Source: a virus. Taken from it: a stretch of 64,000 nucleotides of DNA. Of the stretch, positions 1 through 64,000 are shown in pieces (the stretch's first letter is position 1; the number at the start of each line of letters is the position of its first letter). The notes beneath the pieces were generated by a model. It did no database searches. It saw nothing but the letters and a program-made list of their open reading frames with translations, and was not told the origin of the DNA. The translations under genes were made by a program, and so were the position numbers. The stretch is taken from the IMG/VR virus record IMGVR_UViG_3300045996_001458, positions 1-64,000 of that record; one strand, 5' to 3'.

Positions 1-37
1 GCGGGGAGGCAAATGGGTGCCCCACCGGGGACTCCCC

Positions 38-349
38 CTACCCGTCGGTAGGTTCGGGGTTGATCGACTCGTCTGTGCCCACCCGGAGCACCGTCACCCC
101 TCCCGATCGGGCAGAGGCGAGGAGCGCGGGCCAGCTCTCGGCGAACAGGTGGCCGCAGCGGACGTACACCCATGTGTCGGCGGTGGACTGCTCGAACTCC
201 CATCCGCCGTACTTGCCACCGTTGACCCGGACCCGGGAACCGAAGGGTGGCTGGACCGGCATCACCAACCCGTCGCCAACCTGTACCCCGCCGCGTGTGC
301 TCCACTCGGCGAGGTAGTCGAGGACGGTGTGTGGTGGACGTGTCATCAC
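38..349 (-). CDS. hypothetical phage protein
   Basis: Start overlaps upstream stop, GGAGG RBS. Confidence 0.6.
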   Translation of the reverse strand: MMTRPPHTVLDYLAEWSTRGGVQVGDGLVMPVQPPFGSRVRVNGGKYGGWEFEQSTADTWVYVRCGHLFAESWPALLASARSGGVTVLRVGTDESINPEPTDG

Positions 350-606
350 CCCTCCTCGCCATCGCCACGGTCGAGCCTTGCCTGCGCCCTGTCGATGCGG
401 GCTCGGGCCTCGTCGAACATCCCGCGCACCACATAGGTCGGGAGGTCGTCGTCGGACACCACGGCTCGCACTTCGCCTCCGCCAGAGGTTCGGGTGGCGG
501 CGAGAACTACCCAGTTGGTGACGACCTCGCCCGATCCGGTCAGGTGTTCCAGGTGGGCGCGGATGGCGGTATCGAGGTCGGCGTGGGTGGAGCGCTGGTC
601 AGCCAT
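346..606 (-). CDS. hypothetical phage protein
   Basis: Coupled ORF in leftward operon (MADQRSTH...). Confidence 0.65.
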   Translation of the reverse strand: MADQRSTHADLDTAIRAHLEHLTGSGEVVTNWVVLAATRTSGGGEVRAVVSDDDLPTYVVRGMFDEARARIDRAQARLDRGDGEEG

Positions 607-1033
607 GCCCACCGCCCTTGGCGTGCCACTGCTGTTCGAACGAGGCGTAGATCTCCCCGTAGATGTACGCGAAGTCTTCCTCGCGGATGCCGACGTCCTT
701 GCCGAGTCGGATGTCCGGCTTGACGTTCATGCGGTAGACGGCGGCGGCTGCGTGCACCAGTTCGTGGGCCACGATCTCCGCGGTGATGTGACCCTCGGCC
801 AGGCGCACCAGGCCTGCGTAGCCGTTGCCCGGCCACACCGGGTTGCCCTCGTCGTCCCTGCCGTAGCAGGTCGGTTGCCAGCACGCCCATGTCTCGGCGT
901 CCACCGCGGGGTCGGCGCTGGCCGGGTTGAGCTTGGTCTTCGCCGCCCGCAGGTCTTCGACCGTGTCGTGGATGCGGACCCAGCACCAGCGACGGGGGCC
1001 GATGCGGTCGGTGGAGATGGTGAAGCTACGCAT
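599..1033 (-). CDS. hypothetical protein with HExxH metalloprotease-like motif
   Basis: IVAHELVH...EEDFAY. Confidence 0.6.
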   Translation of the reverse strand: MRSFTISTDRIGPRRWCWVRIHDTVEDLRAAKTKLNPASADPAVDAETWACWQPTCYGRDDEGNPVWPGNGYAGLVRLAEGHITAEIVAHELVHAAAAVYRMNVKPDIRLGKDVGIREEDFAYIYGEIYASFEQQWHAKGGGHG

Positions 1034-1319
1034 CGCCGGACATCGGGACGACGGGGCCATCACGGAAGCAGTCGATGGCGTGCCTCAACTCCGGGCCGGG
1101 CTCGCCGTTGAAGACCCACCGACGCGGGTACACCAGGTATGCGAGCACCGTCTGCCTGTCCTTGAGGACCTGCTCCGCTTCGGCCAGTCGCTCTGCCTCG
1201 GTCATCTGGTTCCAGAGGTGGATGTACCGGCCGGGAGTGAGGTGGGTGCCGGGCTCTGTCGGTGTCGGGTCTGCGCCTGCGGTGAGGCGGGCGATAGCCT
1301 CTTCGGGCGTCTGGGTCAT
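1026..1319 (-). CDS. hypothetical phage protein
   Basis: RBS GGAG, operon context. Confidence 0.6.
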   Translation of the reverse strand: MTQTPEEAIARLTAGADPTPTEPGTHLTPGRYIHLWNQMTEAERLAEAEQVLKDRQTVLAYLVYPRRWVFNGEPGPELRHAIDCFRDGPVVPMSGDA

Positions 1320-1335
1320 GGCGGTGACTCCACGG

Positions 1336-1581
1336 CTAGAGGGTCAGACGATGGGCGGCGAGGATGGCCTGTGCCGCGTTCCAGGCTGCGACGACGTCCC
1401 TGCCGAGCAGGTGCTTCCATCCCTGCCCGATGGCGCGGGCCTCGGCAGCTCGGAGCCAGAGGGAGATGGGTTCGCGGAGCGCTGCGGGCTGGACGAGGTC
1501 GAGGTGAGCGACGGCCTCGTGCAGGTCGGCGAGGAACGCCTGGACGGTGACGCCGTCGAGTTGGTGGTCCATCCCAGTCAT
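1336..1581 (-). CDS. hypothetical phage protein
   Basis: GGAGG RBS, TGATG coupling. Confidence 0.6.
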   Translation of the reverse strand: MTGMDHQLDGVTVQAFLADLHEAVAHLDLVQPAALREPISLWLRAAEARAIGQGWKHLLGRDVVAAWNAAQAILAAHRLTL

Positions 1582-1769
1582 CACCACCTCCGGTGTGCGG
1601 CGAAGGTGTGGGAGCCGAACGCCACGTAGACGCCGGACCTGACGTCGGGCGCGGGCGTGTAGGTCAGTCCCGGCTTCGGGCGGGAGACCAGCACCGGGCC
1701 TACCGCGAACCACGGCCGGTCGTAGGAGGTGTCGCGGTAGTGGGTGAAGTAGCGGCGGAGGTTCGTCAC
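1581..1769 (-). CDS. hypothetical phage protein
   Basis: GTGA overlap with upstream gene. Confidence 0.5.
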   Translation of the reverse strand: MTNLRRYFTHYRDTSYDRPWFAVGPVLVSRPKPGLTYTPAPDVRSGVYVAFGSHTFAAHRRW

Positions 1770-1933
1770 GGCTGCGGCTCCACAAGGAGGACGACGGCGA
1801 GGAAGGCGAGCGAGGCGGCGAACCACCGGTTCGCACCGGCTTGGTCCCCGTGGTGCCGGTCGATGAGTGCCATGGCGATGCTGACGACTTGACCGGCGAA
1901 CGCCATGGCTTCGAGCCATCCGACCGGGCTCAC
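1766..1933 (-). CDS. small membrane protein
   Basis: Two hydrophobic segments; GTGA overlaps. Confidence 0.5.
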   Translation of the reverse strand: MSPVGWLEAMAFAGQVVSIAMALIDRHHGDQAGANRWFAASLAFLAVVLLVEPQP

Positions 1934-2529
1934 GAAGCCCGCTCCGTCTGCTCGGCGATGGTGGTCCACGTGGGGCAGGGCCACTCGTGGTGGACCTCTC
2001 CGGACTCGCCGTACGGGTCGTCCTCCCAGTAGGTGGGGCAGCCGTGACACTCGGCGTACTGCTTGCCCCCGACTTCGATCGTGTGCGGGCCGTGGGCTTC
2101 GAGCAGAGCCGACACCACACGGTGGTCGCGGTACTCGTCGAATAGTGCGACGTGGCGGGCGATGGAGTGGCCCAGTGCCTGGCGTCGCTCGGCTTCCTGA
2201 CGCGCCGCTTCCCTGCCCCAGCGCTTCCGGTCCTCGGGAGTCGGACCCTCGGCGAGGCGACGCATGATCTCGGCGTGACCCGGACTTGCGAACGGGATGT
2301 ACGACTCGGGCTCGCCCTGATGGCTGTCGCCGATGATGCGCCACGTCTGCGGCGGGACGATGTGTCCGTCCGCTGGCGACCGTGGATCGAGTGACCGCAG
2401 GACGTCCGCAGTGGTCGGGCCGTTCGGGTCGAACATGTGGACCTGCTCGAAGCCGTGCTCGTTCTCCATCTGCCGGGTGAACTGCCGGACGGCTTCGAGG
2501 AACGGCTTCATGCCTTCGGGCTCGGTCAC
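1930..2529 (-). CDS. hypothetical protein (CxxC...WPC C-terminus; tape-measure-like motif)
   Basis: GGAGG RBS; motifs IVPPQTWRIIGD...ESYIP and CHGC...WPCPT. Confidence 0.6.
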   Translation of the reverse strand: MTEPEGMKPFLEAVRQFTRQMENEHGFEQVHMFDPNGPTTADVLRSLDPRSPADGHIVPPQTWRIIGDSHQGEPESYIPFASPGHAEIMRRLAEGPTPEDRKRWGREAARQEAERRQALGHSIARHVALFDEYRDHRVVSALLEAHGPHTIEVGGKQYAECHGCPTYWEDDPYGESGEVHHEWPCPTWTTIAEQTERAS

Positions 2530-2531
2530 GG

Positions 2532-3038
2532 CTACACCTCCACGCCGTAGGCGGAGAAGAGCAGCAGCATCGTGGAGCAGAAGCCCTTGCGTCCGTCCAT
2601 GCAGATGCCGCACTCTCCGGCATCGGTGGTGGCGTGGAGGCGGATCATCTGCCGGTCCGCTTCGCAGCGCCTGATGATCGCAGCCGGGTCGTGTCGGGCG
2701 ATGTGACGCGCTGGCCCCACTTCCTGCCCGGCCTCGTCCACGTGTACCACCCAATGCGGCGACGCACCGGCCACGCGGCCGGGGTAGGGCAACCAGCGGT
2801 ACTCCTCTACCGACGTTAGGTCGACCGCTCCGCCGTCCTCTACATCCTCCCCAAGATACTCGTTGACCGTCATGTCGACGGGCAACATGTACTTGGAGCA
2901 ATGTCGGTAGCCGTGCACCCAGTGCCAGTGCTCGCCGGTTGCCGGGGCGTCGTCGTGGCCGGCGGAGCGAGCGATGCGTTCGGTTTCGTCGATGACTTCG
3001 AGTAGGCGGTCTTCGGCCGCGATGTGCTCGACCATCAC
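2532..3038 (-). CDS. DUF6221-like protein
   Basis: HIARHDPAAIIRRCEADR motif. Confidence 0.7.
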   Translation of the reverse strand: MMVEHIAAEDRLLEVIDETERIARSAGHDDAPATGEHWHWVHGYRHCSKYMLPVDMTVNEYLGEDVEDGGAVDLTSVEEYRWLPYPGRVAGASPHWVVHVDEAGQEVGPARHIARHDPAAIIRRCEADRQMIRLHATTDAGECGICMDGRKGFCSTMLLLFSAYGVEV

Positions 3039-3343
3039 GCCACCCCGTACGCGGTGGCGAGGTCACGGATCACGGACCGCATGACCATCCACGCGTCGGC
3101 GTGAAGGTCGGAGGACTCCGCCGTCAGGCGGTAGGCCGCCACGATCCGGCGGTCGGCGTCGCAGCGGCGCAGAACCGCGTTCGGGTCGTTGTCGGCGAGG
3201 AACGGGAACAGGGTCGCCTTGCCGTTGCGGCGCGGCAGGATGAGTACGGTCCGTGCGGCCTCGGCCTTGGACGCCTTGGCTTCGATCGCCTCGGTCAGGC
3301 GGGCGAGGAGGTCATCAGTGACAGGTGGTGCGTAGGACGGCAT
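3035..3343 (-). CDS. DUF6221-like protein
   Basis: NDPNAVLRRCDADRRIV motif. Confidence 0.7.
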   Translation of the reverse strand: MPSYAPPVTDDLLARLTEAIEAKASKAEAARTVLILPRRNGKATLFPFLADNDPNAVLRRCDADRRIVAAYRLTAESSDLHADAWMVMRSVIRDLATAYGVA

Positions 3344-3367
3344 GGTGGCGGCTCCATGAGGTGAGGG

Positions 3368-3646
3368 TCAGGCGGAGATCGGCGACGTCGAGCGAGTGAC
3401 CGAGACCGGGTCGAACCGGGACGGGAACAAGTACGCGCGGTGTGAAATCAGTTTGGCGTCCGGCCCAAAGTTGCGGATTCTGCGGTTGGCAGCGCGGGTT
3501 CGTCGCCACATGTCGATGCGCCAGAAGCGAGGGAAACGTGGCCGGGTGTAGTTCCGGGATCGGTGGCGTCCGACGTGGAATCGGCGGCGTTGGCAGCGCC
3601 AGTCGGGTATGTAGCCCTGCGGCACAGCGTGGTGGCAGGTGCCCAT
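3368..3646 (-). CDS. Arg-rich hypothetical protein
   Basis: GAGGAGG RBS. Confidence 0.5.
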   Translation of the reverse strand: MGTCHHAVPQGYIPDWRCQRRRFHVGRHRSRNYTRPRFPRFWRIDMWRRTRAANRRIRNFGPDAKLISHRAYLFPSRFDPVSVTRSTSPISA

Positions 3647-3671
3647 TGGTCCTCCTCGGCGGAAGGGGCGA

Positions 3672-3830
3672 TCAGGTGGCGAGCCACGCCTTGAGCAGGC
3701 GGCTCAGCTTCTTGGCGTTGCGTCGCGGTACACGGGCACCGCAGCAGGAGGTGTAGACGTAGAGGCCGTTCGGGGTGAACTCGAACAGGACGGTGTGGTG
3801 GCCGGAGCGGAGTCGGAACCGCTTGGTCAC
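3672..3830 (-). CDS. hypothetical phage protein
   Basis: GTGA overlap with DUF6221 gene. Confidence 0.5.
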   Translation of the reverse strand: MTKRFRLRSGHHTVLFEFTPNGLYVYTSCCGARVPRRNAKKLSRLLKAWLAT

Positions 3831-4195
3831 GGTCGCCACTCCGGGCGATAGCCGGGGCGGTGGCGGTAGGCCAGGGTCAACGCGTCTACGGCAGCACCGA
3901 GTCCACACAGGGTGAGGTAGTCGCCGTCCTCCATCTCGGCGTCGTATGAGTCGAGAATGGCGGTGTGAGCTTCACACTGGGCGAGGACGGCGCGGGGGCT
4001 GTGCAGCTGCCAGTGGCGATCGAGCCCCGTCGGCGGCGGGTACCAACCGGCGTCTTCCAGTTTGCCGGACGGTCGCCACTTCTCCCAGTCGGCGTCGCGG
4101 TGGTCGTCCTCGTCGCCCCACTCGGCACGGGCAGCAAGCGCCGCCTTCTTTGTCTCCGCAATCTGCTCGCGAAGCCAGTTGATCTGATCGAGCAT
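3827..4195 (-). CDS. DUF6221 family protein
   Basis: PRAVLAQCEA and C-terminal LAYRHRPGYRPEWRP. Confidence 0.8.
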   Translation of the reverse strand: MLDQINWLREQIAETKKAALAARAEWGDEDDHRDADWEKWRPSGKLEDAGWYPPPTGLDRHWQLHSPRAVLAQCEAHTAILDSYDAEMEDGDYLTLCGLGAAVDALTLAYRHRPGYRPEWRP

Positions 4196-4235
4196 GGTGT
4201 GACTCCTCGGCGGAAGGGTCGGAGGGAAGATCGTG

Positions 4236-4332
4236 CTCACCGGACAGGATTTGAACCTGCGCTTCCGCCCCTCGGTCGTCCATCTCTGTCCGACCGAGCG
4301 AGTGGCGTCCTGGGCCGCTAAACGACCGGTGA
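4236..4332 (-). ncRNA. tRNA-Glu-like RNA with a 31-nt hairpin-containing insert in place of the anticodon loop
   Basis: Acceptor TCACCGG/CCGGTGA, D arm GTTT-AGCGGCCCA-GGAC, T arm GCAGG-TTCAAAT-CCTGT; anticodon stem CCACT/GGCGG encloses CTCGGTCG/CGACCGAG hairpin. Confidence 0.75.
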
Positions 4333-4336
4333 ACTC

Positions 4337-4609
4337 TTAGGCGTGCACCCTTGTGCGCTGGCGCATCCCGTAGGGGTGATCGCGGGCGAGCGGAGGGTTC
4401 TCAACCTCGACGCAATGGCGACTGTCCACGGCCCACACCGCGCCGCCTTCCAGCCGTACCAGCAACCAGCCCGGTCGTTCGTTGCCGACGACCGTCACCG
4501 GCATGTGGCGGTGCCGCGTCAGGTAGTAGAGGACCCGGCGCCCTTCGGGAAAGGTCTTCGGAGTGCGCAGGTCCGGATGGGTGCAGTTGGCGCACCTGTT
4601 CACGGGCAT
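4337..4609 (-). CDS. hypothetical phage protein
   Basis: AAGGAGG RBS. Confidence 0.6.
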   Translation of the reverse strand: MPVNRCANCTHPDLRTPKTFPEGRRVLYYLTRHRHMPVTVVGNERPGWLLVRLEGGAVWAVDSRHCVEVENPPLARDHPYGMRQRTRVHA

Positions 4610-4625
4610 CGGCGCACCTCCTTCG

Positions 4626-5012
4626 CTACCTCGATGCCGGTTCACTCACATAGGTCGGGGTGACACCGTCAGCGGGCACAACATCTTCGACCAACCAGTA
4701 GGTCTTCCCGCCGTCATGGGACATGGCACGGGAGTGGCGAAGGTTCTGCCACCACGGCGACCCGCTCATCTCCGAGCGATCGATCCACTCGTTGGGGTCG
4801 TCCGTGATCGGCGAGAGGGGTTCGAAGCGGAGTAGGCGTTCGAGGTACGCGATCGCGTACGGGGCGGAGCCGCCGGAGTGTCCGCAGTCGGCGAACGCCT
4901 GGACCACGGCGACGATGCCGTCGATGGTGTCCGGATCTTCGCCGAGGCGCTGGAGTTCGCGTCGGGCGTGGGCGACGAGATTGCTGTCGGTGGACGTGAT
5001 GGCGGCGGTCAT
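4626..5012 (-). CDS. conserved phage hypothetical protein
   Basis: GHSGGSA...LLRFEPLSPITDDPNEW motif. Confidence 0.7.
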   Translation of the reverse strand: MTAAITSTDSNLVAHARRELQRLGEDPDTIDGIVAVVQAFADCGHSGGSAPYAIAYLERLLRFEPLSPITDDPNEWIDRSEMSGSPWWQNLRHSRAMSHDGGKTYWLVEDVVPADGVTPTYVSEPASR

Positions 5013-5365
5013 CGGGCACCTTTCCTGGAGTTACAAGATCGACAAAGAGGCGTGAGCGGTTGCATCGGGTCTCCACCGCGTGCGATGGGCACCGGGTCGT
5101 CGGCGGTCAGCTCGGACGGGAACACCTCGTGCGGCTCGCGGCCGTAGCCCGGACACCAGCCCATCCCGTCGTGCTCTTCGACGTGGGCATCAATCGTCGC
5201 CTTCCGGTGCCGCCGGACCTCGGGTGTCCGTGCCCGGTTGGTGGGTGAGGCGAGGCGACGTGACCGCTCGTGCCGGGCGTGGCACTTCTCGATGCAGTAG
5301 CCGGACGGGGTGGACTTGTTGTTGCAGCCCGGGGTGGAGCACCGCTTCGTGGCCCGCTGAGGCAT
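5009..5365 (-). CDS. HNH endonuclease-like protein (degenerate active site)
   Basis: N-terminal C..PGC...C...H zinc motif; VPIARGG...LCRSCNSRKG. Confidence 0.75.
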   Translation of the reverse strand: MPQRATKRCSTPGCNNKSTPSGYCIEKCHARHERSRRLASPTNRARTPEVRRHRKATIDAHVEEHDGMGWCPGYGREPHEVFPSELTADDPVPIARGGDPMQPLTPLCRSCNSRKGAR

Positions 5366-5369
5366 GGCT

Positions 5370-6263
5370 TCACCGCCGGAGTGCGTAAACCTTCTCGCCG
5401 CCGAGTAGCGGTGCGCCCTCGGGGCCCTTGATGTGGGGGGCGATCCAGACCGGGCGGTGGACTTGACGGGTGGCGTACCACTGCTGACGCCAGTGGCCAC
5501 GGACGATCCACTGGTGGTGGTAGTCGCGGGTCGACTCCGAATCGCCTGCGGACCCAGGGGGCCGACGCAGGGTGATCACTCGAACCTGACGCGGCTCAAC
5601 TCCCTGACGGGCCAGCCTGCGGACGGACGCGCGGTCGTACCGAGCATTGGCCACGCCGCAAAGCGTCTGCCCCATCAGCAGCCATGTCGTCTTCAGCACC
5701 CGGAGGTAGTGCAACTCCTCGTCTCCGAGGTACGCCCCTTCCCCCAGAACGCTGATCCCGCTGTCGACTCGGTCGCGGTCGAGTGGAACGGTCACGGTGT
5801 GGAAGACGCTCAGGCGGGTGAGGATCGAACCCCGATCTTTCCCCACCACATCCGCATACAACGCGCTGTCTGACAGGAGGTGGACCGTGAGAAGCCCTGG
5901 GGATTCTTCGCCCCACACGACCCCACGGACTGCCAGGCCCGTACCGGATGGGGTCGGCATGTCGCGTTCGAAGACAAGCAAGCCGCGCGGCGTCGGGATG
6001 TCCTCGCGAGCGAGATCGAAGTGCGGTAGCCCACTGGCGGCTGCTTCAGCCAAAGAGGCCATGTCGGCGGCGACGAAGTACAGGTCCGCCTCACGGAGAC
6101 TGCGCATCAGGCCGTGCCAGTAGAACATGGCATTTCGTGCCTCAGTGGTGGCTCCGAGCATCGCCTTGACTACCGCCTCCTGCCTTGCTTGTGCTTCGGG
6201 CAGGTCGCCAAGGTGTGCCATCTCGAAGCGGAACGCGGGCAGGTCAACCGGTCTGATCTCCAT
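5370..6263 (-). CDS. conserved phage hypothetical protein (RGHWR-motif C-terminus)
   Basis: HQWIVRGHWRQQWY...VWIAPHIKGPEGAP. Confidence 0.75.
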   Translation of the reverse strand: MEIRPVDLPAFRFEMAHLGDLPEAQARQEAVVKAMLGATTEARNAMFYWHGLMRSLREADLYFVAADMASLAEAAASGLPHFDLAREDIPTPRGLLVFERDMPTPSGTGLAVRGVVWGEESPGLLTVHLLSDSALYADVVGKDRGSILTRLSVFHTVTVPLDRDRVDSGISVLGEGAYLGDEELHYLRVLKTTWLLMGQTLCGVANARYDRASVRRLARQGVEPRQVRVITLRRPPGSAGDSESTRDYHHQWIVRGHWRQQWYATRQVHRPVWIAPHIKGPEGAPLLGGEKVYALRR

Positions 6264-6270
6264 CGGATCT

Positions 6271-6338
6271 CCCATGAGGTGCGGAGACCCCGACACATGG
6301 GTACGCCGGGGTCTCCTGCCTGCGGGAGCTACCCGCAG
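6271..6338 (-). promoter_or_regulatory. leader hairpins / RBS-sequestering pseudoknot
   Basis: 12-bp stem 6283-6316 whose loop CCCATG is complementary to CATGGG overlapping the RBS; second hairpin CCTGCGGG/CCCGCAGG. Confidence 0.5.
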
Positions 6339-6384
6339 GGTGTTTGCTTCCGCGAGTGCGGAAAGTTCGCTGGTGGTACTCGAT

Positions 6385-6564
6385 TCAGACGCCCGAACCG
6401 GCAGGCGTGAGACCCATCAGGTCGCGACGCTCGTCCAGTAGCCGGTCGACGTGTTCGGACCACAGTCCGGCCAGCATGTGCTCGCCGAGCCTGCGGTACT
6501 CACGTCCGGCCAGGTGCGCGGTGATCAGGGCGTCGTCGACCTCGGCCAGAGTCCTCACCGTCAT
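6385..6564 (-). CDS. small hypothetical protein (59 aa)
   Basis: Translated by hand MTVRTLAEVDD...; GAGGGG RBS; below ORF-track cut-off. Confidence 0.55.
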   Translation of the reverse strand: MTVRTLAEVDDALITAHLAGREYRRLGEHMLAGLWSEHVDRLLDERRDLMGLTPAGSGV

Positions 6565-6570
6565 GACCCC

Positions 6571-8721
6571 TCACGCCGCCGAGCGGATCTCCAGGTCCAC
6601 CCAGTAGCCGCCGCCCGAACCCGAGGTGCTCGGGGCGTTGGTGATCGCACCCGTCGAGAACACGCCCTGACCGCCCGCGTCGGCATCGCTGTAGGCCCGC
6701 AACGGGCCGGCGATGATGCCGCCCGTACCCGGCCCGCTCCCCCAGTAGGAGGAGGTGAACGGGAACCTGACCGGAAAGTGGACGGTCGGGATGTACACGG
6801 CACCCGTCATCGGACCGGTCGCGACGTCCAGTGCGACCGGGGTGGGGAGTTCGGCGAACACCCAGCCCTCGAACCCGGACTCGAAGGAGAACGTCACGTC
6901 GGATCCGACCTGGGTGTAGGTGGAGCCGTCCTTGCGCCACAACCTGCCGGTGATCACGCCGGCGACGTCGGCGACCTTCCAGAACGCGATGCGGGTCGCC
7001 TCGGCCGCCGCGGTCACCTGGACCTTGGTGCCGAGGTTGATGGCCCCCGCGTCCACCGCGGAGGTGGCGGGACCCGTCACGGCGTCCCACAGCCTGTAGA
7101 GGTTCACCGCCGGTGCGTTGGGGCTGGCCAGTCGGGTTGCGGGGCTGTCATGGTTGGGTCCGTAGATCGCCACGGGCGAGTTCGTGCCGGATGGGCCGAT
7201 GACGTACAACGAGCTGGATCCGCCGCCCGGTCCGATGCCGATGCCGGTCGGCGAGGGCGGCTCGGAGTTGATCCGGCCCAGGAAGCCGACTTCGCCGTTG
7301 AGCACGCCGTCCGCGTCGTTGACGTGCGCGCCCGCCGTCGGGGCGTAGATCCACGGCGTCAGCCCGTTGTAGGCGTAGTCCTCGATGTCCAGGTAGCCGA
7401 TGACACCTGTCCAGCCGGGGATCGGCACCACACCGCCGTCAGGGCCGGCCCCGGACGGGGCGTAGCCCGAGATGCCCCAAGGGCACTGTTCGAGCTTCAC
7501 GTGGTGCACGATGCCGTTGTGCGAGCAGGGCCGGCGGACCGCGAGGCCGATCTTGCAGCGGAGCGGGATGATGCTGTCCGCACGGAGATGCTCGGTCAGC
7601 ACACCGCCCGTGTAGTGGCCCTCCACCACCAACCGGCCCACGTCGACCACGACGTTGTTGTTGCTCCTCGGCAAGAGGACGGCCGCGCCGGTGGGGTGGG
7701 TCGGTTCGGGGATGTCGTCCAGGACCGCGTCCACGTCCACGCGGACGTCGCCCAGGCGCACCGTGGAGCACTGCTCAAGGTTCAACGCGCAGAGGCTCGG
7801 GTCGACCGGCTGCCGGATGATGAGTCGGTCGACGGTGAAGTGGACGTTGCTGAACGTGTTGCCGCTGCTATCGGTCATGTCGGAGTCGGTGGCGCCGACG
7901 ATGCTCGGCAGGCCGTCTGTGTCCGACCACGTGAACGGCGTCGAGTAGTCCACCCGCAGCACCGACGCGGTCTGCACCTGGCCGGGAGAGCCGCCCAGAT
8001 CCGCCGCGCGCACCACGTACGGCTCCCCGACACCCAGGAGACCGTAGGAGAGCTTCGTGAGCGCCCTGGACCGCATGGGGATCGGGAACAGGGCCCTGGC
8101 TTCGTCCGCGCTCACGGTGAGCCTGCCGCCCACCGCAGCGTTCGCCCGGTACGACACGGCGCGCGGGAAGTACACCAGCCCACCGACAGGGGAGGCGAGC
8201 ATCGCATCCCAGGCGGCACGGATCGCCGGGTAGTCGTCAGTGACGTTGTCCCCGACCGCGCCGTAGGTTTCGACGTTGAACAGAGGGAGCGTCCCTGCGC
8301 CGCCACCGGAGCCGCCTGCCGGTGCGCCGATCAGGTCCGCGTAGTCACCGGAGAACGCGACCGCGGCCAGCTCCGGGGTACCGGCAGGAACAGCCGCGGA
8401 CTCGGAGGTGATGACCAGTCGGTACGAGTCCGGCTCGAACGGAACCTCCGGGTCCAGGTCGGTCTTGTAGTACACCCGGTACCAGCCCGGAGTGAGGGCG
8501 CCGACGTCGGAATCCGGGCCTACCAGCACGCGGGCACGCCTGCGGCCGTTGGTCCACGTCTCCCCCGGCACCCACTCCGCCACGATCAGGTCGCTGTCAC
8601 CGGCAGGGGTGCCTACGGGTTTGACCGCCATCCACACCGGATCGCTGGACGGGTCGGTGGAGCTGGGGACCATGGCGTAGACGTACTTGGTGGACAGGCG
8701 GTACATGCGGACGTCGGTCAC
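6571..8721 (-). CDS. tailspike/depolymerase-like protein (N-terminal Ig-like domain, pectate-lyase-3-type beta-helix, C-terminal DUF4082-like domain)
   Basis: FNVETYGAVGDNVTDDYPAIRAA; LAAVAFSGDYADL fibre motif; INLGTKVQV...IAFWK...GYWVD; GGAGG RBS before GTG 8721. Confidence 0.75.
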   Translation of the reverse strand: MTDVRMYRLSTKYVYAMVPSSTDPSSDPVWMAVKPVGTPAGDSDLIVAEWVPGETWTNGRRRARVLVGPDSDVGALTPGWYRVYYKTDLDPEVPFEPDSYRLVITSESAAVPAGTPELAAVAFSGDYADLIGAPAGGSGGGAGTLPLFNVETYGAVGDNVTDDYPAIRAAWDAMLASPVGGLVYFPRAVSYRANAAVGGRLTVSADEARALFPIPMRSRALTKLSYGLLGVGEPYVVRAADLGGSPGQVQTASVLRVDYSTPFTWSDTDGLPSIVGATDSDMTDSSGNTFSNVHFTVDRLIIRQPVDPSLCALNLEQCSTVRLGDVRVDVDAVLDDIPEPTHPTGAAVLLPRSNNNVVVDVGRLVVEGHYTGGVLTEHLRADSIIPLRCKIGLAVRRPCSHNGIVHHVKLEQCPWGISGYAPSGAGPDGGVVPIPGWTGVIGYLDIEDYAYNGLTPWIYAPTAGAHVNDADGVLNGEVGFLGRINSEPPSPTGIGIGPGGGSSSLYVIGPSGTNSPVAIYGPNHDSPATRLASPNAPAVNLYRLWDAVTGPATSAVDAGAINLGTKVQVTAAAEATRIAFWKVADVAGVITGRLWRKDGSTYTQVGSDVTFSFESGFEGWVFAELPTPVALDVATGPMTGAVYIPTVHFPVRFPFTSSYWGSGPGTGGIIAGPLRAYSDADAGGQGVFSTGAITNAPSTSGSGGGYWVDLEIRSAA

Positions 8722-9155
8722 GAGGGACCTCCTCCGCGTGAAGTTGTTGTCCGGTCGAGCCCTCACCCAAGGGAGGGGCACCAATGCCAACGGTTCCCGC
8801 AGGGGCCTGAACCGGGCGGCGCAGCAGTTGGCGTGCCGCGCTGTCGGTGGTGTCCCTGACGCTCCCCCGGATCAAGGCTCGACCGGGAAGTAAGTGGGCC
8901 ACGACCCCGAGCACACCGCCGCCGCTGGTGCTCAAGAGGTCGTGGCCGGTATCCCCAACCGCGAGGGTCGGGGAGTTAGGCGACGGTCCGTTGCGGCCTG
9001 AAGCGTGCCGCCCGGTCTCCGCCTTGCCGGTGCGCCCGGTACTGCCGAAGCAGAACGGTCCCGCTGGCCGACTCGTTCTTGGGTGGGCGCATCCGGCCAG
9101 GGCGTGTACCCCTGGGCTGTCCGGACACTGCATCAGCACTTCCGAATGCGCCTCG

Positions 9156-9230
9156 TAGCGAGGGCAGGATTTGAACCTGCGACCTCTGGGTTATGAGCCC
9201 AGCGAGCTGACCGAGCTGCTCCACCTCGCG
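9156..9230 (-). tRNA. tRNA-Met(CAT), initiator type
   Basis: Full cloverleaf CGCGAGG...CTGGG-CTCATAA-CCCAG...GGTTCAAATCC; C1:U72 mismatch and three G-C pairs in anticodon stem. Confidence 0.95.
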
Positions 9231-9395
9231 TTGATGCTCGACGGGGTGCGCGACCACGTCGAGCGGTGCCGGCCGCGACGCCGGGAGGACGTCCGCAAAC
9301 GGTCCCGAAGGACATTCACTTGTACGCCGCTGGCTGTACCGGAGGCCGGGTGCCACGGTTGCCCGTGGCAGACAGCGGACGACTGGGGGATGCAC

Positions 9396-9424
9396 AAAAC
9401 CCCCGGACCGGAGTCACGGGGATT
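9396..9424 (-). terminator. intrinsic terminator-like hairpin close to promoter
   Basis: AATCCCCG...CGGGGGTT followed by TTGT. Confidence 0.5.
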
Positions 9425-9490
9425 GGGGCTGGACGACGGTTTTCCGTCGCAGTCGGGCGAACCTCGAAGACTCAGAACCCGACGCTATCG

Positions 9491-9519
9491 AAGATAGGCG
9501 GTCACTTTGCCTTCGTCAA
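9491..9519 (-). promoter_or_regulatory. sigA-type promoter
   Basis: TTGACG-17 bp-TATCTT. Confidence 0.7.
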
Positions 9520-9527
9520 CTCGGGGG

Positions 9528-10469
9528 CTACGCAGCCTGACTCGTACGCCGGACGTACCGGCCGGTGATGGCGTCCAACACCTCGCCGACCCGGAACAGT
9601 CGGCCCGCCACCGGGTCCTTGCGGGGCACCCATGGGCGGACGAACCAGCCGTTCACGTCCGTCACACCCGCGCCCGAATCGTCCTCGGTTAATTCGACGT
9701 AGGCGGCGATGCGCTTGCGTCGCAGAAGGCTGCGGAGCATGTCCGCGGTGACCCGCTCACCGTTGGCGCGGACGAGGCCGACCAGGAGGCCGATCTCCAC
9801 GTACCGCACCTCAGCAGCCGCGCTCAGCACGTCCTGCCTCTCGCCAACGTCGTGGATCGTGGAGCAGGCGGGGCAGCGCTTCTCCCAATCCCCTTCGCGG
9901 GCGAACAGCTTCTCCGGGCACTGCTCGAACACCCCATCCACTTCGATGGGGGCGGAGCAGATGCCGATGTAGACCTTGCCCGGAGCGGAGTCCACCGCCC
10001 GCCACGCGAGCCGGATCGTCTCCCGGACCTGGTCGTACAACTCGTCGGCGGCGCGGTGGAGAGCGATCCACGTCGGGTGGCGCATCAGCCAGCGCGAGGC
10101 GGCCAGCACGCCCGGGTTCAGGTCGAGCGGCGGGATCGTGCCGTCTTCGTCGTGGACGGCGTTGGCCTCCCACAGGTCGCGGCACCACGAGACGAGGCGG
10201 TCTCGGAGCAGGAGCTTGGACTCGGTAGCGGCGAGGTTGATCGGCATCGGCTGCTCGTCACCGCCGTTGGACACGAAGCCGACGCTCGCCCCGCCGATCT
10301 TGTCGCACCGGGAGATGGTGGTGTCCAGCTCTTCCACGAGGGCGGCGCAGTTACCCAGGTCCCGCAGTAGGTTGCCGAGACAGCCGCTCACGGCCCGCTC
10401 GTCGCCGCACAGGAACCGATCGGTCTGCGCACCGCAGACGACACACGTGCTGACGGTCTGCGCAGACAT
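9528..10469 (-). CDS. putative late-transcription regulator (zinc-ribbon plus C-terminal HTH-like)
   Basis: N-terminal CxxC, internal C...C...CxxC, C-terminal LFRVGEVLDA; last gene before promoter; contains a TTA codon. Confidence 0.6.
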   Translation of the reverse strand: MSAQTVSTCVVCGAQTDRFLCGDERAVSGCLGNLLRDLGNCAALVEELDTTISRCDKIGGASVGFVSNGGDEQPMPINLAATESKLLLRDRLVSWCRDLWEANAVHDEDGTIPPLDLNPGVLAASRWLMRHPTWIALHRAADELYDQVRETIRLAWRAVDSAPGKVYIGICSAPIEVDGVFEQCPEKLFAREGDWEKRCPACSTIHDVGERQDVLSAAAEVRYVEIGLLVGLVRANGERVTADMLRSLLRRKRIAAYVELTEDDSGAGVTDVNGWFVRPWVPRKDPVAGRLFRVGEVLDAITGRYVRRTSQAA

Positions 10470-10539
10470 CCAGGCCTCCCGGTCCACTGTGGCTGTACGG
10501 GTAGTGTGAGCGATCTAGAGGCAGATGCAAGTCCGCAGG

Positions 10540-10770
10540 TCAGAGACCTAGAGCATGCTTCAGGTTGCTCCACCGTCGGCGACGAGCGGGATGTTGAGTC
10601 CGCACAAGGAACGGGCTTGGCGGAGCCAGCCGCCAGCCCACCCACGGGATGCGGACCCACTGCCGTCCTTGCGGGTCCGTGTAGCCCTCTTCCGCGCACG
10701 GTCCGACGTACTCGTTGAACTCGTATCCTTCGTGGTCGATGGCGGTGATGATGTCAATCACGACGTCCAC
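10540..10770 (-). CDS. hypothetical phage protein
   Basis: Operon context. Confidence 0.4.
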   Translation of the reverse strand: MDVVIDIITAIDHEGYEFNEYVGPCAEEGYTDPQGRQWVRIPWVGWRLAPPSPFLVRTQHPARRRRWSNLKHALGL

Positions 10771-11189
10771 TCCCCCAAGTACCGGCGCAGCTCCTCGACA
10801 GCGTGAGCCGCCGCGGATTCGGGCGTGAGCCTGTACCCGCAGCGGCAGTCACCGATGGCGGCGTGAGCCACCTGCGAATCGGCGTAGTCCCTGCCCCAGC
10901 GGATCCGCTCGTCTTGGATTGGGTGCGCCTCGGCCAGATATCGGGCCCACTCGACGTCCAGCACCACCTGACATGCAGGACAGGATGCGTTATCCGGGTG
11001 CTGACGCAACCACCACCGGGTGCCCGCGTCGAAACGCTCCCACAGTTGCCGAGCCCACTCCTCCGGAGACGGGCGCAGGAAGTCGTCCTTCCTGCGGACC
11101 CTCGGCCACCTGGCAGCGGACACATCGGCGGGCGGGTCGGCGGGCGGGTCGAGATGGCGGTCCAGCCACCGCCACAGACTGTTGTTCAC
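10758..11189 (-). CDS. hypothetical phage protein
   Basis: AAGGAGG RBS, GTGA overlap. Confidence 0.6.
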   Translation of the reverse strand: MNNSLWRWLDRHLDPPADPPADVSAARWPRVRRKDDFLRPSPEEWARQLWERFDAGTRWWLRQHPDNASCPACQVVLDVEWARYLAEAHPIQDERIRWGRDYADSQVAHAAIGDCRCGYRLTPESAAAHAVEELRRYLGEWTS

Positions 11190-11626
11190 TCCGTCGCCTC
11201 CTTCCAGGCTGTACGGGTGATGGTGACCTTCCTGGACTCGAACGTCACGTCGGTCCAGCCGCGTTCGCCCGACCTCTCGAAGATGGTCCGCAGCGAAGCG
11301 ACCCGCTCGGGGTCGCGGAACGTCAGGTCGTAGAACGGGAAGTCGCCGGGCGGCTGACCGCGTAGGCGCCACTCCGTGTAGGTCTCGGTGTCGTCGGGTT
11401 CGGCGTCATCGTCCGTCCAGTGGGTCACCGACTCATTGGCGGGCCGGGTGGTGATGCGCCGCCCGAACACCTTCTCCTCGCGCTCCCCCGGCGTCATGGC
11501 GTTCCACCTTCGCGTATCGCGTCGAATCCAAAACCAAAACAACACGCCGAACACCAACGCGCTACCGCCCGCGAGGACACCCCACTGGGTCCACGTCAGG
11601 TCGTACGGTCCGGTCATGCCGCTCAC
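11186..11626 (-). CDS. membrane protein
   Basis: N-terminal TM segment WGVLAGGSALVFGVLFWFWI. Confidence 0.6.
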   Translation of the reverse strand: MSGMTGPYDLTWTQWGVLAGGSALVFGVLFWFWIRRDTRRWNAMTPGEREEKVFGRRITTRPANESVTHWTDDDAEPDDTETYTEWRLRGQPPGDFPFYDLTFRDPERVASLRTIFERSGERGWTDVTFESRKVTITRTAWKEATE

Positions 11627-11973
11627 CAGACCATGCTGATCAGGTTCGCCCACGACTTGCCCTCGTCGTCCACCAGGAGCATCTGCATCACCGGCATGTC
11701 TCCGTGCATCTCGAACGTCGGGCGGACCCGCAACGGCCCTTGGAGCCCCTGCGTCACGCACTGCACCGTCCCCGCATAAGACTCACCGGTCCACAGTATG
11801 GAGGTCTCCCCCGTCTCGGAGTCGATGTTCAGTACCACGTGGGCGGCGATGGGCAAGGTGCCGTCGTCGCGCCACAGCTGCTGGGGGACAGTGTTCATCC
11901 GCTGCCAGGCCTGGTCCTCGGTCACGATCCGGTCGGCGTTCTGGAGCATGTCCAAGAAGGTCGGGTCGCTCAC
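11623..11973 (-). CDS. hypothetical phage protein
   Basis: GTGA overlap. Confidence 0.6.
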   Translation of the reverse strand: MSDPTFLDMLQNADRIVTEDQAWQRMNTVPQQLWRDDGTLPIAAHVVLNIDSETGETSILWTGESYAGTVQCVTQGLQGPLRVRPTFEMHGDMPVMQMLLVDDEGKSWANLISMVW

Positions 11974-12353
11974 GTCGTCTCCGATCCGGCCTCTGCGGCC
12001 TCTTCCCTGAGGGTGTCGATCGCGTACTGCGGCACGTTGTAGCCCAGCGCACGCAGCGACTCCAACCGGTCGGCGCACTCGCCCGGCGTGCCGTCGTTGA
12101 AGTTGTCGCCGTCGTGGGGCAGGCCGATCGGCACCAACTCCGCCGCGTCGCGCATCGCGGTCACGATCTGGTGGCGTTCTAACCACGCGTCCGGCGATGC
12201 GGTGTCGCCCCGTACGGTCTCGACCGGCGGAGGCAGCGGCTCAAGGTAGGCGACGCGGCGGTTGGCCACGTGGGTGGTCCACCCTCCGCGCACGTCTTCG
12301 TACACGTACACGTCCGACTGGAAGTCGTCCGAGGACCAACGGCAGTAGCTCAC
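11970..12353 (-). CDS. conserved phage hypothetical protein
   Basis: MSYCRWSSDDFQSDVYVYE...LGYNVPQYAID. Confidence 0.7.
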   Translation of the reverse strand: MSYCRWSSDDFQSDVYVYEDVRGGWTTHVANRRVAYLEPLPPPVETVRGDTASPDAWLERHQIVTAMRDAAELVPIGLPHDGDNFNDGTPGECADRLESLRALGYNVPQYAIDTLREEAAEAGSETT

Positions 12354-12643
12354 TCGGTCACCTCACGGGCGATCTCGTCCGCCTCTTCCTCGGTCAGCGC
12401 ATACCCGCCGACCTTGACGCACTCCACCGAGCAGTCGCCCTCGGAGTTCGCGTACCGCATGAACCGCACCGCCTCCCAGAGGTTGTCGAAGGATGCGTCC
12501 TCCCTGCGTTCGCCGTGTGACCACACGACGGCCACCGGAACGACACGCGGGCCGTTGACCAGCACCTTGAGGTGCCTCTGCCGTTCGCGGAGGAGTCGGA
12601 GTTCGTCTTCTACAGCGGCAAGTTCAACGCGGGGATCGTTCAC
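12350..12643 (-). CDS. hypothetical phage protein
   Basis: GGAGG RBS, overlap. Confidence 0.6.
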   Translation of the reverse strand: MNDPRVELAAVEDELRLLRERQRHLKVLVNGPRVVPVAVVWSHGERREDASFDNLWEAVRFMRYANSEGDCSVECVKVGGYALTEEEADEIAREVTE

Positions 12644-12963
12644 TCGGTCACCTCCCGTACCTCTGCGACCGCTTCCAGCCGCCGAGGCGGATCGGCCTCG
12701 GGGGACCACCGCGCGAAGAGTCCACTGAACGCGCTGGCCCAGTCCGCGGCTTCGATCCTGACGAGGGACCGCATGGTCGTGCTGAGTATGAACTCGCGCC
12801 TACTGACGCGGATCCGGCGCGGGTCGGCGACCCACTGATCCCACGGGTCATCGACGCGTTCTTCGAGTTCGGCTTGGGTCAGGTCTTTGCTGGCGAACAG
12901 CACAACGCGACCGGGCTGGGGCTCGAATCCACACATGACCCAAGCGGGGGTGAGGTCATCCAT
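12640..12963 (-). CDS. hypothetical phage protein
   Basis: GAGGAG RBS. Confidence 0.6.
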   Translation of the reverse strand: MDDLTPAWVMCGFEPQPGRVVLFASKDLTQAELEERVDDPWDQWVADPRRIRVSRREFILSTTMRSLVRIEAADWASAFSGLFARWSPEADPPRRLEAVAEVREVTE

Positions 12964-13162
12964 GGCCCCGCTCCTCACTGACGAACTCACGGAAACGCTC
13001 GGACACCCGGTCGTACACCTCTTCGCGGATGCTGTTGACGAAGCCCTGCATCGCGGCGGCGCACTCCTCTGCGACGTCCACGGTGTTCGGGACGCCACGG
13101 CGGTGCAGGACGCCTACGAGCTCCCGAGTCATCGCGGGACGCCAGTCGGCCAAGTCGGTCAT
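12956..13162 (-). CDS. hypothetical phage protein
   Basis: ATGA overlap. Confidence 0.55.
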   Translation of the reverse strand: MTDLADWRPAMTRELVGVLHRRGVPNTVDVAEECAAAMQGFVNSIREEVYDRVSERFREFVSEERGHG

Positions 13163-13500
13163 CCGGCCACGTCCAATCCATAGCCTCGCGCGAGGTTCAG
13201 CAGCGTCTCGGCAGCCAGTGTGACGGCCAGCGATTGCGGATGGTCCTTGAGTAGCCCCGGTTCACCGTAACGACTCAGGTCGAGATCGCCGGCCACCTCG
13301 ATGCACCACTCCACGATGCCCCGGTCAGCAGTGCAGCGGCGGAGGGCGGAGGAGGGGTCGTTGTCGTTCAAGAAGGCGTACAGCGTCTCCTTGCCGTTGC
13401 GGCGAGGCATGGTGACAGACACGTGCAGCGCCTTCGCCGCAGTGGCCTTCTCCTCCTTGGCCGTGATCGCTGCAAGGAGGAGGGATACGAGGTCGGTCAC
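13159..13500 (-). CDS. DUF6221-like protein
   Basis: NDPSSALRRCTADRGIV; paralog of 3035-3343. Confidence 0.7.
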   Translation of the reverse strand: MTDLVSLLLAAITAKEEKATAAKALHVSVTMPRRNGKETLYAFLNDNDPSSALRRCTADRGIVEWCIEVAGDLDLSRYGEPGLLKDHPQSLAVTLAAETLLNLARGYGLDVAG

Positions 13501-13952
13501 GATGCCTCCCGGTTGACGTACGCCCGCAGCTCCTCGGGCAGGTGGGACCACCACAGGTTCTCGGCGTTGTTCGCCGGACGGCCAGGACGACCGATCGCCG
13601 TCCCGGCTGATGTCCAACTGAGGTTCGCGCCGCACCCGCACGACACCGACACCTTGGCGTCACTGCCGCGGGCACCGGGGCGTCCGTCCGTGCGCGGCGG
13701 ATGGGCATCGAACGCGTTGGGGTGCTCAGGGCACAGGTGCAGGTTGAACGACCCCATGCACCGCTCCGGGTAGGTGAGGCGATTGGTGCGCCGTCGCCGG
13801 GCCGGGTACGGACTGGACTGGTGCGGCTCGATGTGCTCCACCGAGGACAGCTTCCGCCACCCGTCGGGGGTTGCGGTCACGCTGTCCGCCATCTCCGCGT
13901 GAGGGCAGGCCGGGGCGTCGCAGAGGATGCGGTACACGGGCTGGGCGGTCAC
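13497..13952 (-). CDS. Cys/His-rich hypothetical protein (paralog A)
   Basis: CD...C.H, LHLCPEH, CGCG; similar to 34223-34702. Confidence 0.7.
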   Translation of the reverse strand: MTAQPVYRILCDAPACPHAEMADSVTATPDGWRKLSSVEHIEPHQSSPYPARRRRTNRLTYPERCMGSFNLHLCPEHPNAFDAHPPRTDGRPGARGSDAKVSVSCGCGANLSWTSAGTAIGRPGRPANNAENLWWSHLPEELRAYVNREAS

Positions 13953-14308
13953 TCCGTCACCTTCAGCCCGTATCCGACGGCCGTCATCTGCACGACCTCA
14001 CCCCACACCTTCAACGACCTCTTGGATGCCATGACGGCACTCGAAGCCCACGGGTCACCCTCGGTTTCCGCGATCAGATCACGGAGCTGGGACGCAGCTC
14101 CGTGGTACACGCCCACCATGGCGCGGTCCTCTGCGCATCGGCGTCGAATTCGGTCCGGCTGGCCGCATGTGCACCTGTCTCGGTGATCGGCCGACATGGC
14201 GTAGGCGAGGTGCACCTTCTGGCAGTCCGAATGGTGCACGTCAGGGGCGATCCGCTCGGCCTCGGCGATCGCTTCGAGCAGTCGGGACACCAGGTCAGTC
14301 ATCGACAT
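13949..14308 (-). CDS. DUF6221-like protein
   Basis: PDRIRRRCAEDRAMV. Confidence 0.6.
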   Translation of the reverse strand: MSMTDLVSRLLEAIAEAERIAPDVHHSDCQKVHLAYAMSADHRDRCTCGQPDRIRRRCAEDRAMVGVYHGAASQLRDLIAETEGDPWASSAVMASKRSLKVWGEVVQMTAVGYGLKVTE

Positions 14309-14489
14309 CCGCCCACATCTCCGCTTCCAGGCTCTCCGGGGTACAGCCCTGACCGCAGGGCCAGGGGTCGGCGGGGATGGTGGCGGGGTAGTCGCTCCGG
14401 TCGTCCGGGTCCACCACGAGGACGTGGTGACCGTGGGGGCACCAGGTGCCGTAGGCATCGGCGGGGACGCCGTTAATGAGGTCGCTCAT
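14295..14489 (-). CDS. hypothetical phage protein
   Basis: Operon context. Confidence 0.5.
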   Translation of the reverse strand: MSDLINGVPADAYGTWCPHGHHVLVVDPDDRSDYPATIPADPWPCGQGCTPESLEAEMWADVDD

Positions 14490-14719
14490 CGCGAACCGTC
14501 CATCTCACGGGCGACGCGCCGTACCGCGTCCGCCAAGGTCATCAGCTGCTCATACGGCCCGTGGCAGGCGGTCTCTGCCTCGGACTCCAGTGCGTCGGCG
14601 ATCTCCGGCAGGGTCATGCGGGCGGCAGGCTCACAGCCAGGGCAGTCGTCGATGCACTCCGGGTTGTCGCTGGCGTCCATGACCACGTGGGTCACGGTGT
14701 CATCGGTAGGCGTGGTCAT
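14486..14719 (-). CDS. hypothetical phage protein
   Basis: AGGAGG RBS. Confidence 0.6.
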   Translation of the reverse strand: MTTPTDDTVTHVVMDASDNPECIDDCPGCEPAARMTLPEIADALESEAETACHGPYEQLMTLADAVRRVAREMDGSR

Positions 14720-14763
14720 TGCTGCCTCCTAGGCGGCGGATAGGGGCGTGGGTTAGGGGCGGC

Positions 14764-15141
14764 TCAGCGGGGTGCGGACGCCCACCATTGGCGTACGCCG
14801 TTGTCGATGTGACGTGCGATCACGTCGACAGGCACCCACTTGTCCACGCCGCTGAGGACATCCAACGGGTCGTGCTGCTTCGCCGGGTCGAACAGGGGCA
14901 TGGTGTCGTCGTGCACGTCCACCGCGCCGGTCTCGCGGAGCATGGCGGCGATCTGCCCGGCACCATCCGGCGGCGGTCCGACTGGCGTGGTCACGACGGA
15001 CAGCGCGGCACGGGCCAGCGTCTCGGCGGTCGTCGGCCCGTCGTGCTCCGGGCGTTCGTCCGGGTCGACGCCGAGCATGACGAGCAGATCGTGCAAGCGG
15101 TCGGCGGCATCACTCACGGTCGCGGCGGACGGGGTGGTCAT
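14764..15141 (-). CDS. hypothetical phage protein
   Basis: GGAGG RBS. Confidence 0.6.
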   Translation of the reverse strand: MTTPSAATVSDAADRLHDLLVMLGVDPDERPEHDGPTTAETLARAALSVVTTPVGPPPDGAGQIAAMLRETGAVDVHDDTMPLFDPAKQHDPLDVLSGVDKWVPVDVIARHIDNGVRQWWASAPR

Positions 15142-15175
15142 GGAGCCCTCCAGGGTGGCGGCGTACACAGTGGGG

Positions 15176-15451
15176 TCAGGCGGGCATGTGCGGAGAGGCG
15201 GCGTTCAACGCGGCAAGGATCGCCTCCGAGCCGCCGCCGGACACTCCCTCGGCGGCGGCGCGGGCATCACGCACCGCCTGGGCCGGCACGTCGTCCTCGT
15301 GGGCGTCCGGCCATGCAGCGGTGAGGATCATCCACACCTGGTGGTCGGGATGATTGAACGCGAACCCGGGCACGGTAGCCACCTTCACGGCGGCGGCGAG
15401 TCGGGCGGCGGTCACAGCACTCACGGGAACCTCCGAGAGGGTGGTGTGCAC
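15176..15451 (-). CDS. hypothetical phage protein
   Basis: Operon context; start uncertain. Confidence 0.5.
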   Translation of the reverse strand: MHTTLSEVPVSAVTAARLAAAVKVATVPGFAFNHPDHQVWMILTAAWPDAHEDDVPAQAVRDARAAAEGVSGGGSEAILAALNAASPHMPA

Positions 15452-15493
15452 AGTGGATTCTAGCAGTTTCCGCAGGTCAGAGCACGTTCAACG

Positions 15494-15820
15494 TCACTTG
15501 TCCCGCTTCGACCGACGCCGCTCGGCGATCACCCCGATGGTGTAACCGCACAGGATCAGGGACACGCCGATGGCAACACTGGCCAGGACCTGAAGAGACA
15601 TCGGGACACCTTCCGGGGAGGGTTCGGGGGGAACAGGGAACGTAGCCGGTTGGACCGTCGCACAACCCGGCCATCCGCAGGTGCTCGACCCGCCCGGCGG
15701 ATCACACTCCGGGTACCTGCCACACGGAGACGGGACGTCGACCTGCTCGGCGTAGCCCATCTCCGCGAAGCACGACTGGCAGCCGTGGCAGGGGTGGACC
15801 GGGTTGGTCTCTGGGGTCAC
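15494..15820 (-). CDS. hypothetical protein with C-terminal TM helix
   Basis: Cys-rich N-terminus, hydrophobic C-terminus; a second internal start is possible. Confidence 0.5.
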   Translation of the reverse strand: MTPETNPVHPCHGCQSCFAEMGYAEQVDVPSPCGRYPECDPPGGSSTCGWPGCATVQPATFPVPPEPSPEGVPMSLQVLASVAIGVSLILCGYTIGVIAERRRSKRDK

Positions 15821-16140
15821 GGGGACTCGCCGAGAACTTGGCGGGCGAAGGCCAGGGCGGCCCGGTCGCTGCCGTTCACCCAGTTCTCGACGTCACGGGC
15901 GTGGTGCATCCGGACCCGTCGCTCCGCCACCTCGTACTGGGCACCGGCGTAGCGCAGCCACTCCACGAGAGGAGGAGCCGCAGGTGGACCGATGAGCCTT
16001 GCCCACGCCGCTCCTGCTTCGCTCAGGTCGGCACCGCGCACCTCGCGGTCCCAGTACTGCGGCGTGCGGAAGGCCTCCACCCGCTGCTCGATCAGTGCAG
16101 CTGCTCTCCCTAGGAGAGCAGAAGGGGACTCGGTCACCAC
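15817..16140 (-). CDS. hypothetical phage protein
   Basis: Operon context. Confidence 0.6.
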   Translation of the reverse strand: MVTESPSALLGRAAALIEQRVEAFRTPQYWDREVRGADLSEAGAAWARLIGPPAAPPLVEWLRYAGAQYEVAERRVRMHHARDVENWVNGSDRAALAFARQVLGESP

Positions 16141-16415
16141 GGGCTCTCCTCAGGCTTCTCGTCCAACACGCGTCGGACCTTGTCGAGCTTGGTCCGGAGG
16201 AGTTCGGCCTCGCGTTCGGCACGGTCGGCCCGGATCACTGCTTCCTGCCACTGCCTCGTCAGAGCGGTCTCTTCGAGGCGGTCCTGGACGGCGTTGACCT
16301 GCTCGATGACGTCGGCAGACAGCCCGCAGTAGGGGCACGGACGTTCCTCTCGAACGGCAGCGCGGACCGCACTCGTATGGGCGTTGCAGCCTGGACATGT
16401 GGACTTGTCGCTCAT
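16134..16415 (-). CDS. zinc-ribbon/coiled-coil hypothetical protein
   Basis: CPGC...CPYC then coiled coil. Confidence 0.6.
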   Translation of the reverse strand: MSDKSTCPGCNAHTSAVRAAVREERPCPYCGLSADVIEQVNAVQDRLEETALTRQWQEAVIRADRAEREAELLRTKLDKVRRVLDEKPEESPW

Positions 16416-16690
16416 TCGGTCTCCTCTCGACCATCAGGGATAGAGCGGGCCTGCGGCACTCCGGCGAGGCTTTCGCGGCAGTCGTGACCGCAGTAGGCCG
16501 GAAGACCGTCCACAAGGACGAACGCCGTGCATCTGCCACAGAACGCCGACGTGTGGTGATCACAACCACGGCACACACCGATCGGCTTCTCCGCTGTGGC
16601 GTAGTCCTCCGGGCGGATCGGCTCTGGTGTTCGCGGGCGGACGCGACGCTTCAACGAGGACGGCCCGCCGAAGCGTCGGCGCTGGCTCAC
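16412..16690 (-). CDS. Cys-rich hypothetical protein
   Basis: AAGGAGG RBS; CxxC pairs. Confidence 0.55.
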   Translation of the reverse strand: MSQRRRFGGPSSLKRRVRPRTPEPIRPEDYATAEKPIGVCRGCDHHTSAFCGRCTAFVLVDGLPAYCGHDCRESLAGVPQARSIPDGREETE

Positions 16691-17199
16691 GTCGCCTCCT
16701 TCACGGGTAGTCCACGCTCGGCGTACCGGGCGGTCAACTTGTCGATGTTGGCCTGCATCACGTCGGACATCGTCCAGCCGTACACCTCGGCGGCCCGCGC
16801 CAACGTCTGCCACGCGAAGCCCAACGCGTTGGCCACCTCCAGCTCGGTCGGCCAGTGGGCGACACGGTCGCGGCCCCACTTCTCCATCAGGCCGGACACC
16901 TTCGCGCAGGCGATGGATAGGGCGCGGTCGGGGTCCAGATAGGGCAGCCGCTCGAACTCCACCGGCTCGGTGAGCCACCTGACACCCGTGGCGGTGACAT
17001 CGGTGAAACGGACGATGTTCCACGCGACGTCCCCCAGTTCGGAGAGCAGCTCGTTACCGACGTTGCCCGCCGAGCAGGCCTCCATCACCTCCCCAGCTTC
17101 CGCGGTGAGGCCGTGGATGAGGGACGCCCACAGGACGTCCTCGCGGTGGTTGCCGAAGCGTTTGGCTTCGCGCATGTAGGTCTCGATGTCCACAGTCAA
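16687..17199 (-). CDS. MazG-like nucleotide pyrophosphohydrolase
   Basis: GLTAEAGEV...ELGDVAW and MQANIDKLTARY motifs. Confidence 0.8.
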   Translation of the reverse strand: MTVDIETYMREAKRFGNHREDVLWASLIHGLTAEAGEVMEACSAGNVGNELLSELGDVAWNIVRFTDVTATGVRWLTEPVEFERLPYLDPDRALSIACAKVSGLMEKWGRDRVAHWPTELEVANALGFAWQTLARAAEVYGWTMSDVMQANIDKLTARYAERGLPVKEAT

Positions 17200-17256
17200 A
17201 ACTCCAATCGGAGGGGCGGGCCGGGCCGCCGTCGTGGCGACCCGGCGGCGGAACGA

Positions 17257-17400
17257 TCAGAAACCAATGCGGAACCAGAACCGGAACCTCTTCTTCTTGT
17301 TCTTGTTCGGGTTCCAGTCGGCCCCGCAGTCCTTGCATTCCATGTAGCCGTCGCCGAAGTCACTGGCCTTGACATTCTCGCTGCCGCAAATGGGGCACAT
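17257..17400 (-). CDS. 47-aa zinc-ribbon peptide with basic/aromatic tail
   Basis: AAGGAG RBS; CPIC...CKDC, KNKKKRFRFWFRIGF. Confidence 0.65.
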   Translation of the reverse strand: MCPICGSENVKASDFGDGYMECKDCGADWNPNKNKKKRFRFWFRIGF

Positions 17401-17485
17401 GACGTTCTCCTTATCGATCTTTCGCCGACCGGCCGTCGGGTAGGTGCCGGGCCGCCACGTTCGACGGCCCGACCGGTGATGGGAT

Positions 17486-17590
17486 CTACCACTGGATCCA
17501 GCCGTGGTCCGGGCAGGACGGGTTCGGGTTACCCGTCTGGCCACCGGAGCAGGTGCACGCGTTCAGGACGGGCCTCGCGATGAAGTTCAT
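17486..17590 (-). CDS. 34-aa Cys/His peptide
   Basis: GAGAGGA RBS; MNFIARPVLNACTCSGGQTGNPNPSCPDHGWIQW (translated by hand). Confidence 0.45.
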   Translation of the reverse strand: MNFIARPVLNACTCSGGQTGNPNPSCPDHGWIQW

Positions 17591-17648
17591 GACAGTTCCT
17601 CTCGATTCGGGTACTTCTAGTGGTTCGCTGTTGAGTGACAGTCGCCTG

Positions 17649-17885
17649 TCACTCGCACTCCTCGCCCTCGGTCACCGGCTCGGAGTCGATGACGGTGAGG
17701 AACTCCGGGGCGAGGTTGCCGGCGATGTATCCGGGCCTCATCGGCTCGCCGAAATTGCCCGGGTCCACCACTTCGGCGACGTACCGCCCTGAGGTGTGGT
17801 CACGCCGCCGCACGATCGCGGTGAACCGCCGACCGTCCACCGCCCACTCCACGGTCTTGCCGATCAAGTCCATCGACTCGTTCAC
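17649..17885 (-). CDS. hypothetical phage protein
   Basis: Operon context. Confidence 0.55.
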   Translation of the reverse strand: MNESMDLIGKTVEWAVDGRRFTAIVRRRDHTSGRYVAEVVDPGNFGEPMRPGYIAGNLAPEFLTVIDSEPVTEGEECE

Positions 17886-18073
17886 TGCTCCGTCTCCCAC
17901 TGCCCTCGTCCCCAGTTCCACACGTTCCCTGCGCCGCGATGGTCGGTGAACGTGATGCGGCAGCAGGGCAGCGGGCAACCGTCAACGGGGTGGTCGAGAT
18001 GCTCCTGGACGTAGCTCGAAGTCTCGGTCGGAGTGCCGGAGGCTCCCGGCGTAGTCGCCTCAGAGTCGGTCAC
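17882..18073 (-). CDS. hypothetical phage protein
   Basis: GAGGAGGAG RBS. Confidence 0.5.
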   Translation of the reverse strand: MTDSEATTPGASGTPTETSSYVQEHLDHPVDGCPLPCCRITFTDHRGAGNVWNWGRGQWETEQ

Positions 18074-18462
18074 GACTCCTCCTCGTCCACTTCGACAGCC
18101 TGAAGCGCGGTGATGGCGGCCATCCGGTTCTCGCGGGTGCGCTTCTTGTCCCACGTCTCCACGGCCTTGCGTGCGGCCCAGGACAGGTTCTGGTGGCGCA
18201 GGTTCTCCAGCACAGCCCGGGCCTCATCGCTGCCCGCGGGGGCGCAGAAGGCCAGCCGGAAGCCGTTGGCGGCCGTGGACTTGGTCATCAGTCCGTGGAT
18301 CTCGAACGTGTCCGTGCCGGCCGCGACGGTGAACGTCTCCGCCCACACCTTCGTTACCGTGGTCGTCGTGACTCCGCGCAGTTGGCGGCGATAGTTGTCC
18401 TCGGTCCAGATCACCACCTCCGCTCCCGGCTTCAACCAGTCGGGGCGCTCCACTTCGGTCAT
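18070..18462 (-). CDS. hypothetical phage protein
   Basis: GGAGG RBS; MTEVERPDWLKPG. Confidence 0.6.
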   Translation of the reverse strand: MTEVERPDWLKPGAEVVIWTEDNYRRQLRGVTTTTVTKVWAETFTVAAGTDTFEIHGLMTKSTAANGFRLAFCAPAGSDEARAVLENLRHQNLSWAARKAVETWDKKRTRENRMAAITALQAVEVDEEES

Positions 18463-18582
18463 CCCTCCGCCTTCCACCATCCGCAGCAAGGGCACCAGCA
18501 CCACTCCCAGTCGTCGTCCGGTGTCGAGCGCACGAACACGTCGTCGGTCATTGCTCTCCCCTTCCGGGAGTGAGAGGGATGG

Positions 18583-18807
18583 TCAGAGGCCGAGCAAGCC
18601 GCCGGACTCGCGGCGCTTCCACCACACGTCCAGCCGACGGGACTTGCGGTTGCCCATGCGCCACTGGACGCCGCACCTTCCGGGGCAGACGCCACGCGTG
18701 CGCGGTCCGTGCGCCCGCTTGTCCCACGTGGCGACGGCGTGGCACTCGGGGCAACGGTGCGGCTTGTCCTCGTTGCGGGTGACCCATCGCAGTTTGGCTG
18801 TGGTCAC
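18583..18807 (-). CDS. zinc-finger hypothetical protein
   Basis: AAGGAG RBS; CPEC...CPGRC. Confidence 0.55.
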   Translation of the reverse strand: MTTAKLRWVTRNEDKPHRCPECHAVATWDKRAHGPRTRGVCPGRCGVQWRMGNRKSRRLDVWWKRRESGGLLGL

Positions 18808-18838
18808 GTCTCTCCTTGGTCTTGGTACGGGATATGGG

Positions 18839-19042
18839 TCAGGACAGGGGGCGGAGTCGGGTGAGGTCACCGGCCACGTTCAGGCGTTCCACCGTGAACA
18901 CCGTCAGTTCGTCCGCCGGCTCCCCGTCGAGCCACCACGTGCCACCCTCCGGGTTGTAGGCGAGGCGACCGGAGGCGTACAGGGCACGGACCTGTTCCTC
19001 AAGGAGCTGGACGGCCTGGGCGATGTCGTCTGTGTCGGCCAT
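18839..19042 (-). CDS. hypothetical phage protein
   Basis: GGAG RBS. Confidence 0.55.
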   Translation of the reverse strand: MADTDDIAQAVQLLEEQVRALYASGRLAYNPEGGTWWLDGEPADELTVFTVERLNVAGDLTRLRPLS

Positions 19043-19094
19043 GGTGCACTCCGTTCGGCTCGGTGGTGGGTGTTCGGCCCCTTCGGGGGAGGGC

Positions 19095-19415
19095 CTACGG
19101 CACTGACGGGGCGGAGGTCGCGGCGGCGTCTTCGAGGTGCTTCACCTTGGCCTGCAACCCGGCGATCTGCTCGCGCAACTGGTCCACGTACGTCTTGCCG
19201 TTCCACACCGGCTCGCCGTTCTCATCGGCGACCTCGTACGCCTCCATGTCCTCGAACACCACGTCCAGGCTGTACTTCCGCTTGTACCCGGAGCACTGAA
19301 GGCACAGAGACGGAACGCGCTCGTGCGCCTTCTCGACGGCCGATTCGTCGTCGTCAGCCTCGACCCTGATGGTCAGGTCGGCGTTCGGCATGAACCGGAC
19401 AAGGAACTCGGGCAT
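19095..19415 (-). CDS. hypothetical phage protein
   Basis: GAGGAG RBS; CLQC. Confidence 0.6.
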   Translation of the reverse strand: MPEFLVRFMPNADLTIRVEADDDESAVEKAHERVPSLCLQCSGYKRKYSLDVVFEDMEAYEVADENGEPVWNGKTYVDQLREQIAGLQAKVKHLEDAAATSAPSVP

Positions 19416-19505
19416 CTCTTCTCCTCGGGGTTGGGGGTCAGTCGGTCATCGGGACGAGACGACCGCAGGGGGCGGGGCGGGCGGTGGAGTGGTGGCCTCC
19501 CGGGA

Positions 19506-19823
19506 TTAGGCGTCGGTGTCCCACCGGAACGACCCGCCCTCGTAAGCGCAGGACCGGTCCGTGGTCTTGTACGTCGCGTCGCCGCCACCGTTGCCGCGCG
19601 CGTTGTTGATCGCCCACAGGTCGGCGTCCTGCACGGCCTCGTCGGCGCGGCGGAACAACTCGGCCAGCGGCGAGAACGCGTCGTACAGGTCGGCGTCGGT
19701 GCTGTCCATCAAGTCGCGGGCGGTGTGCAGGTGAGCGAGCGCCGCCTTGACGTGCCGGCCGACGAGCATGGCCGTGGCCCGGTCCATGACCACGGGCTTG
19801 ATGCCCTCCGGTTCGATGTGCAT
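19506..19823 (-). CDS. hypothetical phage protein
   Basis: AAGGA RBS. Confidence 0.6.
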   Translation of the reverse strand: MHIEPEGIKPVVMDRATAMLVGRHVKAALAHLHTARDLMDSTDADLYDAFSPLAELFRRADEAVQDADLWAINNARGNGGGDATYKTTDRSCAYEGGSFRWDTDA

Positions 19824-19892
19824 CGCTGCTTCCTTCCGGTCTGAACATCCGTGGCGTGGGCGCGTCCCCCGGCCGCGCCCCACCATGGCGGT

Positions 19893-20192
19893 TCAGGCGG
19901 ACGCGCGCGGCAGGACGCTGACCGGGACCTCGCGGGTGTCGGGGTCGCAACCGAGGGGGCAGCCGTAGGTGCAGGAGTGGATCAGCGCGTACCGGAGCAC
20001 CGCGCCCTGCTTGCGGACGTACAGCTTGCAGCCGTAGCCGCACTCCCGCATGACCTGCACCTCGGACCACTCGCGGACCGGCTTGACGTAGATCCGGACG
20101 TGCTGGGCGATCTCCCGGGCCTCGCTGCCCACGATCCGGATGCGGGTGGGCGCGGCGGTGTCGGTCGTGGACTGGGTGAGCGTGGCGGTCAT
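19893..20192 (-). CDS. hypothetical phage protein
   Basis: GGGAG RBS; first gene under RHH-type operators. Confidence 0.65.
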   Translation of the reverse strand: MTATLTQSTTDTAAPTRIRIVGSEAREIAQHVRIYVKPVREWSEVQVMRECGYGCKLYVRKQGAVLRYALIHSCTYGCPLGCDPDTREVPVSVLPRASA

Positions 20193-20227
20193 GTCGTCTC
20201 CCTTGGCGGCGGTTCCGGGCCTTCCCC

Positions 20228-20300
20228 GGTGTCATGACACCACGGTACAGTGGGTGTCATGACACCGGCAAGAGGTTCAGCAGAGAAATGTCATGACACC
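20228..20300. promoter_or_regulatory. three palindromic operators GGTGTCATGACACC with leftward promoter
   Basis: Copies at 20228-20241, 20253-20266, 20289-20300 (partial); TTGCCG-18-TACCGT on minus strand. Confidence 0.8.
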
Positions 20301-20309
20301 CTTAACGGC

Positions 20310-20495
20310 GTGACCGGCAGGAGCGGGAAGGGCACCGCGCGGCAGACCGTCCGCATCGACGAGGACCTGTGGGCCAAGCTCGGCGCGGCCTGCGAATCCG
20401 CCGGCATTGACCGGTCCGCCGCGTTGCGCGCGTTCGCCCGCTGGTACGTCGGGGAGGGCGACGCCGAACTCCCCGAGCGCCCTGCTCCCGAGTAG
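20310..20495 (+). CDS. ribbon-helix-helix (CopG/Arc-like) DNA-binding protein
   Basis: RQTVRIDEDLWAKLGAAC...DRSAALRAFARW. Confidence 0.8.
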   Translation: MTGRSGKGTARQTVRIDEDLWAKLGAACESAGIDRSAALRAFARWYVGEGDAELPERPAPE

Positions 20496-20682
20496 CCCTC
20501 CCGGTCAGGCAGCGGACGGAGACGGCGGGTCGAACACCGCGGCCACCTCGTCCAACGCCTCGTACATCTCCTCCAGTGTCAGCCCCGGTCCGTCCGCCGT
20601 CACCGACCATCCGGCGGCGGGGACCTCCCATGCCCAACTCATGTCGTCTCCTCTCGTGTCGTCAGTCGTGCGGTCACGCTGG

Positions 20683-20961
20683 TCACGATTGCGTCCGGGT
20701 GAGCTTCAGCCAGGACCACTGGTCGTCGTGCTCGGTGATCTCGTAGCCGTAGCCGTGCTTCATGGCCAACAGGTCGGCCTGCGGAACGTTGGCCAACTGG
20801 ATGGCCATCTCCAGGACGGGCGGACGCTCGTACTCCAGTCGCGCGTCGAGCGCGCCCATCTCCCAGCCCGCCACGTAGGACTGGTCGTCGTGGGGGCCGC
20901 CCTTGGTCGCGACGGTGACAAACGGCATCACCAGCCCGTAGCCCTGCTCTTCCTCGCTCAC
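20683..20961 (-). CDS. hypothetical phage protein
   Basis: LVMPFVTV...GGPHDDQSYVAGWEMG. Confidence 0.65.
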   Translation of the reverse strand: MSEEEQGYGLVMPFVTVATKGGPHDDQSYVAGWEMGALDARLEYERPPVLEMAIQLANVPQADLLAMKHGYGYEITEHDDQWSWLKLTRTQS

Positions 20962-21515
20962 GCTGCCTCCTCGTTCGTCGGCCTGAGCTTCGCCACCACG
21001 TCGGCCCGGTAGTCCGTCACCGGGTACGGCAGGGGTCCATCGAGCAGGTGCACACCCACCGCGGCCAGCCACAGGGCGTCCCGCTCGTCGGAGCTGGTCG
21101 CCAGCACCTCGGGGAACGCCTCAGCCATGGCGGCCTTCATGGCGGCCTTGTCCGCACGCCCGTTGCCCGTCGCGTAGAGCTTCAGCGTGTTCGGGTGCAC
21201 TTCCACCACCCGGGCACCCCGGTAGACGAGCGCCGAGATGGCCAGATACCAGAGGCCCGCGCGTTCGTTGGTCGAGGTGGACGCCGGGTTCGGCACCATG
21301 GCCTCCACGACCACGAGGTCGGCCGGGTGGACCCAGTCCACGATGGCAGTCTTGAGCCGGTGCAGCACTTCGCAGCGATCCATGGGGTCGGCGAGCGTGG
21401 TCACGCCCGCCTCGCCCTTCTTGGCCGTCTCCATCACCGTGGTGCCCAGACCCCAGGTGATGCGGGCCAAGCCGCTGGAGGTGAGCGAGAGGTCAAGGCC
21501 GACGACGGCGCTCAC
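20958..21515 (-). CDS. RuvC-like Holliday junction resolvase
   Basis: GLDLSLTSSG, VVEA, LKLYATGNGRADK, DERDALWLA. Confidence 0.85.
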   Translation of the reverse strand: MSAVVGLDLSLTSSGLARITWGLGTTVMETAKKGEAGVTTLADPMDRCEVLHRLKTAIVDWVHPADLVVVEAMVPNPASTSTNERAGLWYLAISALVYRGARVVEVHPNTLKLYATGNGRADKAAMKAAMAEAFPEVLATSSDERDALWLAAVGVHLLDGPLPYPVTDYRADVVAKLRPTNEEAA

Positions 21516-21859
21516 CAGGGCTCCTCGGTGCACTCGGCGTTCGCTTCCCAGCCTGTCGGGTATGCCTTGACCAGCTCGTCCCAGACGCCCACGCCGCTGT
21601 GCACCGCTCGCAGTTCGCTGCACGGGTAGGCCGCACCGCTCTTGGAGCAGAGCGCGCCGTCCTCGAACATCGGGCCGTGGTCGGCGAATACGGCAGCCGT
21701 GGTCAGGTCACCTGTCGACAGCAGCCGGTCTGCCTCCTTGGCGTGGGCCCCGTTGACTGCCATGAACGAGCCGGGCAGCCATGCCACGATGCCCGCCGCC
21801 GCCACGTGGATCTCGGCGTCGAGGAGCATCCGCTCCACGTCGCCCTCGTCGGGGCTCAC
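21512..21859 (-). CDS. hypothetical phage protein
   Basis: GTGA overlap; YPCSELR. Confidence 0.55.
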   Translation of the reverse strand: MSPDEGDVERMLLDAEIHVAAAGIVAWLPGSFMAVNGAHAKEADRLLSTGDLTTAAVFADHGPMFEDGALCSKSGAAYPCSELRAVHSGVGVWDELVKAYPTGWEANAECTEEPW

Positions 21860-22689
21860 CCCCCACCGCCTTCGATGTCGTCGGCCGGGTCGGACCCGAC
21901 GACGTACTCGACGCTCATCGCCACCTCGCCGCACAGGCACGCGGTGGACTCGACCGTCGCCGTGCCTGGCCACCGGTGTCCGCCCGGAGGGCAAGTCGCG
22001 GGCACACCAGTCGCGGCGTCACCCGCCATCGCCGTCAGCACCGAGCACGGCGCGGGCACGAGCACGTCAACCTGCCCCTCCCACTCGCCCTGTTCCGGAC
22101 CGGTCAGGACCGAACACGCCAGGCACGCGACCGTCGGCGTGTCGCCGTAGCATCCCGCCGGGGTGTCGTGGTCGCAGTCACCCTCGGCGCAGCTCTCGTC
22201 CATCAGCAGCACCGGGCGATGCGCGGTCACATGCCCCAGCACCCGCGGCCAGCGTTCGCTGTCCGCGTCGTAGTCCCGCTCCGCACGGCGGTCGGCGAGG
22301 AGTCGTCGGCAGATCCGCACCGCGATCAGCGGATCGACCGGCACCAGGGACAGGGCGTGCGTCTCGGCGCCGGTCGGGGTGAGCACCGCGAGTTCGACCT
22401 CCTCCGTGCCGCGTTGGAGAGCGACGGACCACGCGCACTCCGGGCACAGCGTGTGGTTGTCGACGTGCCTGTTGCCGCGTGCGAAGCCGCCCCAGTGGCG
22501 GGCGATGACCGCGGTCGAGCCGCACTCCGTCGCAGCGCGGACGCGTCGGGCGGAACTGTCGCCCATCTCCACCGCGCGGACCGCGTGGTCGTGGCCGATG
22601 GCGTGGATCGGGCCGGGCCTGTCGTCGATGCCGATGACGTGCGACACGGCGGGGATGGGTGGTAGCGGTTCAACCTCGGTGTCGATCAC
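21856..22689 (-). CDS. Cys-rich hypothetical protein
   Basis: Several CxxC motifs; GGAGG RBS. Confidence 0.6.
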   Translation of the reverse strand: MIDTEVEPLPPIPAVSHVIGIDDRPGPIHAIGHDHAVRAVEMGDSSARRVRAATECGSTAVIARHWGGFARGNRHVDNHTLCPECAWSVALQRGTEEVELAVLTPTGAETHALSLVPVDPLIAVRICRRLLADRRAERDYDADSERWPRVLGHVTAHRPVLLMDESCAEGDCDHDTPAGCYGDTPTVACLACSVLTGPEQGEWEGQVDVLVPAPCSVLTAMAGDAATGVPATCPPGGHRWPGTATVESTACLCGEVAMSVEYVVGSDPADDIEGGGG

Positions 22690-23084
22690 GACTCGCCTCC
22701 GTCCGGCCCGCCATGCGATGCCGGGTGCCACCAGTCGCATGGCGGCTCGGTCTGCCTTCGGCGCAACCCCCGACCGTCGCGGATCTGCTGCGACAGGTCG
22801 GCCAGCATCGCGTTGAGCGTGTTCGAGATCGCCGCCAACCACATGCTGTTACCCGTGGCGTCGCCCTCCCACAGGTCCGCGATGGCGTGGATGGTGCCGA
22901 TCACCACGTCCTTCGCCGTGTGCGGTACGCCGGAGTCGGTCAGCCGCAGGAGCGTCGAGTGCAGACGTCGGGCCACCTCGCGTCCCATCTCCAAGTCGTC
23001 TTCGAAGCCGCCCGCCTTCGCGGCCCGGTCGAGGTCGTAGCGCACGGCGTCCACATCCGTGCGCGGGTTGCCGGTGTCGTTCAC
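22686..23084 (-). CDS. hypothetical phage protein
   Basis: AAGGAG RBS. Confidence 0.6.
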   Translation of the reverse strand: MNDTGNPRTDVDAVRYDLDRAAKAGGFEDDLEMGREVARRLHSTLLRLTDSGVPHTAKDVVIGTIHAIADLWEGDATGNSMWLAAISNTLNAMLADLSQQIRDGRGLRRRQTEPPCDWWHPASHGGPDGGES

Positions 23085-23314
23085 GACTCGGCTCCTTCGA
23101 TGTCGTCGGCCATCAGTTCCAGGTCTCCGGAGTCCGGCCAGTCCTCGTCGGTGCCCTCGTCGTCCATCAACTCGACCAACTCGCGGAGCACCGCCGCGGT
23201 GGCGGCCTTCGCCAAGGCGTCGTAGGTCAGGTCCGTCGACCCTTGGCCAGTGAGCGCCTTTCGGGCGGCGATCACAAGCCGGACAGCGGCGTCTGTCTCG
23301 TCGGTCAAATCCAT
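23081..23314 (-). CDS. hypothetical phage protein
   Basis: GAGGAG RBS. Confidence 0.6.
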   Translation of the reverse strand: MDLTDETDAAVRLVIAARKALTGQGSTDLTYDALAKAATAAVLRELVELMDDEGTDEDWPDSGDLELMADDIEGAES

Positions 23315-23537
23315 GTCTCAGGTCTCCTCACTAGCGCCAGCGGGGTTCAGGCCGTCAGCGGCGATCTCAGGGGGTCGGACGGTGGCATTGCGTCGGGTCG
23401 CGGCGATCCACTGCTGCCACTCGGGCAGCAACCACCACGGAGGCCTCGGGTCACATCGGGGGTTGGAGTGGCGGGACCGCCCGAGACGGGGGTCGAGCGG
23501 TGTCCCGCACTCCACGCACTTCAGCAAAGTTCAGCCA

Positions 23538-24011
23538 TCAGAACGGGGGTTCCGAGTCGAACCCCGATGCGCCCTGACGGGCGGGAGCCGGCGGCGCAGA
23601 TCCCCACGGATCGTCAGCCGCTGCCGGTCGGGAGTCGGTGCCGGAGCGCTCCGCCTTGGACACCTTGGCCGTGGCGTAGCGGAGGTTCGGGCCGATGCCG
23701 TCCAGCAACAGCGACACACCGGAGCGCTTCTCGCCCGTGGCCCGGTCCTCCCACTGCTCGGTCTTCAGACGGCCGGTCACCACGACCTCGGTGCCGCGGG
23801 TGAGGGACTCGGCCATCGACTCGGCCAGTTCCTTGAACGCCGTGGCCCGGACGAAGAACACGTCCCCGTCTTCCCACTCCTGGGTCGAGGGGTTCTTGCG
23901 GCGGGAGTTGAACGCGAGGTTCACGGTGCACACCGCGGTGCCGTTCCCGGCGAACCTGAGCTCCGGATCGGCGGTCGCCCGGCCGATACCGGTCAACGTG
24001 GGCAGGGACAT
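23538..24011 (-). CDS. ssb: single-stranded DNA-binding protein
   Basis: G..TADPELRF, LAE..AESL.RG..V.V.GRL, acidic tail FDSEPPF. Confidence 0.95.
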   Translation of the reverse strand: MSLPTLTGIGRATADPELRFAGNGTAVCTVNLAFNSRRKNPSTQEWEDGDVFFVRATAFKELAESMAESLTRGTEVVVTGRLKTEQWEDRATGEKRSGVSLLLDGIGPNLRYATAKVSKAERSGTDSRPAAADDPWGSAPPAPARQGASGFDSEPPF

Positions 24012-24012
24012 G

Positions 24013-24702
24013 TCAGGCAGCTCCCTTGCTCTGGCCGCCGCGGCGGCGGTCGTCGCCCTTGAGGACGACTCGGGTGGTCATCTCGACGAGCCGGGACGTG
24101 ACCCGGTCGCCGAGGATGGGCTTGAGGTCGGCGGGCTTCACGTTGCTGGTGATCAGCGTCGGCAGCTCCCGCTCGTAGCGGTGGTTGATCAGCCGGTAGT
24201 CGACTTCCTCGGTCCACTCCGTCGACTTCGCCGCGCCGAGGTCGTCGATGACCAGCAGGCGCGTGTTGGCGATCGAGCGAAACTCCTCCTCGGAGTCGAC
24301 CCGTGGTCTCGGACGCAGGCGGGCGTAGATGTCCGCAGCGGTGGAGAACTGCCACGAGCACATCAGCCCGGACAGGGACAGGGCGCGTACGGCGCCGTAG
24401 GCCTGGAACGTCTTGCCCGTGCCGGTGGGTCCGAGGATCAGCAGGGATCGCCCGGTTGTGAGCGCGACCGCGGCGCGGCCGGTGTCGCGCACCGCGTCGC
24501 TCACGAGGTCGCGCACCCAGTCGCGGATGGCGGGCACGTCAGCAACAGCCTCGGCGTAGTGGACCGGGATGGCCTTGCGGTTGTACTCCACGCCGCGCTC
24601 CACCGCCTCGCGGGCCATGAGCAGGCGCTCCCTCCGCTCGTCGTCGCCGAAGGGCAGCAACTCCTCCGACTCCAGGGAGATCACCACGGGGTCGATGTCC
24701 AC
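24013..24702 (-). CDS. DnaC/IstB-like AAA+ helicase loader
   Basis: Walker A GPTGTGKT, Walker B LLVIDDLG, RYERELPTLITSN, GDDRR. Confidence 0.9.
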   Translation of the reverse strand: MDIDPVVISLESEELLPFGDDERRERLLMAREAVERGVEYNRKAIPVHYAEAVADVPAIRDWVRDLVSDAVRDTGRAAVALTTGRSLLILGPTGTGKTFQAYGAVRALSLSGLMCSWQFSTAADIYARLRPRPRVDSEEEFRSIANTRLLVIDDLGAAKSTEWTEEVDYRLINHRYERELPTLITSNVKPADLKPILGDRVTSRLVEMTTRVVLKGDDRRRGGQSKGAA

Positions 24703-25475
24703 TACAGCTCCTCGTCGTAGGCCGACTGGTCGGCCGGGTTGGTCCATGCCTGGTGTCCGCCGACCACTCGCAGGTGCGGCTGTTCTGGCTCGTCTTCCCA
24801 ACGGCCTTGGTTCAGCCAGGTCGCCGGATGGGGGGTGAACTTCGGGTCCTGTCCGGTTCGGATCGCGGCGAACCTTTGCGCTGCCGCCACCACGGCCGCC
24901 GAGTCCGCGCCGTCCTTGAGCGCCTTGGCCCATGCCTTCTCGGCTGCCTTGCGGCCGATCTTGCGGGGGTAGGCGGCGTAGAAGCGGGCGAAGCTCTCGG
25001 CCGTCGAACGTAGAGATGACTGCTCCACTGCTCCACTGCTCCACTGCTCCACTGCTCCGGGCACTGAGTCTCCGTGGAGTTCCTCACTGTCGTCCTCAGG
25101 GAGCGGCTCAGTGAGTCCTTTGTGCATCGGGCATGGTGGGAGCCGGGATGGGGTGGGCCGGTTGGGCTTCTGGTGCTCCGACCAGTTCACGCAGTGGATG
25201 TACTTGCGACCGTCGACTTCGTACCGACAGATAGGTCCTTGCTCACCACGGAGCCCAACTTGCATCTGTTCGAGCCAGTCGTCGATGCGTCCGGAGGTGA
25301 TTTTCTCGTCGTGAGGGAAGCAGTCACCGGCGATCCGCTTGGGCGCGTCGATGCCCCTGCCGCGGTCGTCCAGGTACCCCCAGAGGAGGACGAAGAAGTA
25401 GCGCATCTCGAACGGCCAGGACGCCACGAGGTCGGAGGTCCGCAGTTCAGGCTTGATGGAACGGATGCGCGCCAT
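24702..25475 (-). CDS. phage replication initiator protein
   Basis: MARIRSIKPE N-terminus; FYAAYPRKIGRKAA...HPATWLNQGRWED C-terminus; upstream of DnaC-like gene. Confidence 0.85.
   Translation of the reverse strand: MARIRSIKPELRTSDLVASWPFEMRYFFVLLWGYLDDRGRGIDAPKRIAGDCFPHDEKITSGRIDDWLEQMQVGLRGEQGPICRYEVDGRKYIHCVNWSEHQKPNRPTPSRLPPCPMHKGLTEPLPEDDSEELHGDSVPGAVEQWSSGAVEQSSLRSTAESFARFYAAYPRKIGRKAAEKAWAKALKDGADSAAVVAAAQRFAAIRTGQDPKFTPHPATWLNQGRWEDEPEQPHLRVVGGHQAWTNPADQSAYDEEL
25019..25058. repeat. 5 x 8-bp tandem repeat ACTGCTCC (putative origin iterons)
   Basis: Perfect tandem copies in the linker of the initiator gene. Confidence 0.8.
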
Positions 25476-25762
25476 CAGACGTTCGCCCCCTTCCGGGCGT
25501 TGCAGGAGTTGCAGAGAGCCTGCAAGTTGTCCACCTCGAACTTGCCGCCGAACAGGTACGGCCACACGTGGTCAAGCGCCAGGTAGCGCACTCCGAACTT
25601 GCCGTTCGGCTTCCGGTAGGTGTCGCCGAGCGCGAACTCCCCGTCGTAGCCCTCAGGAACCACGGGCTTCCACCCGCAGGACTTGCAGGCGTACCCGTCA
25701 CGCTCGTAGACGGCAAGACGGGTGCGCTTGAGCCGGGTGAGGCCGACCTTGGGCCGGGCCAT
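25475..25762 (-). CDS. HNH endonuclease
   Basis: RDGYACKSCG...LDHVWP...GG...NLQALCNSCNARKG. Confidence 0.9.
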   Translation of the reverse strand: MARPKVGLTRLKRTRLAVYERDGYACKSCGWKPVVPEGYDGEFALGDTYRKPNGKFGVRYLALDHVWPYLFGGKFEVDNLQALCNSCNARKGANV

Positions 25763-26028
25763 CAGGCTGCCCCCTCGATCGGTTCGTTTACACCCAGTTC
25801 CAGACGGGTCCGGATGCGGGCGGTGGTGTACTCGGTCATGCAGGTGTGCTCGGCGATCTCCCGGTCCGTCCAGCGGCGCTGGTGCAGATGCCACACCAGG
25901 TCCTCACGGTCCCTGGTGTCCAGGACTTCCGCCGGGAGGCGGCCTTCCCAGCAGGCGAGCCACAGTGCACGGCGGGACCGGGGAACGATCGGCACCTCTT
26001 CGTTGGGTGCCGGTCGGTGGTGGTCCAT
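25762..26028 (-). CDS. HTH DNA-binding protein
   Basis: WTDREIAEHTCMTEYTTARIR. Confidence 0.65.
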   Translation of the reverse strand: MDHHRPAPNEEVPIVPRSRRALWLACWEGRLPAEVLDTRDREDLVWHLHQRRWTDREIAEHTCMTEYTTARIRTRLELGVNEPIEGAA

Positions 26029-26066
26029 GCTCGCCTCCTTGCTTGGTGGGGATGGGTGGAGAGAGG

Positions 26067-26399
26067 TCACGCCGACGCTGGGCCGACGTCGGTCAGCGGG
26101 ACTCCGGCGGCCAGCTGCTCACGCCACTGCCAGCGCATCTCGGCAGCCGTGTCGCCGTCCTCCATCGCCTGGTTCACCCAGACGGCGAGGCGGTGGGCAC
26201 GGTCCGGGTCGTACTCGTGCAGCGCGGCGAGGAAGGCGGTTGTCGTGAATGCGAACTGGGTGCGCAGCGCGTTGTAGAGGGCACCACCCATGTCGCCGCG
26301 GTCGACGCAGCCGACGATCTTCTCCTCGGCCACGTCGGCGTCGGCGAGCGCGTGACGCATGAACGATCCTGCGTCCTTGATCTCGGGCTTGTCGCTCAT
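26067..26399 (-). CDS. hypothetical protein (paralog of 36103-36471)
   Basis: DPDRAHRL..W...WREQLAAG.PL. Confidence 0.65.
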   Translation of the reverse strand: MSDKPEIKDAGSFMRHALADADVAEEKIVGCVDRGDMGGALYNALRTQFAFTTTAFLAALHEYDPDRAHRLAVWVNQAMEDGDTAAEMRWQWREQLAAGVPLTDVGPASA

Positions 26400-26926
26400 G
26401 CCGCTCTCCCCATCTCGACCTGCAACGGGTGGGGCTCGCACTCCACCCAGCCGTTCTGTCCGTTCCCGTCCGGTTCACCCGGCATGGCCCAGTGGTCCCG
26501 GAACCGCAGCACCGGCCACGTCTCCGGGGTGACCATCGGGCCGCTCGGCACCAGCCAGCCCTCACGGGTCGCCCACTGGCGGGCCTGGTTCTCGATCTCG
26601 TCGTGACACATGCCGGGCGTGGTGGCCGACCCGCACACCGTCACGAGGTTGCACATCGTGTTCTTCCCGCCCCTGCCCCTCGGTAGGCGGTGCTGGAGGG
26701 AGTAGTACGGCGGGACGATGTCGTGACCGCACACTTGACACGTGGCGTCGTCTCGTGCGAGCACTGCCTTGCGCATCTTCTCGGACGGGCCGGTGTAGCG
26801 CGCGGCCTTCCGCTTCGGTGCAGGCTTGCCCTCTCTTCCGTTCCCTGTGGAGCGGAGGGAGGAGCGGCGGAGGGGTTGCCCTGTGGGCATCGGGGTCTTG
26901 CGCCGGAGTGGTTCGCCGGGCTTCAT
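26396..26926 (-). CDS. HNH endonuclease-like protein
   Basis: RDDATCQVCG...QHRLPRGRGG...NLVTVCG...CH. Confidence 0.75.
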   Translation of the reverse strand: MKPGEPLRRKTPMPTGQPLRRSSLRSTGNGREGKPAPKRKAARYTGPSEKMRKAVLARDDATCQVCGHDIVPPYYSLQHRLPRGRGGKNTMCNLVTVCGSATTPGMCHDEIENQARQWATREGWLVPSGPMVTPETWPVLRFRDHWAMPGEPDGNGQNGWVECEPHPLQVEMGRAA

Positions 26927-27408
26927 GAACTCACCTCGGCGCGCTCGACAACCGGACGCCACACGTGCTCCGGGAACCTCAGCACCGACTCGTACTCCGG
27001 CAGGTCTTCGGCCGGCACGTGAAAGCGGAGCGAGGTCGACGTGGCCGGTAGCGGCTCGGCGTCGAACATGGTGAAGAACCGGGGCGTGCAACCCGTCAAC
27101 CCGGCGAGCAGGCATAGTTGCTCCCACGTCGGGTACAGCTCGCCCGCTTCCCATCGGTCCACATCCGGCTCTTCCGCACCGCAAGCCACGTCCACCTCCG
27201 GGCCGTACAGGTCTGCCATGTTGAGTGCGGTGGTGATACGCCACGGCACGACGAGCCCGGCGGCCCACTTGCGGCGGCCCTTGGCCATATCGCGTTCGTG
27301 GCTGGCTTCCGCCTGGTGCTTGCGGGCGAGGATCGCCGTGCGACGCCGTTGCGCTTCAGCGGGATCAAGTCGCTGGCCGGCCTTGCCCCACCGCTTCCGC
27401 TCGCTCAC
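26923..27408 (-). CDS. XRE-like HTH protein
   Basis: GPEVDVACGAEEPDVDRWEAGELYPTWEQL. Confidence 0.65.
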   Translation of the reverse strand: MSERKRWGKAGQRLDPAEAQRRRTAILARKHQAEASHERDMAKGRRKWAAGLVVPWRITTALNMADLYGPEVDVACGAEEPDVDRWEAGELYPTWEQLCLLAGLTGCTPRFFTMFDAEPLPATSTSLRFHVPAEDLPEYESVLRFPEHVWRPVVERAEVSS

Positions 27409-27791
27409 TGCTCCGCCCTCCCCGTCAACCGTCCGGTCTCGAACGCGGACTTCCACAGTTCGTCGATCCGCTCGATCGGGTCCTTCCAGCCGGGCAGGGC
27501 GAGGTCGAGCGCGTCGTGCAGCCACTCTGATGGCGGTTCGGGGCACCCGCCGTCGCCAACGTGCACCAACGCCCAGCCACGTTCGGCGAGTCGGTCACGG
27601 AACGAGCCATCGGTGATGGAGTCGAGCACCGCCGACGCCACGGCCTCGCCGACCCAGTCGGCAGGCCGGTCCGGGCGGTTGTCGACGACCCGCCGCCACT
27701 CGGCCTCGCGCTTCTCGGTCGCGCGGTGCACGGCGTCGCGCTCCGCCTTGGGCATCGCCTCCCAAGTGGCTTCGTCGATGGGCCCGCTCAC
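27405..27791 (-). CDS. hypothetical phage protein
   Basis: GAGGAG RBS, overlap. Confidence 0.6.
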   Translation of the reverse strand: MSGPIDEATWEAMPKAERDAVHRATEKREAEWRRVVDNRPDRPADWVGEAVASAVLDSITDGSFRDRLAERGWALVHVGDGGCPEPPSEWLHDALDLALPGWKDPIERIDELWKSAFETGRLTGRAEQ

Positions 27792-28171
27792 TGCCCCTCC
27801 TCGTCGTTGTGCTCGTACAACAGGCAGTTAAGCCCTGCCCCCATGGCCAAGTCGTAGGTGTGACGTGCCCCTTTGGAGTGGTTGTGGATGAACGCGAGGA
27901 TCAGATGCGGCCCGGAGCCGACCAGTTCGACCATCTCGGCGTTCCGCCGGAAGCCTGCGGCCCTGCCGTACCGCTTCCAGTCCGCCGGGTGCCGCTCCAC
28001 CGCACCGCCCAGGTCACGCCAGATACCGGCAGCCTGCCGGTCCCCCTGCGGGGCGTCGCCGTGATGCAGCACCGCGTCCGGGTAGTAGGCGTGGATCTCG
28101 GTCAACTTCTCCCGCACCACGGACCAGCGTGTCCAGGAGCGCGAGATCGTCACGAGAATCCGGGGGCTCAC
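27788..28171 (-). CDS. SLOG-superfamily protein (DUF2493/YspA-like)
   Basis: RILVT.SR.W, HG.A.QGD, HPADW..YG.AAG..RN.EMV, LAF...SKGA.HT. Confidence 0.8.
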   Translation of the reverse strand: MSPRILVTISRSWTRWSVVREKLTEIHAYYPDAVLHHGDAPQGDRQAAGIWRDLGGAVERHPADWKRYGRAAGFRRNAEMVELVGSGPHLILAFIHNHSKGARHTYDLAMGAGLNCLLYEHNDEEGQ

Positions 28172-28524
28172 ACCGCACCTCCCGGAACCTGGTACATGGC
28201 CCGGATAGAGGCCCCGATCGACTGGTACGCCCGCAGCTTCTCCGTCAGCGCGCGGGCGGTGCGCTCAGCGTGCCTGAACGCCACCTCCGCGACGTCGGCC
28301 GCTTCCAGCTCCTTCTCAGTGGCGAGGATCGCCGCATACTTCTTCGCGTGCGCCGGCCCGGTCCAGTTGATGTAGGCGTGGGCGAACGCCACGTCGTAGG
28401 CGCGTCGGGCGTCACGTGCCTTGGCCTCCGCGTTGGACACCACGGGCACGCCGCGGGCGATGTCGTTGGCCACAGCGCTGATCTGCTGCTCGATGTCCAC
28501 CGGGTTGAGAACGTCTCCGGTCAT
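28168..28524 (-). CDS. conserved phage hypothetical protein (helical)
   Basis: LNPVDIEQ...LRAYQSIGASIRAMY. Confidence 0.65.
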   Translation of the reverse strand: MTGDVLNPVDIEQQISAVANDIARGVPVVSNAEAKARDARRAYDVAFAHAYINWTGPAHAKKYAAILATEKELEAADVAEVAFRHAERTARALTEKLRAYQSIGASIRAMYQVPGGAV

Positions 28525-29300
28525 GCCGCATCCGCCCCCAACCACGACTGCACGTACACCGCGGTCGTGCCGAGAACGCGGGCGGCCTCCAGCGGGGTCA
28601 GCCCGTCGTTGACCAGCCGCACCGCCGCTTCGACCCGATCGGCTTTCGTGAGGTCGGCCGGTCGCTCACCGGTCATGTACGCCTGAACCCGGTCTTCGTC
28701 GTAGCCGGTGAAGTTCGGGGTGGCGCGAGGGTCGTCGATCGCGCCGTCGCTCCACGCGGCGGGAGAGGGGTAGCCGCGTGACTCGGCGTAGATCCGCGCC
28801 CTGGCCGACGGGCCGGGCTCCCCGCCCAACTCCCGATAGAGGGTGGCCACCTTGTAGGCGAACCGGTATGACACGCACGGCTTGGTCATCGTCGTCATCA
28901 ACGACTTTCGGGTCGTCCCCAGCCGCCCGGCAACGACCTCAGTGGACCAGCCGAGCCGCATGAGTGCCTGCACCCTGCGCCGGGTTCCGGTCGCATCCAT
29001 CCCACGTCGCGAGGCACGGCCCACCAGAGGGACCGACATGATGCCCCGGTGCGTGGACAGGCGGACCTTTTCCGGACGTCGGGAGAGGACGGAACTGGGG
29101 ACAGTCTCGCCTACGCCGGCCGCTTCGGCGATCTGGTCCAGGGTCCAGCCGAGTGACTGCAACCGTTCGATGTGCTCGATCACGGGACCGGAGGGCCGGA
29201 AGCCCACGAGGCCCAACCGGGAGGCCTCGGCGTAGTCCGGGTTGCACAGTCCCCCGCGGTGTCGTGCCCGGAAGCAGCCGGGGCGGATGCAGGTGGTCAT
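28521..29300 (-). CDS. multi-HTH DNA-binding protein
   Basis: GWTLDQIAEAAGV; GTRRRVQALMRLGWS; YPSPAAW.D..IDDP. Confidence 0.7.
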   Translation of the reverse strand: MTTCIRPGCFRARHRGGLCNPDYAEASRLGLVGFRPSGPVIEHIERLQSLGWTLDQIAEAAGVGETVPSSVLSRRPEKVRLSTHRGIMSVPLVGRASRRGMDATGTRRRVQALMRLGWSTEVVAGRLGTTRKSLMTTMTKPCVSYRFAYKVATLYRELGGEPGPSARARIYAESRGYPSPAAWSDGAIDDPRATPNFTGYDEDRVQAYMTGERPADLTKADRVEAAVRLVNDGLTPLEAARVLGTTAVYVQSWLGADAA

Positions 29301-29998
29301 GCCACACCGTCCAGTGGAGCCCGCACAGCCCGGGAGAACTTGACGACGTACTGCCCGGCCCGGGTTGCGAGCTGCGAGAGGGTGAGCGCGGTGCCTTCCT
29401 CTACGCCGAGTAACTCACGGTCGGAGTCTTCGAGCAGCCCCGCCACGTCGATATCCGACGCCGCATTGGCCCTCGCCGCCGCTTCCTTCCACAAGGCGGT
29501 GACGCCGTCCTTGGAGTCGACGTGCAGCCATTTCTTCGTGTACGTCGCGGCGATCACGTTCAGGTCGTTCGGCGAGGGCTGCTCGTCGGAAGGTGGTCGC
29601 CGCCGGGCAGCCTGCTCCACGTCCGGCAGCGGCGCGTCGAGTGCCTCCCGCTGGTTGCGGACGTCTTCCGCAGTGGACACACCGCGTTTAGTGTCGGCTG
29701 CCAGCGCGGCGACGATCGCCCTACCCCAGGCAGAGGTCTCGGCGTTCTGCAACTCCGACCCGCGGGTGAACCGAGTACGGCCGGGAAACGGCTCATACGC
29801 CATACCCACTCCGGGGCACAGGTCGTCAGGCGTGCGGTACGCCGCGGCGACCACGACGATGTAGGTCTGACCGGCCAACTCCTCGATCGCGTAGGGATTC
29901 GCCCGGTCGTTGGGCTGCAACGAGCCCTCCGGATACTTGGTGCGGAACTCGACGATGCGCTCGGCGACGTCGACGTAGTCCATCTCGATGTCGCTCAC
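29297..29998 (-). CDS. putative DNA single-strand annealing/recombination protein
   Basis: YVDVAERI..FR..YP and NAETSAWGRA motifs; replication-recombination module; contains a TTA codon. Confidence 0.55.
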   Translation of the reverse strand: MSDIEMDYVDVAERIVEFRTKYPEGSLQPNDRANPYAIEELAGQTYIVVVAAAYRTPDDLCPGVGMAYEPFPGRTRFTRGSELQNAETSAWGRAIVAALAADTKRGVSTAEDVRNQREALDAPLPDVEQAARRRPPSDEQPSPNDLNVIAATYTKKWLHVDSKDGVTALWKEAAARANAASDIDVAGLLEDSDRELLGVEEGTALTLSQLATRAGQYVVKFSRAVRAPLDGVA

Positions 29999-30594
29999 TC
30001 CGAACCTCCGGCAGGCAGTGCCACGAGTTGGCCGTCGAGGTCGACCACGCCGGCCGCCCACATCTCTTCCACGATGTCCGCACCGCCGTCCTGAACGGTC
30101 ACCCGCAAGGTCCCCTCCGGGGTGGACACGGTGAGCCCCGGCGGTGCCTTCTCCCCGACCTCACCGCCGAACCCCACCGGCTCTCCGGCGGCCTGCGACT
30201 TCAAGACCAACTCGTTGATGACGTAGTCGGGTACCTCGGTGACCTCGTCCAGCAGGAACGGGGCGTGCTCACGCAGGACTGCGATCACGTCGGCTTGCGA
30301 CCCGATCACCACGGTCTTCGTCTCTGCCTTCCCGGGGTAGTTCGCCCGGACCCACATCTCCACCTCGCGGCGACTGTCCACCGTGGCGCGGTTCTTCGGC
30401 TTGGACTTGTTGACCTCGACGATTGCCTGCTCAGGGCAGGTCGGGTTGGACACAGTGCTGTTGTCGCCCTTGGCGAGGAGGCCGGCCACGACGTTGCGGG
30501 CATCCCGCTCGGCTTCGGTCACCCGGTTCTTCAGCACGGTGAGGACGCCGAGCTTCAGCAGGGCGGCGTCACGCGGGGACAGTTCGGCGTTCAC
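29995..30594 (-). CDS. hypothetical phage protein
   Basis: Coupled to upstream whiB. Confidence 0.65.
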   Translation of the reverse strand: MNAELSPRDAALLKLGVLTVLKNRVTEAERDARNVVAGLLAKGDNSTVSNPTCPEQAIVEVNKSKPKNRATVDSRREVEMWVRANYPGKAETKTVVIGSQADVIAVLREHAPFLLDEVTEVPDYVINELVLKSQAAGEPVGFGGEVGEKAPPGLTVSTPEGTLRVTVQDGGADIVEEMWAAGVVDLDGQLVALPAGGSE

Positions 30595-31031
30595 GCCTTC
30601 ACCTCTTCGGGGATAGTCCACGAGCCTGAGCACGTGGTGTCGGTCCTCTTGTCCGTGTGGTCGTAGGTACGTCCGATGGCGTCCAGACCGACCGGCCGCT
30701 CACACACCCGGCACGGATGGCGCTTGGTCTGCGACCGCCGCGACGGGAGCGGCGGGGAGGGGGCGACCGGGGAGGCCTTGGCCATGCCGTCCCGGTCCCG
30801 CTTCGACAGGCCACCCCACACGCCGTGTTCCTGATCGGTGGCCAGTGCCCAGGCGCGGCATCCGTCCATCACCCGGCACTCGGTCATGCAGATCGACTTG
30901 GCCCGGTCGATCTCCTCCGCGACGACGCTGTGCCACAGGTCCGGTTCGTGCCGTCCGCTTCCGCAGGCCGCCTTGGTGTCGATGCGCTCCAGCTCTTCGC
31001 GGACGGATCGCGGCGGGAGGGTGGCGGTCAT
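30591..31031 (-). CDS. WhiB-family transcription factor
   Basis: AAC...AKSIC..C.V...C...AL...HGVWGGLS. Confidence 0.9.
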   Translation of the reverse strand: MTATLPPRSVREELERIDTKAACGSGRHEPDLWHSVVAEEIDRAKSICMTECRVMDGCRAWALATDQEHGVWGGLSKRDRDGMAKASPVAPSPPLPSRRSQTKRHPCRVCERPVGLDAIGRTYDHTDKRTDTTCSGSWTIPEEVKA

Positions 31032-31657
31032 GGTCGTGGCACCTCCCTGGTCTCCGTCGGAGTGGCGGTCCAGGTGAGGCTGTACTCGCAACCCTCGCGG
31101 GGCTCGTCGTAGTCGCCCGGCCCGTGCACGACGACCTTCGTCGGTCGGCCGTCGCGGTCAGCGGTGACATGCACCGTGACGCCACCGACGTTCATCCACC
31201 ACGTGCAGTTGTCCATCTGCTCCACGTGCAGCCAGCGACCTACCACCAGCTCGTCGAACTCGGCGTTCGGGAACAGATGCCCGCGGTGGTGCTCCGTGTC
31301 CGCGCTGACGCTGCGGTTGCTGAAACTGTGCGTCGGGGTCTGCTCACCGTCGGTCCAGGTGTGCACGCGAACGGTCCACGGCGAACCGGGACGGCGGAGC
31401 CGTGGAGTCTTGACCGGAGCGCCGGAGGCCTCGGAGCGAAGCGACCCGGATCCCTCCCGTGTGGAGTCCCCAGAGAGGGAGAGCAACCCGGCGGTGGCGA
31501 GCTTGGTCACCACGTCGGCGGTGACGGCCTCGATTCCGGGGAACCTTCCGAGGCGTGACAGGAGGACGTTGACGACGACACGGCTGGCGTCTTCGACAGC
31601 GCGCTGGACGACCGCCGGGACGGATGGGGTGTCGGGGGAAGCAGCGTCAGCGGTCAC
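31028..31657 (-). CDS. hypothetical phage protein
   Basis: FDELVVGRWLHVEQMD...WWMNVGGV. Confidence 0.65.
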   Translation of the reverse strand: MTADAASPDTPSVPAVVQRAVEDASRVVVNVLLSRLGRFPGIEAVTADVVTKLATAGLLSLSGDSTREGSGSLRSEASGAPVKTPRLRRPGSPWTVRVHTWTDGEQTPTHSFSNRSVSADTEHHRGHLFPNAEFDELVVGRWLHVEQMDNCTWWMNVGGVTVHVTADRDGRPTKVVVHGPGDYDEPREGCEYSLTWTATPTETREVPRP

Positions 31658-31845
31658 CGGGCACCGCCTCGGCGAGCGCGTGCGGCCTGGTTGAGGTCGG
31701 CCAGGTGCTTCCGCTGGTCGGCGCGGATGGAGATCCCGACGTCGGTCCACAGGCCCTTGACCTCTTTGCGCAGGCTGTGGACTTCGACGGCGAGGCCGAC
31801 CATCAGGAGGAAGTTCGCGCAGGAGAAGATGAACAGTCCGGTCAT
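31654..31845 (-). CDS. small membrane/coiled-coil protein
   Basis: N-terminal hydrophobic helix. Confidence 0.55.
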   Translation of the reverse strand: MTGLFIFSCANFLLMVGLAVEVHSLRKEVKGLWTDVGISIRADQRKHLADLNQAARARRGGAR

Positions 31846-32384
31846 GGCTGCTGGGTGTTCCTCTCAGTGGGGTCGGGCGGGACGACACCGTGCGCCTCAG
31901 GCCAGAGGTACGACGTGAGGTGACCCGGCAGGAACAGCGGATGGCCCGGCTGCCCGTCCTTGGTGAGGGCGAGCACGTGCAGGCGCACACCCGCACAGAT
32001 CAGCGAACCGACCGTGCGTTGAACGTCCGCCATGTCGGCGTTGGCACCCCAGGCGCACACGGTCAGGGCGTCTTCCTTGGCGCGGTGAAGGTGGGTTGCG
32101 TTGTCCGGTCCGACCGGGTCTGCGTGCCGCTTCAGCGCCTTCGGGTCGCGGGAGCGCAGCGCATACAGGTTGCGGACGACGATGCCGCCGTAGCCCCACG
32201 CCTTGGCGTACCGGACGCACTTGCGGATGGTGGCGTCGTCGGCGTCCGCGTCGGCGGTCGAGGGGTTGAGCATGATCCAGCCGACGGCGGGCTCGGGTGC
32301 CCACGTGCGGCGCAGCTCGTAGCGGTAGGTACCGCAAGGGCTCAGGACAGCGCTGCTCGTCAGCCCGAACAGATCGGCGGCCAT
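31842..32384 (-). CDS. DUF1643 family protein
   Basis: SPCGTYRY.L.R.W, MLNPSTAD...DD.TIR.C, NLYA.R, AWG, HPL. Confidence 0.9.
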   Translation of the reverse strand: MAADLFGLTSSAVLSPCGTYRYELRRTWAPEPAVGWIMLNPSTADADADDATIRKCVRYAKAWGYGGIVVRNLYALRSRDPKALKRHADPVGPDNATHLHRAKEDALTVCAWGANADMADVQRTVGSLICAGVRLHVLALTKDGQPGHPLFLPGHLTSYLWPEAHGVVPPDPTERNTQQP

Positions 32385-32556
32385 CAAAGCTTCCCGCCTT
32401 TCTTGGTGGCGGACGGCGTCCGACGGGCTGCGTACGCCGCCATGCAGGCGTGTTCGTCGTCGCAGCCGTGGCGCTGCTCGCCGGTCGCGCCGGTGTAGTC
32501 GCGGCAGCCGCCTTGGCAGGGCTGCCCGCAGGTGTCGCAGACGTGGTCGGTGGGCA

Positions 32557-32865
32557 TCACGGCTTCCCGCCTTCCTGGGAGACACCGGATGGGCGCGGGT
32601 GACGGATCTCGTCGGCGGCGTCGATGAGCTTCAGGCGGACCAGCCCGAGACCGAGCTTCTGCGCCGCGCGGGCCTTGCGGTCCTCGGGCTTGACGATGGG
32701 CTTCTGGTCGATGCGCTGCTTCCAGGCGTCAAGCTCGGCGATTAGGACGTCCAGCACAGCCGCTGTCGCCTTGCGTGCGGCTTCGTCGGTGTGCCGGTCG
32801 TCGGGGGTGTGGTCGACCAGCGGGACGGCGGCGGCGTGGACGAGGCGGTCGGTGAAGGCGCTCAC
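32557..32865 (-). CDS. hypothetical phage protein
   Basis: GAGGAGGAG RBS. Confidence 0.55.
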   Translation of the reverse strand: MSAFTDRLVHAAAVPLVDHTPDDRHTDEAARKATAAVLDVLIAELDAWKQRIDQKPIVKPEDRKARAAQKLGLGLVRLKLIDAADEIRHPRPSGVSQEGGKP

Positions 32866-33425
32866 TGCTCCTCCTCGGGTGTCGGGTTGGCCGGAGCGGG
32901 GATGTCGAGGGTGATGCTCACTTCGAGCAGCGCAGGCGGGGCGGGCTCCTCCCACGAGGCGACGATCTGACCGACCGGGCAGTCCGATTCGCAGTCGAAC
33001 TCCGCGTCGGTTCCGCAGTGCCCGCAGGGCCCGTAGGCGTGGTGCCGGGTCGGGTTGTGGGAGCGGCAGCCGCAGGTCTCGCCGTCGCGGTAGCGCCACT
33101 CGACGCGGGTCACCTCGTCGTCCACGTGCATCCGCTGCGCCTCGACGAAGAACCTGCGCACGAACTCGACCGGGAACATGCCGGGGAAGCCCTCGCGCGC
33201 GACGTCGTCGGCGGTGATCGCGGACAGTGGTTCGCGCCGGACGCTGACCACTTCGACATCCACGATCCGCACCAGCGGCTCACCCTTGCGGCGGCCCATG
33301 ACCTTGCGGCACAACGTGAGGAAGTCACCCGGTTCGAGATTGGCCCAGCCCTTGCGGCGGGTGACGGTCTTGGAGCGGTCGCGGACCTGCTGCTCGGTGA
33401 ACGAGACGGACATCAGGCGCGGCAT
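32862..33425 (-). CDS. ASCH-domain protein
   Basis: KTVTRR.GW..L.PGD, VRREPL..IT.DDV.REGF. Confidence 0.8.
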   Translation of the reverse strand: MPRLMSVSFTEQQVRDRSKTVTRRKGWANLEPGDFLTLCRKVMGRRKGEPLVRIVDVEVVSVRREPLSAITADDVAREGFPGMFPVEFVRRFFVEAQRMHVDDEVTRVEWRYRDGETCGCRSHNPTRHHAYGPCGHCGTDAEFDCESDCPVGQIVASWEEPAPPALLEVSITLDIPAPANPTPEEEQ

Positions 33426-33545
33426 GTCAGGCCTCCCAGAACGTCTGGTCGTCCGGGGTCACCCGGATCAGCAGGGCCAGCACCAACGGGATCAGCCCTG
33501 CGCCCACGGCGATGGCGATGATGGTGATGATCTGGTGTGCGGGCA

Positions 33546-34226
33546 TCACGCCTCCTCGGATGGGATGGGGGTGTCTCCGTCCACAGCGGGAGCGGAGGGA
33601 CGGGGCGCGTCGGTGCGGTTCCAGCCGCCGATGTCGTCGCCGTAGTCGTCGTCCTCGGCCGTGTCTTGGCCACGCGCGTACGGCGTGCCGCACAGCTCGT
33701 GCCGGATAGAGAACGGGGCTGCGGCGGCGGTGTGGTAGCCGCACTCGGCCATCGGCTCGGCCGGGGTCGCGGCGTCCTCGCGTGCGGCGAGACCGGCGAG
33801 GTCGGCGCGCGGGGCCCGCGGTGCGGCGGCGGCGAGTTCGTCGCCGATCCCCATGGAGTAGGTGGGGATGTCCTCCAAGTCGCCCACGCTGTCGACGGTC
33901 AGGCCACGCGAGGTGAGCCACGCGACGAGCCCATTCCACGCGGCCGGGTGCACCAGGAGCGCGCGCACCTCCCCGTCCGCTGCTGCGGGTGCCGGTCCCG
34001 CATTGGTCTGCATGTCGGCGACCGGAAACCGTTGGGGCACCGTTCCGGATGAGTCAGCTTGTGCGGGATTGGTCTGCTCCGGTGCGGGTGCCGGGTCCGT
34101 GGTGGGAGTGGCCCCGGCGAGCTGGCGCAGCTTCCACGCCACGTCTACGGCCGGGACCGTGCCGGTGCGCCGGTTGAGGACGTTGGCCCACGTCAGCAGT
34201 TCGGCGCGGAGGGTGGAGTCGTTCAC
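33546..34226 (-). CDS. hypothetical phage protein
   Basis: GAGGGGG RBS, overlap. Confidence 0.55.
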   Translation of the reverse strand: MNDSTLRAELLTWANVLNRRTGTVPAVDVAWKLRQLAGATPTTDPAPAPEQTNPAQADSSGTVPQRFPVADMQTNAGPAPAAADGEVRALLVHPAAWNGLVAWLTSRGLTVDSVGDLEDIPTYSMGIGDELAAAAPRAPRADLAGLAAREDAATPAEPMAECGYHTAAAAPFSIRHELCGTPYARGQDTAEDDDYGDDIGGWNRTDAPRPSAPAVDGDTPIPSEEA

Positions 34227-34702
34227 TGGTCGTCCCCCTCGGTGACATGGCTGTCCTGGGCGCGGTGCATGTAGCTCTGCAATTCGCGGGGCAGGTGCCG
34301 CCACCACAGGCGATGTGGCGAGTGCGCCGGACCGTCGGTGTGGCCGATGGAGGTAGCGGCGTAGGTCCACCCGAACGTCTCGCCGCACCCGCACGACACC
34401 GCGACCGTCGCGTCCCTGCCCCTCCCGCCGGGCCTGCCATCGGTGCGCGGCGGGTGGGCGTCGAACACGTCACGGTGGCCGGGGCATAGGTGCAGGGCGA
34501 ACGAGCCCGTGCACCGCTCCGAGTAGGTCAAGCCGGTGCGTCCGCGGCGTGCCGGGTAAGGGCTGGACCGGTACGGCTCGATGTGGTCGGACGAGTCCAG
34601 CCGACGCCACCCTGTCGGCAGGATGATCGCGTCGTCGCGCAACTCGGCGTGGTCGCAGCGGAGCGCATCGCAGAGGAAACGGTAGACGGACTGGACGGTC
34701 AC
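34223..34702 (-). CDS. Cys/His-rich hypothetical protein (paralog B)
   Basis: Similar to 13497-13952 along its length. Confidence 0.7.
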   Translation of the reverse strand: MTVQSVYRFLCDALRCDHAELRDDAIILPTGWRRLDSSDHIEPYRSSPYPARRGRTGLTYSERCTGSFALHLCPGHRDVFDAHPPRTDGRPGGRGRDATVAVSCGCGETFGWTYAATSIGHTDGPAHSPHRLWWRHLPRELQSYMHRAQDSHVTEGDDQ

Positions 34703-35478
34703 CCCGTCACCCCCGGCCCAGAACCCGCGACGGCGAGAGTGACCCCGAGGTCGGCCAGCACGTGGCGTGCCATCTCTCGCAGCCGGTCGCGGTCCTCGTC
34801 CTCCAGCCACGTGTTCCAGCGCTTCTCCTGCCGCTCCGGGCTGGCCGCGCCGTCGCCGTACGGCGGCTCACCCTGGCGTCGGCCGTTCATGCGGAACAGC
34901 CAGCGCGCCAGCCGCTCCGCCGCGTCGTCGGGGATGGTGCGGGCACCGGCAGAGCGGGCACGTCGGGCGCTCGCGTGCAGTTCCTCGCACTCGGCGCGGA
35001 GGATGTTCATCGAGTGGAGGTGACGGTCGATCATCTCGCTGGCGGCTGCCCGACCTGCGGACACGCGTCTGGCCAGCCCCCGCGCCACCGACGACCACGC
35101 CTCCCGCTCGGCACGAACGGCGTTCAGGCTGGCGATCGTCTCGTCGTGGGTGCGGGCCTCGCCACGGTGCAAGTCGGCGAGCTTGTCCCGCTCGCGGCGG
35201 GCCCGGTCGAGGTCGGCGCGCAACCCCGCGATCCGCTCGTCGCGCTCCGCCTTGGCGTCGGCCAGCATCAGCACGAACGCCTCGTGCCGAGAGGTGATCT
35301 CCCGCTCGATCGCGGGCACGACGTCTTCGAACACTCGCAAGACGGACAGCGCGTCGTCGTCATCCACCAGGTCGGCCGCGATCAGCCGTCGCTCGAAGTC
35401 GCCGCCGATCGTGCGGCGGAGGTAGGCGCGCAGTGCTTCGGTGTCGGGGGCGGGCGACACGGGCTCGGGGGTGGTCAC
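34699..35478 (-). CDS. coiled-coil hypothetical protein
   Basis: Heptad-rich centre; GAGGAG RBS. Confidence 0.6.
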   Translation of the reverse strand: MTTPEPVSPAPDTEALRAYLRRTIGGDFERRLIAADLVDDDDALSVLRVFEDVVPAIEREITSRHEAFVLMLADAKAERDERIAGLRADLDRARRERDKLADLHRGEARTHDETIASLNAVRAEREAWSSVARGLARRVSAGRAAASEMIDRHLHSMNILRAECEELHASARRARSAGARTIPDDAAERLARWLFRMNGRRQGEPPYGDGAASPERQEKRWNTWLEDEDRDRLREMARHVLADLGVTLAVAGSGPGVTG

Positions 35479-35789
35479 GATGCACGCTCCTCGGAGTAGG
35501 TGGGCTCGATCCACAGGTGCACCGCCACGTCGGCGGTGAACGCGCGCTCCATCTCGCGGCGGGTCTGCTCGCCCACGTAGTCGCCCTGCATCGCGCACGC
35601 CACCACCACGTCGGCCGCGTCGATGAGCTGGTACCAACGGTCCACGTGCAACTCGAACGCCACATCGTCGTCCCGCACCGGCTTGTGCACGGTGTAGCCC
35701 TCGGCGAGGTAGTGCCGTTCGGCGGCGTTCAGGGCGTCCACGGCGCGGGTGACCGAGCCGCACAGCACGGCGGTCTTCTGCTCGGTCAT
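35475..35789 (-). CDS. nucleoside 2-deoxyribosyltransferase-like (DUF4406-type) protein
   Basis: LCGS...G..V..P...IDAAD.V...YVGEQTRREM..A. Confidence 0.55.
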   Translation of the reverse strand: MTEQKTAVLCGSVTRAVDALNAAERHYLAEGYTVHKPVRDDDVAFELHVDRWYQLIDAADVVVACAMQGDYVGEQTRREMERAFTADVAVHLWIEPTYSEERAS

Positions 35790-36106
35790 CCCTGATCCCT
35801 GTAGGCGTCGTTGGTGGGCTCGACCCACAGCAGGCCGTTACGGGCGGCGCTGCCGGTCTCGCGGACTTGGTGAATGCGCACCGGCACGGCGGGCTTGCCC
35901 TGCCGGTCGAACTTCGCCTGGATCGTCAGCAGCCCGTTCGGGCGGTGCAGCGACGAGGTGGCGAACGCCTGCTTCATGGCGCGCTCGGCGATGAACACGG
36001 CGTCCGCGAAGTCCACCGCGCGCACGCCGGTGAACACCGTGACGGCCACGCGGTGCTCGACCAGCTCGCCGCCGCTGCCCGTGGGGTCCGGGGTGGAGGG
36101 GATCAC
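35786..36106 (-). CDS. hypothetical phage protein
   Basis: GGAGG RBS. Confidence 0.55.
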   Translation of the reverse strand: MIPSTPDPTGSGGELVEHRVAVTVFTGVRAVDFADAVFIAERAMKQAFATSSLHRPNGLLTIQAKFDRQGKPAVPVRIHQVRETGSAARNGLLWVEPTNDAYRDQG

Positions 36107-36471
36107 AGGGACACCTCCGTGGCGTCCGGCGCGATCGGGGACAGCGGCTCGCCAGCCGTGATCTGCTGCCGCCACTCGTAGGCCAGTTCGCCTGCGTACG
36201 AGTCGGTGAAGATGCCGTCCGGTCCCAACGCCCACGGCACCAGGCGGTCGGCAAGTTCCGGGTCGAGGCGGCGCAGGTTCTCCAGCAGGATGACGATGGT
36301 CGTGTGGTGGATGAACCACGCCTGACTCATCGACCGGGTCTGCTTTGACAGGTCGAGGTCCAGCATCGCCGCAAAGTTGGCCTGCGCGCGACCAAGGGCG
36401 TCGTCGATGAACGCGGCGGACGTTGTGCCGGCGTCTGTCGGCGTTGCCGCCGAGGGGATGGGGGTGGACAT
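36103..36471 (-). CDS. hypothetical protein (paralog of 26067-26399)
   Basis: DPELADRL.PW...WRQQITAG.PL. Confidence 0.65.
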   Translation of the reverse strand: MSTPIPSAATPTDAGTTSAAFIDDALGRAQANFAAMLDLDLSKQTRSMSQAWFIHHTTIVILLENLRRLDPELADRLVPWALGPDGIFTDSYAGELAYEWRQQITAGEPLSPIAPDATEVSL

Positions 36472-36498
36472 GGGGGTCTCCTCAGGTCTGGTGGTCGG

Positions 36499-36572
36499 TG
36501 CCCCCGCCGGGGTTCGAACCCGGACGGGTCCGCTTTTAAGGCGGCTGCCTCTGCCGGTTGGGCTACGGGGGC
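36499..36572 (-). tRNA. tRNA-Leu(TAA), short variable arm
   Basis: GCCCCCG TA GCC...GGC A GCCGC-CTTAAAA-GCGGA CCCGT CCGGG-TTCGAAC-CCCGG CGGGGGC A. Confidence 0.9.
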
Positions 36573-36994
36573 GTTGGACGAACGAGCGGATTCGGTGGCG
36601 CGTCCGGACAGCCGACCGGGACACGCCCGGAGGGGATGCCGTAGTGGCGGCGTGCGGCGCACCAGTGCAGGCCGAACGCGTCCACGCCGCCGTCGACGTG
36701 GGCGAGGGCCGCGATCCCGGCGACAAGGACGTTGAACACCTCCCCGGTCTCGCCGGGCCGGTGCCCTCCGTGCTGGAGGATGTCGCCGTACTGACCGAGC
36801 ACGGTGGCGGCGCGGGACGTGGTGGGCGGCCCGATGACGGCGACCGCGGACATCACCTGCTCCCGCACCCCGGCGGTGTCGTCGATCCGCCCGCCGTCGG
36901 GATCGGTGAGCATGCGCAGCATCACCGCCGCCTGCAAGGCGGTGACGAGGTGCCCGGACCGGGCGGCGGGGCTCATAGAGGTCGGGTCGGTCAT
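36563..36994 (-). CDS. hypothetical phage protein
   Basis: GDILQHGG...VFN.L..GIA.LA...GGV..FG.HW. Confidence 0.6.
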   Translation of the reverse strand: MTDPTSMSPAARSGHLVTALQAAVMLRMLTDPDGGRIDDTAGVREQVMSAVAVIGPPTTSRAATVLGQYGDILQHGGHRPGETGEVFNVLVAGIAALAHVDGGVDAFGLHWCAARRHYGIPSGRVPVGCPDAPPNPLVRPTPP

Positions 36995-37668
36995 GCCGCC
37001 GGCTCTTCGTCGTCGTACCGGAAGACCCGCTTGTCCAGCCGGTACCTACCCGATGGCTTCTCGCCCTCGTGCCACAACTCCCGGAACCGGCCACGGGCGC
37101 GGGCGAGAAGCGATTTGAGCGTGCTCATCTCGATGTCCAAGGCGGCGGCGGTCGCCCGGTAGTCGTCCAACGCTCCCAGGGCTGCGAGCGCTTGCACTTG
37201 CCGGTCTGTGAGTTCGTCGAGGATCTGTCGCAGGGCGATGCGGTCGACCACCGCGGACTCACACGATGAAGTGGTGCGGCACCACCCCGCCCAGTAGCGG
37301 GCGAACGCCGGCGACGATCCGGGACCAGCAGCACCACCGATGGTCTTGGCCTTGTAGTAGCCGTGATGGTGGTAGTGGTCGCTGACCACCGCGTAGATGC
37401 CCAATTGCCCGGCGCGGACCAGGTCGTGGCGTGGCGGGGCGGTCTCACTGGCACAGAGGTGCTCGGCGATGGCGGAGTAGGCGATGTCGTAGCGCTCGTG
37501 CCAGTCCATGCCCATCGGGCCGACGGTGTGCACGGCGAGACGCGCGATGCCGTGAAGATCGCGGAGGCTGTAGCCCCAGGGTAGTTCGGAGCCGGCCGCG
37601 AACCGGTCGGCACGGACCGGGGTCGCGAACGTCGGTTCGCGCTCGGGGTAGTAGGTGCGGGCAACCAT
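36991..37668 (-). CDS. sigma-factor-like / LuxR-type HTH protein
   Basis: LTDRQVQAL...DYRATAAALDIEMSTLKSLLARAR. Confidence 0.65.
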   Translation of the reverse strand: MVARTYYPEREPTFATPVRADRFAAGSELPWGYSLRDLHGIARLAVHTVGPMGMDWHERYDIAYSAIAEHLCASETAPPRHDLVRAGQLGIYAVVSDHYHHHGYYKAKTIGGAAGPGSSPAFARYWAGWCRTTSSCESAVVDRIALRQILDELTDRQVQALAALGALDDYRATAAALDIEMSTLKSLLARARGRFRELWHEGEKPSGRYRLDKRVFRYDDEEPAA

Positions 37669-37678
37669 GGGGGTCTCC

Positions 37679-39127
37679 TCAGGCCGCGGCGGCGGCAGAC
37701 AGGTGGGCGAGCAGGTAGGCGATCGCGGCGGCACCCTGCTGCCAGACGACGCCGTTGCCCAAGATCGTGAGCATCTGGTTTCGGGACAGGCCCGGGACAC
37801 CGGTGACGTGGCCGGCATCCAAGCCCATCAACCACTGGACGAACGCTGGGTTCAGGACCGGGTTGCCTTTGGCGCTGGTGATGGTCGGCCAAGGGGCGGG
37901 GCGCCCGAGGATGGCCGCCCACCGGTCGACAGCGGGGCCGTAGTCACCCCAGTCGAGTCCGACGGCGGGGCGCTCGTCGAAGACTCCGGGGACAGCAGGT
38001 AGTAGCCCAGAACTTCCGGCAAGGTGCTGAACCCATCCCTGACGTGCTGCATCGCCGAGGGCGCCGTCATGGAGTTGTTCCCGTCGGTCGTTCTCGGTGT
38101 CGGCAGCAGGCTCACCGTGGTCCGCAGGTCCGGTGCTCCCGTCCCGTGCGGTCCCGGCCCGTTCGCGTCCGAGGCTGTCGGGGTGGGCAGCAGTGCCCCG
38201 TGCAGGCAGGTCGCGTCGCCGCGCTGGTTCGCGCCCTTCCCGTCCCGCGCCGTCGGCGTCGGAAGCAGGGTTTGCACCGCCGACGGCAACATCAAGTCCC
38301 CGGACGAGCCGCGCTGGTTCGGCCCGCCCTTCGTCCCGTCCGTTGCCCGCGGGGTTGGGAGCAACCCCGCGGGCAACGGACGGGACGGCAATGACGAAGA
38401 CGCGGAATCGTCCGTGAGGGGCGCCCACGTCGGCTGCCCGTAGGCCGCACCAGCGTGCGTCATACCCGAGGCGGGCCAGGTCCCCGAGAACGGTTCCGAT
38501 GGCTCGAACAATGAGGGCGTCCGCCCGCTGTGCGGCGGAAGCTGCCCGGCGTCGTCGTCCCACGTAGCGAAGGCGCGCGGCTTGGACACGGTGCAGAAGC
38601 TCCTTGTTTCCGGATCGGGCGGCACGGGCTTGGGCACGCGCGAGGTAGGCGAGCCCCTGGTCGCACTGGTCGCGGTCTTCCCAGGCGGCGACCAGGTCCG
38701 CGGTGGGCGGGGCGCCGCGGGCGGTGAGCAGACCGCGGACGTTCTCGATGACGACCAAGCGCGGCCGGAGAGCGCCGATGGCGCGGCCCATCTGCCCCCA
38801 CAGGCCCGAGCGGGTGCCCTCGTACAGGCCGTCTTGCTTGCCGGCGGCGGACACGTCAGTGCACGGGAACCCGCCGGTGAGCACGTCCACCGGTTCGACC
38901 TGTGACCAGTCCACGTGCGACACGTCGCCGAGATTGGGGACGTCGGGGTGGTGGTGGGCCAGCACGGCGCAGGCACCGGGGTCGATGTCGGACACCCACG
39001 CCAGTTCACCGCCGAGCACTTGGCGCACGGCCATGTCGAGCCCGCCGTAGCCGCTGAAGAGTGAGCCGACGCGGAGCCCGTGCGGGTGTGGTGCCCCGGG
39101 TAGCGGCGGGTACGGGGGCGGGGTCAT
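37679..39127 (-). CDS. DNA (cytosine-5)-methyltransferase
   Basis: Motif I SLFSGYGG, IV GGFPC, VI IENV, VIII PHGRFRVF, X LGNGVV. Confidence 0.93.
   Translation of the reverse strand: MTPPPYPPLPGAPHPHGLRVGSLFSGYGGLDMAVRQVLGGELAWVSDIDPGACAVLAHHHPDVPNLGDVSHVDWSQVEPVDVLTGGFPCTDVSAAGKQDGLYEGTRSGLWGQMGRAIGALRPRLVVIENVRGLLTARGAPPTADLVAAWEDRDQCDQGLAYLARAQARAARSGNKELLHRVQAARLRYVGRRRRAASAAQRADALIVRAIGTVLGDLARLGYDARWCGLRAADVGAPHGRFRVFVIAVPSVARGVAPNPAGNGRDEGRAEPARLVRGLDVAVGGANPASDADGAGREGREPARRRDLPARGTAAHPDSLGRERAGTARDGSTGPADHGEPAADTENDRREQLHDGALGDAARQGWVQHLAGSSGLLPAVPGVFDERPAVGLDWGDYGPAVDRWAAILGRPAPWPTITSAKGNPVLNPAFVQWLMGLDAGHVTGVPGLSRNQMLTILGNGVVWQQGAAAIAYLLAHLSAAAAA
37852..38589 (-). CDS. overprinted ORF with four LLPTP repeats (putative second MTase subunit/TRD)
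   Basis: Alternative frame inside MTase; AAGGAG RBS before GTG 38589; SLFE.SE.FS.TWPASGM and LLPTP.(A/T).D repeats. Confidence 0.7.
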   Translation of the reverse strand: MSKPRAFATWDDDAGQLPPHSGRTPSLFEPSEPFSGTWPASGMTHAGAAYGQPTWAPLTDDSASSSLPSRPLPAGLLPTPRATDGTKGGPNQRGSSGDLMLPSAVQTLLPTPTARDGKGANQRGDATCLHGALLPTPTASDANGPGPHGTGAPDLRTTVSLLPTPRTTDGNNSMTAPSAMQHVRDGFSTLPEVLGYYLLSPESSTSAPPSDSTGVTTAPLSTGGRPSSGAPPLGRPSPAPKATRS

Positions 39128-39321
39128 GCCGGGTCCTCCGGGGTGACGACCTCGGACGACTCGTCGTGCCCGTCGGGGCAGATGTCCTTGCCCTGGAGGC
39201 GCTTCCAACCGTGCCCTCTGGCCTCACGGCGGATGTCCGGGGCGAGGGCGAGCGGGTCTCCGCCGTCGTACCAGTTGGCGCAGCTGTCGCAGAACAGGGC
39301 GCGCGTGACGACGATGCTCAT
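39124..39321 (-). CDS. small zinc-finger protein
   Basis: CDSC...GW...DICP. Confidence 0.55.
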   Translation of the reverse strand: MSIVVTRALFCDSCANWYDGGDPLALAPDIRREARGHGWKRLQGKDICPDGHDESSEVVTPEDPA

Positions 39322-39635
39322 TGGACACCACCGCGGGGTGCGGGGGTGGGCTCGGACCGGTCCCCACCCGACACACCGAACCGCAGATCGCGCGCAGCTT
39401 CGGCGTACTCGTCGATCCGAACCGAGTGCTCCGCCCACGTGTTGGTCGTCTCTTCGCGGGAGGCGAGCTCGCGGCCGTGAAGTTCGCGGCTGGTCAACTC
39501 CTCCAGCACCACGGAAGTGATCTGCGCTGCCAACGCGTCGATGTCGTCGTCGGCGAGCGTGACCTTGCGGTCGGTGGCGACCTTGGCCACCTCGTAGGCT
39601 GCCGCGTTCTTCAGGTTGTCGCCGAGTTGGCTCAT
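39318..39635 (-). CDS. hypothetical phage protein
   Basis: ATGA overlap. Confidence 0.55.
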   Translation of the reverse strand: MSQLGDNLKNAAAYEVAKVATDRKVTLADDDIDALAAQITSVVLEELTSRELHGRELASREETTNTWAEHSVRIDEYAEAARDLRFGVSGGDRSEPTPAPRGGVQ

Positions 39636-40237
39636 CCCTGCTCACCTCGCAGGGAGGCGGTGTACTCGGCATCCCGACGGCGCATCTCGTCCAGCTCGTT
39701 GACGTACCTCCGCACCTGCTCCAGCAGGTGGTTCCAGATGGTGTCCAGCGGCCGGTCCGGCATCGGGTCGCCGGGGTAGACGGCCTGGAGCAGGTCGCGG
39801 ACGCACTCGTCGGCCTGGGTGGTGTCCAGGACCGGGAGGGCGGCGGCCGTGCCCGGTGGCGTCAGGCCGTTGGCCGCCAGGTAGGTGCGGATGATCTCGG
39901 GCAGAGAGCCCTCGTGCACGAAGAGCATGTGCGGGTGGTTGTACTCGTCGGGGTCGTCGCAGATGGACTCGCCGGTGACGATCCAGGGCCGAAGCCAGAT
40001 CTCCTGTTCCTCGCCCGGCGGGACGCGGCGGACCTCGGACACGAGCGGGGTGATGGTGCGGATGCCGACTAGGGGCATCTCAACCCGGACACGGGGGCCG
40101 GGGTCGTTCGGGTACATGAGGCTCGGCGGTTCGACCACGACGCCGTAGTCGTCGTCGCGGGACTGGCTGTCGAGTTGGACTCGGTCGCCGACCTTCAGTT
40201 CGGTCACGGCGTCGTCGGTGATGTGAGAGTGGTCCAC
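39632..40237 (-). CDS. hypothetical phage protein
   Basis: SH3-like LKVGDRV N-terminus. Confidence 0.6.
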   Translation of the reverse strand: MDHSHITDDAVTELKVGDRVQLDSQSRDDDYGVVVEPPSLMYPNDPGPRVRVEMPLVGIRTITPLVSEVRRVPPGEEQEIWLRPWIVTGESICDDPDEYNHPHMLFVHEGSLPEIIRTYLAANGLTPPGTAAALPVLDTTQADECVRDLLQAVYPGDPMPDRPLDTIWNHLLEQVRRYVNELDEMRRRDAEYTASLRGEQG

Positions 40238-40384
40238 GGTCAGAGCCGCCTTCCGGTGTCGAGGTCGTGCGTCTGCGGGGTCCATGGCCCCACGCCCCGG
40301 TAGCGGCACAGCAGGACGTAGGCGGCTGCCGCGCTGACGGGTTCCGACGTCTCGGCGTCCGGAGAGATCAGGTCGGTCATCGGC

Positions 40385-41266
40385 TCAGCCCTTCGGGGTG
40401 GAGTCGGGAGTGGTGTAGCCGTTGCCCTTGCAGTGGGAGCAGGCCACGACGTTCATGTCCCGCACCTGCTCCACGAGGTCGGTGACGATCCGGTCCAACT
40501 CGGCTACGGCAGCGGCCTTGGACTCGGCGTAGATCGCACGCGGCGGCCGGAGTTCGAGCCGCTTGTCCACGTGCGTGGAGACGATCTTCTCCTTGCCGCG
40601 CAGCTTCTTCCCGCTAGTCCCGTACCGGTCGCGCCACCACGTCTGCGGCTCGTCCCACGGCAGCGACAGGTGGACGGCGATCTCGGTGCCGTTGGTGTAG
40701 ACGTTCTTCACATGCGGCAGCGGACGCAACGCCTCGGCGACGTACTCCCACACGTTGTGGAGCTGACCGGGGCGCAGGTGTCCGAACGGTGCGAACAACT
40801 CGTGGCTGACGCCGTTGTACCAGCGGTACTCGGTGTGCTCGTCAAGCCCACCGCCGGTCAGGACTTGGTGGTTGCTGAAGTCGGCGGTGTGCTGCTCGCC
40901 CGGCAGGTCTTCGGCGACCCTGCGGTACAGCCGCCACGCAAGGTCTTCGTCTTCCGCGGCGAGCACGGCGTGCCGCTCGGGAGTGATGCTTGCCGGAAAC
41001 TTCTCCGACGCGGTGGCCGGGTCGGCGAGTTCGTAGCCGAGCGTGCGCGACACCGGTCGGCCCGTCCACGTGACGGTGGTCAGCTTGTGGTCCGCGGCGA
41101 TCAGCTTGCGGGCGGTGTCGATGGTGACGCGGCCGGGCTGGTCGGAGGTGAGGGTGGTGACGAGGCTCGTGTAGGTGGTCGGGATGTCGCCGAGCGGGTA
41201 GTACCAGCGGGGACCGGCGGGGGTGTCCTCGTGGACGCACCAGCGCGGGAGGAGGTCGTCGTTCAC
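40385..41266 (-). CDS. hypothetical protein with C-terminal CxxCxGxG
   Basis: GGAGG RBS; CSHCKGNG. Confidence 0.7.
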   Translation of the reverse strand: MNDDLLPRWCVHEDTPAGPRWYYPLGDIPTTYTSLVTTLTSDQPGRVTIDTARKLIAADHKLTTVTWTGRPVSRTLGYELADPATASEKFPASITPERHAVLAAEDEDLAWRLYRRVAEDLPGEQHTADFSNHQVLTGGGLDEHTEYRWYNGVSHELFAPFGHLRPGQLHNVWEYVAEALRPLPHVKNVYTNGTEIAVHLSLPWDEPQTWWRDRYGTSGKKLRGKEKIVSTHVDKRLELRPPRAIYAESKAAAVAELDRIVTDLVEQVRDMNVVACSHCKGNGYTTPDSTPKG

Positions 41267-41613
41267 CGGCCCGCCTCCGTGGTGGTCTTCCCCTCAACCA
41301 GGGAGGAGGGGGCGGAGTCACGCTTCCGGTAGCGGGTCACGGTCTTCTCGTACGGCTCCACCACGTAAGCCGTGGCGTCCGGCTGGGGCTCTTGCTTCTC
41401 TGTCGCGCCCACCTCGGCCTCGATCGCCGCGAACGTCCCGTCGGGGAGGCTGTAGACGTTGGCCTCGCGGTAGCCCCAGCGGTTCTTCTTGACGATCCAG
41501 GTGTGGACCTGGAGGAATCCGCCGTCGAACAGGTCGTAGAGGTACTCGCCGGGGTCGACGTCAGGCATGGACGCGGTGATCGCGTCGACCAGCCGCACGG
41601 CGTCGGTGCTCAC
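41263..41613 (-). CDS. hypothetical phage protein
   Basis: RW...GATEKQE...VEPYEKTVTRY. Confidence 0.65.
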   Translation of the reverse strand: MSTDAVRLVDAITASMPDVDPGEYLYDLFDGGFLQVHTWIVKKNRWGYREANVYSLPDGTFAAIEAEVGATEKQEPQPDATAYVVEPYEKTVTRYRKRDSAPSSLVEGKTTTEAGR

Positions 41614-41849
41614 TTCTCGGTCCCTTCGGGGCAGTCGTCGGTACGGGGGGACAACTCGCTGGCGAACTCGACGAAGGTGCCGTAGCGCTCGAAGACGGCG
41701 ACGTCCACGACGTTCCCCGACACGCGGGCAACCGTGGCCTTCTGTTTGCGGCCGAAGAGGTTGGTCCACCACACGAGGTCCCCGGGCTTGTACGGGTCGC
41801 CCTCCGGGCTCTGGTCGCCCACAAGGGCGATCTGACGAGGGTTAGTCAT
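41610..41849 (-). CDS. hypothetical phage protein
   Basis: YKPGDLVW SH3-like. Confidence 0.55.
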   Translation of the reverse strand: MTNPRQIALVGDQSPEGDPYKPGDLVWWTNLFGRKQKATVARVSGNVVDVAVFERYGTFVEFASELSPRTDDCPEGTEK

Positions 41850-42354
41850 CGGCCCCGCCACCCTCGGTGTCGGAGGAGACCGCGAGCAGCGGCTTGCAGA
41901 TCCACTCGACGTCCTCGACGACCCGGGTCACGGTGGTGGTGGGGACGGCGGCCAGAGCGACCGGGTCCGGGATCTCCTCGGCCACCTCGCGGGTGCCGGT
42001 GACGACCCGCTCACACACCTCGCCTCGGCTCGCGAGGGCGGCGAACCCGACGGGGCCGTGCTTCAGAAGCACCTTGTAGACGTCGCCGAACGCGTCCTTC
42101 ATGACCTCGAAGCCGTGCGCCAGCGCGGCACGGGCGATGGCTGCCATGGCGGCCTTGTCCTGCACGTAGAACACGTTCGAGGCGTCGAGGTAACCGGCGT
42201 GGTCGGCCAGTTCCGGGTTGGCCTCGATCATGTCGGCCAGGGCGCGGAGTCCGGCGGCCTGCCGATGGGCGAGGGTCGGCTGGGTCGCAGAGGCTGCGGT
42301 CACTTCGGGCTCCAGTTCTCGGGCGGTGGTCAGGTCGGTGCCGGTCACGGTCAT
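41842..42354 (-). CDS. conserved phage hypothetical protein
   Basis: AAGLRALADMIEANP; R.EVCERVVTGT; VEW.CKPLLA. Confidence 0.7.
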   Translation of the reverse strand: MTVTGTDLTTARELEPEVTAASATQPTLAHRQAAGLRALADMIEANPELADHAGYLDASNVFYVQDKAAMAAIARAALAHGFEVMKDAFGDVYKVLLKHGPVGFAALASRGEVCERVVTGTREVAEEIPDPVALAAVPTTTVTRVVEDVEWICKPLLAVSSDTEGGGADD

Positions 42355-42517
42355 CCCCTCTTCTCGCAGGCGTCGTCATCCGGGGAGCACGGCCAGCACG
42401 GGTCGTCCTCCTGGCAGGGCGTCACGTGTTCGGTGACGGTGACCTCTGCGGGAGGGGTGGTGTCCTCGCATCCGGAGAGGAGGAGGACCGCGGCGAAGAC
42501 TGCGGAGAGGGGGGCCC

Positions 42518-42733
42518 TCACTTCGCCACTTCCTTGGCAACCTCACCGATGACGTGCCCGACGATCAGGCGGAGCATCAACACGAACGAGATGACCAGCG
42601 ACGCCTCGTACGACATCGTCGGGAGGAACTGCCACCACTCGTGGTGCAGCACGCCGACGGTGAGCATGAGCATCCACGCGCCGAGGAACACGGAGGCGGC
42701 GAGGATGGCGATCCCTGCGATGAACTTGCTCAC
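42518..42733 (-). CDS. small membrane protein
   Basis: GAWMLMLTVGVLHHEWW..PTMSY. Confidence 0.6.
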   Translation of the reverse strand: MSKFIAGIAILAASVFLGAWMLMLTVGVLHHEWWQFLPTMSYEASLVISFVLMLRLIVGHVIGEVAKEVAK

Positions 42734-42954
42734 GACTGGCCTCCGGTGAACCGACTGTTGGCGATGGCCCTCAGGTCGCCGTACGTCAACCCGGTGCGCT
42801 CGTTGGGCGAGTAGGCGTTCGAGGTGGCGGTGATGGCGTACTCGTCGTCGGGCTGGTCGGGGAACAGTTCGAGCACGTGCCCGAGCCGCGCCCACGGGTC
42901 GTCGCCGGGGTGCGGGTGGTGGGCGGCGAAGTCCTGACGTTCGCGGTCGTTCAT
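42730..42954 (-). CDS. hypothetical phage protein
   Basis: AT...Y...TGLTYGDLRA. Confidence 0.6.
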   Translation of the reverse strand: MNDRERQDFAAHHPHPGDDPWARLGHVLELFPDQPDDEYAITATSNAYSPNERTGLTYGDLRAIANSRFTGGQS

Positions 42955-43247
42955 GCCGCACTCCCTGTCGGGTGCTCGGAGTTCCAGTCGGACAGGCGGT
43001 CCACACCGGAGTCTGGGGTGAGGTGGACGGGGTTGCCGTCGGGGTTGGCGTGCCCGGTCCAGCCGATGAGGTGCGCGTGGTACAGCACCGTGAAGTGGGT
43101 CTCGATCTCCGGCGCCATGTACGCGTGGTCGACGTAGGCCCAACCCCTGGGGGGCGGTGCGTCGCCGGAGTGGTGCAGCACCTGGCCTTCGCCGACGGAC
43201 CAGAGTGCGTCGTGGAGGTCCCGGTCGTAGTGGACATCGGTCATCAT
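42951..43247 (-). CDS. hypothetical phage protein
   Basis: Operon context. Confidence 0.55.
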   Translation of the reverse strand: MMTDVHYDRDLHDALWSVGEGQVLHHSGDAPPPRGWAYVDHAYMAPEIETHFTVLYHAHLIGWTGHANPDGNPVHLTPDSGVDRLSDWNSEHPTGSAA

Positions 43248-43531
43248 CGGGTCACCCACCCGTTGAGCGTCACCGTGCCGGCGGGAGTCGGACAGACCCT
43301 CCACAGGTCGGAGCCATTGACCGGCACGGTGACGATCTTCTCGTCGTGCCGCAGTTCCACCAACGTCGTGATCTGTCGGACGGTCATGTCACGACCGCCG
43401 ACCCACTGGTAGCCGCCCATCGGCTTCTTGTGAGTGGAGTCCCACGCGCCCCGCGTGGCGTTCCACTCGATCGCGTCGTCGGCGACGTGGCGGAGCATCG
43501 CCACCCGCTCGGGCGTCTTCGCGATGCTCAC
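43244..43531 (-). CDS. hypothetical phage protein
   Basis: GTGA overlap. Confidence 0.55.
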   Translation of the reverse strand: MSIAKTPERVAMLRHVADDAIEWNATRGAWDSTHKKPMGGYQWVGGRDMTVRQITTLVELRHDEKIVTVPVNGSDLWRVCPTPAGTVTLNGWVTR

Positions 43532-43785
43532 GACGCCACCGCCGCGTCCCGGACGTCCGCCGGGAACGCGCCCAGCAGCTCGCCGAGGTAGACCTCCCGC
43601 TCGTGGACACGCCGGACCAGCGTCTCGGCCGTGTCCAACTGGCCTGGCCGCACCGACATGGGGTCACGTCGCTGCTGTAGGACCAGGACGTCCCGGTCCC
43701 GACACAACACCTCGTACTCGGTGTGCCGCTGGACCTTCTCGCTGGCGAGGAACTTGCAGACCGCGGCGACTTCGGCCGGAGTCAT
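43528..43785 (-). CDS. hypothetical phage protein
   Basis: ATGA overlap. Confidence 0.55.
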   Translation of the reverse strand: MTPAEVAAVCKFLASEKVQRHTEYEVLCRDRDVLVLQQRRDPMSVRPGQLDTAETLVRRVHEREVYLGELLGAFPADVRDAAVAS

Positions 43786-43963
43786 GACGACACCTGCATG
43801 TCCCGGTCGTCGGACAGGTCACCGGCGAACGACACGGCGACGTGCCGGTGGTGGTCGGGCTTCACCCACACCACGCCCCGATGTTGGCGGACAACGTCGT
43901 AGGCGGTGCCCTGGGGGGCGTCGGTGCGGTGGCGTCCGGTGATGCGGACCGAATCGTCGGTGC

Positions 43964-44362
43964 TCACGACCCCACCTCCGCGTCGTCCTCGTCGTCCTTG
44001 GGGATCTCGCCGGGCTCGTGCACGGTGTCGGTGTAGTCGCCGACCTCGGTCGCGCCGCCGCAGTTTCCGCACTCGAACCGGGTCTGCGCCGCCATGTCGA
44101 ACGGCATGGCCGGCATCCCTTGGTGCTCCTCGGTCGAGACGACGAGGCCGTAGAACATGTCGGTCTCGCAGGTCGCGCACTCCATGGACAGGTAGAAGGC
44201 GCCGTTCTGCCGGACGAGCGGAGACCAGTCCGCGACGTCCTTGTCGGACAACTGCCTCACGTTCGACGGGGTGTCCAACAGCACGGCCGTCCATCCACCG
44301 GCCTTATTGCGCCAGGCGATGGAGTAGCCCTTCGGGCTGATGCGGCGTTCGCTGCTCATCAC
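43964..44362 (-). CDS. zinc-ribbon hypothetical protein
   Basis: CATC...CGNC. Confidence 0.6.
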   Translation of the reverse strand: MMSSERRISPKGYSIAWRNKAGGWTAVLLDTPSNVRQLSDKDVADWSPLVRQNGAFYLSMECATCETDMFYGLVVSTEEHQGMPAMPFDMAAQTRFECGNCGGATEVGDYTDTVHEPGEIPKDDEDDAEVGS

Positions 44363-44784
44363 GCACCACCGAGGATGTTGCGCAGGTCGTCGATCAGTGC
44401 TTGGACTAGGCCGGTGTCGTGCGGGGCGTCGAACTCATCGAGCAAGGCCAAGGCCGCAACGACACGTTCCCCGTCGCCCGACTCCACTGCGCTCGTGCTG
44501 TTGAGCTGGTCAATCAGGTGCGCGATCGCGACCTCGTGGTCCTTGACGTCGTCGAGCATGACGAGGTCGCCGTAGTCCTCCACGGTGCCGTCAGTCCTTG
44601 CTGGGAATACGGCCGTCTCGCAGGACTTGTACCCCGCGATGACAGGGGGTAGGTCCACGGCGCTCACGGCGTAGTGCAGGCCGCCGATCTCGACATGCCA
44701 CGCCTCGCCGTGCCAGCCGGGGGCAGTGCGTGAGTGCACGAGGACATCGGCGCGGGTGTACTGGGTAGACTGTTCGGTAACCAT
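44359..44784 (-). CDS. hypothetical phage protein
   Basis: AGGAG RBS; VSAV...ETAVFPA..DG. Confidence 0.65.
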   Translation of the reverse strand: MVTEQSTQYTRADVLVHSRTAPGWHGEAWHVEIGGLHYAVSAVDLPPVIAGYKSCETAVFPARTDGTVEDYGDLVMLDDVKDHEVAIAHLIDQLNSTSAVESGDGERVVAALALLDEFDAPHDTGLVQALIDDLRNILGGA

Positions 44785-44966
44785 CTGGGAGCTCCTAACT
44801 CCTCGTGTGGCCAGCGGTCTCTCGCGTCTTGCACGGGCGCGGGAGACCGCGTCCTGTATGGATCAGTTGTCGGTGGCGAGCAGGACCTGTTCGCGGTCCC
44901 ACTGCTCGTCGTCCAGGTCGATCGGCCCGATGGCCTCTACGTAGGCGGCGTCCATCTCGTCCTCGG

Positions 44967-45242
44967 TCACGCCGCACGCCCCGTACGGGACCGGTCGGCG
45001 AACGCCTTGACCAAGTCCGGCCCCAGGTAGCGGGCGAGGGCACCCCCGTCGCCGGCGAGGATGTCGGCGAGGACGTCGAGTGGGATGTTCAGCGAATGGA
45101 CCTTGCCGCGGCGCATGCGCGACAGGCGCATATCGAGACGGTGGGCGTCGAGGCATGGCTGGCACGCGAGGGTTCCGGTGCGGATGTGCTGCCCGTGACC
45201 GCGCGGCGTTCCGTGCTCGATGGAGGCCATCTCGCTCATCAC
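44967..45242 (-). CDS. hypothetical phage protein (HGT..G...H...C..C motif)
   Basis: EHGTPRGHGQH...ACQPC. Confidence 0.6.
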   Translation of the reverse strand: MMSEMASIEHGTPRGHGQHIRTGTLACQPCLDAHRLDMRLSRMRRGKVHSLNIPLDVLADILAGDGGALARYLGPDLVKAFADRSRTGRAA

Positions 45243-45360
45243 TTGCCGCCCTTCCGCTTGCGGGCCGCCTCACGGAGTACCTGCTCGACACCGCGCTCCA
45301 TGCGTTGGAGGTCGCGTTCCGAGACTTTCTTGCGGCCGAAGAGGCGTCGGAGGAGTCCCA

Positions 45361-45570
45361 TCACGCCACCGCCTCGCTGTAGTTCCGGGTAGTGGTGCCG
45401 TCGTCGAGGAACCAGACGCCCGGCCTGCCCGGGACCGGGCCGATCTCGACCGAGTCCAACCGCACGCCTCTGTCCGTGCGCTCTCCGTCGACCGGGATGA
45501 AGAACTCCCAGCGGTCACCGGCGCCGACGAAGATCCCGATGTACTGGATGGCGCGCTCGCGGTCGGTCAT
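45361..45570 (-). CDS. hypothetical phage protein
   Basis: Operon context. Confidence 0.5.
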   Translation of the reverse strand: MTDRERAIQYIGIFVGAGDRWEFFIPVDGERTDRGVRLDSVEIGPVPGRPGVWFLDDGTTTRNYSEAVA

Positions 45571-45784
45571 CACGCACCCGCCCGGAACGTCGGCGAGTCG
45601 GTCTCCATGCGCCACGCGAACATCAGCCGCACCAACGGGTCACCGGTGAGCGCGCGGGCCTGCTCGATGTCACGCCCGCCCAGAATGGAGAGCAGTCGGT
45701 CGTCGGCGGCGATCACGTTGTGGGCCTCGCGGACCCCCCCGGGGGACGCGGGGAGGTACGCGAGGAGTCTGCGGACGAGGGTGA

Positions 45785-46030
45785 TCACGCCGCACCGTCC
45801 ACCGGCAGCGGCCCGTAGGGCACCACGTCGAACGTCACGCGGGTGGTGTCGGTCTCCGTGTCGTACACGGCGTGCTTCGGGGTGAACTTCTCGCCCATCG
45901 TGTTCGGGCCGACGATCATCGTCGGGAACGACCGGGCGTCGGCGTACACCACACCGGGGTAGGTGGCGGCGAACTCCTTGGCGAACTTCACTGTGGGCTC
46001 CTCGGCGGTAGGAGAGGTACGGGGGTTCAT
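45785..46030 (-). CDS. hypothetical phage protein
   Basis: Coupled to upstream TasA-like gene. Confidence 0.55.
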   Translation of the reverse strand: MNPRTSPTAEEPTVKFAKEFAATYPGVVYADARSFPTMIVGPNTMGEKFTPKHAVYDTETDTTRVTFDVVPYGPLPVDGAA

Positions 46031-46920
46031 GCGGCACTCGCCCTGTCCGGCCCGGGCGCAGGGACGTGCACATCGGTGACGCCGTGCAGTCGTCGGGCCT
46101 CGATCCACAAGTCCTTCAGCACCGTCTTGGCGATGGCACGCAGAGCGCGACCGTGCTGGTGCGCGGGCGGCAACGGGGAGCCGACTTCGGCCGGCTTGCC
46201 ACTGGGTCCGCATTGTTTGCAGGGCACGTTGTGCACCGCGTCGGCGTACTTCGCCCGCGTCTCGTCGTAAACCGTGCGGTACTTCGAACCGGACGGGGCC
46301 TTCACGCACGAGGTGGCGATGAGCCACGCCCGCTTGCGGGCCTCTTGGGACCAGTTCGACTTCTGTCCGCGCGTCCGCTTGGGCGCGGTTGAATGGCTCC
46401 CGCCAGCGTTCACCATCTGGGTTTCGAGCACATAATGGCTGGCGGGAAGTTGGGTCCCAGTGGTGCGGGCGCCTTGGGTTTCGTCGCACGAATGACCACT
46501 GGGAAGTGTGTGGTATCCGCAGTACGCCCAGAGTTCGGACACGGTGCGGGGCCGCTGGTGCAGGGTGTTCCAGTACGGGTCGCCGATCTCGCCGAGCAGG
46601 CGGGCCAACTGCTTCTCGCCGACGCCGGTGGCCTGTTTGATCCACGGACCCCACTGCGAGCGGCGCATGTGCGACTGGAGCTGCTTGATCGCCTGGTCCT
46701 CCACGGCGGCCAGCGCTTCCAGCGACAGCGCGATGCGCTTCACGTCACGGTGGTCCTCGGGGAGTCCGAGGCTGCGGCGGATGCCGTCGTCGTCCACCTC
46801 GGTTGAGGTGAGCTGACGGAACCGGTTCCCGCTGGCGACGCGCAGGGACTCAAGGTCGTCCACCTGGGACGCGAGGATCTTCAGGAGCGGGTCGAAGAGC
46901 AGACCGTTGGGGTTGTTCAC
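46027..46920 (-). CDS. TasA-like RNA-guided DNA-binding protein (IS110/Nop-domain, no nuclease domain)
   Basis: Coiled-coil N-terminus; GVGEKQLARLLGEIGD (IS110 Transposase_20-like HhH), SELWAYCG, PKR.RGQ..NW, YRTVYD...KY, H..ALR..AK.VL.DLW; no DEDD RuvC domain; AAAGGAG RBS; adjacent guide array. Confidence 0.85.
   Translation of the reverse strand: MNNPNGLLFDPLLKILASQVDDLESLRVASGNRFRQLTSTEVDDDGIRRSLGLPEDHRDVKRIALSLEALAAVEDQAIKQLQSHMRRSQWGPWIKQATGVGEKQLARLLGEIGDPYWNTLHQRPRTVSELWAYCGYHTLPSGHSCDETQGARTTGTQLPASHYVLETQMVNAGGSHSTAPKRTRGQKSNWSQEARKRAWLIATSCVKAPSGSKYRTVYDETRAKYADAVHNVPCKQCGPSGKPAEVGSPLPPAHQHGRALRAIAKTVLKDLWIEARRLHGVTDVHVPAPGPDRASAA
46398..46504 (-). ncRNA. two TIGR-like stem-loop guide units embedded in frame in the TasA-like CDS
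   Basis: stem-(T/C)CA-9 nt-CGAAACCCA-9 nt-C-stem', CCCAACT linker, 57-bp period. Confidence 0.85.
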
Positions 46921-46937
46921 GGTGACTCCTTTGGTTA

Positions 46938-47225
46938 CCGACCAGGGCGCATGTCATCTGGGTTTCGCATCGTCATTGGCCCGGTCGGGAAGTTGGGTGC
47001 CGAAGGCGGTCCCGCCATGGGTTCCGCAAGCACGTTGGCCTTCGGCAAGTTGGGTGCCCGGACGGAAAGACCTTGGGTGTCGGACGGCCTTTGGTCCGGG
47101 CAATCTGAGTGCCAGCGGGGCGCAGGCTGTATGGGCCTCGGCAGGAGCGTGGCCCGGCTGGCGAGTTGGGATGCCAGCCTGACGGGAACCCTTTGGGCTT
47201 TGCGTACATCCTGGTCAGGCTGGCA
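46938..47225 (-). ncRNA. TIGR-like stem-loop array, 5 units with paired 9-nt spacers
   Basis: Each unit: 9-12 bp stem, CCA, 9-nt spacer A, loop repeat (CGAAACCCA/CGGAACCCA/CGACACCCA/CGAGGCCCA/CAAAGCCCA), 9-nt spacer B, C, stem'; linkers CCCAACT. Confidence 0.9.
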
Positions 47226-47230
47226 AGTCA

Positions 47231-47725
47231 TCAGTGCTTCAACACCTCTCGACCGACCTCGGGGTCGAGCGATGCGACGGTGTCCACCCCGAACTCCGTC
47301 ACGGCGGTCAGCAGGCGCTCGTAGCGCTCCGCCTCCGCCAGAACCTCGGCGGCCTTGCTCCGCCGCGAAGAGACCAGGTACTCCAGGTCCCGCGCGGAGC
47401 AGTCACCGAGACGCTTCCACGACTCGCCCACGTACACGGAAGCGGAGAGTTCGGCGCTGTACCAGTCGATCAGGGCGGCCGTCGCGGCACTCGCCGTTCG
47501 CTGACCGGACTTCGTCTTGTACGTCGCCGGATCGGCCGCGGGCTGCACGACCGGGCGGGACAGGACGTGGCGGACGTACTCCCGCAACGTCACCGACACC
47601 ACCACGTGCGCCTCGGCGTCCGTCAGGTTGGACAGCAACTTCTCCGTGACCACACCGGGGTCCGGGTCGTGCTTGCCCAACTCGGCGATAGCCGTCCGGA
47701 GATCGCTCGAAGACTCGATGCTCAC
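47231..47725 (-). CDS. hypothetical protein directly upstream of the guide array
   Basis: GTGA overlap with antirepressor; WKRLGDCSARDL motif. Confidence 0.75.
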   Translation of the reverse strand: MSIESSSDLRTAIAELGKHDPDPGVVTEKLLSNLTDAEAHVVVSVTLREYVRHVLSRPVVQPAADPATYKTKSGQRTASAATAALIDWYSAELSASVYVGESWKRLGDCSARDLEYLVSSRRSKAAEVLAEAERYERLLTAVTEFGVDTVASLDPEVGREVLKH

Positions 47726-48552
47726 GCCACACCGTCCTCATCCAGGACGAGCGGAGCGGTCCCACCCATCCGCTTGTGCAGATAGGACAGACCAGCCACC
47801 GTCACCCGCACCTGCGGCTTCGCCGGCACCTCCTCCTTGGTGTAGGAGTCGACCCGCGTACGGGGCCGCAGGGTGACGTGTGCCGAGTGGTTCGAGTACG
47901 GCTTGTCACCGGGGCCGATCAGCCGCCAGGACCGCAGCAGCTCGAACAGCCGGCGCTGGCCGGTGGAGATCGACGGATCCCGGTTGAGGATGTAGGCGGC
48001 CTCCCGCACCGAGTAGTCCGCGCCGGTGTCCGCGAGGACGTCCCACGACACGGCGCGGGGACGCAGCTCGATGACCTCGGCCTCGGCGGTGTCGGCACGC
48101 AGCGCTTCACGATCCGCGCGGTCCGCCTCGGCGATGACCATCTCCGCCAGCTCGCGGCGACCGATGGCAGTGACGTCCACGCGGGGTGCGGTCTCCGCCT
48201 CGCGGGTCTTCACAGCGAAGTAGACACGCGCCTCGGCGACGGCCTTCTTCGTGTCGTCACCGGCCATCGCGGTCAGGTACGCCGCGAAGCGGGTGAGCCG
48301 GTAGTCGTCCAAGCGCTGGTTGCCCCACCGCCCGCCATCACTTCCCGCGGCCAGGAAGTGATGGTCTGCCGAATCGGCACCTTCGACCAGCGACAGGGAG
48401 TACCTGGCCTTGGAGATGACGGCCGCGAAGTTCTCCCACTTCAGGTAGTCCATCACCGGGGCGAGGTCGCGCCCGGTCCAGAACTCGCCGGCCTCGTCGG
48501 TGCGACGGATGGCATCGAACTGGGACGAGCCGAAAAGGGTGAGGTCGGTCAT
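47722..48552 (-). CDS. phage antirepressor (DinD/Bro-like N-terminus + ANT/KilAC C-terminus)
   Basis: FDAIR...EFW.GRDL...Y..WENF...DYRLTRFAAYL.AM.GD..K; YSVREAA.IL...GQRRLF..LR, VRVT..GL. Confidence 0.88.
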   Translation of the reverse strand: MTDLTLFGSSQFDAIRRTDEAGEFWTGRDLAPVMDYLKWENFAAVISKARYSLSLVEGADSADHHFLAAGSDGGRWGNQRLDDYRLTRFAAYLTAMAGDDTKKAVAEARVYFAVKTREAETAPRVDVTAIGRRELAEMVIAEADRADREALRADTAEAEVIELRPRAVSWDVLADTGADYSVREAAYILNRDPSISTGQRRLFELLRSWRLIGPGDKPYSNHSAHVTLRPRTRVDSYTKEEVPAKPQVRVTVAGLSYLHKRMGGTAPLVLDEDGVA

Positions 48553-48562
48553 GTCGTCCGCC

Positions 48563-48790
48563 TCACGCCGCGTCGGCGATGAGGGCGTCGATGAGGCCGA
48601 GGGCTTCCTCGCCGAACAGCCGGCTGACCTCGGTGACGGGGATGTAGAGGCGGTTGCCGAGGCGGGTGACCGCGATCTCGCCGTTTTGGATGGCGACCCT
48701 GACGGCCTTGACCTTCATGCCGGTGATCTGGGCGAACTCGGCGGGAGTGAGGGACACCCGCTTCGGCCGGGGGCTGTTCTGGGGGGTCAT
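48563..48790 (-). CDS. excisionase / Cro-like HTH protein
   Basis: LTPAEFAQITGMKVKAVRVAIQNGEI...RLGNRLYIP (HTH_17/Xis pattern); divergent from repressor. Confidence 0.8.
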   Translation of the reverse strand: MTPQNSPRPKRVSLTPAEFAQITGMKVKAVRVAIQNGEIAVTRLGNRLYIPVTEVSRLFGEEALGLIDALIADAA

Positions 48791-48791
48791 A

Positions 48792-48920
48792 CCGGAAACC
48801 CTAGGTGGAGTTACCGGTAACTACAAGAACTTGGACCTCCGACTTCCGGTAATTTCGGGTAGCCGGTTGACCACTTGCCGTCAACATCCACTACCTGTAA
48901 CCAGTTGTTTACCCGGCTAG
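48792..48920. promoter_or_regulatory. immunity switch region with CCGGTAAC-like motifs
   Basis: CCGGAAAC 48792, palindrome GTTACCGGTAAC 48810-48821, CCGGTAAT 48846, CCTGTAAC 48894. Confidence 0.65.
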
Positions 48921-48968
48921 CTCCAGTTGGATGTAGATGGACCTAGTTGGATCGGGCATGATGACCCT

Positions 48969-49364
48969 ATGACGACAGACGCGGGACGTGTATGGCTCGG
49001 CGAGAAGGTGCAGGAGCACCGCAAGCGACTGCGCCTCAGTAAGGAAGAGGCGGCCCGACGGGCCGGTGTCAACGTCAAGACCTGGACGCAGGTCGAGCGG
49101 GGCGAGGTGGTTCGCGACACCACCTACGTCGGAGTCGAGGAGGCGCTGGAGTGGCAGAGCGGTAGCGCAGAGGCCGTACTGGACGGCAACGATCCAGTCG
49201 TGGTCGAGCGCGCCCAGGAAGAGCCACCCGACGAGGTCGCCGAGCTCGCCCGGCTCTTGGAGGTGGTACGGGACAAGTTCGGGGACTCCGTGTACACCGA
49301 GGCGATCCGTGTCGTCGAACGCACACGTACCGACACGAAGCGTGACCGTCACAACCTTGCGTAG
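48969..49364 (+). CDS. immunity repressor (XRE HTH)
   Basis: LGEKVQEHRKRLRLSKEEAARRAGVNVKTWTQVERG...VEEALEW..GS; possibly leaderless (CATGAT at 48957-48962). Confidence 0.85.
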   Translation: MTTDAGRVWLGEKVQEHRKRLRLSKEEAARRAGVNVKTWTQVERGEVVRDTTYVGVEEALEWQSGSAEAVLDGNDPVVVERAQEEPPDEVAELARLLEVVRDKFGDSVYTEAIRVVERTRTDTKRDRHNLA

Positions 49365-49493
49365 CTCGATCGGTCCAGTTCGCTACTCCATACGAGGTCG
49401 AACACCCACCGAACAGCGCAGCCGAACGGCGTAACAATCCGCATCTCTGCGGCGTTAATCCCTAGGTCAGGTGAAGTTGTCGGGGAGGCCGCC

Positions 49494-49835
49494 TTGTACC
49501 GAGTCGTGCTGATCACGCTCGCCGTGTCCGTTGTCGCAACCGCTGCCACCACCGCCATCAATCTTCTCGTCGACACCAATGTCGGCCCGGCCCGCTTCGG
49601 CGCCGACCTCATCTGGTCCGCCACCATCGCCTCATGGCTCGTCGTCGCCATGACGTGGTGCACCGAACGTGTCGTCACCAGCAACCGCAACGGCTGGAAG
49701 AAGGTCAGCGCGAAAGTCGACAAGGTCGAGACCCGCCTGGGCGAGGTAGAGGACGCGATGTCCGACATCGACAAGGAGCGTGTCCAGGCCAACGCCGTGG
49801 TGGTGCAACTGTTCAGGAACCGGCAGGCGAAGTAG
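49494..49835 (+). CDS. two-TM membrane protein with coiled-coil tail
   Basis: GGGAGG RBS before TTG; two hydrophobic segments; between repressor and integrase. Confidence 0.65.
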   Translation: MYRVVLITLAVSVVATAATTAINLLVDTNVGPARFGADLIWSATIASWLVVAMTWCTERVVTSNRNGWKKVSAKVDKVETRLGEVEDAMSDIDKERVQANAVVVQLFRNRQAK

Positions 49836-49847
49836 AAGGGACCAGCC

Positions 49848-51044
49848 ATGGGCAGGCCGCCGCTTGAACCTGGCACCGCAGGCAGCATCACCGTCACAGC
49901 CCTACCGGAGGGCGGCCATGTCGCCCGATGCCGGTTCGGCGACTACGACGGCGTCACCCGCCCGGTCGAGCGTCGCGGAAAGAACCAGCAGGCCGCGCGT
50001 GCGAACCTCCAGAAGGCGCTGAAGGATCGCAAGCGACTGGGTGGCGACGGTGAGATCGGCCCGGAGACCTTCGTGAAGGAGCTCGCCGAGCTGTGGTTCA
50101 CCAAGATCGAGGAGCGGGTGGCCGCCGGCAAACGGTCGCCGGGAACCGCGCGGACCTACCGCATCTACATGGACTCGCTCGTGATCCCGCTCATGGGCAA
50201 ACTCCGCCTCCGGCAGGTAACCGTGGGACGAGTCGACGCGCTCATCGCCGCGGCAGTGAAGGAGAAAGGGCCGGGTGCGGCGAAGACCACGCGGGCGGTG
50301 ATCTCGGGCATCCTCGGCATCGCCGTCAGGCACGACGTACTCGACGCGAACCCGACCCGCGAGGCCGAGGTGATCGAGTCCCCCGACAAGAAGCCGGCCA
50401 GGGCGCTGACGCTGGACGAGGTGGCGCTCATACGTGGGAAGGTCCGCAGCGACAAGCGGTCCGCGGCGCGGGACCTCCCCGACTTGGTGGACATGCTGCT
50501 TGCCACGGGACTACGCATCGGTGAGGTCTGCGCGATCACCTGGGACTCGCTGAATCTCGACGCGCGGACTGTCGAGGTTCGGGGGGTGGTGATCAGAGTC
50601 AAAGGCCAGGGCCTCACCATCAAGACGTATCCGGGGTCCAAGACGAAACACCGGACGCTGCTTCTTCCTCGATGGGCCGTCGCGATGCTGCTCGATCGGC
50701 AGGTGAGGCAGATACCGAACGAGTGGAACGTGGTGTTCACGTCCCCAAGGGGATTCCTGCGCGACCCCAGTAATACAAACGCGGATCTGCGGGACGTTCT
50801 CGACAAGGCCGCCGTCGATGATCAGGGCATGGAGGTGTTCCCTGCGATGGAGTGGGTGACGAGCCATGTCCTCGGCCGCAAGACGGTGCTCACGCTGATG
50901 AACCTCGCCGGGCTTCCGGCCAGCGCGGCGGCGGACCAGGCGGGACACTCGAAGGTGTCGATGACGCAGGACCACTACTTCGGCAGGAAGACCACCGACA
51001 CGGGGGCCGCAGACCTGCTGGACGACCTGTTCGAGTCCAAGTAG
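49848..51044 (+). CDS. int: tyrosine integrase
   Basis: LATGLRIGEVCAITW (R), TSHVLGRKT (H..R), AGHSKVSMTQDHY (H, Y). Confidence 0.95.
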   Translation: MGRPPLEPGTAGSITVTALPEGGHVARCRFGDYDGVTRPVERRGKNQQAARANLQKALKDRKRLGGDGEIGPETFVKELAELWFTKIEERVAAGKRSPGTARTYRIYMDSLVIPLMGKLRLRQVTVGRVDALIAAAVKEKGPGAAKTTRAVISGILGIAVRHDVLDANPTREAEVIESPDKKPARALTLDEVALIRGKVRSDKRSAARDLPDLVDMLLATGLRIGEVCAITWDSLNLDARTVEVRGVVIRVKGQGLTIKTYPGSKTKHRTLLLPRWAVAMLLDRQVRQIPNEWNVVFTSPRGFLRDPSNTNADLRDVLDKAAVDDQGMEVFPAMEWVTSHVLGRKTVLTLMNLAGLPASAAADQAGHSKVSMTQDHYFGRKTTDTGAADLLDDLFESK

Positions 51045-51113
51045 ATCCGGACAAGTCCTTCTGTTTCCGTGGGGTAAGCGTGGGGTACACCTGGTCATGA
51101 CCCCTACAAGACG

Positions 51114-51142
51114 ATCGCCCCAGGCCTGTGACCTGGGGCGAT
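51114..51142. terminator. hairpin downstream of att-core tRNA end
   Basis: ATCGCCCCAGG/CCTGGGGCGAT 11-bp stem. Confidence 0.7.
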
Positions 51143-51189
51143 GGCTCCCCCTACTGGATTCGAACCAGTAACCCTTCGATTAACAGTCG
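51142..51189 (-). other. att core = 3' half of tRNA-Asn(GTT)
   Basis: CGACTGTTAATCGAAGGGTTACTGGTTCGAATCCAGTAGGGGGAGCCA; 5' half and D arm absent. Confidence 0.9.
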
Positions 51190-51374
51190 CCGCTTGGCTG
51201 ACCAGGGAACTTTCGGTAACAAGACAGCTTGATAGCGGTTCGGACATCCCGGTAACTCCCGGTAAGTCAGTCAAGGTTCTCGGGTTTCCGTGGGGTAAAC
51301 GTCGGGTTTGATCACGACCGGGGCATGGGACGGCCCCCGTCTCCAGGGAGTACGGGGGCCGCCATCCCACCGGG

Positions 51375-51575
51375 TCAGAAGCCCAGGCGGTCGCACCTGG
51401 CCGCAGCGAGGAACGCCCCCGCTGAGGCTGCGGTGAACACCAGGACACTCGACGTGTTCTTCGAGTCGCGCACGCCGATCACCGTCGTTGTGATCGCCAG
51501 TTCCACACAGTTGCCGCCTTCGCCGCCGCTTCGAGCGCTCTTGCGCCATGCGACATCGGACAGGTCTGGATTCAT
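51375..51575 (-). CDS. DUF397 family protein
   Basis: WRKSARSGGEGGNCVELA...VRDSKN...LVF. Confidence 0.95.
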   Translation of the reverse strand: MNPDLSDVAWRKSARSGGEGGNCVELAITTTVIGVRDSKNTSSVLVFTAASAGAFLAAARCDRLGF

Positions 51576-51594
51576 CCCGACCTCCTTTGTGCTC

Positions 51595-52449
51595 TCACAG
51601 GTTCGAGGCAACTGTAGTCAGGCAGGTCACGCTGTCGTTCGGCGTCATGGCCATCCCGGAGAGCTGGGAGAACATCGCCTCGTAACGATTCAGATCCGCA
51701 GCCTTCTCCAGGTACAGCGACCCGCGGCCGTTCTCCAGGTAGACGGTGTTCATGCGCGGCTCGTCGTCGAACCCGAGCAGAAGGAACGGCGCCGTCATCG
51801 CCGGGTGTGCGCCCGCCTCGAACGGGAGCACCTGGATCGTGACGTGCGGAAGGTCGGCCAACTCGGCGAGGTGCCGCAGTTGCTCCGCCATGACCTCCCC
51901 GCCGCCGACCTTGCGTAGGAGCACGGCCTCGTTCAGGACGGCGTGCAACGTGGGCGGTTCGTCGTCCGTCAGCCGCTGCTGTCGGGCGCGGCGCAGTTCC
52001 ACCTGCCTGTCCAGTTCCGGCGGCGTGGACTCGGGCCGGTTCGCCAAGGCGACGGCGCGAGCGTACCCCGGCGTCTGGAGCAGGCCCGGGATCAGTTCCG
52101 ACTCGTAGGCGCGCAGCGTCGAGGCGTCGTGCTCATAGCCGAGGAAGAGCCGGAACCAGTCCGGCACGAGCTTGGAGTACGTCACCCAGTAGCCAGGCTG
52201 GTTGGCCTCTTCGGCGAGTTCGAGCAGGCGGGCACGGTCGGCGTCGGCCATCCCGTACTTGGGCGCGAGCAACTTGATGTACATCGGTTTGATCAGTTGC
52301 TTGCCGCCCTCGATCTTCGACAGCGTCCCCGGCGTCACCTCGATCTCCGCGGCGGCTTCCTTCGGGGTCACGTCCGCGATGGTGCGGAAGCGGCGGAGCT
52401 CGTCGCCGAGCTGCCACCGACGGATCGTGGGACGTGACTTGCTGGGCAT
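51595..52449 (-). CDS. XRE HTH + DUF5753 regulator
   Basis: RRWQLGDELRRFR...LSKIEGG; IPGLLQTPGYARA; VLNEAVL...GG..VM..QL. Confidence 0.95.
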   Translation of the reverse strand: MPSKSRPTIRRWQLGDELRRFRTIADVTPKEAAAEIEVTPGTLSKIEGGKQLIKPMYIKLLAPKYGMADADRARLLELAEEANQPGYWVTYSKLVPDWFRLFLGYEHDASTLRAYESELIPGLLQTPGYARAVALANRPESTPPELDRQVELRRARQQRLTDDEPPTLHAVLNEAVLLRKVGGGEVMAEQLRHLAELADLPHVTIQVLPFEAGAHPAMTAPFLLLGFDDEPRMNTVYLENGRGSLYLEKAADLNRYEAMFSQLSGMAMTPNDSVTCLTTVASNL

Positions 52450-52504
52450 GTTCTCCTCCGGTGTCTGGGTGTGCGGCTACATCCTGCACCGCATCGACGC
52501 CCAG

Positions 52505-52565
52505 TTTCCTAGCACTTTCACCCGTCCGGCTAGTGCGTGCAGGAAATTCCTGAGCTACATTTCCT
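52505..52565. promoter_or_regulatory. putative XRE operator in divergent promoter
   Basis: CAGGAAATTCCTG palindrome at 52540-52552, flanking TTTCCT half-sites. Confidence 0.55.
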
Positions 52566-52594
52566 CTGCGCCCACTGCCGGTCGGTGGGAGGCA

Positions 52595-52634
52595 GCCCGG
52601 TCCCGCAGGCTCTCACAGGTTCGCGGGGCCGGGC
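52595..52634 (+). ncRNA. leader hairpin antisense to DUF5753-stop/DUF397-RBS junction
   Basis: 12-bp stem; 52609-52623 identical to 51591-51605. Confidence 0.55.
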
Positions 52635-52752
52635 CAAGGTCCCCGCCGGATCCTTCACCTGACTCGGCGGGTCGCCCGGTCCCTATGGCCGGGCAGGTGT
52701 CGGGGCATCGTCGCCGGTGTCCCGGCACCCCGGGCTCATGGACGGAGGAGCG

Positions 52753-53016
52753 ATGAGCACCCTGCTGGCTGTCGCGTTACTGGTCGGAGCCCTCCGCGCC
52801 CTGCTCTACGTGATCTGGCTTCTCGCCCGCCCCCACAGGGCGATGTACGAGGAGATCGCCGCGCGGTGCGCAGCCCTCAACACCTCCGTCCCCGACCCCT
52901 CGGTGGACGGAACGGCCACGGCCGGGGCGGGAACCCCCGACTCTGCTCCGGTCGTGGCCCGTCGTCGTGTCGGCTGGTGGAGCGGAAGCGCCCCGGCCCA
53001 CAGGCGGGTGGCGTGA
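52753..53016 (+). CDS. small membrane protein
   Basis: GGAGGAG RBS; N-terminal TM; TTA codon at 52777. Confidence 0.6.
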   Translation: MSTLLAVALLVGALRALLYVIWLLARPHRAMYEEIAARCAALNTSVPDPSVDGTATAGAGTPDSAPVVARRRVGWWSGSAPAHRRVA

Positions 53017-53228
53017 TGGACGTCGTCCTCGGTGTGTGCGTGGCCCTCGTCCTCGCCGGCCCGTACGCGGTCGGCCTGATGCTGGACCCCACTGTCGTCC
53101 CCCGTGGGTATCGCTGGATCTCCGTGCCGGGCCGTGTCAGTGGGTCCGGGTCGGCACGGGAGGAGGTGGGCACGTCCGACGCTCCCCTGACGGACGTGCC
53201 CACCTCGCGCCGCGGGGAGGGGCCGTGA
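53016..53228 (+). CDS. small membrane protein
   Basis: TGATG coupling; N-terminal TM. Confidence 0.5.
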   Translation: MDVVLGVCVALVLAGPYAVGLMLDPTVVPRGYRWISVPGRVSGSGSAREEVGTSDAPLTDVPTSRRGEGP

Positions 53229-53301
53229 CCGGGCCGGGGATCGAGACGTACCGGCCGCCCGCCGGCGGGCCGGCGAACGACAGCGCTGATGGGAGCGTGT
53301 C

Positions 53302-53673
53302 ATGACAAGGGCCTCCGCCGAGGTGGTCAAACGGGCGCTTCTCGCCTACCCCAACCTGCGGATGCTGCTGCGGTTGGACGGGACAGGCTGGGTGTGGCTG
53401 CCGCCGCCGACGGACGAGCAGGGTGAGGTGCGGGAGATCCACGGCGTGCGTTTCTGGCTCGACACCGGCCGGGACCAGGTCGACGCGCTGCGGGTCCGGT
53501 CGGAGCTCGACGCCGCCGCCGTACGGACCGACAGCGAGGGCGGGATCCTCTGGAAACGCGATGGGGGGCTGGTCGACGTGGTTGAAGCGCTGATCGGGTT
53601 GCCGCCGCCCGACTCGCCGCACGCGCCGCGCCTGGTGATCGGCCACGCACCTCGGGACCAGTGGTGGTCGTGA
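53302..53673 (+). CDS. conserved actinomycete hypothetical protein
   Basis: YPNL..L..L...GW.W...G.R.W...DAL...DA..R...GG..W...G.L..VV..L..LP.P..P.APRLV. Confidence 0.75.
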   Translation: MTRASAEVVKRALLAYPNLRMLLRLDGTGWVWLPPPTDEQGEVREIHGVRFWLDTGRDQVDALRVRSELDAAAVRTDSEGGILWKRDGGLVDVVEALIGLPPPDSPHAPRLVIGHAPRDQWWS

Positions 53674-53917
53674 GCGACACCGAACTCCAACCGAAGCCGG
53701 ACCCGTCGGTGTGCATCTGCCGGTGGAAACGATCGCCCTACGCCGGTATGTCCGACGTGCGTGTACCGAACCCGGCGTGCCCCTTCCCCGGGCACGCCGG
53801 CTAGTAGCCACCACTCCCGGTTCCGCACCCCTCCGGGAGTGGACATGACGCCCCCTTGCGCACCCCCACGTGAGGGGGCGTCACCCCACCCGCCGCCACA
53901 GAGAGGCAGTCACCGAC

Positions 53918-54079
53918 ATGGGCTGGAAGATGTCCCGCGAGGAGTTCGAAGCCCGCGCCCTGCACACGCTGGAGGAGTCGTACACCGTGCGCCCCACGCC
54001 GCGGAACGCGGAGGCGACCGACGCCGAGGCCGCCGAGACGCCCTCGGCGCCCTCGGGACCCGCAGCGACCGCGGACTGA
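53918..54079 (+). CDS. small hypothetical protein
   Basis: GAGAGG RBS after hairpin. Confidence 0.5.
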   Translation: MGWKMSREEFEARALHTLEESYTVRPTPRNAEATDAEAAETPSAPSGPAATAD

Positions 54080-54388
54080 TGCCGAGGCTCACGCCGACCC
54101 GACGCCCCTCGGCTTCGACCCGGGGGGCGTCACCCTGCCCGCACGAAGACTGAGGAGAGAGTCATGTCCTGGGTGAAGAGGATCGAGTCCGAGCCGGTCA
54201 AGCAGCCGGGGTCGCCGTGCCCCGACGATCCGCCGACGGACAAGTCGTGAGCGCGTTAGCCGCGGCCCGGCGCTGGGCGGTCGCCGCCTGGCGCCGGGCG
54301 TCGGCGCCGGTGGACCAGACGGACGACGAGCTGCGGTGGGACGAGCAGCACTGGCAGGTCGCGCCGTGACGTCTGGCTCCCCGCAGTC

Positions 54389-54694
54389 ATGCGGCCTACC
54401 CTGCTGTCCGGAGGTGCCGCCGTGTACGTGATCGCCAACCGCAGGACCGGGCAGACGTTGACCTCGACCACCGACCCGTACCGGGCGCGGCTGCTGGCGT
54501 GCGGGTTCGAGCAGTACTCGGCGCGCGGTGCGGTCCGGCCGGACATCGGCGGGGTCAACCACTACTGCCACGTCGGGCGGCTGCGGATGGGTCAGCCCCA
54601 CCCGTACGAGGCAGGCGCGCGGAGGCTGTTGGACGCGGAGCGGGACGCGCTGGCCCGTGGCGTGGTCGAGCGCTTGGCCGGGCGGCTCCCGTAG
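54389..54694 (+). CDS. hypothetical protein
   Basis: ORF in rightward cassette; start uncertain. Confidence 0.5.
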   Translation: MRPTLLSGGAAVYVIANRRTGQTLTSTTDPYRARLLACGFEQYSARGAVRPDIGGVNHYCHVGRLRMGQPHPYEAGARRLLDAERDALARGVVERLAGRLP

Positions 54695-54805
54695 CCGGAG
54701 GTCGGGTTCGACACCCCGATGTATTCATAGGTGATCGAAGCATCCCCCCCGGGCATGCCGGACGCCCCGCACCTCCTCGGGCACGGGGCGGCGCAGGCGG
54801 CGGAG

Positions 54806-55207
54806 CTACGTCGGCCGCTTGGCGGTGAGGACGCGGGGCAGGTGGACGTGCAGGTGCCGCACGGTGACGTCCACCTCCGCGAAGGCGAGCAGCAGTGCGA
54901 GGTCGGACGCCAGGGCCACCGAGCGGTGCCGGCCGCCGGCGCAGCCGAACGCCGCGGTCACGGGCTTCAGTCGTGCCATGGAGCGGACGAGCCGCGCCGT
55001 GGTCGACGCCAGCTCCACGGCTCCGGGCGTGGCGAACACGAACCGGGACACGTCCTCGTCCAGGCCGGTCCGGTCGAGCATGTCGGCGCCCGGGACGTGG
55101 GCGGGGTCGGCCAGCAGGCGGCGCAGGTCGAGCGTGATGTCCACGGTGTCGAGTTCGGGCGTGGGCGGGTGCAGGTAGCCGAAGGACAGGACGGTGACGG
55201 GGTGCAT
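54806..55207 (-). CDS. RapZ C-terminal-domain-like protein
   Basis: VLSFGYLH...DLRRLL.DP...TGLD...FGCAGGRHRSVA. Confidence 0.85.
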   Translation of the reverse strand: MHPVTVLSFGYLHPPTPELDTVDITLDLRRLLADPAHVPGADMLDRTGLDEDVSRFVFATPGAVELASTTARLVRSMARLKPVTAAFGCAGGRHRSVALASDLALLLAFAEVDVTVRHLHVHLPRVLTAKRPT

Positions 55208-55277
55208 GACGGGCCTCTCGCTGGAGTCTCGGTGGGGAACGGAAAGGGGGCGGCCCCCGGAGGGGCCGCCGGTCCCG

Positions 55278-55460
55278 TCACCGGTTGAGGTGGTTCTCCA
55301 GGGCCTCGGCCTGGGCCTGGGTGAGGTTGAAGTACTTGGTCTGGGCCGGGTTGTTGATGTCGGCGGTGGTGCCGTCGTGGGTGAGGGCCTTGAGGATGGT
55401 GCTGCGGCTGTCGGTGACGAAGAAGCCGTTCCCCAGCTTGATCATGTTGTAGCGCTCCAT
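55278..55460 (-). CDS. small hypothetical protein (60 aa)
   Basis: GAGGAGGA RBS; followed by GGCGGCCCC/GGGGCCGCC hairpin and T-rich tail. Confidence 0.7.
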   Translation of the reverse strand: MERYNMIKLGNGFFVTDSRSTILKALTHDGTTADINNPAQTKYFNLTQAQAEALENHLNR

Positions 55461-55500
55461 GGTGTCCTCCTCGGCGGTGGTGTTCCTTGCTGCTGTAACC

Positions 55501-55606
55501 ATCATGTCCCACTGTGGGACGTTACGCAAGCACCTGTCAGGGGAACCACTCGAACGGAGCAACTCGGAGGCGGAAGCTTGCACTGTGCCCCACAGTGGGG
55601 CATTAT
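55501..55606. promoter_or_regulatory. divergent promoters each with a CCCAC(A/T)GTGGG operator in the spacer
   Basis: Minus TTGCGT-17-CATGAT with GTCCCACTGTGGGAC; plus TTGCAC-17-CATTAT with TGCCCCACAGTGGGGCA. Confidence 0.8.
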
Positions 55607-55643
55607 GGCTACACACACAGGACACGCCGCCACGGAGGACGAC

Positions 55644-55880
55644 ATGACCACCAACGCCACCGCCGTCATCACCGCCGTCATCGCAGACGCGAACGGTAAC
55701 CCGTTCACCGAGGAACAGGTCATCGACCGCGAGCCGATCGAGCACGACATCGAGCGCGACTTGTCCACCGTGTCGTTGTCCGCCGCAGACCTGGGCTGCG
55801 AGCCGGGCACGCTCTACCGCGTGTCGCTGGTGGACGACGAGGACCGCGTCCTCGGCTCCCGTGAGGTCGTCGCGCTGTGA
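55644..55880 (+). CDS. small acidic hypothetical protein
   Basis: GGAGGA RBS. Confidence 0.65.
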   Translation: MTTNATAVITAVIADANGNPFTEEQVIDREPIEHDIERDLSTVSLSAADLGCEPGTLYRVSLVDDEDRVLGSREVVAL

Positions 55881-56224
55881 CCGAGGTGTGGACCACCGAC
55901 CAGGTAGCCCAGCACCTCGGTATCGAGCCCCGCTCGGTGCGCAAGACCATGTCCCGGTGGGGTATCGCCGTGAGCGGGAGGGAGCCCGGTCGGGCGGGCG
56001 CGAACCTGTACCCCGCCGACGAGGTCCGCGCGGGCAAGTCGGCGTCCCAGGGCAAGGGCAACCGGACCTTCCGCAAGCTCACTGCGGCCCAGCTCGACGA
56101 GATCCGTTCGGCGCACGGGCAGCGCACCTCAGCCGAGGTGGCGGCCGACTACGGCGTGTCCTCCGGGTACGTCCGCGCCTTGTGGGCGGAGCGGCATCGG
56201 CAGGCGTCCGCCCAGTCGGAGTAG
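55877..56224 (+). CDS. double-HTH DNA-binding protein
   Basis: WTTDQVAQHLGIEPRSVRKTMSRWG; KLT...EIR...TSAEVAADYGVSSGYVR. Confidence 0.8.
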   Translation: MTEVWTTDQVAQHLGIEPRSVRKTMSRWGIAVSGREPGRAGANLYPADEVRAGKSASQGKGNRTFRKLTAAQLDEIRSAHGQRTSAEVAADYGVSSGYVRALWAERHRQASAQSE

Positions 56225-56290
56225 CCCGGCCAACCGCTTCGATCCCATATGGATACATCTCGGTGTCGAACCAGCACTCGCGCACGACGA

Positions 56291-56327
56291 AACGGCCCCA
56301 CCCTCCCGTAGGAGAGTGGGGCCGGTT
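56291..56327. terminator. hairpin between convergent genes
   Basis: CGGCCCCAC...GTGGGGCCG. Confidence 0.65.
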
Positions 56328-56345
56328 GCTGTCCGCGCGACGATG

Positions 56346-57344
56346 TCAATCGGTATCGATGACCAGGGGTAGTCGGGTCTGGGTCGAGAAGGCGCGGTCG
56401 AACATGTCCTCGAAGTCCTTCTTGTCCCTGGCGATGCGCATCAGGGTGGTCACCGTCGAGATCTGCTTGTCCAGGTGCGGGTTCCCGGTGTCCGCGGTGA
56501 GGAACTGGTGGTGCTTGTACGCCCGGCGGCCGCTGGCGTTCTTCGGGTTCAACGCCCGCAACTCCTCCAGCACCCCCGGGGGCAGTTGCTCGTAGACGTA
56601 CTTGTTGACGAGCCTGCCGACGTAGGGCGTCCGCTTCGACGTGCCCGGCTTGTACTCCCATCCCTGGAGTCGGTAGATCTCCTGGAAGAACTCGTTGGGG
56701 AAGCGCTTCACCCAGGGCATCAGCTCACGCTGCACGTACGCCTCCAGGATGCGCTGGAGTTCGTCGCGTGCACGCACCTCCTGGTAGCCGGTGGCCTCGT
56801 CGACCAGCGCCAGGATGCCGATCCTGGCGAGCGCGCGGATCAGGATCTCCGCCATGCGGGCGACCGGCTGCTGGTTCGGGGTGAGGCGGCCGTTCTCGCG
56901 GGCTTCCAGGTAGACCTCGCACACCATGGGCAGCATCTCCGCCCGGTATCCCCACGAGCGCATGGGGTGGCCGGCCTCCTTGTAGGCGATCGGCGCGGCG
57001 AGCTCGTTCAACTCGGGCGAGATGTAGGGCTGGAGGTTCTGCGCGGACAGGAACGGCGCGCGGGCCTCGCTGCCGTGCCGGGTACTGCGGGACTTGTCGG
57101 GGTTGCGGCCGAGGACGGTCAGGACGGTGGACTGGCTCAGGACCCGCGTGCCGTCGGTGAGCACCGCGCACGAGATCAACCGGTCGCCGATGACGAGTTC
57201 GCCGACGTGGGTGGCGGTCTGGATCGTCGACCCCCAGCGGGCCTCCGCGGCTTGGCGGGCGATCTCCGCGCGGCGATGTCCGGTCAGGTTGGCCGCCCTC
57301 GCCTTGCCGCCCTCGCTCGCCTTGCTGCTGATGTCGTCGGTCAC
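56346..57344 (-). CDS. P63C-domain protein
   Basis: GGKARA..L...RR.EIA..AA.ARW N-terminus; GI.ALVDEATGYQ..R..DELQ.IL...PW.KRFP..F; HHQFLT. Confidence 0.9.
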   Translation of the reverse strand: MTDDISSKASEGGKARAANLTGHRRAEIARQAAEARWGSTIQTATHVGELVIGDRLISCAVLTDGTRVLSQSTVLTVLGRNPDKSRSTRHGSEARAPFLSAQNLQPYISPELNELAAPIAYKEAGHPMRSWGYRAEMLPMVCEVYLEARENGRLTPNQQPVARMAEILIRALARIGILALVDEATGYQEVRARDELQRILEAYVQRELMPWVKRFPNEFFQEIYRLQGWEYKPGTSKRTPYVGRLVNKYVYEQLPPGVLEELRALNPKNASGRRAYKHHQFLTADTGNPHLDKQISTVTTLMRIARDKKDFEDMFDRAFSTQTRLPLVIDTD

Positions 57345-57359
57345 AGCACCTCCACTCGT

Positions 57360-57489
57360 TGCTTGCCCAGCAAGCATGCCACACCGGGCTAGTTTCACCA
57401 ACTCTCCGGCCAGTAAGGAACCGCCAGCTAGAGGGGCTGAAAGTGCCTGCTGGGGGTCGACCTGGTCGGCTGTTCTTGCTCGGCAAGCA
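57360..57489. promoter_or_regulatory. two inverted-repeat operators upstream of P63C gene
   Basis: TGCTTGC-CCA-GCAAGCA (57360-57376) and TTCTTGC-TCG-GCAAGCA (57473-57489). Confidence 0.65.
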
Positions 57490-57610
57490 GGTCATGCAGG
57501 ATCAACGACGAAACGCCCCCATCCTGCCGACCCGGGGGCCAACAGGATGGGGGCGCTCGCCTGCCCGCGCGAGGGGTTCGCGGGGCTACCTGCCGGGAAG
57601 GTGGCAGGTG

Positions 57611-58297
57611 TCAGAAGTCGGCACGCGGGACACCGTCCAACTGGAGGCGCAGTTGGTGCCACTGCAACCGCTCCAGCATCCGACCGCGGGTCTCGGTGAT
57701 CCTCGCGGCGATCTTCGGCACGTGGAAGTCGAGGACGTTCACGCTGCCCGTGTCGGTCAGCCAGAACCAGTCCTGGTACTTCGAGCGGGGGTTGCCGTTC
57801 TGGCGGAGGACGCCACCGGCGCGGAGGGCTCCGGTGATCTGGGTGACGGACAGCTTCAGGCCGTAGCGCTGGTAGAGCAACTGGGACAGCTGCTCCCAGG
57901 TCAGGGACTGCGGGTCGTCGATCACGCTGTAGTGGCCGCGCTTGCGGATCGCCGGCAGCACCTCGCCGAACACCCAGGTCTGGAACCGTTCGACCCGGTT
58001 CCGGATCACGGCATCCTGGATACGCGCGGAGACGCGCTGACCGATGGCGCGGTAGAACCCCTCCTCGGTCAGGTACCACACGCCGAGATCCTGTGGGCGC
58101 GTCAATGCGCCCACGGTGCGACCTGCGGAAACAGTGTCCTTGAACTTGCAGTGCTCGGGCAGGGTCCGGGCCAGGTCTGCGCCCTTCCTGTACCCGAGAG
58201 CCTCCGCGACAAGCATCCCGTGGACACGGAAGGCGTCATCGGTGAACTCGACCGCGATCTCGAACTCTCCGTTGTTGAACAGCTGGACAGCTGACAT
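57611..58297 (-). CDS. Bro-N domain antirepressor-like protein
   Basis: F.N.EF...VAEALGY...LTEEGFYRAI...RFQTWVFGEVLPAIRKRGHY. Confidence 0.85.
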   Translation of the reverse strand: MSAVQLFNNGEFEIAVEFTDDAFRVHGMLVAEALGYRKGADLARTLPEHCKFKDTVSAGRTVGALTRPQDLGVWYLTEEGFYRAIGQRVSARIQDAVIRNRVERFQTWVFGEVLPAIRKRGHYSVIDDPQSLTWEQLSQLLYQRYGLKLSVTQITGALRAGGVLRQNGNPRSKYQDWFWLTDTGSVNVLDFHVPKIAARITETRGRMLERLQWHQLRLQLDGVPRADF

Positions 58298-58383
58298 GGA
58301 GGGGCGAACCCTCTCTCCGGGACCGGCAGGACTGGTTGTCGCGCCCGGCCGGCCACCAGTCCCATAGGACCGGCCGGGCGCGC

Positions 58384-58410
58384 AAAAAACCCAGGACCGT
58401 CGCCCTGGGC
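58384..58410 (-). terminator. intrinsic terminator after lysis cassette
   Basis: GCCCAGG...CCTGGGT followed by TTTTT. Confidence 0.75.
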
Positions 58411-58459
58411 TCGTCTTGGTGTAGCGCGAGGAGTCGCGGCTACATGTCGCGGTTGGTTC

Positions 58460-58831
58460 TCACTCGACGTCGGACCACGGACCTGCGGTGATCGCCGGCG
58501 GGACCGGGGCCACGACGTTCGGGCGGACCAGCACGCCGGTCAGCAGCAGCTCGACCACGACCATGGCGGTGGACTGCATGTCGGGGGACAGACTCAGGCC
58601 GAACGCCAGGCCGACGGCGATCGCGGCCTTGAAGAAGCCGACGAGCGCGGCCACCAGGCCCTCGCCCTTCAGGGTCCAGGCGGTGACGACACCGAGCAGC
58701 GCGGCGACACCGGCGTTCAGCAGACCCTGCTGGTCGGTGGTCAGCGGGAAGACGGCGGCGGAGACGAGGGCGATCAAGCCGGACGCCAGCGCCAGCCAGT
58801 AGGCCGGCTCGCGGCCGAAGATCCGGTTCAT
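58460..58831 (-). CDS. holin
   Basis: IFGREPA start, four hydrophobic segments, directly after endolysin. Confidence 0.8.
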   Translation of the reverse strand: MNRIFGREPAYWLALASGLIALVSAAVFPLTTDQQGLLNAGVAALLGVVTAWTLKGEGLVAALVGFFKAAIAVGLAFGLSLSPDMQSTAMVVVELLLTGVLVRPNVVAPVPPAITAGPWSDVE

Positions 58832-58841
58832 GGGGTGCCTT

Positions 58842-59825
58842 TCAGGTGGTCGGGCTGGTGTTGGCGAGCCGGCGGGTCAGCTCGTCCACGATCTGGTCGG
58901 CCTGGTCGGTGTTGTCCTCGCCGAGCACGGCGCGCACGGCGTCCTTGATGTGCGGCAGCTGCGCGGCCGCCACCTGCTCCGGGGTCGGCGTGTGCCGCTC
59001 CACGGCCGCATCCACCACGCGCTCCAGTTCGGCGGGCGTGATGTCGGGGTCGGCCGCGACCGCCGCGAGCGTGGCCCTGATCGCGGCCAGCTGCTCGTAG
59101 ATGGTCGGCCCGAGCAGGTGGGTCGCCCCAGCGCCGCCGGGGCGCAGGTCGAACGCGATGGCACGCTGCGCCATCGCCAGGAACGCCGGGTAGTCGCGGT
59201 TGGCGTCGAGCGGCATGTCGTCCTCCTCGGTTCCGTTGAGTAGCGCCATGAACCGGGCGCGGGGGAAGGTGTCGAAGGTCCGGCCGCCCTCGGTGACGTA
59301 GCCGGGGTCACGCCGGTCGTCCCACTGGATCTCGGCGTGGGTGATGAACCCGACGGGGCCACCGCCGGTCGCGCGGGCGTGGTCCAACTCCGCCTTCGTC
59401 GCCCAGCGCAGCGGGATGCCGTTGTCGAGCGCGATCTTCCGCAGGCCGCTTCTGCCGTCCGGCCCGAGCGCGGACATGCGCAGCGTCTTGTCAATCCAGT
59501 TCTCGGGGACGTTGCGCCAGTCCGTGGTGCGCTTGCTGATCTCGTGGCCGTAGGTGCACGAGTTGTAGTTCGACGCGTGCCACGCCGTGTAGCCGGAGGG
59601 CAGCAGGAAGATCCACGAGTCGGCGTCGGACCCGCTGTGCCAACTGACGTCGCGGTCGGTGGTGGCGGCGTAGTGCGAGACGTTCTCGGCGGACAGGTCG
59701 TTCAGCGTGTCGAGGTCGTCGGCGCCCGCAGTGATGTGGACAACGATCGCCAGCAGGCGGTTGTTACGGGTCGTGTAGTAGTTGGGGCCGTACGGGTTGG
59801 GCCGGTCCAGGAGGTAGAAGCCCAC
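58842..59825 (-). CDS. endolysin, N-acetylmuramoyl-L-alanine amidase (Amidase_2)
   Basis: IVVHITAG, VSWH, AWHA...N...GHEI, ITHAEI...DPG. Confidence 0.9.
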   Translation of the reverse strand: MGFYLLDRPNPYGPNYYTTRNNRLLAIVVHITAGADDLDTLNDLSAENVSHYAATTDRDVSWHSGSDADSWIFLLPSGYTAWHASNYNSCTYGHEISKRTTDWRNVPENWIDKTLRMSALGPDGRSGLRKIALDNGIPLRWATKAELDHARATGGGPVGFITHAEIQWDDRRDPGYVTEGGRTFDTFPRARFMALLNGTEEDDMPLDANRDYPAFLAMAQRAIAFDLRPGGAGATHLLGPTIYEQLAAIRATLAAVAADPDITPAELERVVDAAVERHTPTPEQVAAAQLPHIKDAVRAVLGEDNTDQADQIVDELTRRLANTSPTT

Positions 59826-59834
59826 GGGGTCACC

Positions 59835-60200
59835 TCACGCTGCTGTTGGGTCGGGGTAGAGCGGGGGCGGGTCGGAGACGTGGCCGCCGAGTTCGCGGAC
59901 CTGTTCGGCGATGTTGCGGTCCCACCGCTCGTGGAAGCGGAGCCGGGTCGCCTGCGCCGCGTCACGTGCCTCCTGTGCCCGCTGCGCGGTCTCCAGCTCC
60001 GTGATCCGGCCGCGCAGCGCGGACATGTCCTCCCGGACGCCCTTCACCCAGTCGGCGCTCGCGTCCTGGATGACCTGGGCGGCCTCGGCGTTCTTGAGCC
60101 GGTTCTCGGGTCGCGCCTTGACCAGCAGAACCAGCGCGGTGATGAGAGCGGCCAGTCCCGTCCCACCACCGAGCCATGCGGCTACGGAGGTAGGGCTCAT
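59835..60200 (-). CDS. membrane protein with coiled coil (lysis-associated)
   Basis: LGGGTGLAALITAL TM then coiled coil. Confidence 0.7.
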   Translation of the reverse strand: MSPTSVAAWLGGGTGLAALITALVLLVKARPENRLKNAEAAQVIQDASADWVKGVREDMSALRGRITELETAQRAQEARDAAQATRLRFHERWDRNIAEQVRELGGHVSDPPPLYPDPTAA

Positions 60201-60643
60201 GATCTGCCCGCCTTGTCGATCTCCTTCAGGTCGACGGTGATCTCCCAGACCCGCCAGACGGCCGCCGTCCACACGCCGCCGACGACGAGCACGAACGACA
60301 ACGCCCGCGGCCCGGCGGCGGCCAACGTCCACAGGGAGTAGGCGAAGCACAGTCCGCCCAGCAGGGTCAGCCCGGCGCGCTCGATCTCCAGGCCGCGCAG
60401 GTTCTGCCGGAACCGCACCATGGCCACGCCGAACAAGGCCAGCGCGCACCCGGCGGTGAGACACCCGAAGAACAGGTAGATCCCCCACGCCGGGATGATG
60501 CGCGCGCTGCTGCCCGACACCTTGGCCAATGCGAGGAGCGACACCGCGCCCCAGGTCATGAGCAGGGCGGTGAGGCACACCTCGAACGGCTGGTCTCCCG
60601 TCCTCACCGGAACGGGCACTTGTCCTTCTCGGATCACTATCAC
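60197..60643 (-). CDS. four-TM membrane protein (lysis-associated)
   Basis: Hydrophobic segments; PFE and GL.IERAG motifs. Confidence 0.7.
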   Translation of the reverse strand: MIVIREGQVPVPVRTGDQPFEVCLTALLMTWGAVSLLALAKVSGSSARIIPAWGIYLFFGCLTAGCALALFGVAMVRFRQNLRGLEIERAGLTLLGGLCFAYSLWTLAAAGPRALSFVLVVGGVWTAAVWRVWEITVDLKEIDKAGRS

Positions 60644-60709
60644 TGTCTCCGTACCCCCCGACAGGGCCGATGGAAAGACGAAAGGGTTGTGGCGTACGGA
60701 GACGCCGGG

Positions 60710-62440
60710 TCAGAGCGAGGTACGGCCGGAGCCGTCCAGGTGGTAGCGACGGGCGAGAGTCGCGACGGCCGACGACATCTCCGCCTGGGTGAGCGCCCGG
60801 TCGTAGACGACGACCTCCAGGTACTGGGCGTCGGCGTAAGCCCCGGTGCCGCCGGAATTCGCGCCGAGCGTGAAACCCGCCAGGCCGTAGGCACTTCCGT
60901 TGACGAGCGGCACGGACGCCGGGTCGAGACCGTGGGTGTAGACCATGGTGCCGGGTCCGTCGTAGACGACTCCGTACACCTGCCACGCCTGGTTCCCGGC
61001 GTACGTCCACTGGGAGGCCGGGGCGGACAGGCCTCCCGCGCTGGGCGCGACGACGTTGTCCACCGGCAGTTGCAGGGACGCGTACACCCCGGCGCGACCT
61101 GACCACAGATGGCCGGTGCTCGTGGTAGTGGCGGTGCCGCACCGCGCTACGGCGAGCACCGTGAGCGGACCCGTGTAGGTCGTCGACCACGCCGAGGTCT
61201 GAAGTGGCCTCCCGCCCGTGACGTCCACCGCCTGGTGGGTGGTGTGGGCGTTGTGCCGCAGCACCGGGGCTGTGCCGGTGGGCAGCAGGGGTGACGTCTC
61301 CGTGCCGGTGTACGGCGCCCACGACGTGACCGCCGAACCGTCCGTTCCGGTGAGGTCGCTCGCCCGCCATGCGGCCAACACACCCGGCAGTGGGACCGGG
61401 TCGGCTTCGGGCAGCGGAGCGGAGGTGACCGGTGGGGCTTGCGGGGCGAGGATCGCGTCACCGATCAGGTCGGCCAGCAACGCGGACCCCCGGTCGGTGA
61501 GGTGGACGCCGTCCGGGCCGATGAGCCGGTCCACGTCGGACGCCCGGTCGATCGGGAACGCCCCGGACGCGTCGAGGAACTGCGTGTCGGGGAGTTCGTC
61601 GGCGAGTTCCGCCAGCGCGGCGCCGAACTCCGCCCACGTGGACTGCGGTGTGGTGACGTCGAACCGCCGGTGCTGGTGGACGAGCAGGATGCTCGGCGGC
61701 TCCGGGCACGCGGCACGCACCATCTTCAGCGCCTTGCGGGTAGAGGCCTTGAACGAGACCGCCGACGAGGTGCCGTTGTAGTCGGCCCAGTCGTTGGAGC
61801 CGACCATCCAGATCAGCAGCGACGGAGACAGTGAAGCTACGGCCCGGTTGTGGGTGCGGCTCGGCTGGACGGCCTGGGCGTACAACTGCGCCGCGGTGCC
61901 GCCGTGGCCGGCGTTGACGATCCGCACTCCCCCGACCTCGGCCTGCACCCCGCCGATGGTCGTCGTGGCGTGCGCGGTGATGGTCACCGTGTGCTGCCCG
62001 TACCCCAGGTTGGGTGAGGTCCACACCCCGTCGTAGCGTTCGGACGATCCCGTCGTGCTCGGGGCCACCGGGTGGTGGACACCGTCGATCGTCACCGTGA
62101 ACGTCCCGGCCGCCATCGGACCCTGCTTGTGCTGCACGCTGACCCGCTCGCACGTCATGGTGCGGGACATGGAGGCGTTCGCTTCGAGGCGGCGGGTGAA
62201 ACGGGACAGGCCCGCGTTGACCACCGCCGTGGTGCCGGTGGTTGCCCATCCGGGGTGGTCGGCGAGATAGCTCGCGCCACCACCGAAACGGGCGGCCAGC
62301 ATGGACGCCACGGTGGTCTCCACGGCCGTCGTGTGGCCCGCGCTGTAGTGCCCGTGGATGTTGCTGGAGCCGATCATCACTGCGGTGACCGGCTGGTGCG
62401 CCCGCCACGAGTAGGCGGTACGCCACGACCACAAGCCCAT
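60710..62440 (-). CDS. SGNH/GDSL hydrolase with C-terminal LamG-like domain (tail-associated)
   Basis: IGSSN, NAGHGG, GSND, DGVH; EVVVYDRALT. Confidence 0.8.
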   Translation of the reverse strand: MGLWSWRTAYSWRAHQPVTAVMIGSSNIHGHYSAGHTTAVETTVASMLAARFGGGASYLADHPGWATTGTTAVVNAGLSRFTRRLEANASMSRTMTCERVSVQHKQGPMAAGTFTVTIDGVHHPVAPSTTGSSERYDGVWTSPNLGYGQHTVTITAHATTTIGGVQAEVGGVRIVNAGHGGTAAQLYAQAVQPSRTHNRAVASLSPSLLIWMVGSNDWADYNGTSSAVSFKASTRKALKMVRAACPEPPSILLVHQHRRFDVTTPQSTWAEFGAALAELADELPDTQFLDASGAFPIDRASDVDRLIGPDGVHLTDRGSALLADLIGDAILAPQAPPVTSAPLPEADPVPLPGVLAAWRASDLTGTDGSAVTSWAPYTGTETSPLLPTGTAPVLRHNAHTTHQAVDVTGGRPLQTSAWSTTYTGPLTVLAVARCGTATTTSTGHLWSGRAGVYASLQLPVDNVVAPSAGGLSAPASQWTYAGNQAWQVYGVVYDGPGTMVYTHGLDPASVPLVNGSAYGLAGFTLGANSGGTGAYADAQYLEVVVYDRALTQAEMSSAVATLARRYHLDGSGRTSL

Positions 62441-62452
62441 CGGTGTCCTTCG

Positions 62453-63043
62453 TCAGAGGTTGGTGCCGCCGGTCGCTCCGGTGTCGACACCCTGGTCGAT
62501 CACCATCAACTCGGTGCGGCGCACGGAGTCCGTGAACAGGCTCGCGGTTCCGGTACCGGTTTCGCGGGCCACGCAGAGGATCAGCGAGATGGTGAGGTTG
62601 GATCCGGGCACGAACACGGTGTCGATGTGGCTGGTGTTGCCCCAGCCCTCGTAGACCTGGGCGCCGGGCATCACCGTGGACGAGGTGGTGGCGATCCCTG
62701 CCGTGTTGTAGCGGATCTCGATCCGGATGGTGTCGGTGTTGACGGTCGAGGTGGGGTGCACGGTGCCGGTGGTGATCCGGTAGTTGCGGCCTGCCACGAG
62801 GGGGATGTCGTCGAGCCGGATCACACCCACCGCGGTCGTGCTGGTGGAGCCGGTCGACGGGGTGGTGCGTCGGTGTCGCTTGATGATGCCGCGCGCGGAC
62901 ACCGATTCGAGCGAGTCGATCCGGTCGTCCAGACTGTCGACCGTGAGATCGGCCGCGTCGGCGAGGGCTTTGATGTCGATCGGTACGTTGGGTGCGGCCG
63001 TCCCGGCCGGGTAGGGCCACGAGTAGTTCGCGGTTACGCCCAT
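62453..63043 (-). CDS. minor tail protein
   Basis: T.NY.WPYP...PNVP.DI.ALA...D N-terminus. Confidence 0.7.
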   Translation of the reverse strand: MGVTANYSWPYPAGTAAPNVPIDIKALADAADLTVDSLDDRIDSLESVSARGIIKRHRRTTPSTGSTSTTAVGVIRLDDIPLVAGRNYRITTGTVHPTSTVNTDTIRIEIRYNTAGIATTSSTVMPGAQVYEGWGNTSHIDTVFVPGSNLTISLILCVARETGTGTASLFTDSVRRTELMVIDQGVDTGATGGTNL

Positions 63044-63044
63044 G

Positions 63045-63983
63045 TCACCTCCTCCAGTCGATGCGGATCGCGCCGGCCATGCCGCTTTTGCTCAGCCCGT
63101 ACATGCGCATGTAGGGGGCGCCCTTGATGCCGATGGAGCCGCCGGAGTCCACAAGGGCCTGGCCCAGTGAGGCGGGGAGCCCGAACCAGCCCTCTTGGCC
63201 GACCGACAACGCAACGTCGGCGTAGTGGGCACCCCAGGTGAGCGCTCCGCCCGGTTGCCAGTTGTCGGCGACCCAGTAGGCGTGCATGTTCTGCGCCGCG
63301 TACACCCCGCCCGACGTTCGGCCCAGCCAGATGGACAGTCCGGTGACGGTGACGCCGGCGAGGGTTCCTCTCGGCTGTCCGCCGTAGAACCAGGCTCCCT
63401 CGTTGGCGGTCCCGTACGTGCCTTGGATGACGTCGCCGTTGTCGTCGGTGCGCCACCCGGACCGGTAGGTTCCGACGTCCACTGCCTGGAAGGTGTGGTT
63501 GCCTGTGATCGGCGCCGTCGGAGGCGGTGGCGGTGGCGGGACGGCGACCGGCGGCGGGAGTGTGGTGCCGATAGTGTCGAGCACCAGCCCGGAGTAGATG
63601 CCGCCGCGCCAGTCGACAGCGACCTGATCCCCCACGACCGGCGTGTAGTTGCCGAGGAACGGGAGCTCCACCGTGGAGTAGCCGGGGACCGTGACCTCGA
63701 TGACGGTGGGGATGAGACCGGGAACCTTGGTGACCGTGCAGACCCGAGGCAGTGGGCCGGTCACCGGTCCGACGACGTCGAGCCGCGCTCCTTGGCGGAG
63801 CACGAGCACCGGGTCTCCGGCGATCGGGATGTACCCGGCGCAGGAGAGGAGCTTGCCCGCGTGTAGGTGACCGCCGAGGTAGATGTCCACTGTGGTGGCG
63901 TTGACCGTTGCGATGGAGCCGGTGAGGACTTCGACGCCCGATCCGACCCGTCCGGCGATCTCGTCTGCCAGGGTCACGGTCAC
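63045..63983 (-). CDS. minor tail protein
   Basis: Tandem Y.P..GD.V repeats, Pro linker, G.WFYG domain. Confidence 0.7.
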   Translation of the reverse strand: MTVTLADEIAGRVGSGVEVLTGSIATVNATTVDIYLGGHLHAGKLLSCAGYIPIAGDPVLVLRQGARLDVVGPVTGPLPRVCTVTKVPGLIPTVIEVTVPGYSTVELPFLGNYTPVVGDQVAVDWRGGIYSGLVLDTIGTTLPPPVAVPPPPPPPTAPITGNHTFQAVDVGTYRSGWRTDDNGDVIQGTYGTANEGAWFYGGQPRGTLAGVTVTGLSIWLGRTSGGVYAAQNMHAYWVADNWQPGGALTWGAHYADVALSVGQEGWFGLPASLGQALVDSGGSIGIKGAPYMRMYGLSKSGMAGAIRIDWRR

Positions 63984-64000
63984 CCCCAGACCTGCGAGCC

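What the first reader, a model, noticed from the sequence alone, without database searches (positions are those of the whole stretch)
8751..9485. ~730-nt densely structured non-coding region with an embedded initiator tRNA (GOLLD/ROOL-like architecture)
Seen on the minus strand, downstream of a TTGACG-17-TATCTT promoter: GCGACGG-AAAA-CCGTCGT; TGCCACGG-GCAA-CCGTGGCA (GNRA); GTCC-TTCG-GGAC; GCTCGACG/CGTCGAGC; tRNA-fMet; an 11-bp-closed multi-stem domain at 9086-9152; CTGC-TTCG-GCAG; TCCCCGACC/GGTTGGGGA; a long hairpin at 8897-8947; and a ~135-nt multibranch domain closed by CCGGTCGAGCC/GGCTCGACCGG (8751-8886). Stable tetraloops and G-U pairs all favour one strand. Known: GOLLD and ROOL are large phage-associated ncRNAs often next to or containing tRNAs. 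Inference: a large ncRNA, or a cluster of processed sRNAs, not obviously a known family.
Basis: partly seen in the sequence, partly recalled or inferred. Interest (0 to 1): 0.7.

Follow-up and report, generated by a model that had tools for sequence, protein, structure and literature searches.

The report
Modular phage operon leader with tRNA
The roughly 800-base gene-free stretch is real, folds into many hairpins and carries a working initiator tRNA, but comparison with four related soil phages shows a mix-and-match control region (promoter, early stop signal, swappable tRNA slot, conserved double hairpin), not one giant GOLLD/ROOL-type RNA.

Summary
Observation confirmed. Window 8722-9527 (minus strand) is non-coding and holds an initiator-type tRNA-Met (9155-9230); every listed hairpin is present. 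Only the 3' ~250 nt (8751-9000) is unusually stable for this 68% GC, 82-kb temperate siphovirus (host probably Nocardioidaceae).

No Rfam family other than tRNA matches, even at E<=10. Four related loci share the region piecemeal:
- A promoter, the only TTGACN-16..18-TANNNT site in the genome.
- An ~80-100-nt leader ending in a GC hairpin with a U-rich tail (T1).
- A tRNA slot bracketed by tight hairpins, holding fMet, Ser or Trp, or empty. One relative has an HNH gene inserted.
- A double hairpin (T2) present in all five loci, with 11 of 29 pairs covarying.
- A 136-nt extended hairpin found only in this phage.

Best reading (about 0.5): a modular operon leader placed after a conserved 319-aa zinc-finger-like gene. 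The nearest parallel is the Q-PR'-tR'-tRNA leaders of lambdoid phages. The hairpins would act as an attenuator and as processing or stability signals.

A single large ncRNA is unlikely (about 0.07). Expression could not be tested. I rate this a new variant of a known kind, of moderate interest.

The parts
9528..10487 (-). Upstream gene: 319-aa protein with conserved Cys clusters (phrog_908, function unknown). Its homologue precedes the leader in all five loci.
   Evidence: The AF2 model has pLDDT 78.6 and no convincing PDB match.
9491..9519 (-). Promoter P: TTGACG-17-TATCTT, starting 9 nt after the upstream stop codon.
   Evidence: It is the only TTGACN-16..18-TANNNT site in the 82-kb genome on either strand. 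The block is conserved in L006 and L005 (TTGACA-17-TAGATT) and more weakly in L007. The extended motif is unique in the window, with 0 expected by chance.
9452..9483 (-). Leader hairpin A, the first structure of the predicted transcript.
   Evidence: A 5' hairpin at the same relative place folds in all five leaders.
9433..9450 (-). Leader hairpin B: GCGACGG-AAAA-CCGTCGT.
   Evidence: In L024 it reads ACGACGG-GAAA-CCGTTGT; the G.U wobble moves to another pair, so pairing is kept on this strand.
9391..9424 (-). T1: promoter-proximal GC hairpin followed by GUUUUGUG (intrinsic-terminator-like), ending about 90 nt after the predicted start.
   Evidence: A 62-nt block is 94% identical in L024. Strict terminator scan hits occur at the same relative place in L005 and L024. 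L006 and L007 have weaker U-rich tails there.
9267..9390 (-). Window-specific spacer holding the GNRA hairpin 9370-9351 and the UUCG hairpin 9313-9302.
   Evidence: No counterpart in any related locus.
9236..9264 (-). H5: hairpin GCTCGACG...CGTCGAGC, ending 5 nt before the tRNA.
   Evidence: The same arms lie 4 nt before tRNA-Ser in L006. A different hairpin ends 5 nt before tRNA-Trp in L024.
9155..9230 (-). Initiator-type tRNA-Met (CAU).
   Evidence: It is 96% identical to the tRNA of a Nocardioidaceae MAG and differs by a compensatory G5-C68 to A5-U68 change plus one extra D-loop base; the flanks are unrelated.
9086..9152 (-). H3: three-way-junction domain closed by an 11-bp stem, starting 2-3 nt after the tRNA and followed by CACCCAAGAAC.
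   Evidence: L006 has a simple hairpin (GGCGCG...CGCGCC) plus ACCCAAAAC at the same place. L024 has an unrelated hairpin there. A soil contig matches 9093-9144 at about 80%, and its flanks can pair with each other (weak).
8981..9085 (-). Window-specific spacer holding the CTGC-TTCG-GCAG hairpin (9053-9042).
   Evidence: No counterpart in relatives; ordinary stability for this genome.
8897..8974 (-). T2: small hairpin (8974-8952) plus long hairpin of about 20 bp (8947-8897), with no U-tract. This is the one module present in all five loci.
   Evidence: 88% of cells are paired and 11 of 29 pairs show compensatory change, reached by 0-1 of 500 shuffles; slid controls give 41-46%. Each copy folds alone with z -4.0 to -6.7.
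8751..8886 (-). 136-nt extended, branched hairpin (13 + 11 bp basal stem containing four G.U pairs). It is specific to this phage and lies where L024 and L006 encode an 84-86-aa ORF.
   Evidence: -87.5 kcal/mol; 5th most stable 150-nt window in the genome. The small ORF has no homologue in this genome. A soil variant has 2 pair-keeping and 2 pair-breaking changes.
6571..8735 (-). RBS GGAGGAGG (8735-8728) and the downstream gene starting at GTG 8721: a 716-aa tail-spike-like protein (pectate-lyase-like domain plus DUF4082).
   Evidence: Its N-terminal 128 aa are 76% identical to the gene that follows T2 and the small ORF in L024.

Best explanation
The stretch is the non-coding leader of an internal transcription unit of a temperate, high-GC siphovirus. 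It is built from separable RNA and DNA signals and is not one large RNA.

Proposed sequence of events:
1. Host RNA polymerase starts at the genome's only consensus promoter, directly after the conserved 319-aa gene.
2. The first ~90 nt fold into two hairpins and a GC hairpin with a U-tract (T1). T1 stops part or most of the transcripts. It therefore acts as an attenuator, or yields a short leader RNA in the manner of lambda PR'-tR'.
3. Read-through RNA carries an initiator tRNA clamped between two hairpins. RNase P and a 3' endonuclease excise the tRNA. The clamps then cap the new 3' and 5' ends of the remaining RNA.
4. The conserved double hairpin T2, and in this phage the extra 136-nt hairpin, head the downstream mRNA (tail-spike-like gene, then Tad3 and others). 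They most likely act as RNase III-type processing or stability elements.
5. The tRNA slot is a cassette exchanged between relatives.

Shown here: the non-coding status, the tRNA, the promoter motif and its uniqueness, the terminator-like signature at the same place in relatives, the covariation in T2, and the modular distribution of parts.

Inferred: transcription itself, termination at T1, tRNA processing, the role of T2, and any role of the 319-aa protein.
For: Modularity. The promoter block is shared with L006, L005 and L007. T1 is shared with L024 at 94%. H5 is shared with L006. T2 is shared with all four relatives. The rest is unique to this phage.

Variable tRNA slot. The tRNA is fMet here, Ser(GCU) in L006 and Trp(CCA) in L024. 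L005 has none, and L007 has a tRNA-like RNA after T2. An HNH_3 gene lies between the tRNA and T2 in L024, and a T5orf172 gene lies before T1 there.

Promoter. P is the only consensus match in 82 kb.

Leader. All five leaders fold as a 5' hairpin or hairpins plus a terminal GC hairpin with a U-rich tail, 77-100 nt long, with z -2.2 to -5.5. Strict terminator scan hits occur in 3 of 5.

T2. Covariation is shown.

tRNA clamps. A hairpin ends 4-5 nt before, and another starts 0-3 nt after, each of the three tRNAs. This is not so at the phage's other tRNA.

Functional tRNA. The acceptor stem carries a compensatory change relative to a Nocardioidaceae tRNA.

Genome position. The unit lies 9.5 kb before the genome end whose other end starts with terS and terL. 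In provirus L007, terL starts about 5 kb downstream.

Precedent. Variable tRNA genes sit at the 5' end of the late operon just after Q and PR' in P22-like phages L and Sf6 (PMC8022706).
Against: There is no expression evidence. The one metatranscriptome laid covers only the tRNA part, which is nearly identical to bacterial tRNAs, and Logan contigs cannot show RNA ends.

L006 and L007 lack a strict U-tract after the T1-equivalent hairpin, and L024 has no promoter match by the scan.

A terminator between a promoter and a tRNA is awkward unless read-through is regulated.

The downstream genes are not clearly late genes. They include Tad3 and DUF6221 here and an exonuclease in L006.

Only five loci are available, so covariation rests on few sequences. 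Half of the stretch has no comparator. The one variant of the 136-nt hairpin breaks two pairs of its inner stem.
Confidence: 0.5

Rival explanations
1. One large structured ncRNA (GOLLD/ROOL-like) of about 730 nt with an embedded tRNA, which folds as a unit and acts as a unit.
For: The stretch is long, ORF-free, hairpin-rich and phage-borne, and it has a Met-tRNA inside. GOLLD can carry tRNAs in its linker and also occurs in Mycobacterium tRNA arrays (PMC12286853). The fold z-score is -4.3 for the 3' part.
Against: No match to any Rfam family except tRNA at E<=10. The modules are shuffled, absent or separated by a protein gene in relatives. No supported long-range helix exists. The stretch 9001-9500 is not more stable than the genome background. 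A terminator-like site lies 90 nt into the supposed RNA.
Confidence: 0.07
2. The 3' third (T2 plus the 136-nt hairpin, 8974-8751), and perhaps H3, are discrete stable small RNAs released from the tRNA precursor. The parallel is the stable RNAs C and D of the T4 tRNA cluster (recalled from memory). They would have a function of their own rather than acting in cis on the mRNA.
For: This is the most stable part of the region and clearly favours the minus strand. T2 is conserved with covariation. Near-identical fragments of 8700-8966 occur in soil metagenomes.
Against: In three relatives T2 lies a few to about 20 nt before the RBS of the next ORF, which suggests a cis role. In L005 T2 occurs with no tRNA at all. 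The 136-nt hairpin has no homologue outside near-identical strains.
Confidence: 0.15
3. The hairpins matter mainly at the DNA level, as conserved joints for cassette exchange or homing. In that case the promoter and stem-loop flanks let tRNA and endonuclease genes move between phages, as with the PeSL cassettes of T4-type phages.
For: Three different tRNAs occupy the same slot between conserved flanks. HNH_3 and T5orf172 endonuclease genes are inserted beside the modules in L024. Blocks are 94% and 89% identical between phages whose neighbouring proteins are 40-76% identical.
Against: G.U wobbles and compensatory changes in T2 and hairpin B point to selection on RNA pairing on one strand. This reading explains the mosaic pattern but not the U-tract or the promoter. 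It is compatible with the best explanation rather than exclusive of it.
Confidence: 0.12
4. T1 is simply the terminator of the upstream early operon. P is an independent constitutive promoter of a tRNA 'moron' that ends at T2, and there is no regulated read-through.
For: In L024 T1 follows a stop codon by about 50 nt with no promoter match. P is a host-type consensus promoter. The cargo is variable.
Against: In four of five loci the promoter lies upstream of T1, so its own transcripts meet T1 first. T2 has no U-tract. In L007 the tRNA-like gene lies after T2.
Confidence: 0.12

Closest known systems
tRNA genes at the 5' end of the late operon of lambdoid/P22-like phages (phage L, Sf6), downstream of gene Q, promoter PR' and terminator tR' (PMC8022706)
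   Same: A regulator-type gene is followed immediately by a single promoter. A promoter-proximal terminated leader comes next. The tRNA genes present differ between relatives. Then come the downstream genes, near the genome end that joins to terS/terL. It is likewise unknown in those phages whether the tRNAs are cut out of the long transcript.
   Different: There is no sequence or fold similarity of the 319-aa protein to any Q family. The host is an actinobacterium. The downstream genes are not lysis genes. The tRNA is clamped by hairpins, and a conserved double hairpin (T2) follows it.
GOLLD (RF01998) and ROOL (RF03087) large ornate phage RNAs (PMC12286853)
   Same: All are phage-borne, long, ORF-free and next to or around tRNAs (including Met-tRNA), and GOLLD occurs in Actinobacteria.
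   Different: No covariance-model match. There is no conserved multi-pseudoknot core. The parts are not inherited together. The stretch contains a promoter-proximal terminator.
T4 tRNA gene cluster with stable RNAs C and D and resident homing endonuclease genes (recalled from memory, not checked here)
   Same: tRNA(s) would be co-transcribed with structured non-tRNA RNAs and processed from a precursor, and endonuclease genes are inserted in the region (HNH_3 and T5orf172 in L024).
   Different: There is a single tRNA, no sequence relation, and the hairpins here are not tRNA-like.
RNase III processing hairpins of T7 and lambda polycistronic mRNAs (textbook knowledge)
   Same: T2's long hairpin (12 + 6-7 bp with an internal bulge) and the 24-bp base of the 136-nt hairpin have the length and interrupted-helix form of such sites, and they sit between cistrons.
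   Different: Cleavage is untested. Actinobacterial RNase III site rules are poorly defined.

Membership tests
GOLLD RNA (Rfam RF01998) | Match to the family covariance model, in particular the universally conserved 3' domain | tested here: not met
   cmscan of the whole window at gathering score and of 8600-9650 at E<=10 with lax filters lists no GOLLD match.
GOLLD RNA (Rfam RF01998) | Phage or prophage location next to or around tRNA genes | tested here: met
   IMG/VR virus record; tRNA-Met lies inside the stretch.
ROOL RNA (Rfam RF03087) | Match to the family covariance model (complex multi-pseudoknot fold) | tested here: not met
   searches give no match. No supported long-range pairing.
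Any single large structured ncRNA | The parts are inherited together and keep their order in homologues | tested here: not met
   The modules occur in different subsets and orders in L005, L006, L007 and L024, and an HNH gene sits between tRNA and T2 in L024.
Bacterial initiator tRNA (tRNA-fMet) | CAU anticodon; unpaired 1:72; three consecutive G-C pairs closing the anticodon stem; A11:U24 | tested here: met
   ARAGORN. The Rfam alignment marks 1:72 as non-canonical and shows CUGGG/CCCAG and GAGC/GCUC. It is 96% identical to a Nocardioidaceae MAG tRNA with the same features.
Intrinsic (factor-independent) terminator, for T1 | GC-rich stem-loop directly followed by a U-tract on the transcribed strand | tested here: met
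   Scan hit 9413-9401 plus GTTTTGTGCA; the extended 8+3-bp stem is.
Intrinsic (factor-independent) terminator, for T1 | Transcripts actually end there | not testable with these tools
   Only Logan contigs were available, and they cannot show RNA ends.
Lambdoid Q / PR' / tR' late-operon leader | The regulator gene directly upstream belongs to a Q antiterminator family | tested here: inconclusive
   No Pfam hit; phrog_908 has unknown function. The best structural matches are DinB-like helical bundles at Z 7-8 and a Xis-like winged helix at Z 5.1, all in the non-specific range.
Lambdoid Q / PR' / tR' late-operon leader | A single promoter followed within about 100-200 nt by a terminator, upstream of the late or packaging genes | tested here: inconclusive
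   The promoter plus terminator layout is met. terL lies 5 kb downstream in provirus L007, and terS/terL lie across the genome end here. However, L006 has an exonuclease downstream and this phage has Tad3.
HK022 put-type antiterminator RNA | Two adjacent hairpins in the nascent RNA, upstream of the terminators they suppress | tested here: inconclusive
   T2 is two adjacent hairpins with covariation, but it lies after T1. Downstream terminators were not mapped and there is no sequence relation.

The most novel reading that the evidence does not exclude
The conserved trio could be an undescribed late or delayed-gene switch of actinobacterial phages. The trio is the 319-aa Cys-rich protein gene, the genome's only consensus promoter with a ~90-nt terminated leader, and the covarying double hairpin T2. 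In this reading the protein, or T2 acting on RNA polymerase like a put RNA, makes polymerase read through T1 and later terminators. The tRNA slot would ride along as exchangeable cargo.
Probability: 0.15. Interest if true: 0.7.

Novelty: new variant of a known kind. Interest (0 to 1): 0.38.

Why it matters
If the reading holds, it gives uncultured Nocardioidaceae-type phages a concrete, testable control region. Transcription control in actinophages outside a few Mycobacterium and Streptomyces models is almost unknown.

The region offers four things to test:
- a unique promoter;
- an early stop signal;
- a conserved RNA motif (T2) with covariation;
- a defined slot in which tRNA genes (fMet, Ser, Trp) and homing endonuclease genes are swapped.

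It also shows that a long, hairpin-rich, tRNA-containing gap in a phage need not be a GOLLD/ROOL-type RNA. The test that separates the two is whether the parts travel together in relatives.

Tried and rejected
The closest relatives seen only as proteins could therefore not be inspected: P0002 at 82% identity on a 32-kb Logan contig, and P0003-P0007.

DNA and protein searches that led nowhere:
- blastn of the stretch against 50,697 phage records matched only the tRNA. Megablast of 10 kb gave only a 36-nt tRNA piece.
- The search for related loci with single proteins gave one locus each, none in genome contigs, and only L024 again for the tail-spike N-terminal domain.
- Pattern scans for T1 and for the promoter found only L024 and L006.
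- The T2-arm pattern also returned 7 chance palindromes in IMG/VR and 9 chance sites in bacterial genomes.
- The T2 covariance model run against 151 Nocardioidaceae-family genomes found only the phage scaffold binned in G003 and one ordinary bacterial terminator.
- Distant homologues of the 319-aa gene (about 30% identity, L008-L015) have no such leader.

Sequencing runs. Soil DNA runs hold near-identical fragments (8700-8966, 9006-9144, 9346-9560). The metatranscriptome X13 covers only the tRNA-like part, plus one short piece with unrelated flanks. No conclusion on expression or on uncovered parts can be drawn.

Coding hypotheses:
- The 180-aa and 139-aa ORFs in the stretch have no family hits.
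- The 183-aa ORF after the L005 homologue is unrelated to the window ORF.
- The 84-86-aa ORF that follows T2 in L006 and L024 has no homologue in this genome.

Other:
- An alignment-based consensus fold of the five P-to-T1 leaders failed because they are too divergent to align. I folded them singly instead.
- Sub-threshold Rfam rows (mir-7558, Flavivirus SLIV and others at 9-19 bits) are chance.

Full report
WHAT IS THERE

The window is bases 1-64000 of an 82,067-bp IMG/VR virus record rated 100% complete, with about 68% GC. On the minus strand, a 319-aa ORF ends at 9528 and a 716-aa tail-spike-like ORF starts at GTG 8721, behind the RBS GGAGGAGG. The 806 nt between them show none of the GC3 periodicity seen in both flanking genes. 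The spurious ORFs inside have no Pfam or PHROG hit.

ARAGORN and Rfam both call a tRNA-Met(CAU) at 9155-9230(-). The Rfam alignment shows an unpaired 1:72 position, GGG/CCC closing the anticodon stem and A11:U24, which together are the bacterial initiator signature. A Nocardioidaceae MAG carries a 96% identical tRNA. The phage copy differs by a compensatory G5-C68 to A5-U68 change and one extra D-loop base, while the flanks are unrelated. The tRNA therefore looks functional, and the host is probably a Nocardioidaceae-type actinobacterium.

IS IT MORE THAN CHANCE?

Shuffle z-scores are -4.3 for 8722-9154 on the minus strand (plus strand -2.0) and -2.8 for 9231-9527 (plus strand -1.5). I also folded the whole genome in 150-nt windows and regressed MFE on GC content. 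Only 8751-9000 stands out: the window 8751-8900 ranks 5th of 1640 on the minus strand (z -3.1). The stretch 9001-9500 is ordinary for this genome.

RELATIVES

DNA searches of phage records find only the tRNA. The upstream protein has 68 homologues in the large protein collection.
- L006, a complete 60-kb phage (66% aa identity).
- L005, a 4.5-kb metagenome contig (60%).
- L007 (same as L003), a provirus (49%).
- L024, a 26-kb phage fragment that also appears as a scaffold binned in a Nocardioidaceae MAG (L031). It was found through the long hairpin. Its homologue of the 319-aa gene is 40% identical and lies one gene further upstream.

MODULAR ANATOMY

Pairwise comparison splits the stretch into modules.

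1. Promoter P. The block CCCCCGAGTTGAC..AAAGTGA.CGCCTA...GTCGGGTT is shared with L006. L005 and L006 both have TTGACA-17-TAGATT, and L007 has TTGCGT-17-TACATT. In this genome P is the only TTGACN-16..18-TANNNT site on either strand, and the extended motif is unique.

2. Leader and T1. From the predicted start, all five loci fold into one or two 5' hairpins and a terminal GC hairpin followed by a U-rich tail. The leaders are 77-100 nt long, with z -2.2 to -5.5. The strict terminator scan hits the window, L005 and L024. The window and L024 share 62 nt at 94% here. The leaders of L005, L006 and L007 have different sequences at the same place.

3. The tRNA slot. It holds fMet here, Ser(GCU) in L006 and Trp(CCA) in L024. 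L005 has no tRNA. L007 has a tRNA-like RNA (46.5 bits, abnormal anticodon arm) placed after T2. In the three canonical cases a stable hairpin ends 4-5 nt before the tRNA and another starts 0-3 nt after it. The phage's other tRNA (Leu-UAA, 36497-36572) has no such clamps. The 5' clamp has the same arms here and in L006 even though the tRNA differs.

4. T2. This is a 7-9-bp hairpin, a 1-4-nt linker and a hairpin of about 20 bp, and it is present in all five loci. Each copy folds alone with z -4.0 to -6.7. On a model-guided alignment, 88% of cells pair and 11 of 29 pairs show compensatory change. Only 0-1 of 500 shuffles reach these values, and slid controls give 41-46% pairing (long hairpin alone). 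T2 has no U-tract. In L005, L006 and L024 the RBS of the next ORF follows within a few to about 20 nt.

5. Parts unique to this phage. These are 9390-9267 (GNRA and UUCG hairpins), 9085-8981, and the 136-nt extended hairpin 8886-8751. The 136-nt hairpin lies where L006 and L024 encode an 84-86-aa ORF that has no homologue in this genome. It folds at -87.5 kcal/mol, and four G.U pairs in its 24-bp base favour the minus strand. A soil-metagenome variant has two pair-keeping and two pair-breaking changes, which decides nothing.

In L024 an HNH_3 endonuclease gene sits between the tRNA and T2, and a T5orf172-domain gene sits before T1.

WHY IT IS NOT A GOLLD/ROOL-TYPE RNA

GOLLD and ROOL are phage RNAs near tRNAs. 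GOLLD can even hold tRNAs in its linker and occurs in Mycobacterium tRNA arrays (PMC12286853), so the lead was reasonable. Four results argue against it here:
- Neither family, nor any other Rfam family, matches, even at E<=10.
- The parts are not inherited together.
- A protein gene can separate two of the parts.
- A terminator-like site lies 90 nt into the supposed RNA.
In addition, the long-range helices in the global MFE break the tRNA and are unsupported.

GENOME CONTEXT AND MECHANISM

Read on the minus strand, the genome runs as follows: terS (81530-82021), terL, portal, capsid, tail; then integrase (49848-51044, plus strand); then a long run of small genes; then the 319-aa gene, this leader, the tail-spike-like gene, Tad3 (PF25185, 4626-5012) and three DUF6221 genes up to the end. 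After the ends join, transcription from P would run toward terS. In provirus L007, terL begins about 5 kb downstream of the leader.

This layout parallels lambdoid phages, which have gene Q, promoter PR', terminator tR' and then the late genes. P22-like phages such as L and Sf6 carry variable tRNA genes exactly there, and it is unknown whether those tRNAs are cut out of the late mRNA (PMC8022706).

I therefore read the stretch as a modular operon leader: promoter, attenuating terminator (or short leader RNA), an excisable tRNA with end-protecting clamps, and processing or stability hairpins ahead of the first ORF.

Four points weaken the 'late operon' label:
- L006 has an exonuclease downstream.
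- This phage has anti-defence-type genes downstream.
- The 319-aa protein has no detectable relation to Q or to any solved fold. Its best matches are DinB-like bundles at Z 7-8 and a Xis-like winged helix at Z 5.1, all within the non-specific range.
- No transcript data could be obtained.

EARLIER NOTES OF THIS SCAN

Other agents have described late-operon leaders with tRNA-like RNAs in phages of Gram-positive bacteria. I did not test those claims, and they are not evidence here. They do show that this kind of region recurs. Nothing resembling this sequence had been noted before.

VERDICT

The large-ncRNA interpretation is not supported, while the 'cluster of processed RNAs' alternative is partly supported. 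The region is a new variant of a known kind, namely a phage operon leader with a tRNA. Its genuinely new details are the T2 motif, the tRNA clamps and the unique promoter with a terminated leader placed after a conserved unknown gene.

Noticed in passing
window 4626-5012 (-): A 128-aa protein matches Pfam Tad3 (type I Thoeris inhibitor, PF25185) at E 9.5e-37. It lies in the same transcription direction, downstream of the leader.
   Followed up: no
window 2532-3038, 3035-3343, 3827-4240 (-): Three paralogous DUF6221 (PF19730) genes in a row lie near the genome end.
   Followed up: no
L007 7193-7266 (+) and about 7440-7515: The provirus relative carries, after T2, a tRNA-like RNA (Rfam tRNA 46.5 bits) with an abnormal anticodon arm that ARAGORN does not call. 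A second stretch further on has a T-arm-like GGAGAGTTCAAATCCTCC. Such altered tRNA-like RNAs may be a theme of this phage group.
   Followed up: partly
L024 8621-9397 (-) and 7814-8269 (-): A T5orf172-domain gene and an HNH_3 endonuclease gene are inserted on either side of the T1-tRNA part of the leader. This suggests a homing hot spot.
   Followed up: partly
window 9482-9487 (-); L006 6960-6965; L007 about 6957-6962: A second -10-like hexamer TAG(C/T)GT lies 3-4 nt after the real -10 in three of four promoters. It recalls the sigma-dependent pause elements used by lambdoid Q proteins. Seen by eye only.
   Followed up: no
window 38251-38450; genome 74251-74400: These are the most stable 150-nt windows of the whole genome on both strands (z about -5 and -3.6 to -4.5). 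They are far more extreme than anything in the finding, and the symmetry between strands suggests long inverted repeats.
   Followed up: no
L005 about 1277-1290, L007 about 7040-7055, L024 about 8505-8490 (-): The motif CACAACTGAAT(A/C)(C/G)CCGG follows the T1-type hairpin in three relatives but is absent from the window and from L006.
   Followed up: no
window 52877-52964 (+): A weak hit of the T2 model (24.4 bits, E 0.017) lies near the immunity region. It is probably chance.
   Followed up: no
window 9528-10487 (-): The 319-aa protein family has invariant C171, C184, C199, C202 and H206, and nearly invariant C9, C12, C21 and C30. The AF2 model shows an N-terminal four-helix bundle and a C-terminal region that weakly resembles mycobacteriophage Xis. 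It may be a DNA-binding regulator.
   Followed up: partly

Follow-up and report, generated by a model that had tools for sequence, protein, structure and literature searches.

A probable stem-loop TIGR-TasA system with a conserved upstream candidate partner gene in the putative early operon of a temperate actinobacterial phage

A temperate soil actinophage with a complete genome of 82 kb very probably carries a stem-loop TIGR-TasA system in its putative early leftward operon; we put the probability of this identification at about 0.88. The window analyzed was a stretch of 64,000 nucleotides from this phage (IMG/VR record IMGVR_UViG_3300045996_001458), and all positions below refer to it. On the minus strand of the window, the operon ran in the order Xis-like HTH gene, antirepressor gene, partner gene, guide array, and tasA. 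Gene annotation thus bore out the order given in a preliminary description of this DNA (Xis, antirepressor, an unknown gene, array, protein). A tyrosine integrase gene (int), located about 3 kb from the locus, was transcribed divergently. A scan for sigma-70-like promoters between the partner gene and the array, of a kind ill-suited to actinobacteria, found none. The anatomy of the system, the family membership and fold of its protein, its strand, and its conservation in relatives were observed directly.

The tasA gene (46027..46920, minus strand) has a GTG start and encodes a protein of 297 aa (P0001), which was analyzed with NCBIfam, a PDB profile search, AF2, and Foldseek. TasA scored 217.4 bits on the NCBIfam equivalog model TIGR_Tas_endo (NF052498.1), whose cut-off is 100 (E 2.1e-64), and the match spanned model positions 1-215 of 215. 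A profile built from 45 homologs was compared with the PDB, and it matched TasR (9mty_A) at E 3.9e-18 and TasH chains at E 7.1e-9. The AF2 model had a pLDDT of 84.6. TasH and TasR structures took every one of ranks 1-10 in the Foldseek search of the PDB (E 3e-7 to 9e-6, TM 0.52-0.75), followed by IS110-family recombinases and then by weak Nop5/Prp31 rows. This was the fold comparison with Nop5, IS110, and Tas proteins that the preliminary description had called for. In the model, TasA consists of two long N-terminal helices (residues 11-38 and 58-87) and a C-terminal RNA-binding domain. In this model of the monomer, both helices aligned to the TasR and TasH coiled-coil.

Pfam found no domain in TasA, including PF01548 and PF02371. 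The alignment with TasR opened at TasR residue 142, past its RuvC domain, and TasA began directly with the first long helix. Both Pfam and the PDB profile alignment indicated that TasA has no RuvC or HNH domain. [quoted passage not shown] RefSeq and PHROGs label the family 'transposase'. We rejected an IS110-family transposase, as there was no Pfam match and no room for a DEDD/RuvC domain before the first long helix.

The 45 TasA homologs were 50-77% identical and shared invariant residues. Their alignment columns revealed an H230-x3-C234-x2-C237 ... H254 element (46159..46233, minus strand) before the last helix. H230, C234, and C237 were invariant, and H254 was present in at least 90% of the 45 homologs. 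Short strands were modeled at residues 229-249, and the CxxC was absent from TasR and TasH in profile alignments. The element is probably a zinc-binding beta insertion. The H...CxxC...H insert noticed earlier was therefore real and conserved, but it is a clade-specific insertion separate from the intragenic insert described below.

Seven guide units were found on the minus strand, five upstream of tasA and two in frame inside it. Each unit consisted of a variable stem, CCA (box C), a 9-nt spacer A, CG (box D), AAAC, CCA, a 9-nt spacer B, CG, and the stem. By inverted-repeat and motif search, U1 was located at 47172..47225 with a 12-bp stem and the spacers GGATGTACG and AAGGGTTCC; its internal box D was degenerate, with CA in place of CG. 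U2 (47111..47162) had an 11-bp stem with one mismatch and the spacers CGCTCCTGC and TACAGCCTG. U3 (47055..47102) had a 9-bp stem and the spacers AAGGCCGTC and AGGTCTTTC, and U4 (46998..47047) a 10-bp stem and the spacers ACGTGCTTG and TGGCGGGAC. These four units were inverted repeats with arms of 9-12 bp and exactly 30 nt between them. U5 (46935..46991; spacers ATGACGATG and GATGACATG) had 33 nt between its arms as called, or 30 nt when one stem bulge was allowed. Its 3' arm ended 2 nt ahead of the tasA ribosome-binding site AAAGGAG (46926-46932).

The intragenic units were U6 (46455..46504), with a 10-bp stem and the spacers TTCGTGCGA and AGGCGCCCG, and U7 (46398..46447), with a 10-11-bp stem and the spacers TTATGTGCT and GATGGTGAA. 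Both lie on the minus strand, as do all others. U6 encodes TasA residues 139-156, in or beside a stretch (141-177) that was disordered in the AF2 model. Homologs without the U7 insert exist, so this insert is dispensable for the TasA fold. All five units that had been reported were present, with positions within 1-3 nt, but the actual count was seven, as the two intragenic units had been missed. CCCAACT-like linkers had also been reported between the units; CCCAACU was found at three of the four upstream junctions and at the intragenic junction, but not at the fourth upstream junction.

The 30-nt interior of every unit followed the pattern CA-N9-C(G/A)NNNCCCA-N9-C, in keeping with the invariant spacer lengths noticed earlier. 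The loop motif alone occurred 49 times in the whole 82-kb genome. Only the seven copies at the locus were flanked by a stem of at least 4 pairs, and the other 42 had flanking stems of at most 2 pairs. The stems were unit-specific yet paired, as had been noticed: 12 of 12 pairs changed on both sides among the seven units. Paired stem cells amounted to 84.5%, versus 55% in shuffles (0 of 500 shuffles were as high), and pairing fell to 24-46% in slid registers. The upstream array folded into five hairpins (z = -3.7), and the intragenic pair had z = -3.6. CUU was present at the stem base in five of the seven units, whereas clade-wide only 29% of units had it. Tandem Repeats Finder reported nothing at the locus, because the stems differ between units. 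An Rfam search of 46200-47400 gave no family match, only a chance sub-threshold snoRNA row. A CRISPR array was rejected, as the conserved block comprised only the 9-nt loop and the boxes, and no direct repeats separated single spacers. The array is a stem-loop TIGR array in which variable palindromic stems replace the edge repeats.

Related loci were collected from 103 actinobacterial phages and prophages. With a strict unit pattern, 87 of the 103 loci had units; the tas strand carried 509 units, the opposite strand 4. By position, 374 were upstream of tas, 93 inside, and 40 downstream. In a survey of 359 related units, the search pattern left the G of box D free; this G was nevertheless conserved in 96% and 90% at the two box D positions, and the C before CA in 86%. 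No spacer pair recurred among 471 distinct units. The module (partner, array, and tasA) was found among unrelated neighbors in other phages. Records of cultured phages contained it as well, at least 90 of them, most from Fromanvirus-type phages of Mycobacterium smegmatis that annotate the gene as 'transposase' or 'hypothetical'; in BPBiebs31, for example, the order is gp75, array, gp74.

The closest relatives, from Logan contigs, were 70-77% identical, and a metagenome scan gave nothing above 59% identity. A near-identity search with 45500-47800 against 50,697 phage records returned no match. In the host search, the nearest genomic relatives were at most 53% identical and were spread across many actinobacterial genera. 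The sequencing runs carrying the locus were all soil metagenome DNA, in small shares; the number of RNA runs was 0. The example sets a complete system within the complete genome of a temperate phage, where it heads the putative early operon.

The partner gene (47231..47725, minus strand) encodes a protein of 164 aa (P0121) that matched phrog_4604, a family of about 2,500 sequence clusters. Only 5 nt separate its stop codon from the first guide hairpin. A family profile search found the partner family directly upstream of the array at 96 of the 103 tas loci, in the same orientation as tas in every case, and a reciprocal search confirmed the link. The protein had no Pfam, NCBIfam, or PADLOC match. 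Foldseek against the PDB gave a best E of 2, with no clear fold match; the top Z from VIA-align wide was 5.3, confined to the long helix. The matches in BFVD were all uncharacterized mycobacteriophage proteins, and the protein atlas gave no usable match. A search for a ParB signature gave 0 Pfam matches at E up to 5, and the fold comparisons brought up nothing ParB-like. The gene goes unmentioned in three TIGR papers (Faure 2025, PMC12045711; Xu 2026, 10.64898/2026.09.09.750476; Guan 2026, 10.64898/2026.08.11.744272). The conserved upstream protein is probably a functional partner.

Known stem-loop TIGR-TasA systems include PlTasA from a Peromyscus leucopus gut contig, BlTasA from Bifidobacterium longum, and MbTasA (PMC12045711; 10.64898/2026.09.09.750476; 10.64898/2026.08.11.744272). 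For this type, earlier work has described guides inside the gene, processing at CUU, and TasA acting as a repressor, and box C and box D of tigRNAs were defined in PMC12045711. Array transcription, cutting to single-unit tigRNAs, and TasA binding have been shown only for PlTasA and BlTasA, and spacer-dependent binding of both DNA strands for MbTasA and PlTasA. [quoted passage not shown] As with BlTasA, units lie both upstream of and inside the gene, in a disordered loop. The differences are that box D is CG here and UG there, that this clade has the conserved H-CxxC-H insertion before the last helix, and that the 164-aa upstream partner is almost always present.

The dual-repeat systems TaTasR (PDB 9MTY) and SpTasH (PDB 9W04) have a homologous Nop domain, CCA as box C, 9-nt spacers, and an A-rich loop between box D and box C. 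The box D of TaTasR is UG, whereas it is CG here, and stems here replace the conserved edge repeats. TasA has no RuvC or HNH domain, unlike TaTasR and SpTasH, so cleavage is not expected. It also has no conserved C-terminal Tyr/His processing loop, and the tails past residue 278 vary among homologs. IS110 bridge-RNA recombinases (IS621, PDB 8WT6/8WT9; ISCro4) share the C-terminal RNA-binding fold, by weak Foldseek matches (E about 8e-3, TM 0.43), and a two-part guide. Unlike them, this locus has no DEDD/RuvC domain and no transposon ends, and it is expected to have no recombinase activity; its guides are short and numerous, where those enzymes use a single bridge RNA. TasParB-TasA operons (Faure 2025, fig. 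S14) likewise have a small gene in an operon with tasA and an array between or around both. The partner here has no ParB signature or fold, and its arrays are stem-loop arrays, whereas those are dual-repeat arrays.

By analogy with published relatives, the system would undergo guide processing, dimer formation, DNA binding, and repression. The operon transcript, comprising the Xis-like HTH gene, antirepressor, partner, array, and tasA, would be cut in the CCCAACUU linkers to give single hairpin guides of about 50-57 nt. [quoted passage not shown] The complex may then unwind an 18-bp DNA site, where one strand would pair with spacer A and the neighboring half of the opposite strand with spacer B. 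Because the spacers would pair with opposite strands, the target should read as spacer A plus the reverse complement of spacer B. As TasA has no nuclease, the complex would stay bound and block transcription or another DNA transaction. Two guides lie in codons of the disordered TasA loop, so guide making and translation of the mRNA should compete.

The target was modeled as the 18-bp sequence of spacer A plus the reverse complement of spacer B, a geometry that follows from the 8-nt 3' overhang in the literature. Within the 82-kb genome of the phage itself, no guide had a target at up to 2 mismatches in either geometry, and there was a single 3-mismatch match versus about 0.8 expected by chance. 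When the 359 guides were searched against the 103 related loci and the genome, none had a target at up to 1 mismatch in either geometry. Exact 18-mers of six of the seven guides had no match in IMG/VR, and the seventh matched at chance level, in a single virus of 46% GC that had been sampled four times. Three of the seven guides had no exact match in 221 sampled Actinomycetes genomes, with 0, 1, and 3 one-mismatch matches versus about 1.4 expected for each. For a relative with a known host, a prophage of Streptomyces sp. NBC_01590, six guides had no target with 0-1 mismatches in their own complete 10.1-Mb genome, and their 9 two-mismatch matches compared with 6-11 in four non-cognate genomes. 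Together, the negatives for self, for the relative's lysogen chromosome, and for recurrence argue against self-regulation and conserved host targets. Rare mobile elements are the likeliest remaining prey. Our guess, held with low confidence, is that the natural role is silencing competing mobile elements or strain-specific host loci. The preliminary description had proposed an early-expressed DNA binder that silences host or competitor genes; both its early expression and this silencing are predictions.

The same machine might instead be directed at genes of the host chromosome, silencing them while the phage infects or is induced, which we consider unlikely. Reprogrammed TasA and dead TasR repress a chromosomal E. 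coli gene, and the system sits in an early operon beside an antirepressor. The NBC_01590 prophage guides, however, found no close site in their host chromosome, with two-mismatch matches at the non-cognate frequency, and the absence of a recurring spacer pair from 471 units is more in keeping with a moving target than with host genes that are conserved. It is considerably less probable that the machine acts on phage DNA, whether to regulate phage transcription or to assist the integrase/Xis reaction by bending DNA under RNA guidance, a role speculated on in Faure 2025 (PMC12045711). The published TasR complex bends DNA nearly 180 degrees, and the locus is close to int and shares an operon with the Xis-like HTH protein; against this, the genome held no guide site at up to 2 mismatches in either geometry. 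In other phages, moreover, the module stands among unrelated neighbors, so it is not tied to the integration cassette.

We give hardly any credence to a reading in which the hairpins are generic palindromes (terminators, REP-like repeats, or mRNA stabilizers) and the protein, a decayed IS110-type transposase, does not work with guides. The 'transposase' label, the blank from Tandem Repeats Finder for direct repeats, and the lack of an Rfam match would suit it. Generic hairpins, however, do not account for the constant placement of box C and box D around two variable 9-nt blocks in every hairpin, for strand-specific units (509 versus 4), or for in-frame units inside the gene. A decayed transposase is at odds with the missing DEDD/RuvC domain, the score above the TIGR-Tas cut-off, and residues that stayed invariant over 45 homologs of 50-77% identity.

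This kind of system is already published, so the example adds little on mechanism, and its core leaves the understanding of TIGR-TasA unchanged. Its additions over published systems are the near-constant partner gene and the finding of no natural target in the genomes searched. Stem-loop Tas proteins have no Tyr/His processing loop, so the partner could supply guide maturation. We tentatively suggest, at somewhat less than even odds, that actinophage stem-loop TIGR-TasA is a three-part system in which a partner of about 160 aa is obligatory, as a guide-maturation factor or as an effector that TasA brings to its DNA target. Xu 2026 (10.64898/2026.09.09.750476) names as open both who processes stem-loop guides and what a bound nuclease-free Tas does, and the partner is a concrete candidate for both questions. 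As the module is present in cultured mycobacteriophages, its biology is testable in a tractable host.

The window covers the first 64 kb of the 82,067-bp source record (complete by CheckV, 68% G+C). On its minus strand, the tasA ORF (46920–46027; 297 aa) begins with GTG after AAAGGAG. The protein had no match in Pfam and was labelled 'transposase' in PHROGs (phrog_4285, E = 1.7e-95). The NCBIfam equivalog NF052498, 'TIGR-Tas system RNA-guided endonuclease', matched it end to end and scored 217 bits, more than twice its cut-off of 100. When a profile of 45 homologs was compared with solved structures, the only credible matches were TasR (9MTY, E = 3.9e-18) and TasH (E = 7.1e-9). The 3D structure was modeled using AlphaFold (pLDDT 84.6, pTM 0.78). 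In a Foldseek search of the PDB with this model, the best ten matches were all TasH or TasR (TM 0.52–0.75), followed by the IS110-family enzymes IS621 and ISCro4 and then faintly by Nop5, Nop58 and Prp31, in agreement with the Nop-like fold proposed in the preliminary description. The modeled chain opens with two long helices that correspond to the coiled-coil helices of the TasR and TasH structures and leave no space for either RuvC or HNH, in line with the earlier statement that both domains are lacking. The 297-aa protein is a TasA.

The H...CxxC...H insert noticed earlier is real. H230, C234 and C237 were invariant in the 45-homolog alignment, H254 was present in at least 90% of homologs, and all four are located in a short β insertion preceding the last helix. 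In profile alignments, the CxxC of this TasA clade was absent from TasR and TasH. These residues suggest that the element is a zinc-binding insertion.

An inverted-repeat search revealed five hairpins 5' of tasA on the minus strand (U1 to U5; 47172–47225, 47111–47162, 47055–47102, 46998–47047 and 46935–46991), with 9–12 bp arms exactly 30 nt apart, or 33 nt in the fifth (30 nt with a bulge). The same search found two more hairpins with the same type of 30-nt interior, U6 (46504–46455) and U7 (46447–46398), within the tasA ORF. The five upstream units described before were therefore recovered in place, and the count rose to seven. All seven aligned without gaps as a variable stem ending in a C–G pair, CA, N9, C(G/A)NNNCCCA, N9, C and the complementary stem, the loop block being CGAAACCCA in three of them. 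The CCCAACT-like linkers reported earlier held as CCCAACU(U/C) at all but one of the five junctions between units. In U1, the promoter-proximal unit, the internal box D (interior 47184–47213) is CA, not CG, and the loop reads CAAAGCCCA; U1 is possibly a degenerate unit at the array end. The spacers of U5, ATGACGATG and GATGACATG, both contain ATGAC with a one-base offset, and its predicted target, ATGACGATGCATGTCATC, is partly palindromic.

The array was tested against chance. By itself, the loop motif has 49 copies across the 82-kb genome; stems of at least 4 pairs flank only the 7 copies at the tasA locus, and the other 42 have flanking stems of at most 2 pairs. That the stems differ and yet keep pairing was borne out: all 12 stem pairs varied on both sides across the seven units, and 84.5% of stem cells were paired versus 55% after shuffling, with 0 of 500 shuffles reaching the observed value. 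Pairing fell to 24–46% when the stem partner was shifted by 1–3 columns. RNA folding gave five separate hairpins for the upstream array (z = −3.7) and two for the intragenic stretch (z = −3.6).

In published TIGR-Tas guides, box C (CCA) lies 5' and box D (UG) 3' of each spacer. The boxes pair through the C of the former and the G of the latter, and within the loop repeat an A-rich tetraloop stands between them (PMC12045711). The units of this phage, stem-C·CA-[spacer A]-CG-AAAC-CCA-[spacer B]-CG-stem, fit that definition exactly, except for CG where UG is described. Stem-loop arrays carry variable palindromes in place of edge repeats; they have been shown to undergo processing and to be bound by a TasA (PMC12045711). 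A 2026 preprint of the same group counts 2,559 of them, reports guides within tas coding sequences that map to disordered loops, takes CUU at the stem base as the mark of a processing site, and shows that TasA and dead TasR repress transcription reversibly and in a guide-dependent manner (10.64898/2026.09.09.750476). Cryo-EM structures of a stem-loop TasA are also available (10.64898/2026.08.11.744272). Therefore, our finding belongs to a known kind. Here, CUU is at the stem base in five of the seven units. U6 and U7 encode residues 139–175, and the sole disordered internal stretch of the TasA model is residues 141–177; the encoded stretch is wholly absent from homologs of 247–262 aa. Family model, profile, fold and box C/D anatomy all support the earlier TIGR-TasA-like reading. 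Beyond anatomy, the mechanism proposed for this phage is carried over from published relatives.

We collected 102 further homolog-encoding loci (74 from IMG/VR, 23 from GTDB genomes and 5 from metagenomes); among the genomes are Streptomyces, Kitasatospora, Actinomadura, Mycobacterium, Micropruina, Microbacterium and others. A strict pattern, which required the boxes and 7 or more stem pairs, found 509 units on the tas strand versus 4 on the opposite strand in the 103 loci, with 374 upstream of tas, 93 inside and 40 downstream; this is an undercount, as 10-nt loop repeats are missed. At least one unit was found in 87 loci, and 49 had intragenic units. Among 359 distinct units, bases not imposed by the pattern were conserved (box D G, 96% and 90%; C preceding CA, 86%). 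All 359 spacer pairs were distinct, without recurrence, and spacer composition was almost even. The clade linker consensus was approximately CCnARAC(U/C), and CUU at the stem base occurred in only 29% of units. Some homologs (P0031, P0113, P0005 and P0071 of alignment A1) are extended at the N or C terminus by stretches with many D/E-T-Q/H triplets. These triplets are translated CGAnACCCA; relatives therefore have guide units within both the 5' and the 3' end of tasA as well, which explains the wide spread of protein length (241–497 aa).

The target was deduced to be spacer A followed by the reverse complement of spacer B; the deduction uses the 8-nt 3' overhang and the position of the cut relative to box C, both as published (PMC12045711). 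The alternative geometry was used as the control in local searches. None of the seven guides had a site in the phage's own 82-kb genome at up to 2 mismatches, and 359 guides gave zero matches at up to 1 mismatch in the 103 loci and this genome; two-mismatch counts were equal between geometries (16 vs 19). An exact IMG/VR scan gave no match for six of the seven guides. U7 matched one 46%-GC virus, present in four samples; a match at this rate is expected by chance, and it indicates that the scan works. Three guides had no exact match in 221 sampled Actinomycetes genomes. For a prophage with a known host, Streptomyces sp. NBC_01590, six guides had no 0- or 1-mismatch target in the 10.1-Mb genome, and 2-mismatch matches showed no excess over four other genomes. 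The searches thus support neither self-regulation nor conserved host targets. The prey may be rare mobile elements, or pairing may be imperfect; the 2026 preprint likewise describes natural targets as undetermined (10.64898/2026.09.09.750476). In a Streptomyces synnematoformans prophage (L092:2445–2474), the two spacers of a guide, TGGGCGCAA and GGGCGCAAT, are one word shifted by one base, so the predicted 18-bp target is a near-perfect inverted repeat, like an operator or terminator stem.

The minus-strand operon faces a plus-strand tyrosine integrase (49848–51044). It runs from two genes of no assigned function through a Xis/Cox-like HTH_17 protein (48563–48790), a KilAC antirepressor (47722–48552) and a 164-aa protein of phrog_4604 (the partner gene, 47231–47725) to the array, which begins 5 nt past the partner stop codon, and tasA. 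This order matches the earlier placement of tasA after Xis, the antirepressor and one unassigned gene. The following minus-strand gene (45570–46073) overlaps the tasA stop codon (ATGA); none of the 102 related loci has a relative of it, and its single family match, to anti-sigma-D RsdA, is faint (E = 0.07).

Of nine neighbouring proteins searched for in the related loci, the 164-aa partner alone recurred. With a profile it was found in 96 of 103 loci, always upstream and on the tas strand, with its end 5–1466 nt from tas, an interval that holds the upstream units. Three of the seven loci lacking it are truncated just upstream of tas. Five lysogen genomes each had a single copy, located at the tas locus. 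In the reverse test against 400 sampled Actinomycetes genomes, the partner profile gave two new strong matches, both followed directly by tasA and an array; the sole marginal match (E = 9e-4) had neither. Clustered at 50% identity, the family has about 2,530 clusters; the best-scoring 150 of these are nearly all stand-alone proteins of 150–210 aa. The partner model (pLDDT 91.9) is an N-terminal helical bundle followed by a helix, a β-hairpin and a long helix, with no convincing match among solved folds, and the protein had no match in Pfam, NCBIfam or PADLOC. A ParB-like identity was rejected, as neither Pfam nor solved folds gave a match. The TIGR-Tas papers (PMC12045711; 10.64898/2026.09.09.750476; 10.64898/2026.08.11.744272) do not mention this protein, only tasParB for dual-repeat systems.

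TasA homologs were found in 90 cultured phage records (83 Mycobacterium, 5 Gordonia, 1 Rhodococcus and 1 Arthrobacter), annotated as 'hypothetical protein' or 'transposase'. The partner was found in 85 cultured phages with the same host breakdown. In Mycobacterium phage BPBiebs31 (NC_042327.1; L104:2687–4193), the module of partner gene, array and tasA has the order gp75, array, gp74, and RefSeq names the TasA homolog a 'transposase'. The loop repeat there is 10 nt (CGAACGCCCA), so the strict pattern misses most units. Cultured Fromanvirus-type M. smegmatis phages carry this module; the repressor (gp80) and a superinfection-immunity gene (gp78) are both upstream of it. The constant partner gene, together with the presence of the same module in cultured mycobacteriophages, is the most useful new lead.

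Follow-up and report, generated by a model that had tools for sequence, protein, structure and literature searches.

Can one stretch of DNA encode an RNA-guided protein and, in the same letters, the guides of that protein? The window, a 64,000-nt stretch of a virus record in IMG/VR (64 kb), raises this question on its minus strand. Positions 46398-46504 form two 50-nt hairpins that lie inside a 297-aa ORF (46027-46920) and keep its reading frame. The first, unit F (46455-46504), has a 10-bp stem in which 46495-46504 pairs with 46455-46464. Its loop (46465-46494) consists of CA, spacer A (46484-46492), a loop repeat (46475-46483), spacer B (46466-46474) and a final C. The second, unit G (46398-46447), pairs 46438-46447 with 46398-46407 and carries spacer A (46427-46435), the loop repeat (46418-46426) and spacer B (46409-46417) in its loop (46408-46437). 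Both stems are perfect 10-bp Watson-Crick helices, each specific to its unit, and both 30-nt loops have the form CA-N9-CGAAACCCA-N9-C, with CGAAACCCA as the loop repeat. CTT stands directly 5' of the stem of unit F. The two units are parted by the linker CCCAACT (46448-46454, read from the sequence); the linker plus the first stem base gives CCCAACTT, so the CUU motif at the stem base of unit G lies within the linker. From one loop start to the next there are 57 nt, and because 46920 - 46494 = 426 = 3 x 142, both loops begin at codon boundaries (His143 and His162). Both hairpins were present in the minimum-free-energy structure of the RNA from 46380 to 47240. The first-pass annotation had described two complete guide-type units within the effector's own coding sequence, with perfect 10-bp stems, consensus loop repeats and a 57-bp period that preserves the frame. 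All of this was confirmed: the minus strand reads as quoted, linker included, the architecture is that of the upstream array, the ORF is open through both units, each loop starts on the first base of a codon, and the translation offered for the insert is that of ORF 46027-46920.

The array in question (minus strand, 46937-47225), recognized by sequence and hairpin scan, is of the stem-loop TIGR type and has five units (A to E), all with 30-nt loops. These loops start at 47213, 47151, 47093, 47037 and 46978, and none of the resulting spacings (62, 58, 56 and 59 nt) is a multiple of three. A TAA in frame with the gene (46935-46937), an AAGGAG ribosome-binding site (46926-46931) and then the GTG start can be read directly from the minus strand (46926-46937), indicating that the upstream array is not translated here as part of the protein; upstream of the insert, the frame is open for 432 nt only. 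The seven units are tandem hairpins with variable palindromic stems in place of edge repeats. Each carries two 9-nt spacers, both with short box C/D-like motifs on their flanks and separated by a segment of the loop, and all seven loops read CA-N9-C(G/A)NNNCCCA-N9-C. Five of the seven units, both in-ORF units among them, have CTT directly before the stem. Rfam returned no relevant match for 45500-48000.

We scanned both strands of the 64 kb for hairpins whose stem was perfect over 8 bp or more and whose 30-nt loop agreed with the motif at six or more of its eight positions. Five hairpins qualified in the whole window, and all five fell in this locus; units B and E are additional, each with one mismatch or bulge. 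Thirty dinucleotide shuffles of the window yielded a mean of 0.13 hairpins and a maximum of 1, so the hairpin locus exceeds chance. In a covariation test with the seven units aligned by their loops alone, all 12 stem pairs varied on both sides and 84.5% of the cells were paired, compared with 24-46% in slid registers. None of 500 shuffles matched the observed values. These results show that selection acts on the structure of the stems and not on their sequence.

What, then, is the protein? ORF, profile and structure matches identify the gene (minus strand, 46027-46920, GTG start) as tasA, encoding a nuclease-less TIGR-associated protein of 297 aa. NCBIfam NF052498 (TIGR_Tas_endo, equivalog) matched over profile positions 1-215 of 215 with 217.4 bits (cut-off 100), and NCBI names one homologue 'TIGR-Tas system RNA-guided endonuclease'. 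A profile of 33 homologues found TasR (9mty, E 3.5e-19), TasH (1.8e-8) and IS621 (0.43) in the PDB. With the AlphaFold2 model of TasA (pLDDT 82.8, pTM 0.78) as query, the top ten Foldseek matches were all TasR or TasH (E about 1e-7 to 1e-6), followed by the IS621 (E about 2e-3) and ISCro4 recombinases and then by Nop5/Nop56/58. The model predicts a coiled coil (helices 11-38 and 58-87) and then a Nop-like C-terminal domain. Only 10 residues stand ahead of the first coiled-coil helix, which starts at residue 11 and thus leaves no place for a nuclease domain; the protein is a TasA. Pfam gave no match to TasA beyond zf-AN1 at E 0.5, and neither RuvC nor HNH. The word 'endonuclease' in the NCBIfam name does not fit the protein in the window.

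The protein had earlier been compared with IS110 enzymes; that it is one of them is contradicted by the TIGR_Tas_endo score, the TasR and TasH fold matches and the missing nuclease. IS110/IS621 elements do resemble the locus in that their C-terminal domain is a distant relative and a non-coding RNA is encoded beside the gene. However, TasA lacks the N-terminal DEDD RuvC-like domain, the element ends and the bridge RNA, and Pfam Transposase_20 and DEDD_Tnp_IS110 were absent at E up to 1. We rejected an IS110-family transposase on these grounds, and an IS110 mobile element because the gene has a fixed place within phage early operons. The family is labelled 'transposase' in PHROG 4285 and in some RefSeq records (mycobacteriophage and Gordonia phage homologues). 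This label is a misnomer from the distant IS110 relationship, and the present analysis corrects it for phage annotation.

The position of the insert within the fold is specific. In solved Tas structures, the wedge loop separates the DNA strands, and in 9MTY it comprises G210-K230 (Xu et al., bioRxiv 10.64898/2026.09.09.750476). The 38-residue insert of TasA (residues 139-176, with the conserved flanks GYH and APKRTRGQKSNW) aligned between 9mty residues 213 and 214 in the profile alignment, that is, within the wedge. Judged from the model, the insert lies at the wedge tip and coincides with the low-confidence segments 139-147 and 150-182 (pLDDT <50), the only other low-confidence part being the C-terminal tail; a disordered loop, for which an AlphaFold check had been suggested, is thus what the model predicts. 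The proposal that the units lie roughly where IS110 enzymes carry their catalytic serine loop describes the position fairly. The spot does follow the AYxG motif, but the alignment to IS621 that would extend the comparison is weak (HMM, E 0.43) and stops at that motif, residue 236. The catalytic serine of IS621 lies a few residues beyond this end. At the wedge tip, then, the DNA has a dual use, with an open coding frame and an intact guide architecture in the same letters. The best explanation, and in our judgement a very probable one, is a phage stem-loop TIGR-TasA system with two further guide units inside the tasA wedge.

The source of the window is a temperate phage or prophage of actinobacteria, whose minus-strand early operon runs from a Cox/Xis-like HTH gene through an antirepressor, a PHROG-4604 gene and the five-unit array to tasA. 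The first is a Cox-like excisionase/repressor HTH (PHROG 575, minus strand, 48563-48790) and the second an Ant-type antirepressor (PHROG 130/63, minus strand, 47722-48552). On the plus strand, a divergent repressor-like ORF (48927-49364) and an integrase-like ORF (49848-51044) were assigned from their ORF translations only. This context is a temperate-phage immunity/early region, in which the TIGR-TasA module forms the fourth and fifth elements of the early leftward operon. The PHROG-4604 gene (minus strand, 47231-47725, 164 aa) ends 5 nt before the array and is the conserved left neighbour of array and tasA in Gordonia and cluster-A-type mycobacteriophages. NCBIfam had no match for its product; BLASTP found homologues in a Gordonia phage (L001:1593-2084, E 6e-21, 33% identity) and in gp75 of BPBiebs31, a cluster-A-type mycobacteriophage (L002:1687-2148, E 6e-13). 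The PHROG-4604 protein may be a TIGR-TasA partner. No terminator-like site was found on the minus strand between 45900 and 49000, and no promoter-like site on the minus strand inside tasA by a sigma-70 consensus scan, which in a high-G+C organism leaves room for separate internal promoters. From the sequence, co-transcription of the array and tasA is plausible. Among the public runs in which the stretch was detected, none is listed as RNA. A promoter-like site on the plus strand inside unit G (46409-46436) was treated as chance.

Is the in-gene arrangement peculiar to the window? Related loci were collected by an alignment-based contig search, a single-protein query having given no matches. 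At the DNA level, they comprised IMG/VR contigs and loci of Streptomyces, Kitasatospora, Actinomadura, Parafrankia, Micropruina and Gordonia phages. Among 120 homologues, the anchor-to-anchor length of the wedge clustered at 14, 29-36, 46-52, 66-69 and 86-89 aa. The relatives have 0 to 4 units at the wedge in steps of ~17-20 aa, and the hairpin count in the DNA (0 to 4) follows the wedge length, each length step being one hairpin with a 30-nt consensus loop and a stem of its own. At the protein level, the closest relatives (74-77% identity) differ, with 1, 2 and 3 units. A length polymorphism in 19-aa steps had been anticipated at this loop, and the homologues indeed vary by roughly 19 aa per unit. 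A logo of 598 hairpins from about 88 related loci retained CA at loop positions 1-2, CG at 12-13, CCA at 18-20 and C at 30, together with two fully variable 9-mers. As a separate observation, the related loci L049 and L053 have a 34-aa wedge insert with no guide-type hairpin, so not every wedge expansion consists of guide units.

We then counted the constraints that the reading frame imposes in 72 non-identical loci with 57 wedge units and 250 upstream units. All 57 wedge units were in one common reading phase (phase 0) and none contained a stop codon, compared with 35 of the 250 upstream units that did. Wedge units were spaced by 57, 60, 63 or 66 nt, whereas upstream spacings covered all residues modulo 3. 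The expectation that in-ORF guides are limited to stop-free multiples of three is therefore met by every wedge unit and not by the upstream units. The G+C content at the three codon positions was 0.58/0.64/0.55 in wedge spacers and 0.70/0.47/0.82 in the tas core. Wedge spacers are without the GC3 bias of the gene, and their composition is like that of the non-coding upstream spacers. This guide-like composition indicates that intragenic units follow the rules of guides and, as coding sequence, pass only a minimal filter (an intact frame free of stops), which is of use when arrays are to be built into tas genes or removed from them.

The strongest competitor to functional in-gene guides is that the two hairpins in the ORF are inert relics: units of the array that the gene once took in and now tolerates as a disordered loop, without any functional guide arising from them. 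The insert is not needed for the fold: many relatives, those of mycobacteriophages included, have a 10-15-aa wedge with no hairpin, and the cluster-A-type mycobacteriophage homologues have a minimal 12-aa wedge without hairpin and a hairpin array upstream nonetheless. CTT at the stem base is rarer in the wedge (12/57) than upstream (99/250), and intragenic units in general may be less efficiently processed, as far as this motif tells.

The target searches, too, would suit relics. We searched the 82-kb virus record for sites matching spacers A and B in either of the two tandem geometries, allowing gaps of 0-2 and at most 3 mismatches, using units A-D, F and G (unit E was lost at the stem filter). 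Five matches were obtained, against about 2 expected by chance on a rough estimate; all had 3 mismatches, one was the unit itself, and none belonged to the in-ORF units. Exact 18-mer targets of F and G in IMG/VR amounted to 1, 2, 5 and 11 matches, with no nameable target among them: the three for unit F are at chance level, and those for unit G all lie in contigs of 35-47% G+C.

Several observations nevertheless speak against relics. Units F and G are undecayed, with perfect stems and full-consensus loops. Across the 72 loci, wedge units have diverged in their spacers but retained the guide motif and complementary stems that are specific to each unit, and the spacer composition is guide-like rather than codon-like. 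In addition, tigRNAs processed from the intragenic units of BlTasA are present in its purified RNP (Xu et al., bioRxiv 10.64898/2026.09.09.750476). Taken together, we consider inert relics unlikely.

A second possibility is that the hairpins are mobile palindromes in the style of the Rickettsia palindromic element or a MITE, settled in a tolerant loop and unrelated to the function of the protein. In-frame palindromic insertions within genes do occur in other bacteria, and a tree of 70 rows, built without the insert, requires 24 or more changes of unit class, so that wedge units are frequently gained and lost. Mobile palindromes would, however, have to account for the lack of any unit elsewhere in the window, for the restriction of units to sites beside or within tas genes in all loci examined, for wedge units that always occupy one loop in one phase, and for an architecture that equals the published TIGR stem-loop guide. 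We regard this possibility as very improbable. Least credible of all is that the repeats are double-stranded DNA sites for the encoded protein, an origin or operator array rather than RNAs: the locus does lie in an early region, the usual place of replication genes, and the lambda origin inside gene O is a precedent for repeats within the gene of their binding protein, but the conserved pairing of unconserved stem sequences, with covariation in 12/12 pairs, argues for a single strand that folds, the protein is an RNA-binding protein of the Tas/Nop fold, and stem-loop units of the same type are processed RNAs in relatives.

The stem-loop TIGR-TasA reading agrees with what has been published on related systems. 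Stem-loop TIGR arrays have variable palindromic stems, two 8-12-nt spacers and box C/D-like flanks (Faure et al., Science 2025, PMC12045711, section 9). The first-pass annotation knew of no characterisation of guide units inside the effector gene; this is now outdated, since in-frame intragenic stem-loop tigRNAs are described in sections 5 and 11 of Xu et al. (bioRxiv 10.64898/2026.09.09.750476). In BlTasA of Bifidobacterium longum, that preprint reports tigRNAs embedded in the CDS, two of them in the wedge loop, from small-RNA-seq of the purified RNP (Extended Data Fig. 4g). It also characterizes TasA as an RNA-guided transcriptional repressor and places a CUU processing boundary motif at the stem base (section 11). 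The window locus is a further example of the published arrangement and a correct independent re-discovery of it. It shares with BlTasA a nuclease-less actinobacterial TasA, an upstream stem-loop array, two in-frame wedge units and an insert predicted to be disordered, but differs in belonging to a soil-type high-G+C prophage of another host lineage. The relatives of the window TasA are found in Streptomyces, Kitasatospora, Gordonia and Mycobacterium phages. The family statistics on phase, stop codons, spacing, GC3 and copy number are an addition to what the cited sections of Xu et al. give.

Other characterized systems are more distant. PlTasA, from a Peromyscus leucopus gut contig, likewise has variable-stem hairpins with two ~9-nt spacers and box C/D-like motifs, and a dimeric TasA with coiled coil and Nop domain (PMC12045711; Guan et al., bioRxiv 10.64898/2026.08.11.744272). 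Its array, in contrast, consists of three subarrays parted by a ~450-nt intergenic region, and the passages of these sources used here mention no in-gene units. TaTasR (PDB 9MTY) and SpTasH (PDB 9VZX and others) share the Nop-like fold, the wedge loop and tandem-spacer guides, but they are dual-repeat nucleases with RuvC or HNH domains and conserved edge repeats instead of variable stems. The wedge of TaTasR is short (21 aa), and the portions of the literature consulted report no guide units inside the TaTasR and SpTasH genes.

How might such a locus work? By analogy with BlTasA and other stem-loop Tas systems, the operon transcript would be cut near the stem bases to release hairpin tigRNAs of roughly 50 nt. 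These would load on a TasA dimer, and each of their two 9-nt spacers would pair with a different strand of an 18-bp DNA site. As TasA has no nuclease, binding of the site and a block of its transcription are the proposed outcome. Release of tigRNA F or G would at the same time sever the tasA transcript, so that guides and TasA would be made at each other's expense from one RNA, with a possible limit on the synthesis of TasA. It is plausible that the system regulates itself through the shared mRNA; Xu et al. (bioRxiv 10.64898/2026.09.09.750476) suggest a coupling of tigRNA maturation and Tas translation, there too as an inference. A negative feedback that depends on Tas itself is speculative. 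A wider proposal is that TasA limits itself by guide biogenesis and that, in addition, the in-gene spacers turn over as cassettes behind an in-frame, stop-free filter. We hold this combination to be possible but doubtful.

The common wedge phase is compatible with cassette turnover, and so are the patterns seen in two Kitasatospora prophages and in one soil contig. The two prophages have the spacers of the first unit in common (9/9 and 8/9 bases); those of the second unit differ (5/9 and 3/9), with an almost identical stem. The contig, from a soil metagenome, equals the window at 190 of 191 positions over 46218-46408 and then has another 9-mer at spacer B of unit G, after which a near-identical loop repeat follows (plus strand, 46408-46429). 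It is a single contig of depth 2.6 with 21 overhanging letters, and it hints at an exchange of spacers between near-identical phages. Contigs from four soil metagenome runs were short, and none spanned the insert to reveal variants in unit number.

TIGR-Tas systems are compact, PAM-free, RNA-guided DNA binders under development as tools. With five guides outside tasA, two within it and an evident ribosome-binding site, and with 0-4 intragenic units in close relatives, the present locus is a clean natural test case for a possible competition between the maturation of guides and the translation of their effector on a single RNA.

Further observations were made on the ends of the wedge and of the gene in relatives. 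In L015, L035, L073, L074, L019, L076 and others, the last wedge unit has a 3' arm that overlaps with the conserved G-V-A-P codons and a 5' arm that encodes H-P-G-G. This overlap explains why the stem of the last wedge unit (e.g. CCACCCCGGCGGC with GCCGCCGGGGTGG) is nearly alike in distant loci; to judge by these sequences, protein and RNA constraints are coupled at this unit. Upstream of the gene, many relatives have an array that is open and in frame with tasA, and 80 of the 250 upstream units are in phase 0 in a continuous frame. In the Gordonia phages BENtherdunthat (L001:2081-3355) and Spooky (L003:2084-3340), the annotated protein has 418-424 aa, and its first ~140 residues are the translated upstream array. 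Long 'disordered N-termini' in TasA could thus be genuine or artefacts of gene calling. Finally, further in-frame guide-like units were found at the 3' end of tasA, or just downstream, in P0005, P0008, P0081, L007, L017, L035, L041, L054, L064 and L084, where they show as C-terminal tails with an H/Q...D/E-T-Q signature.
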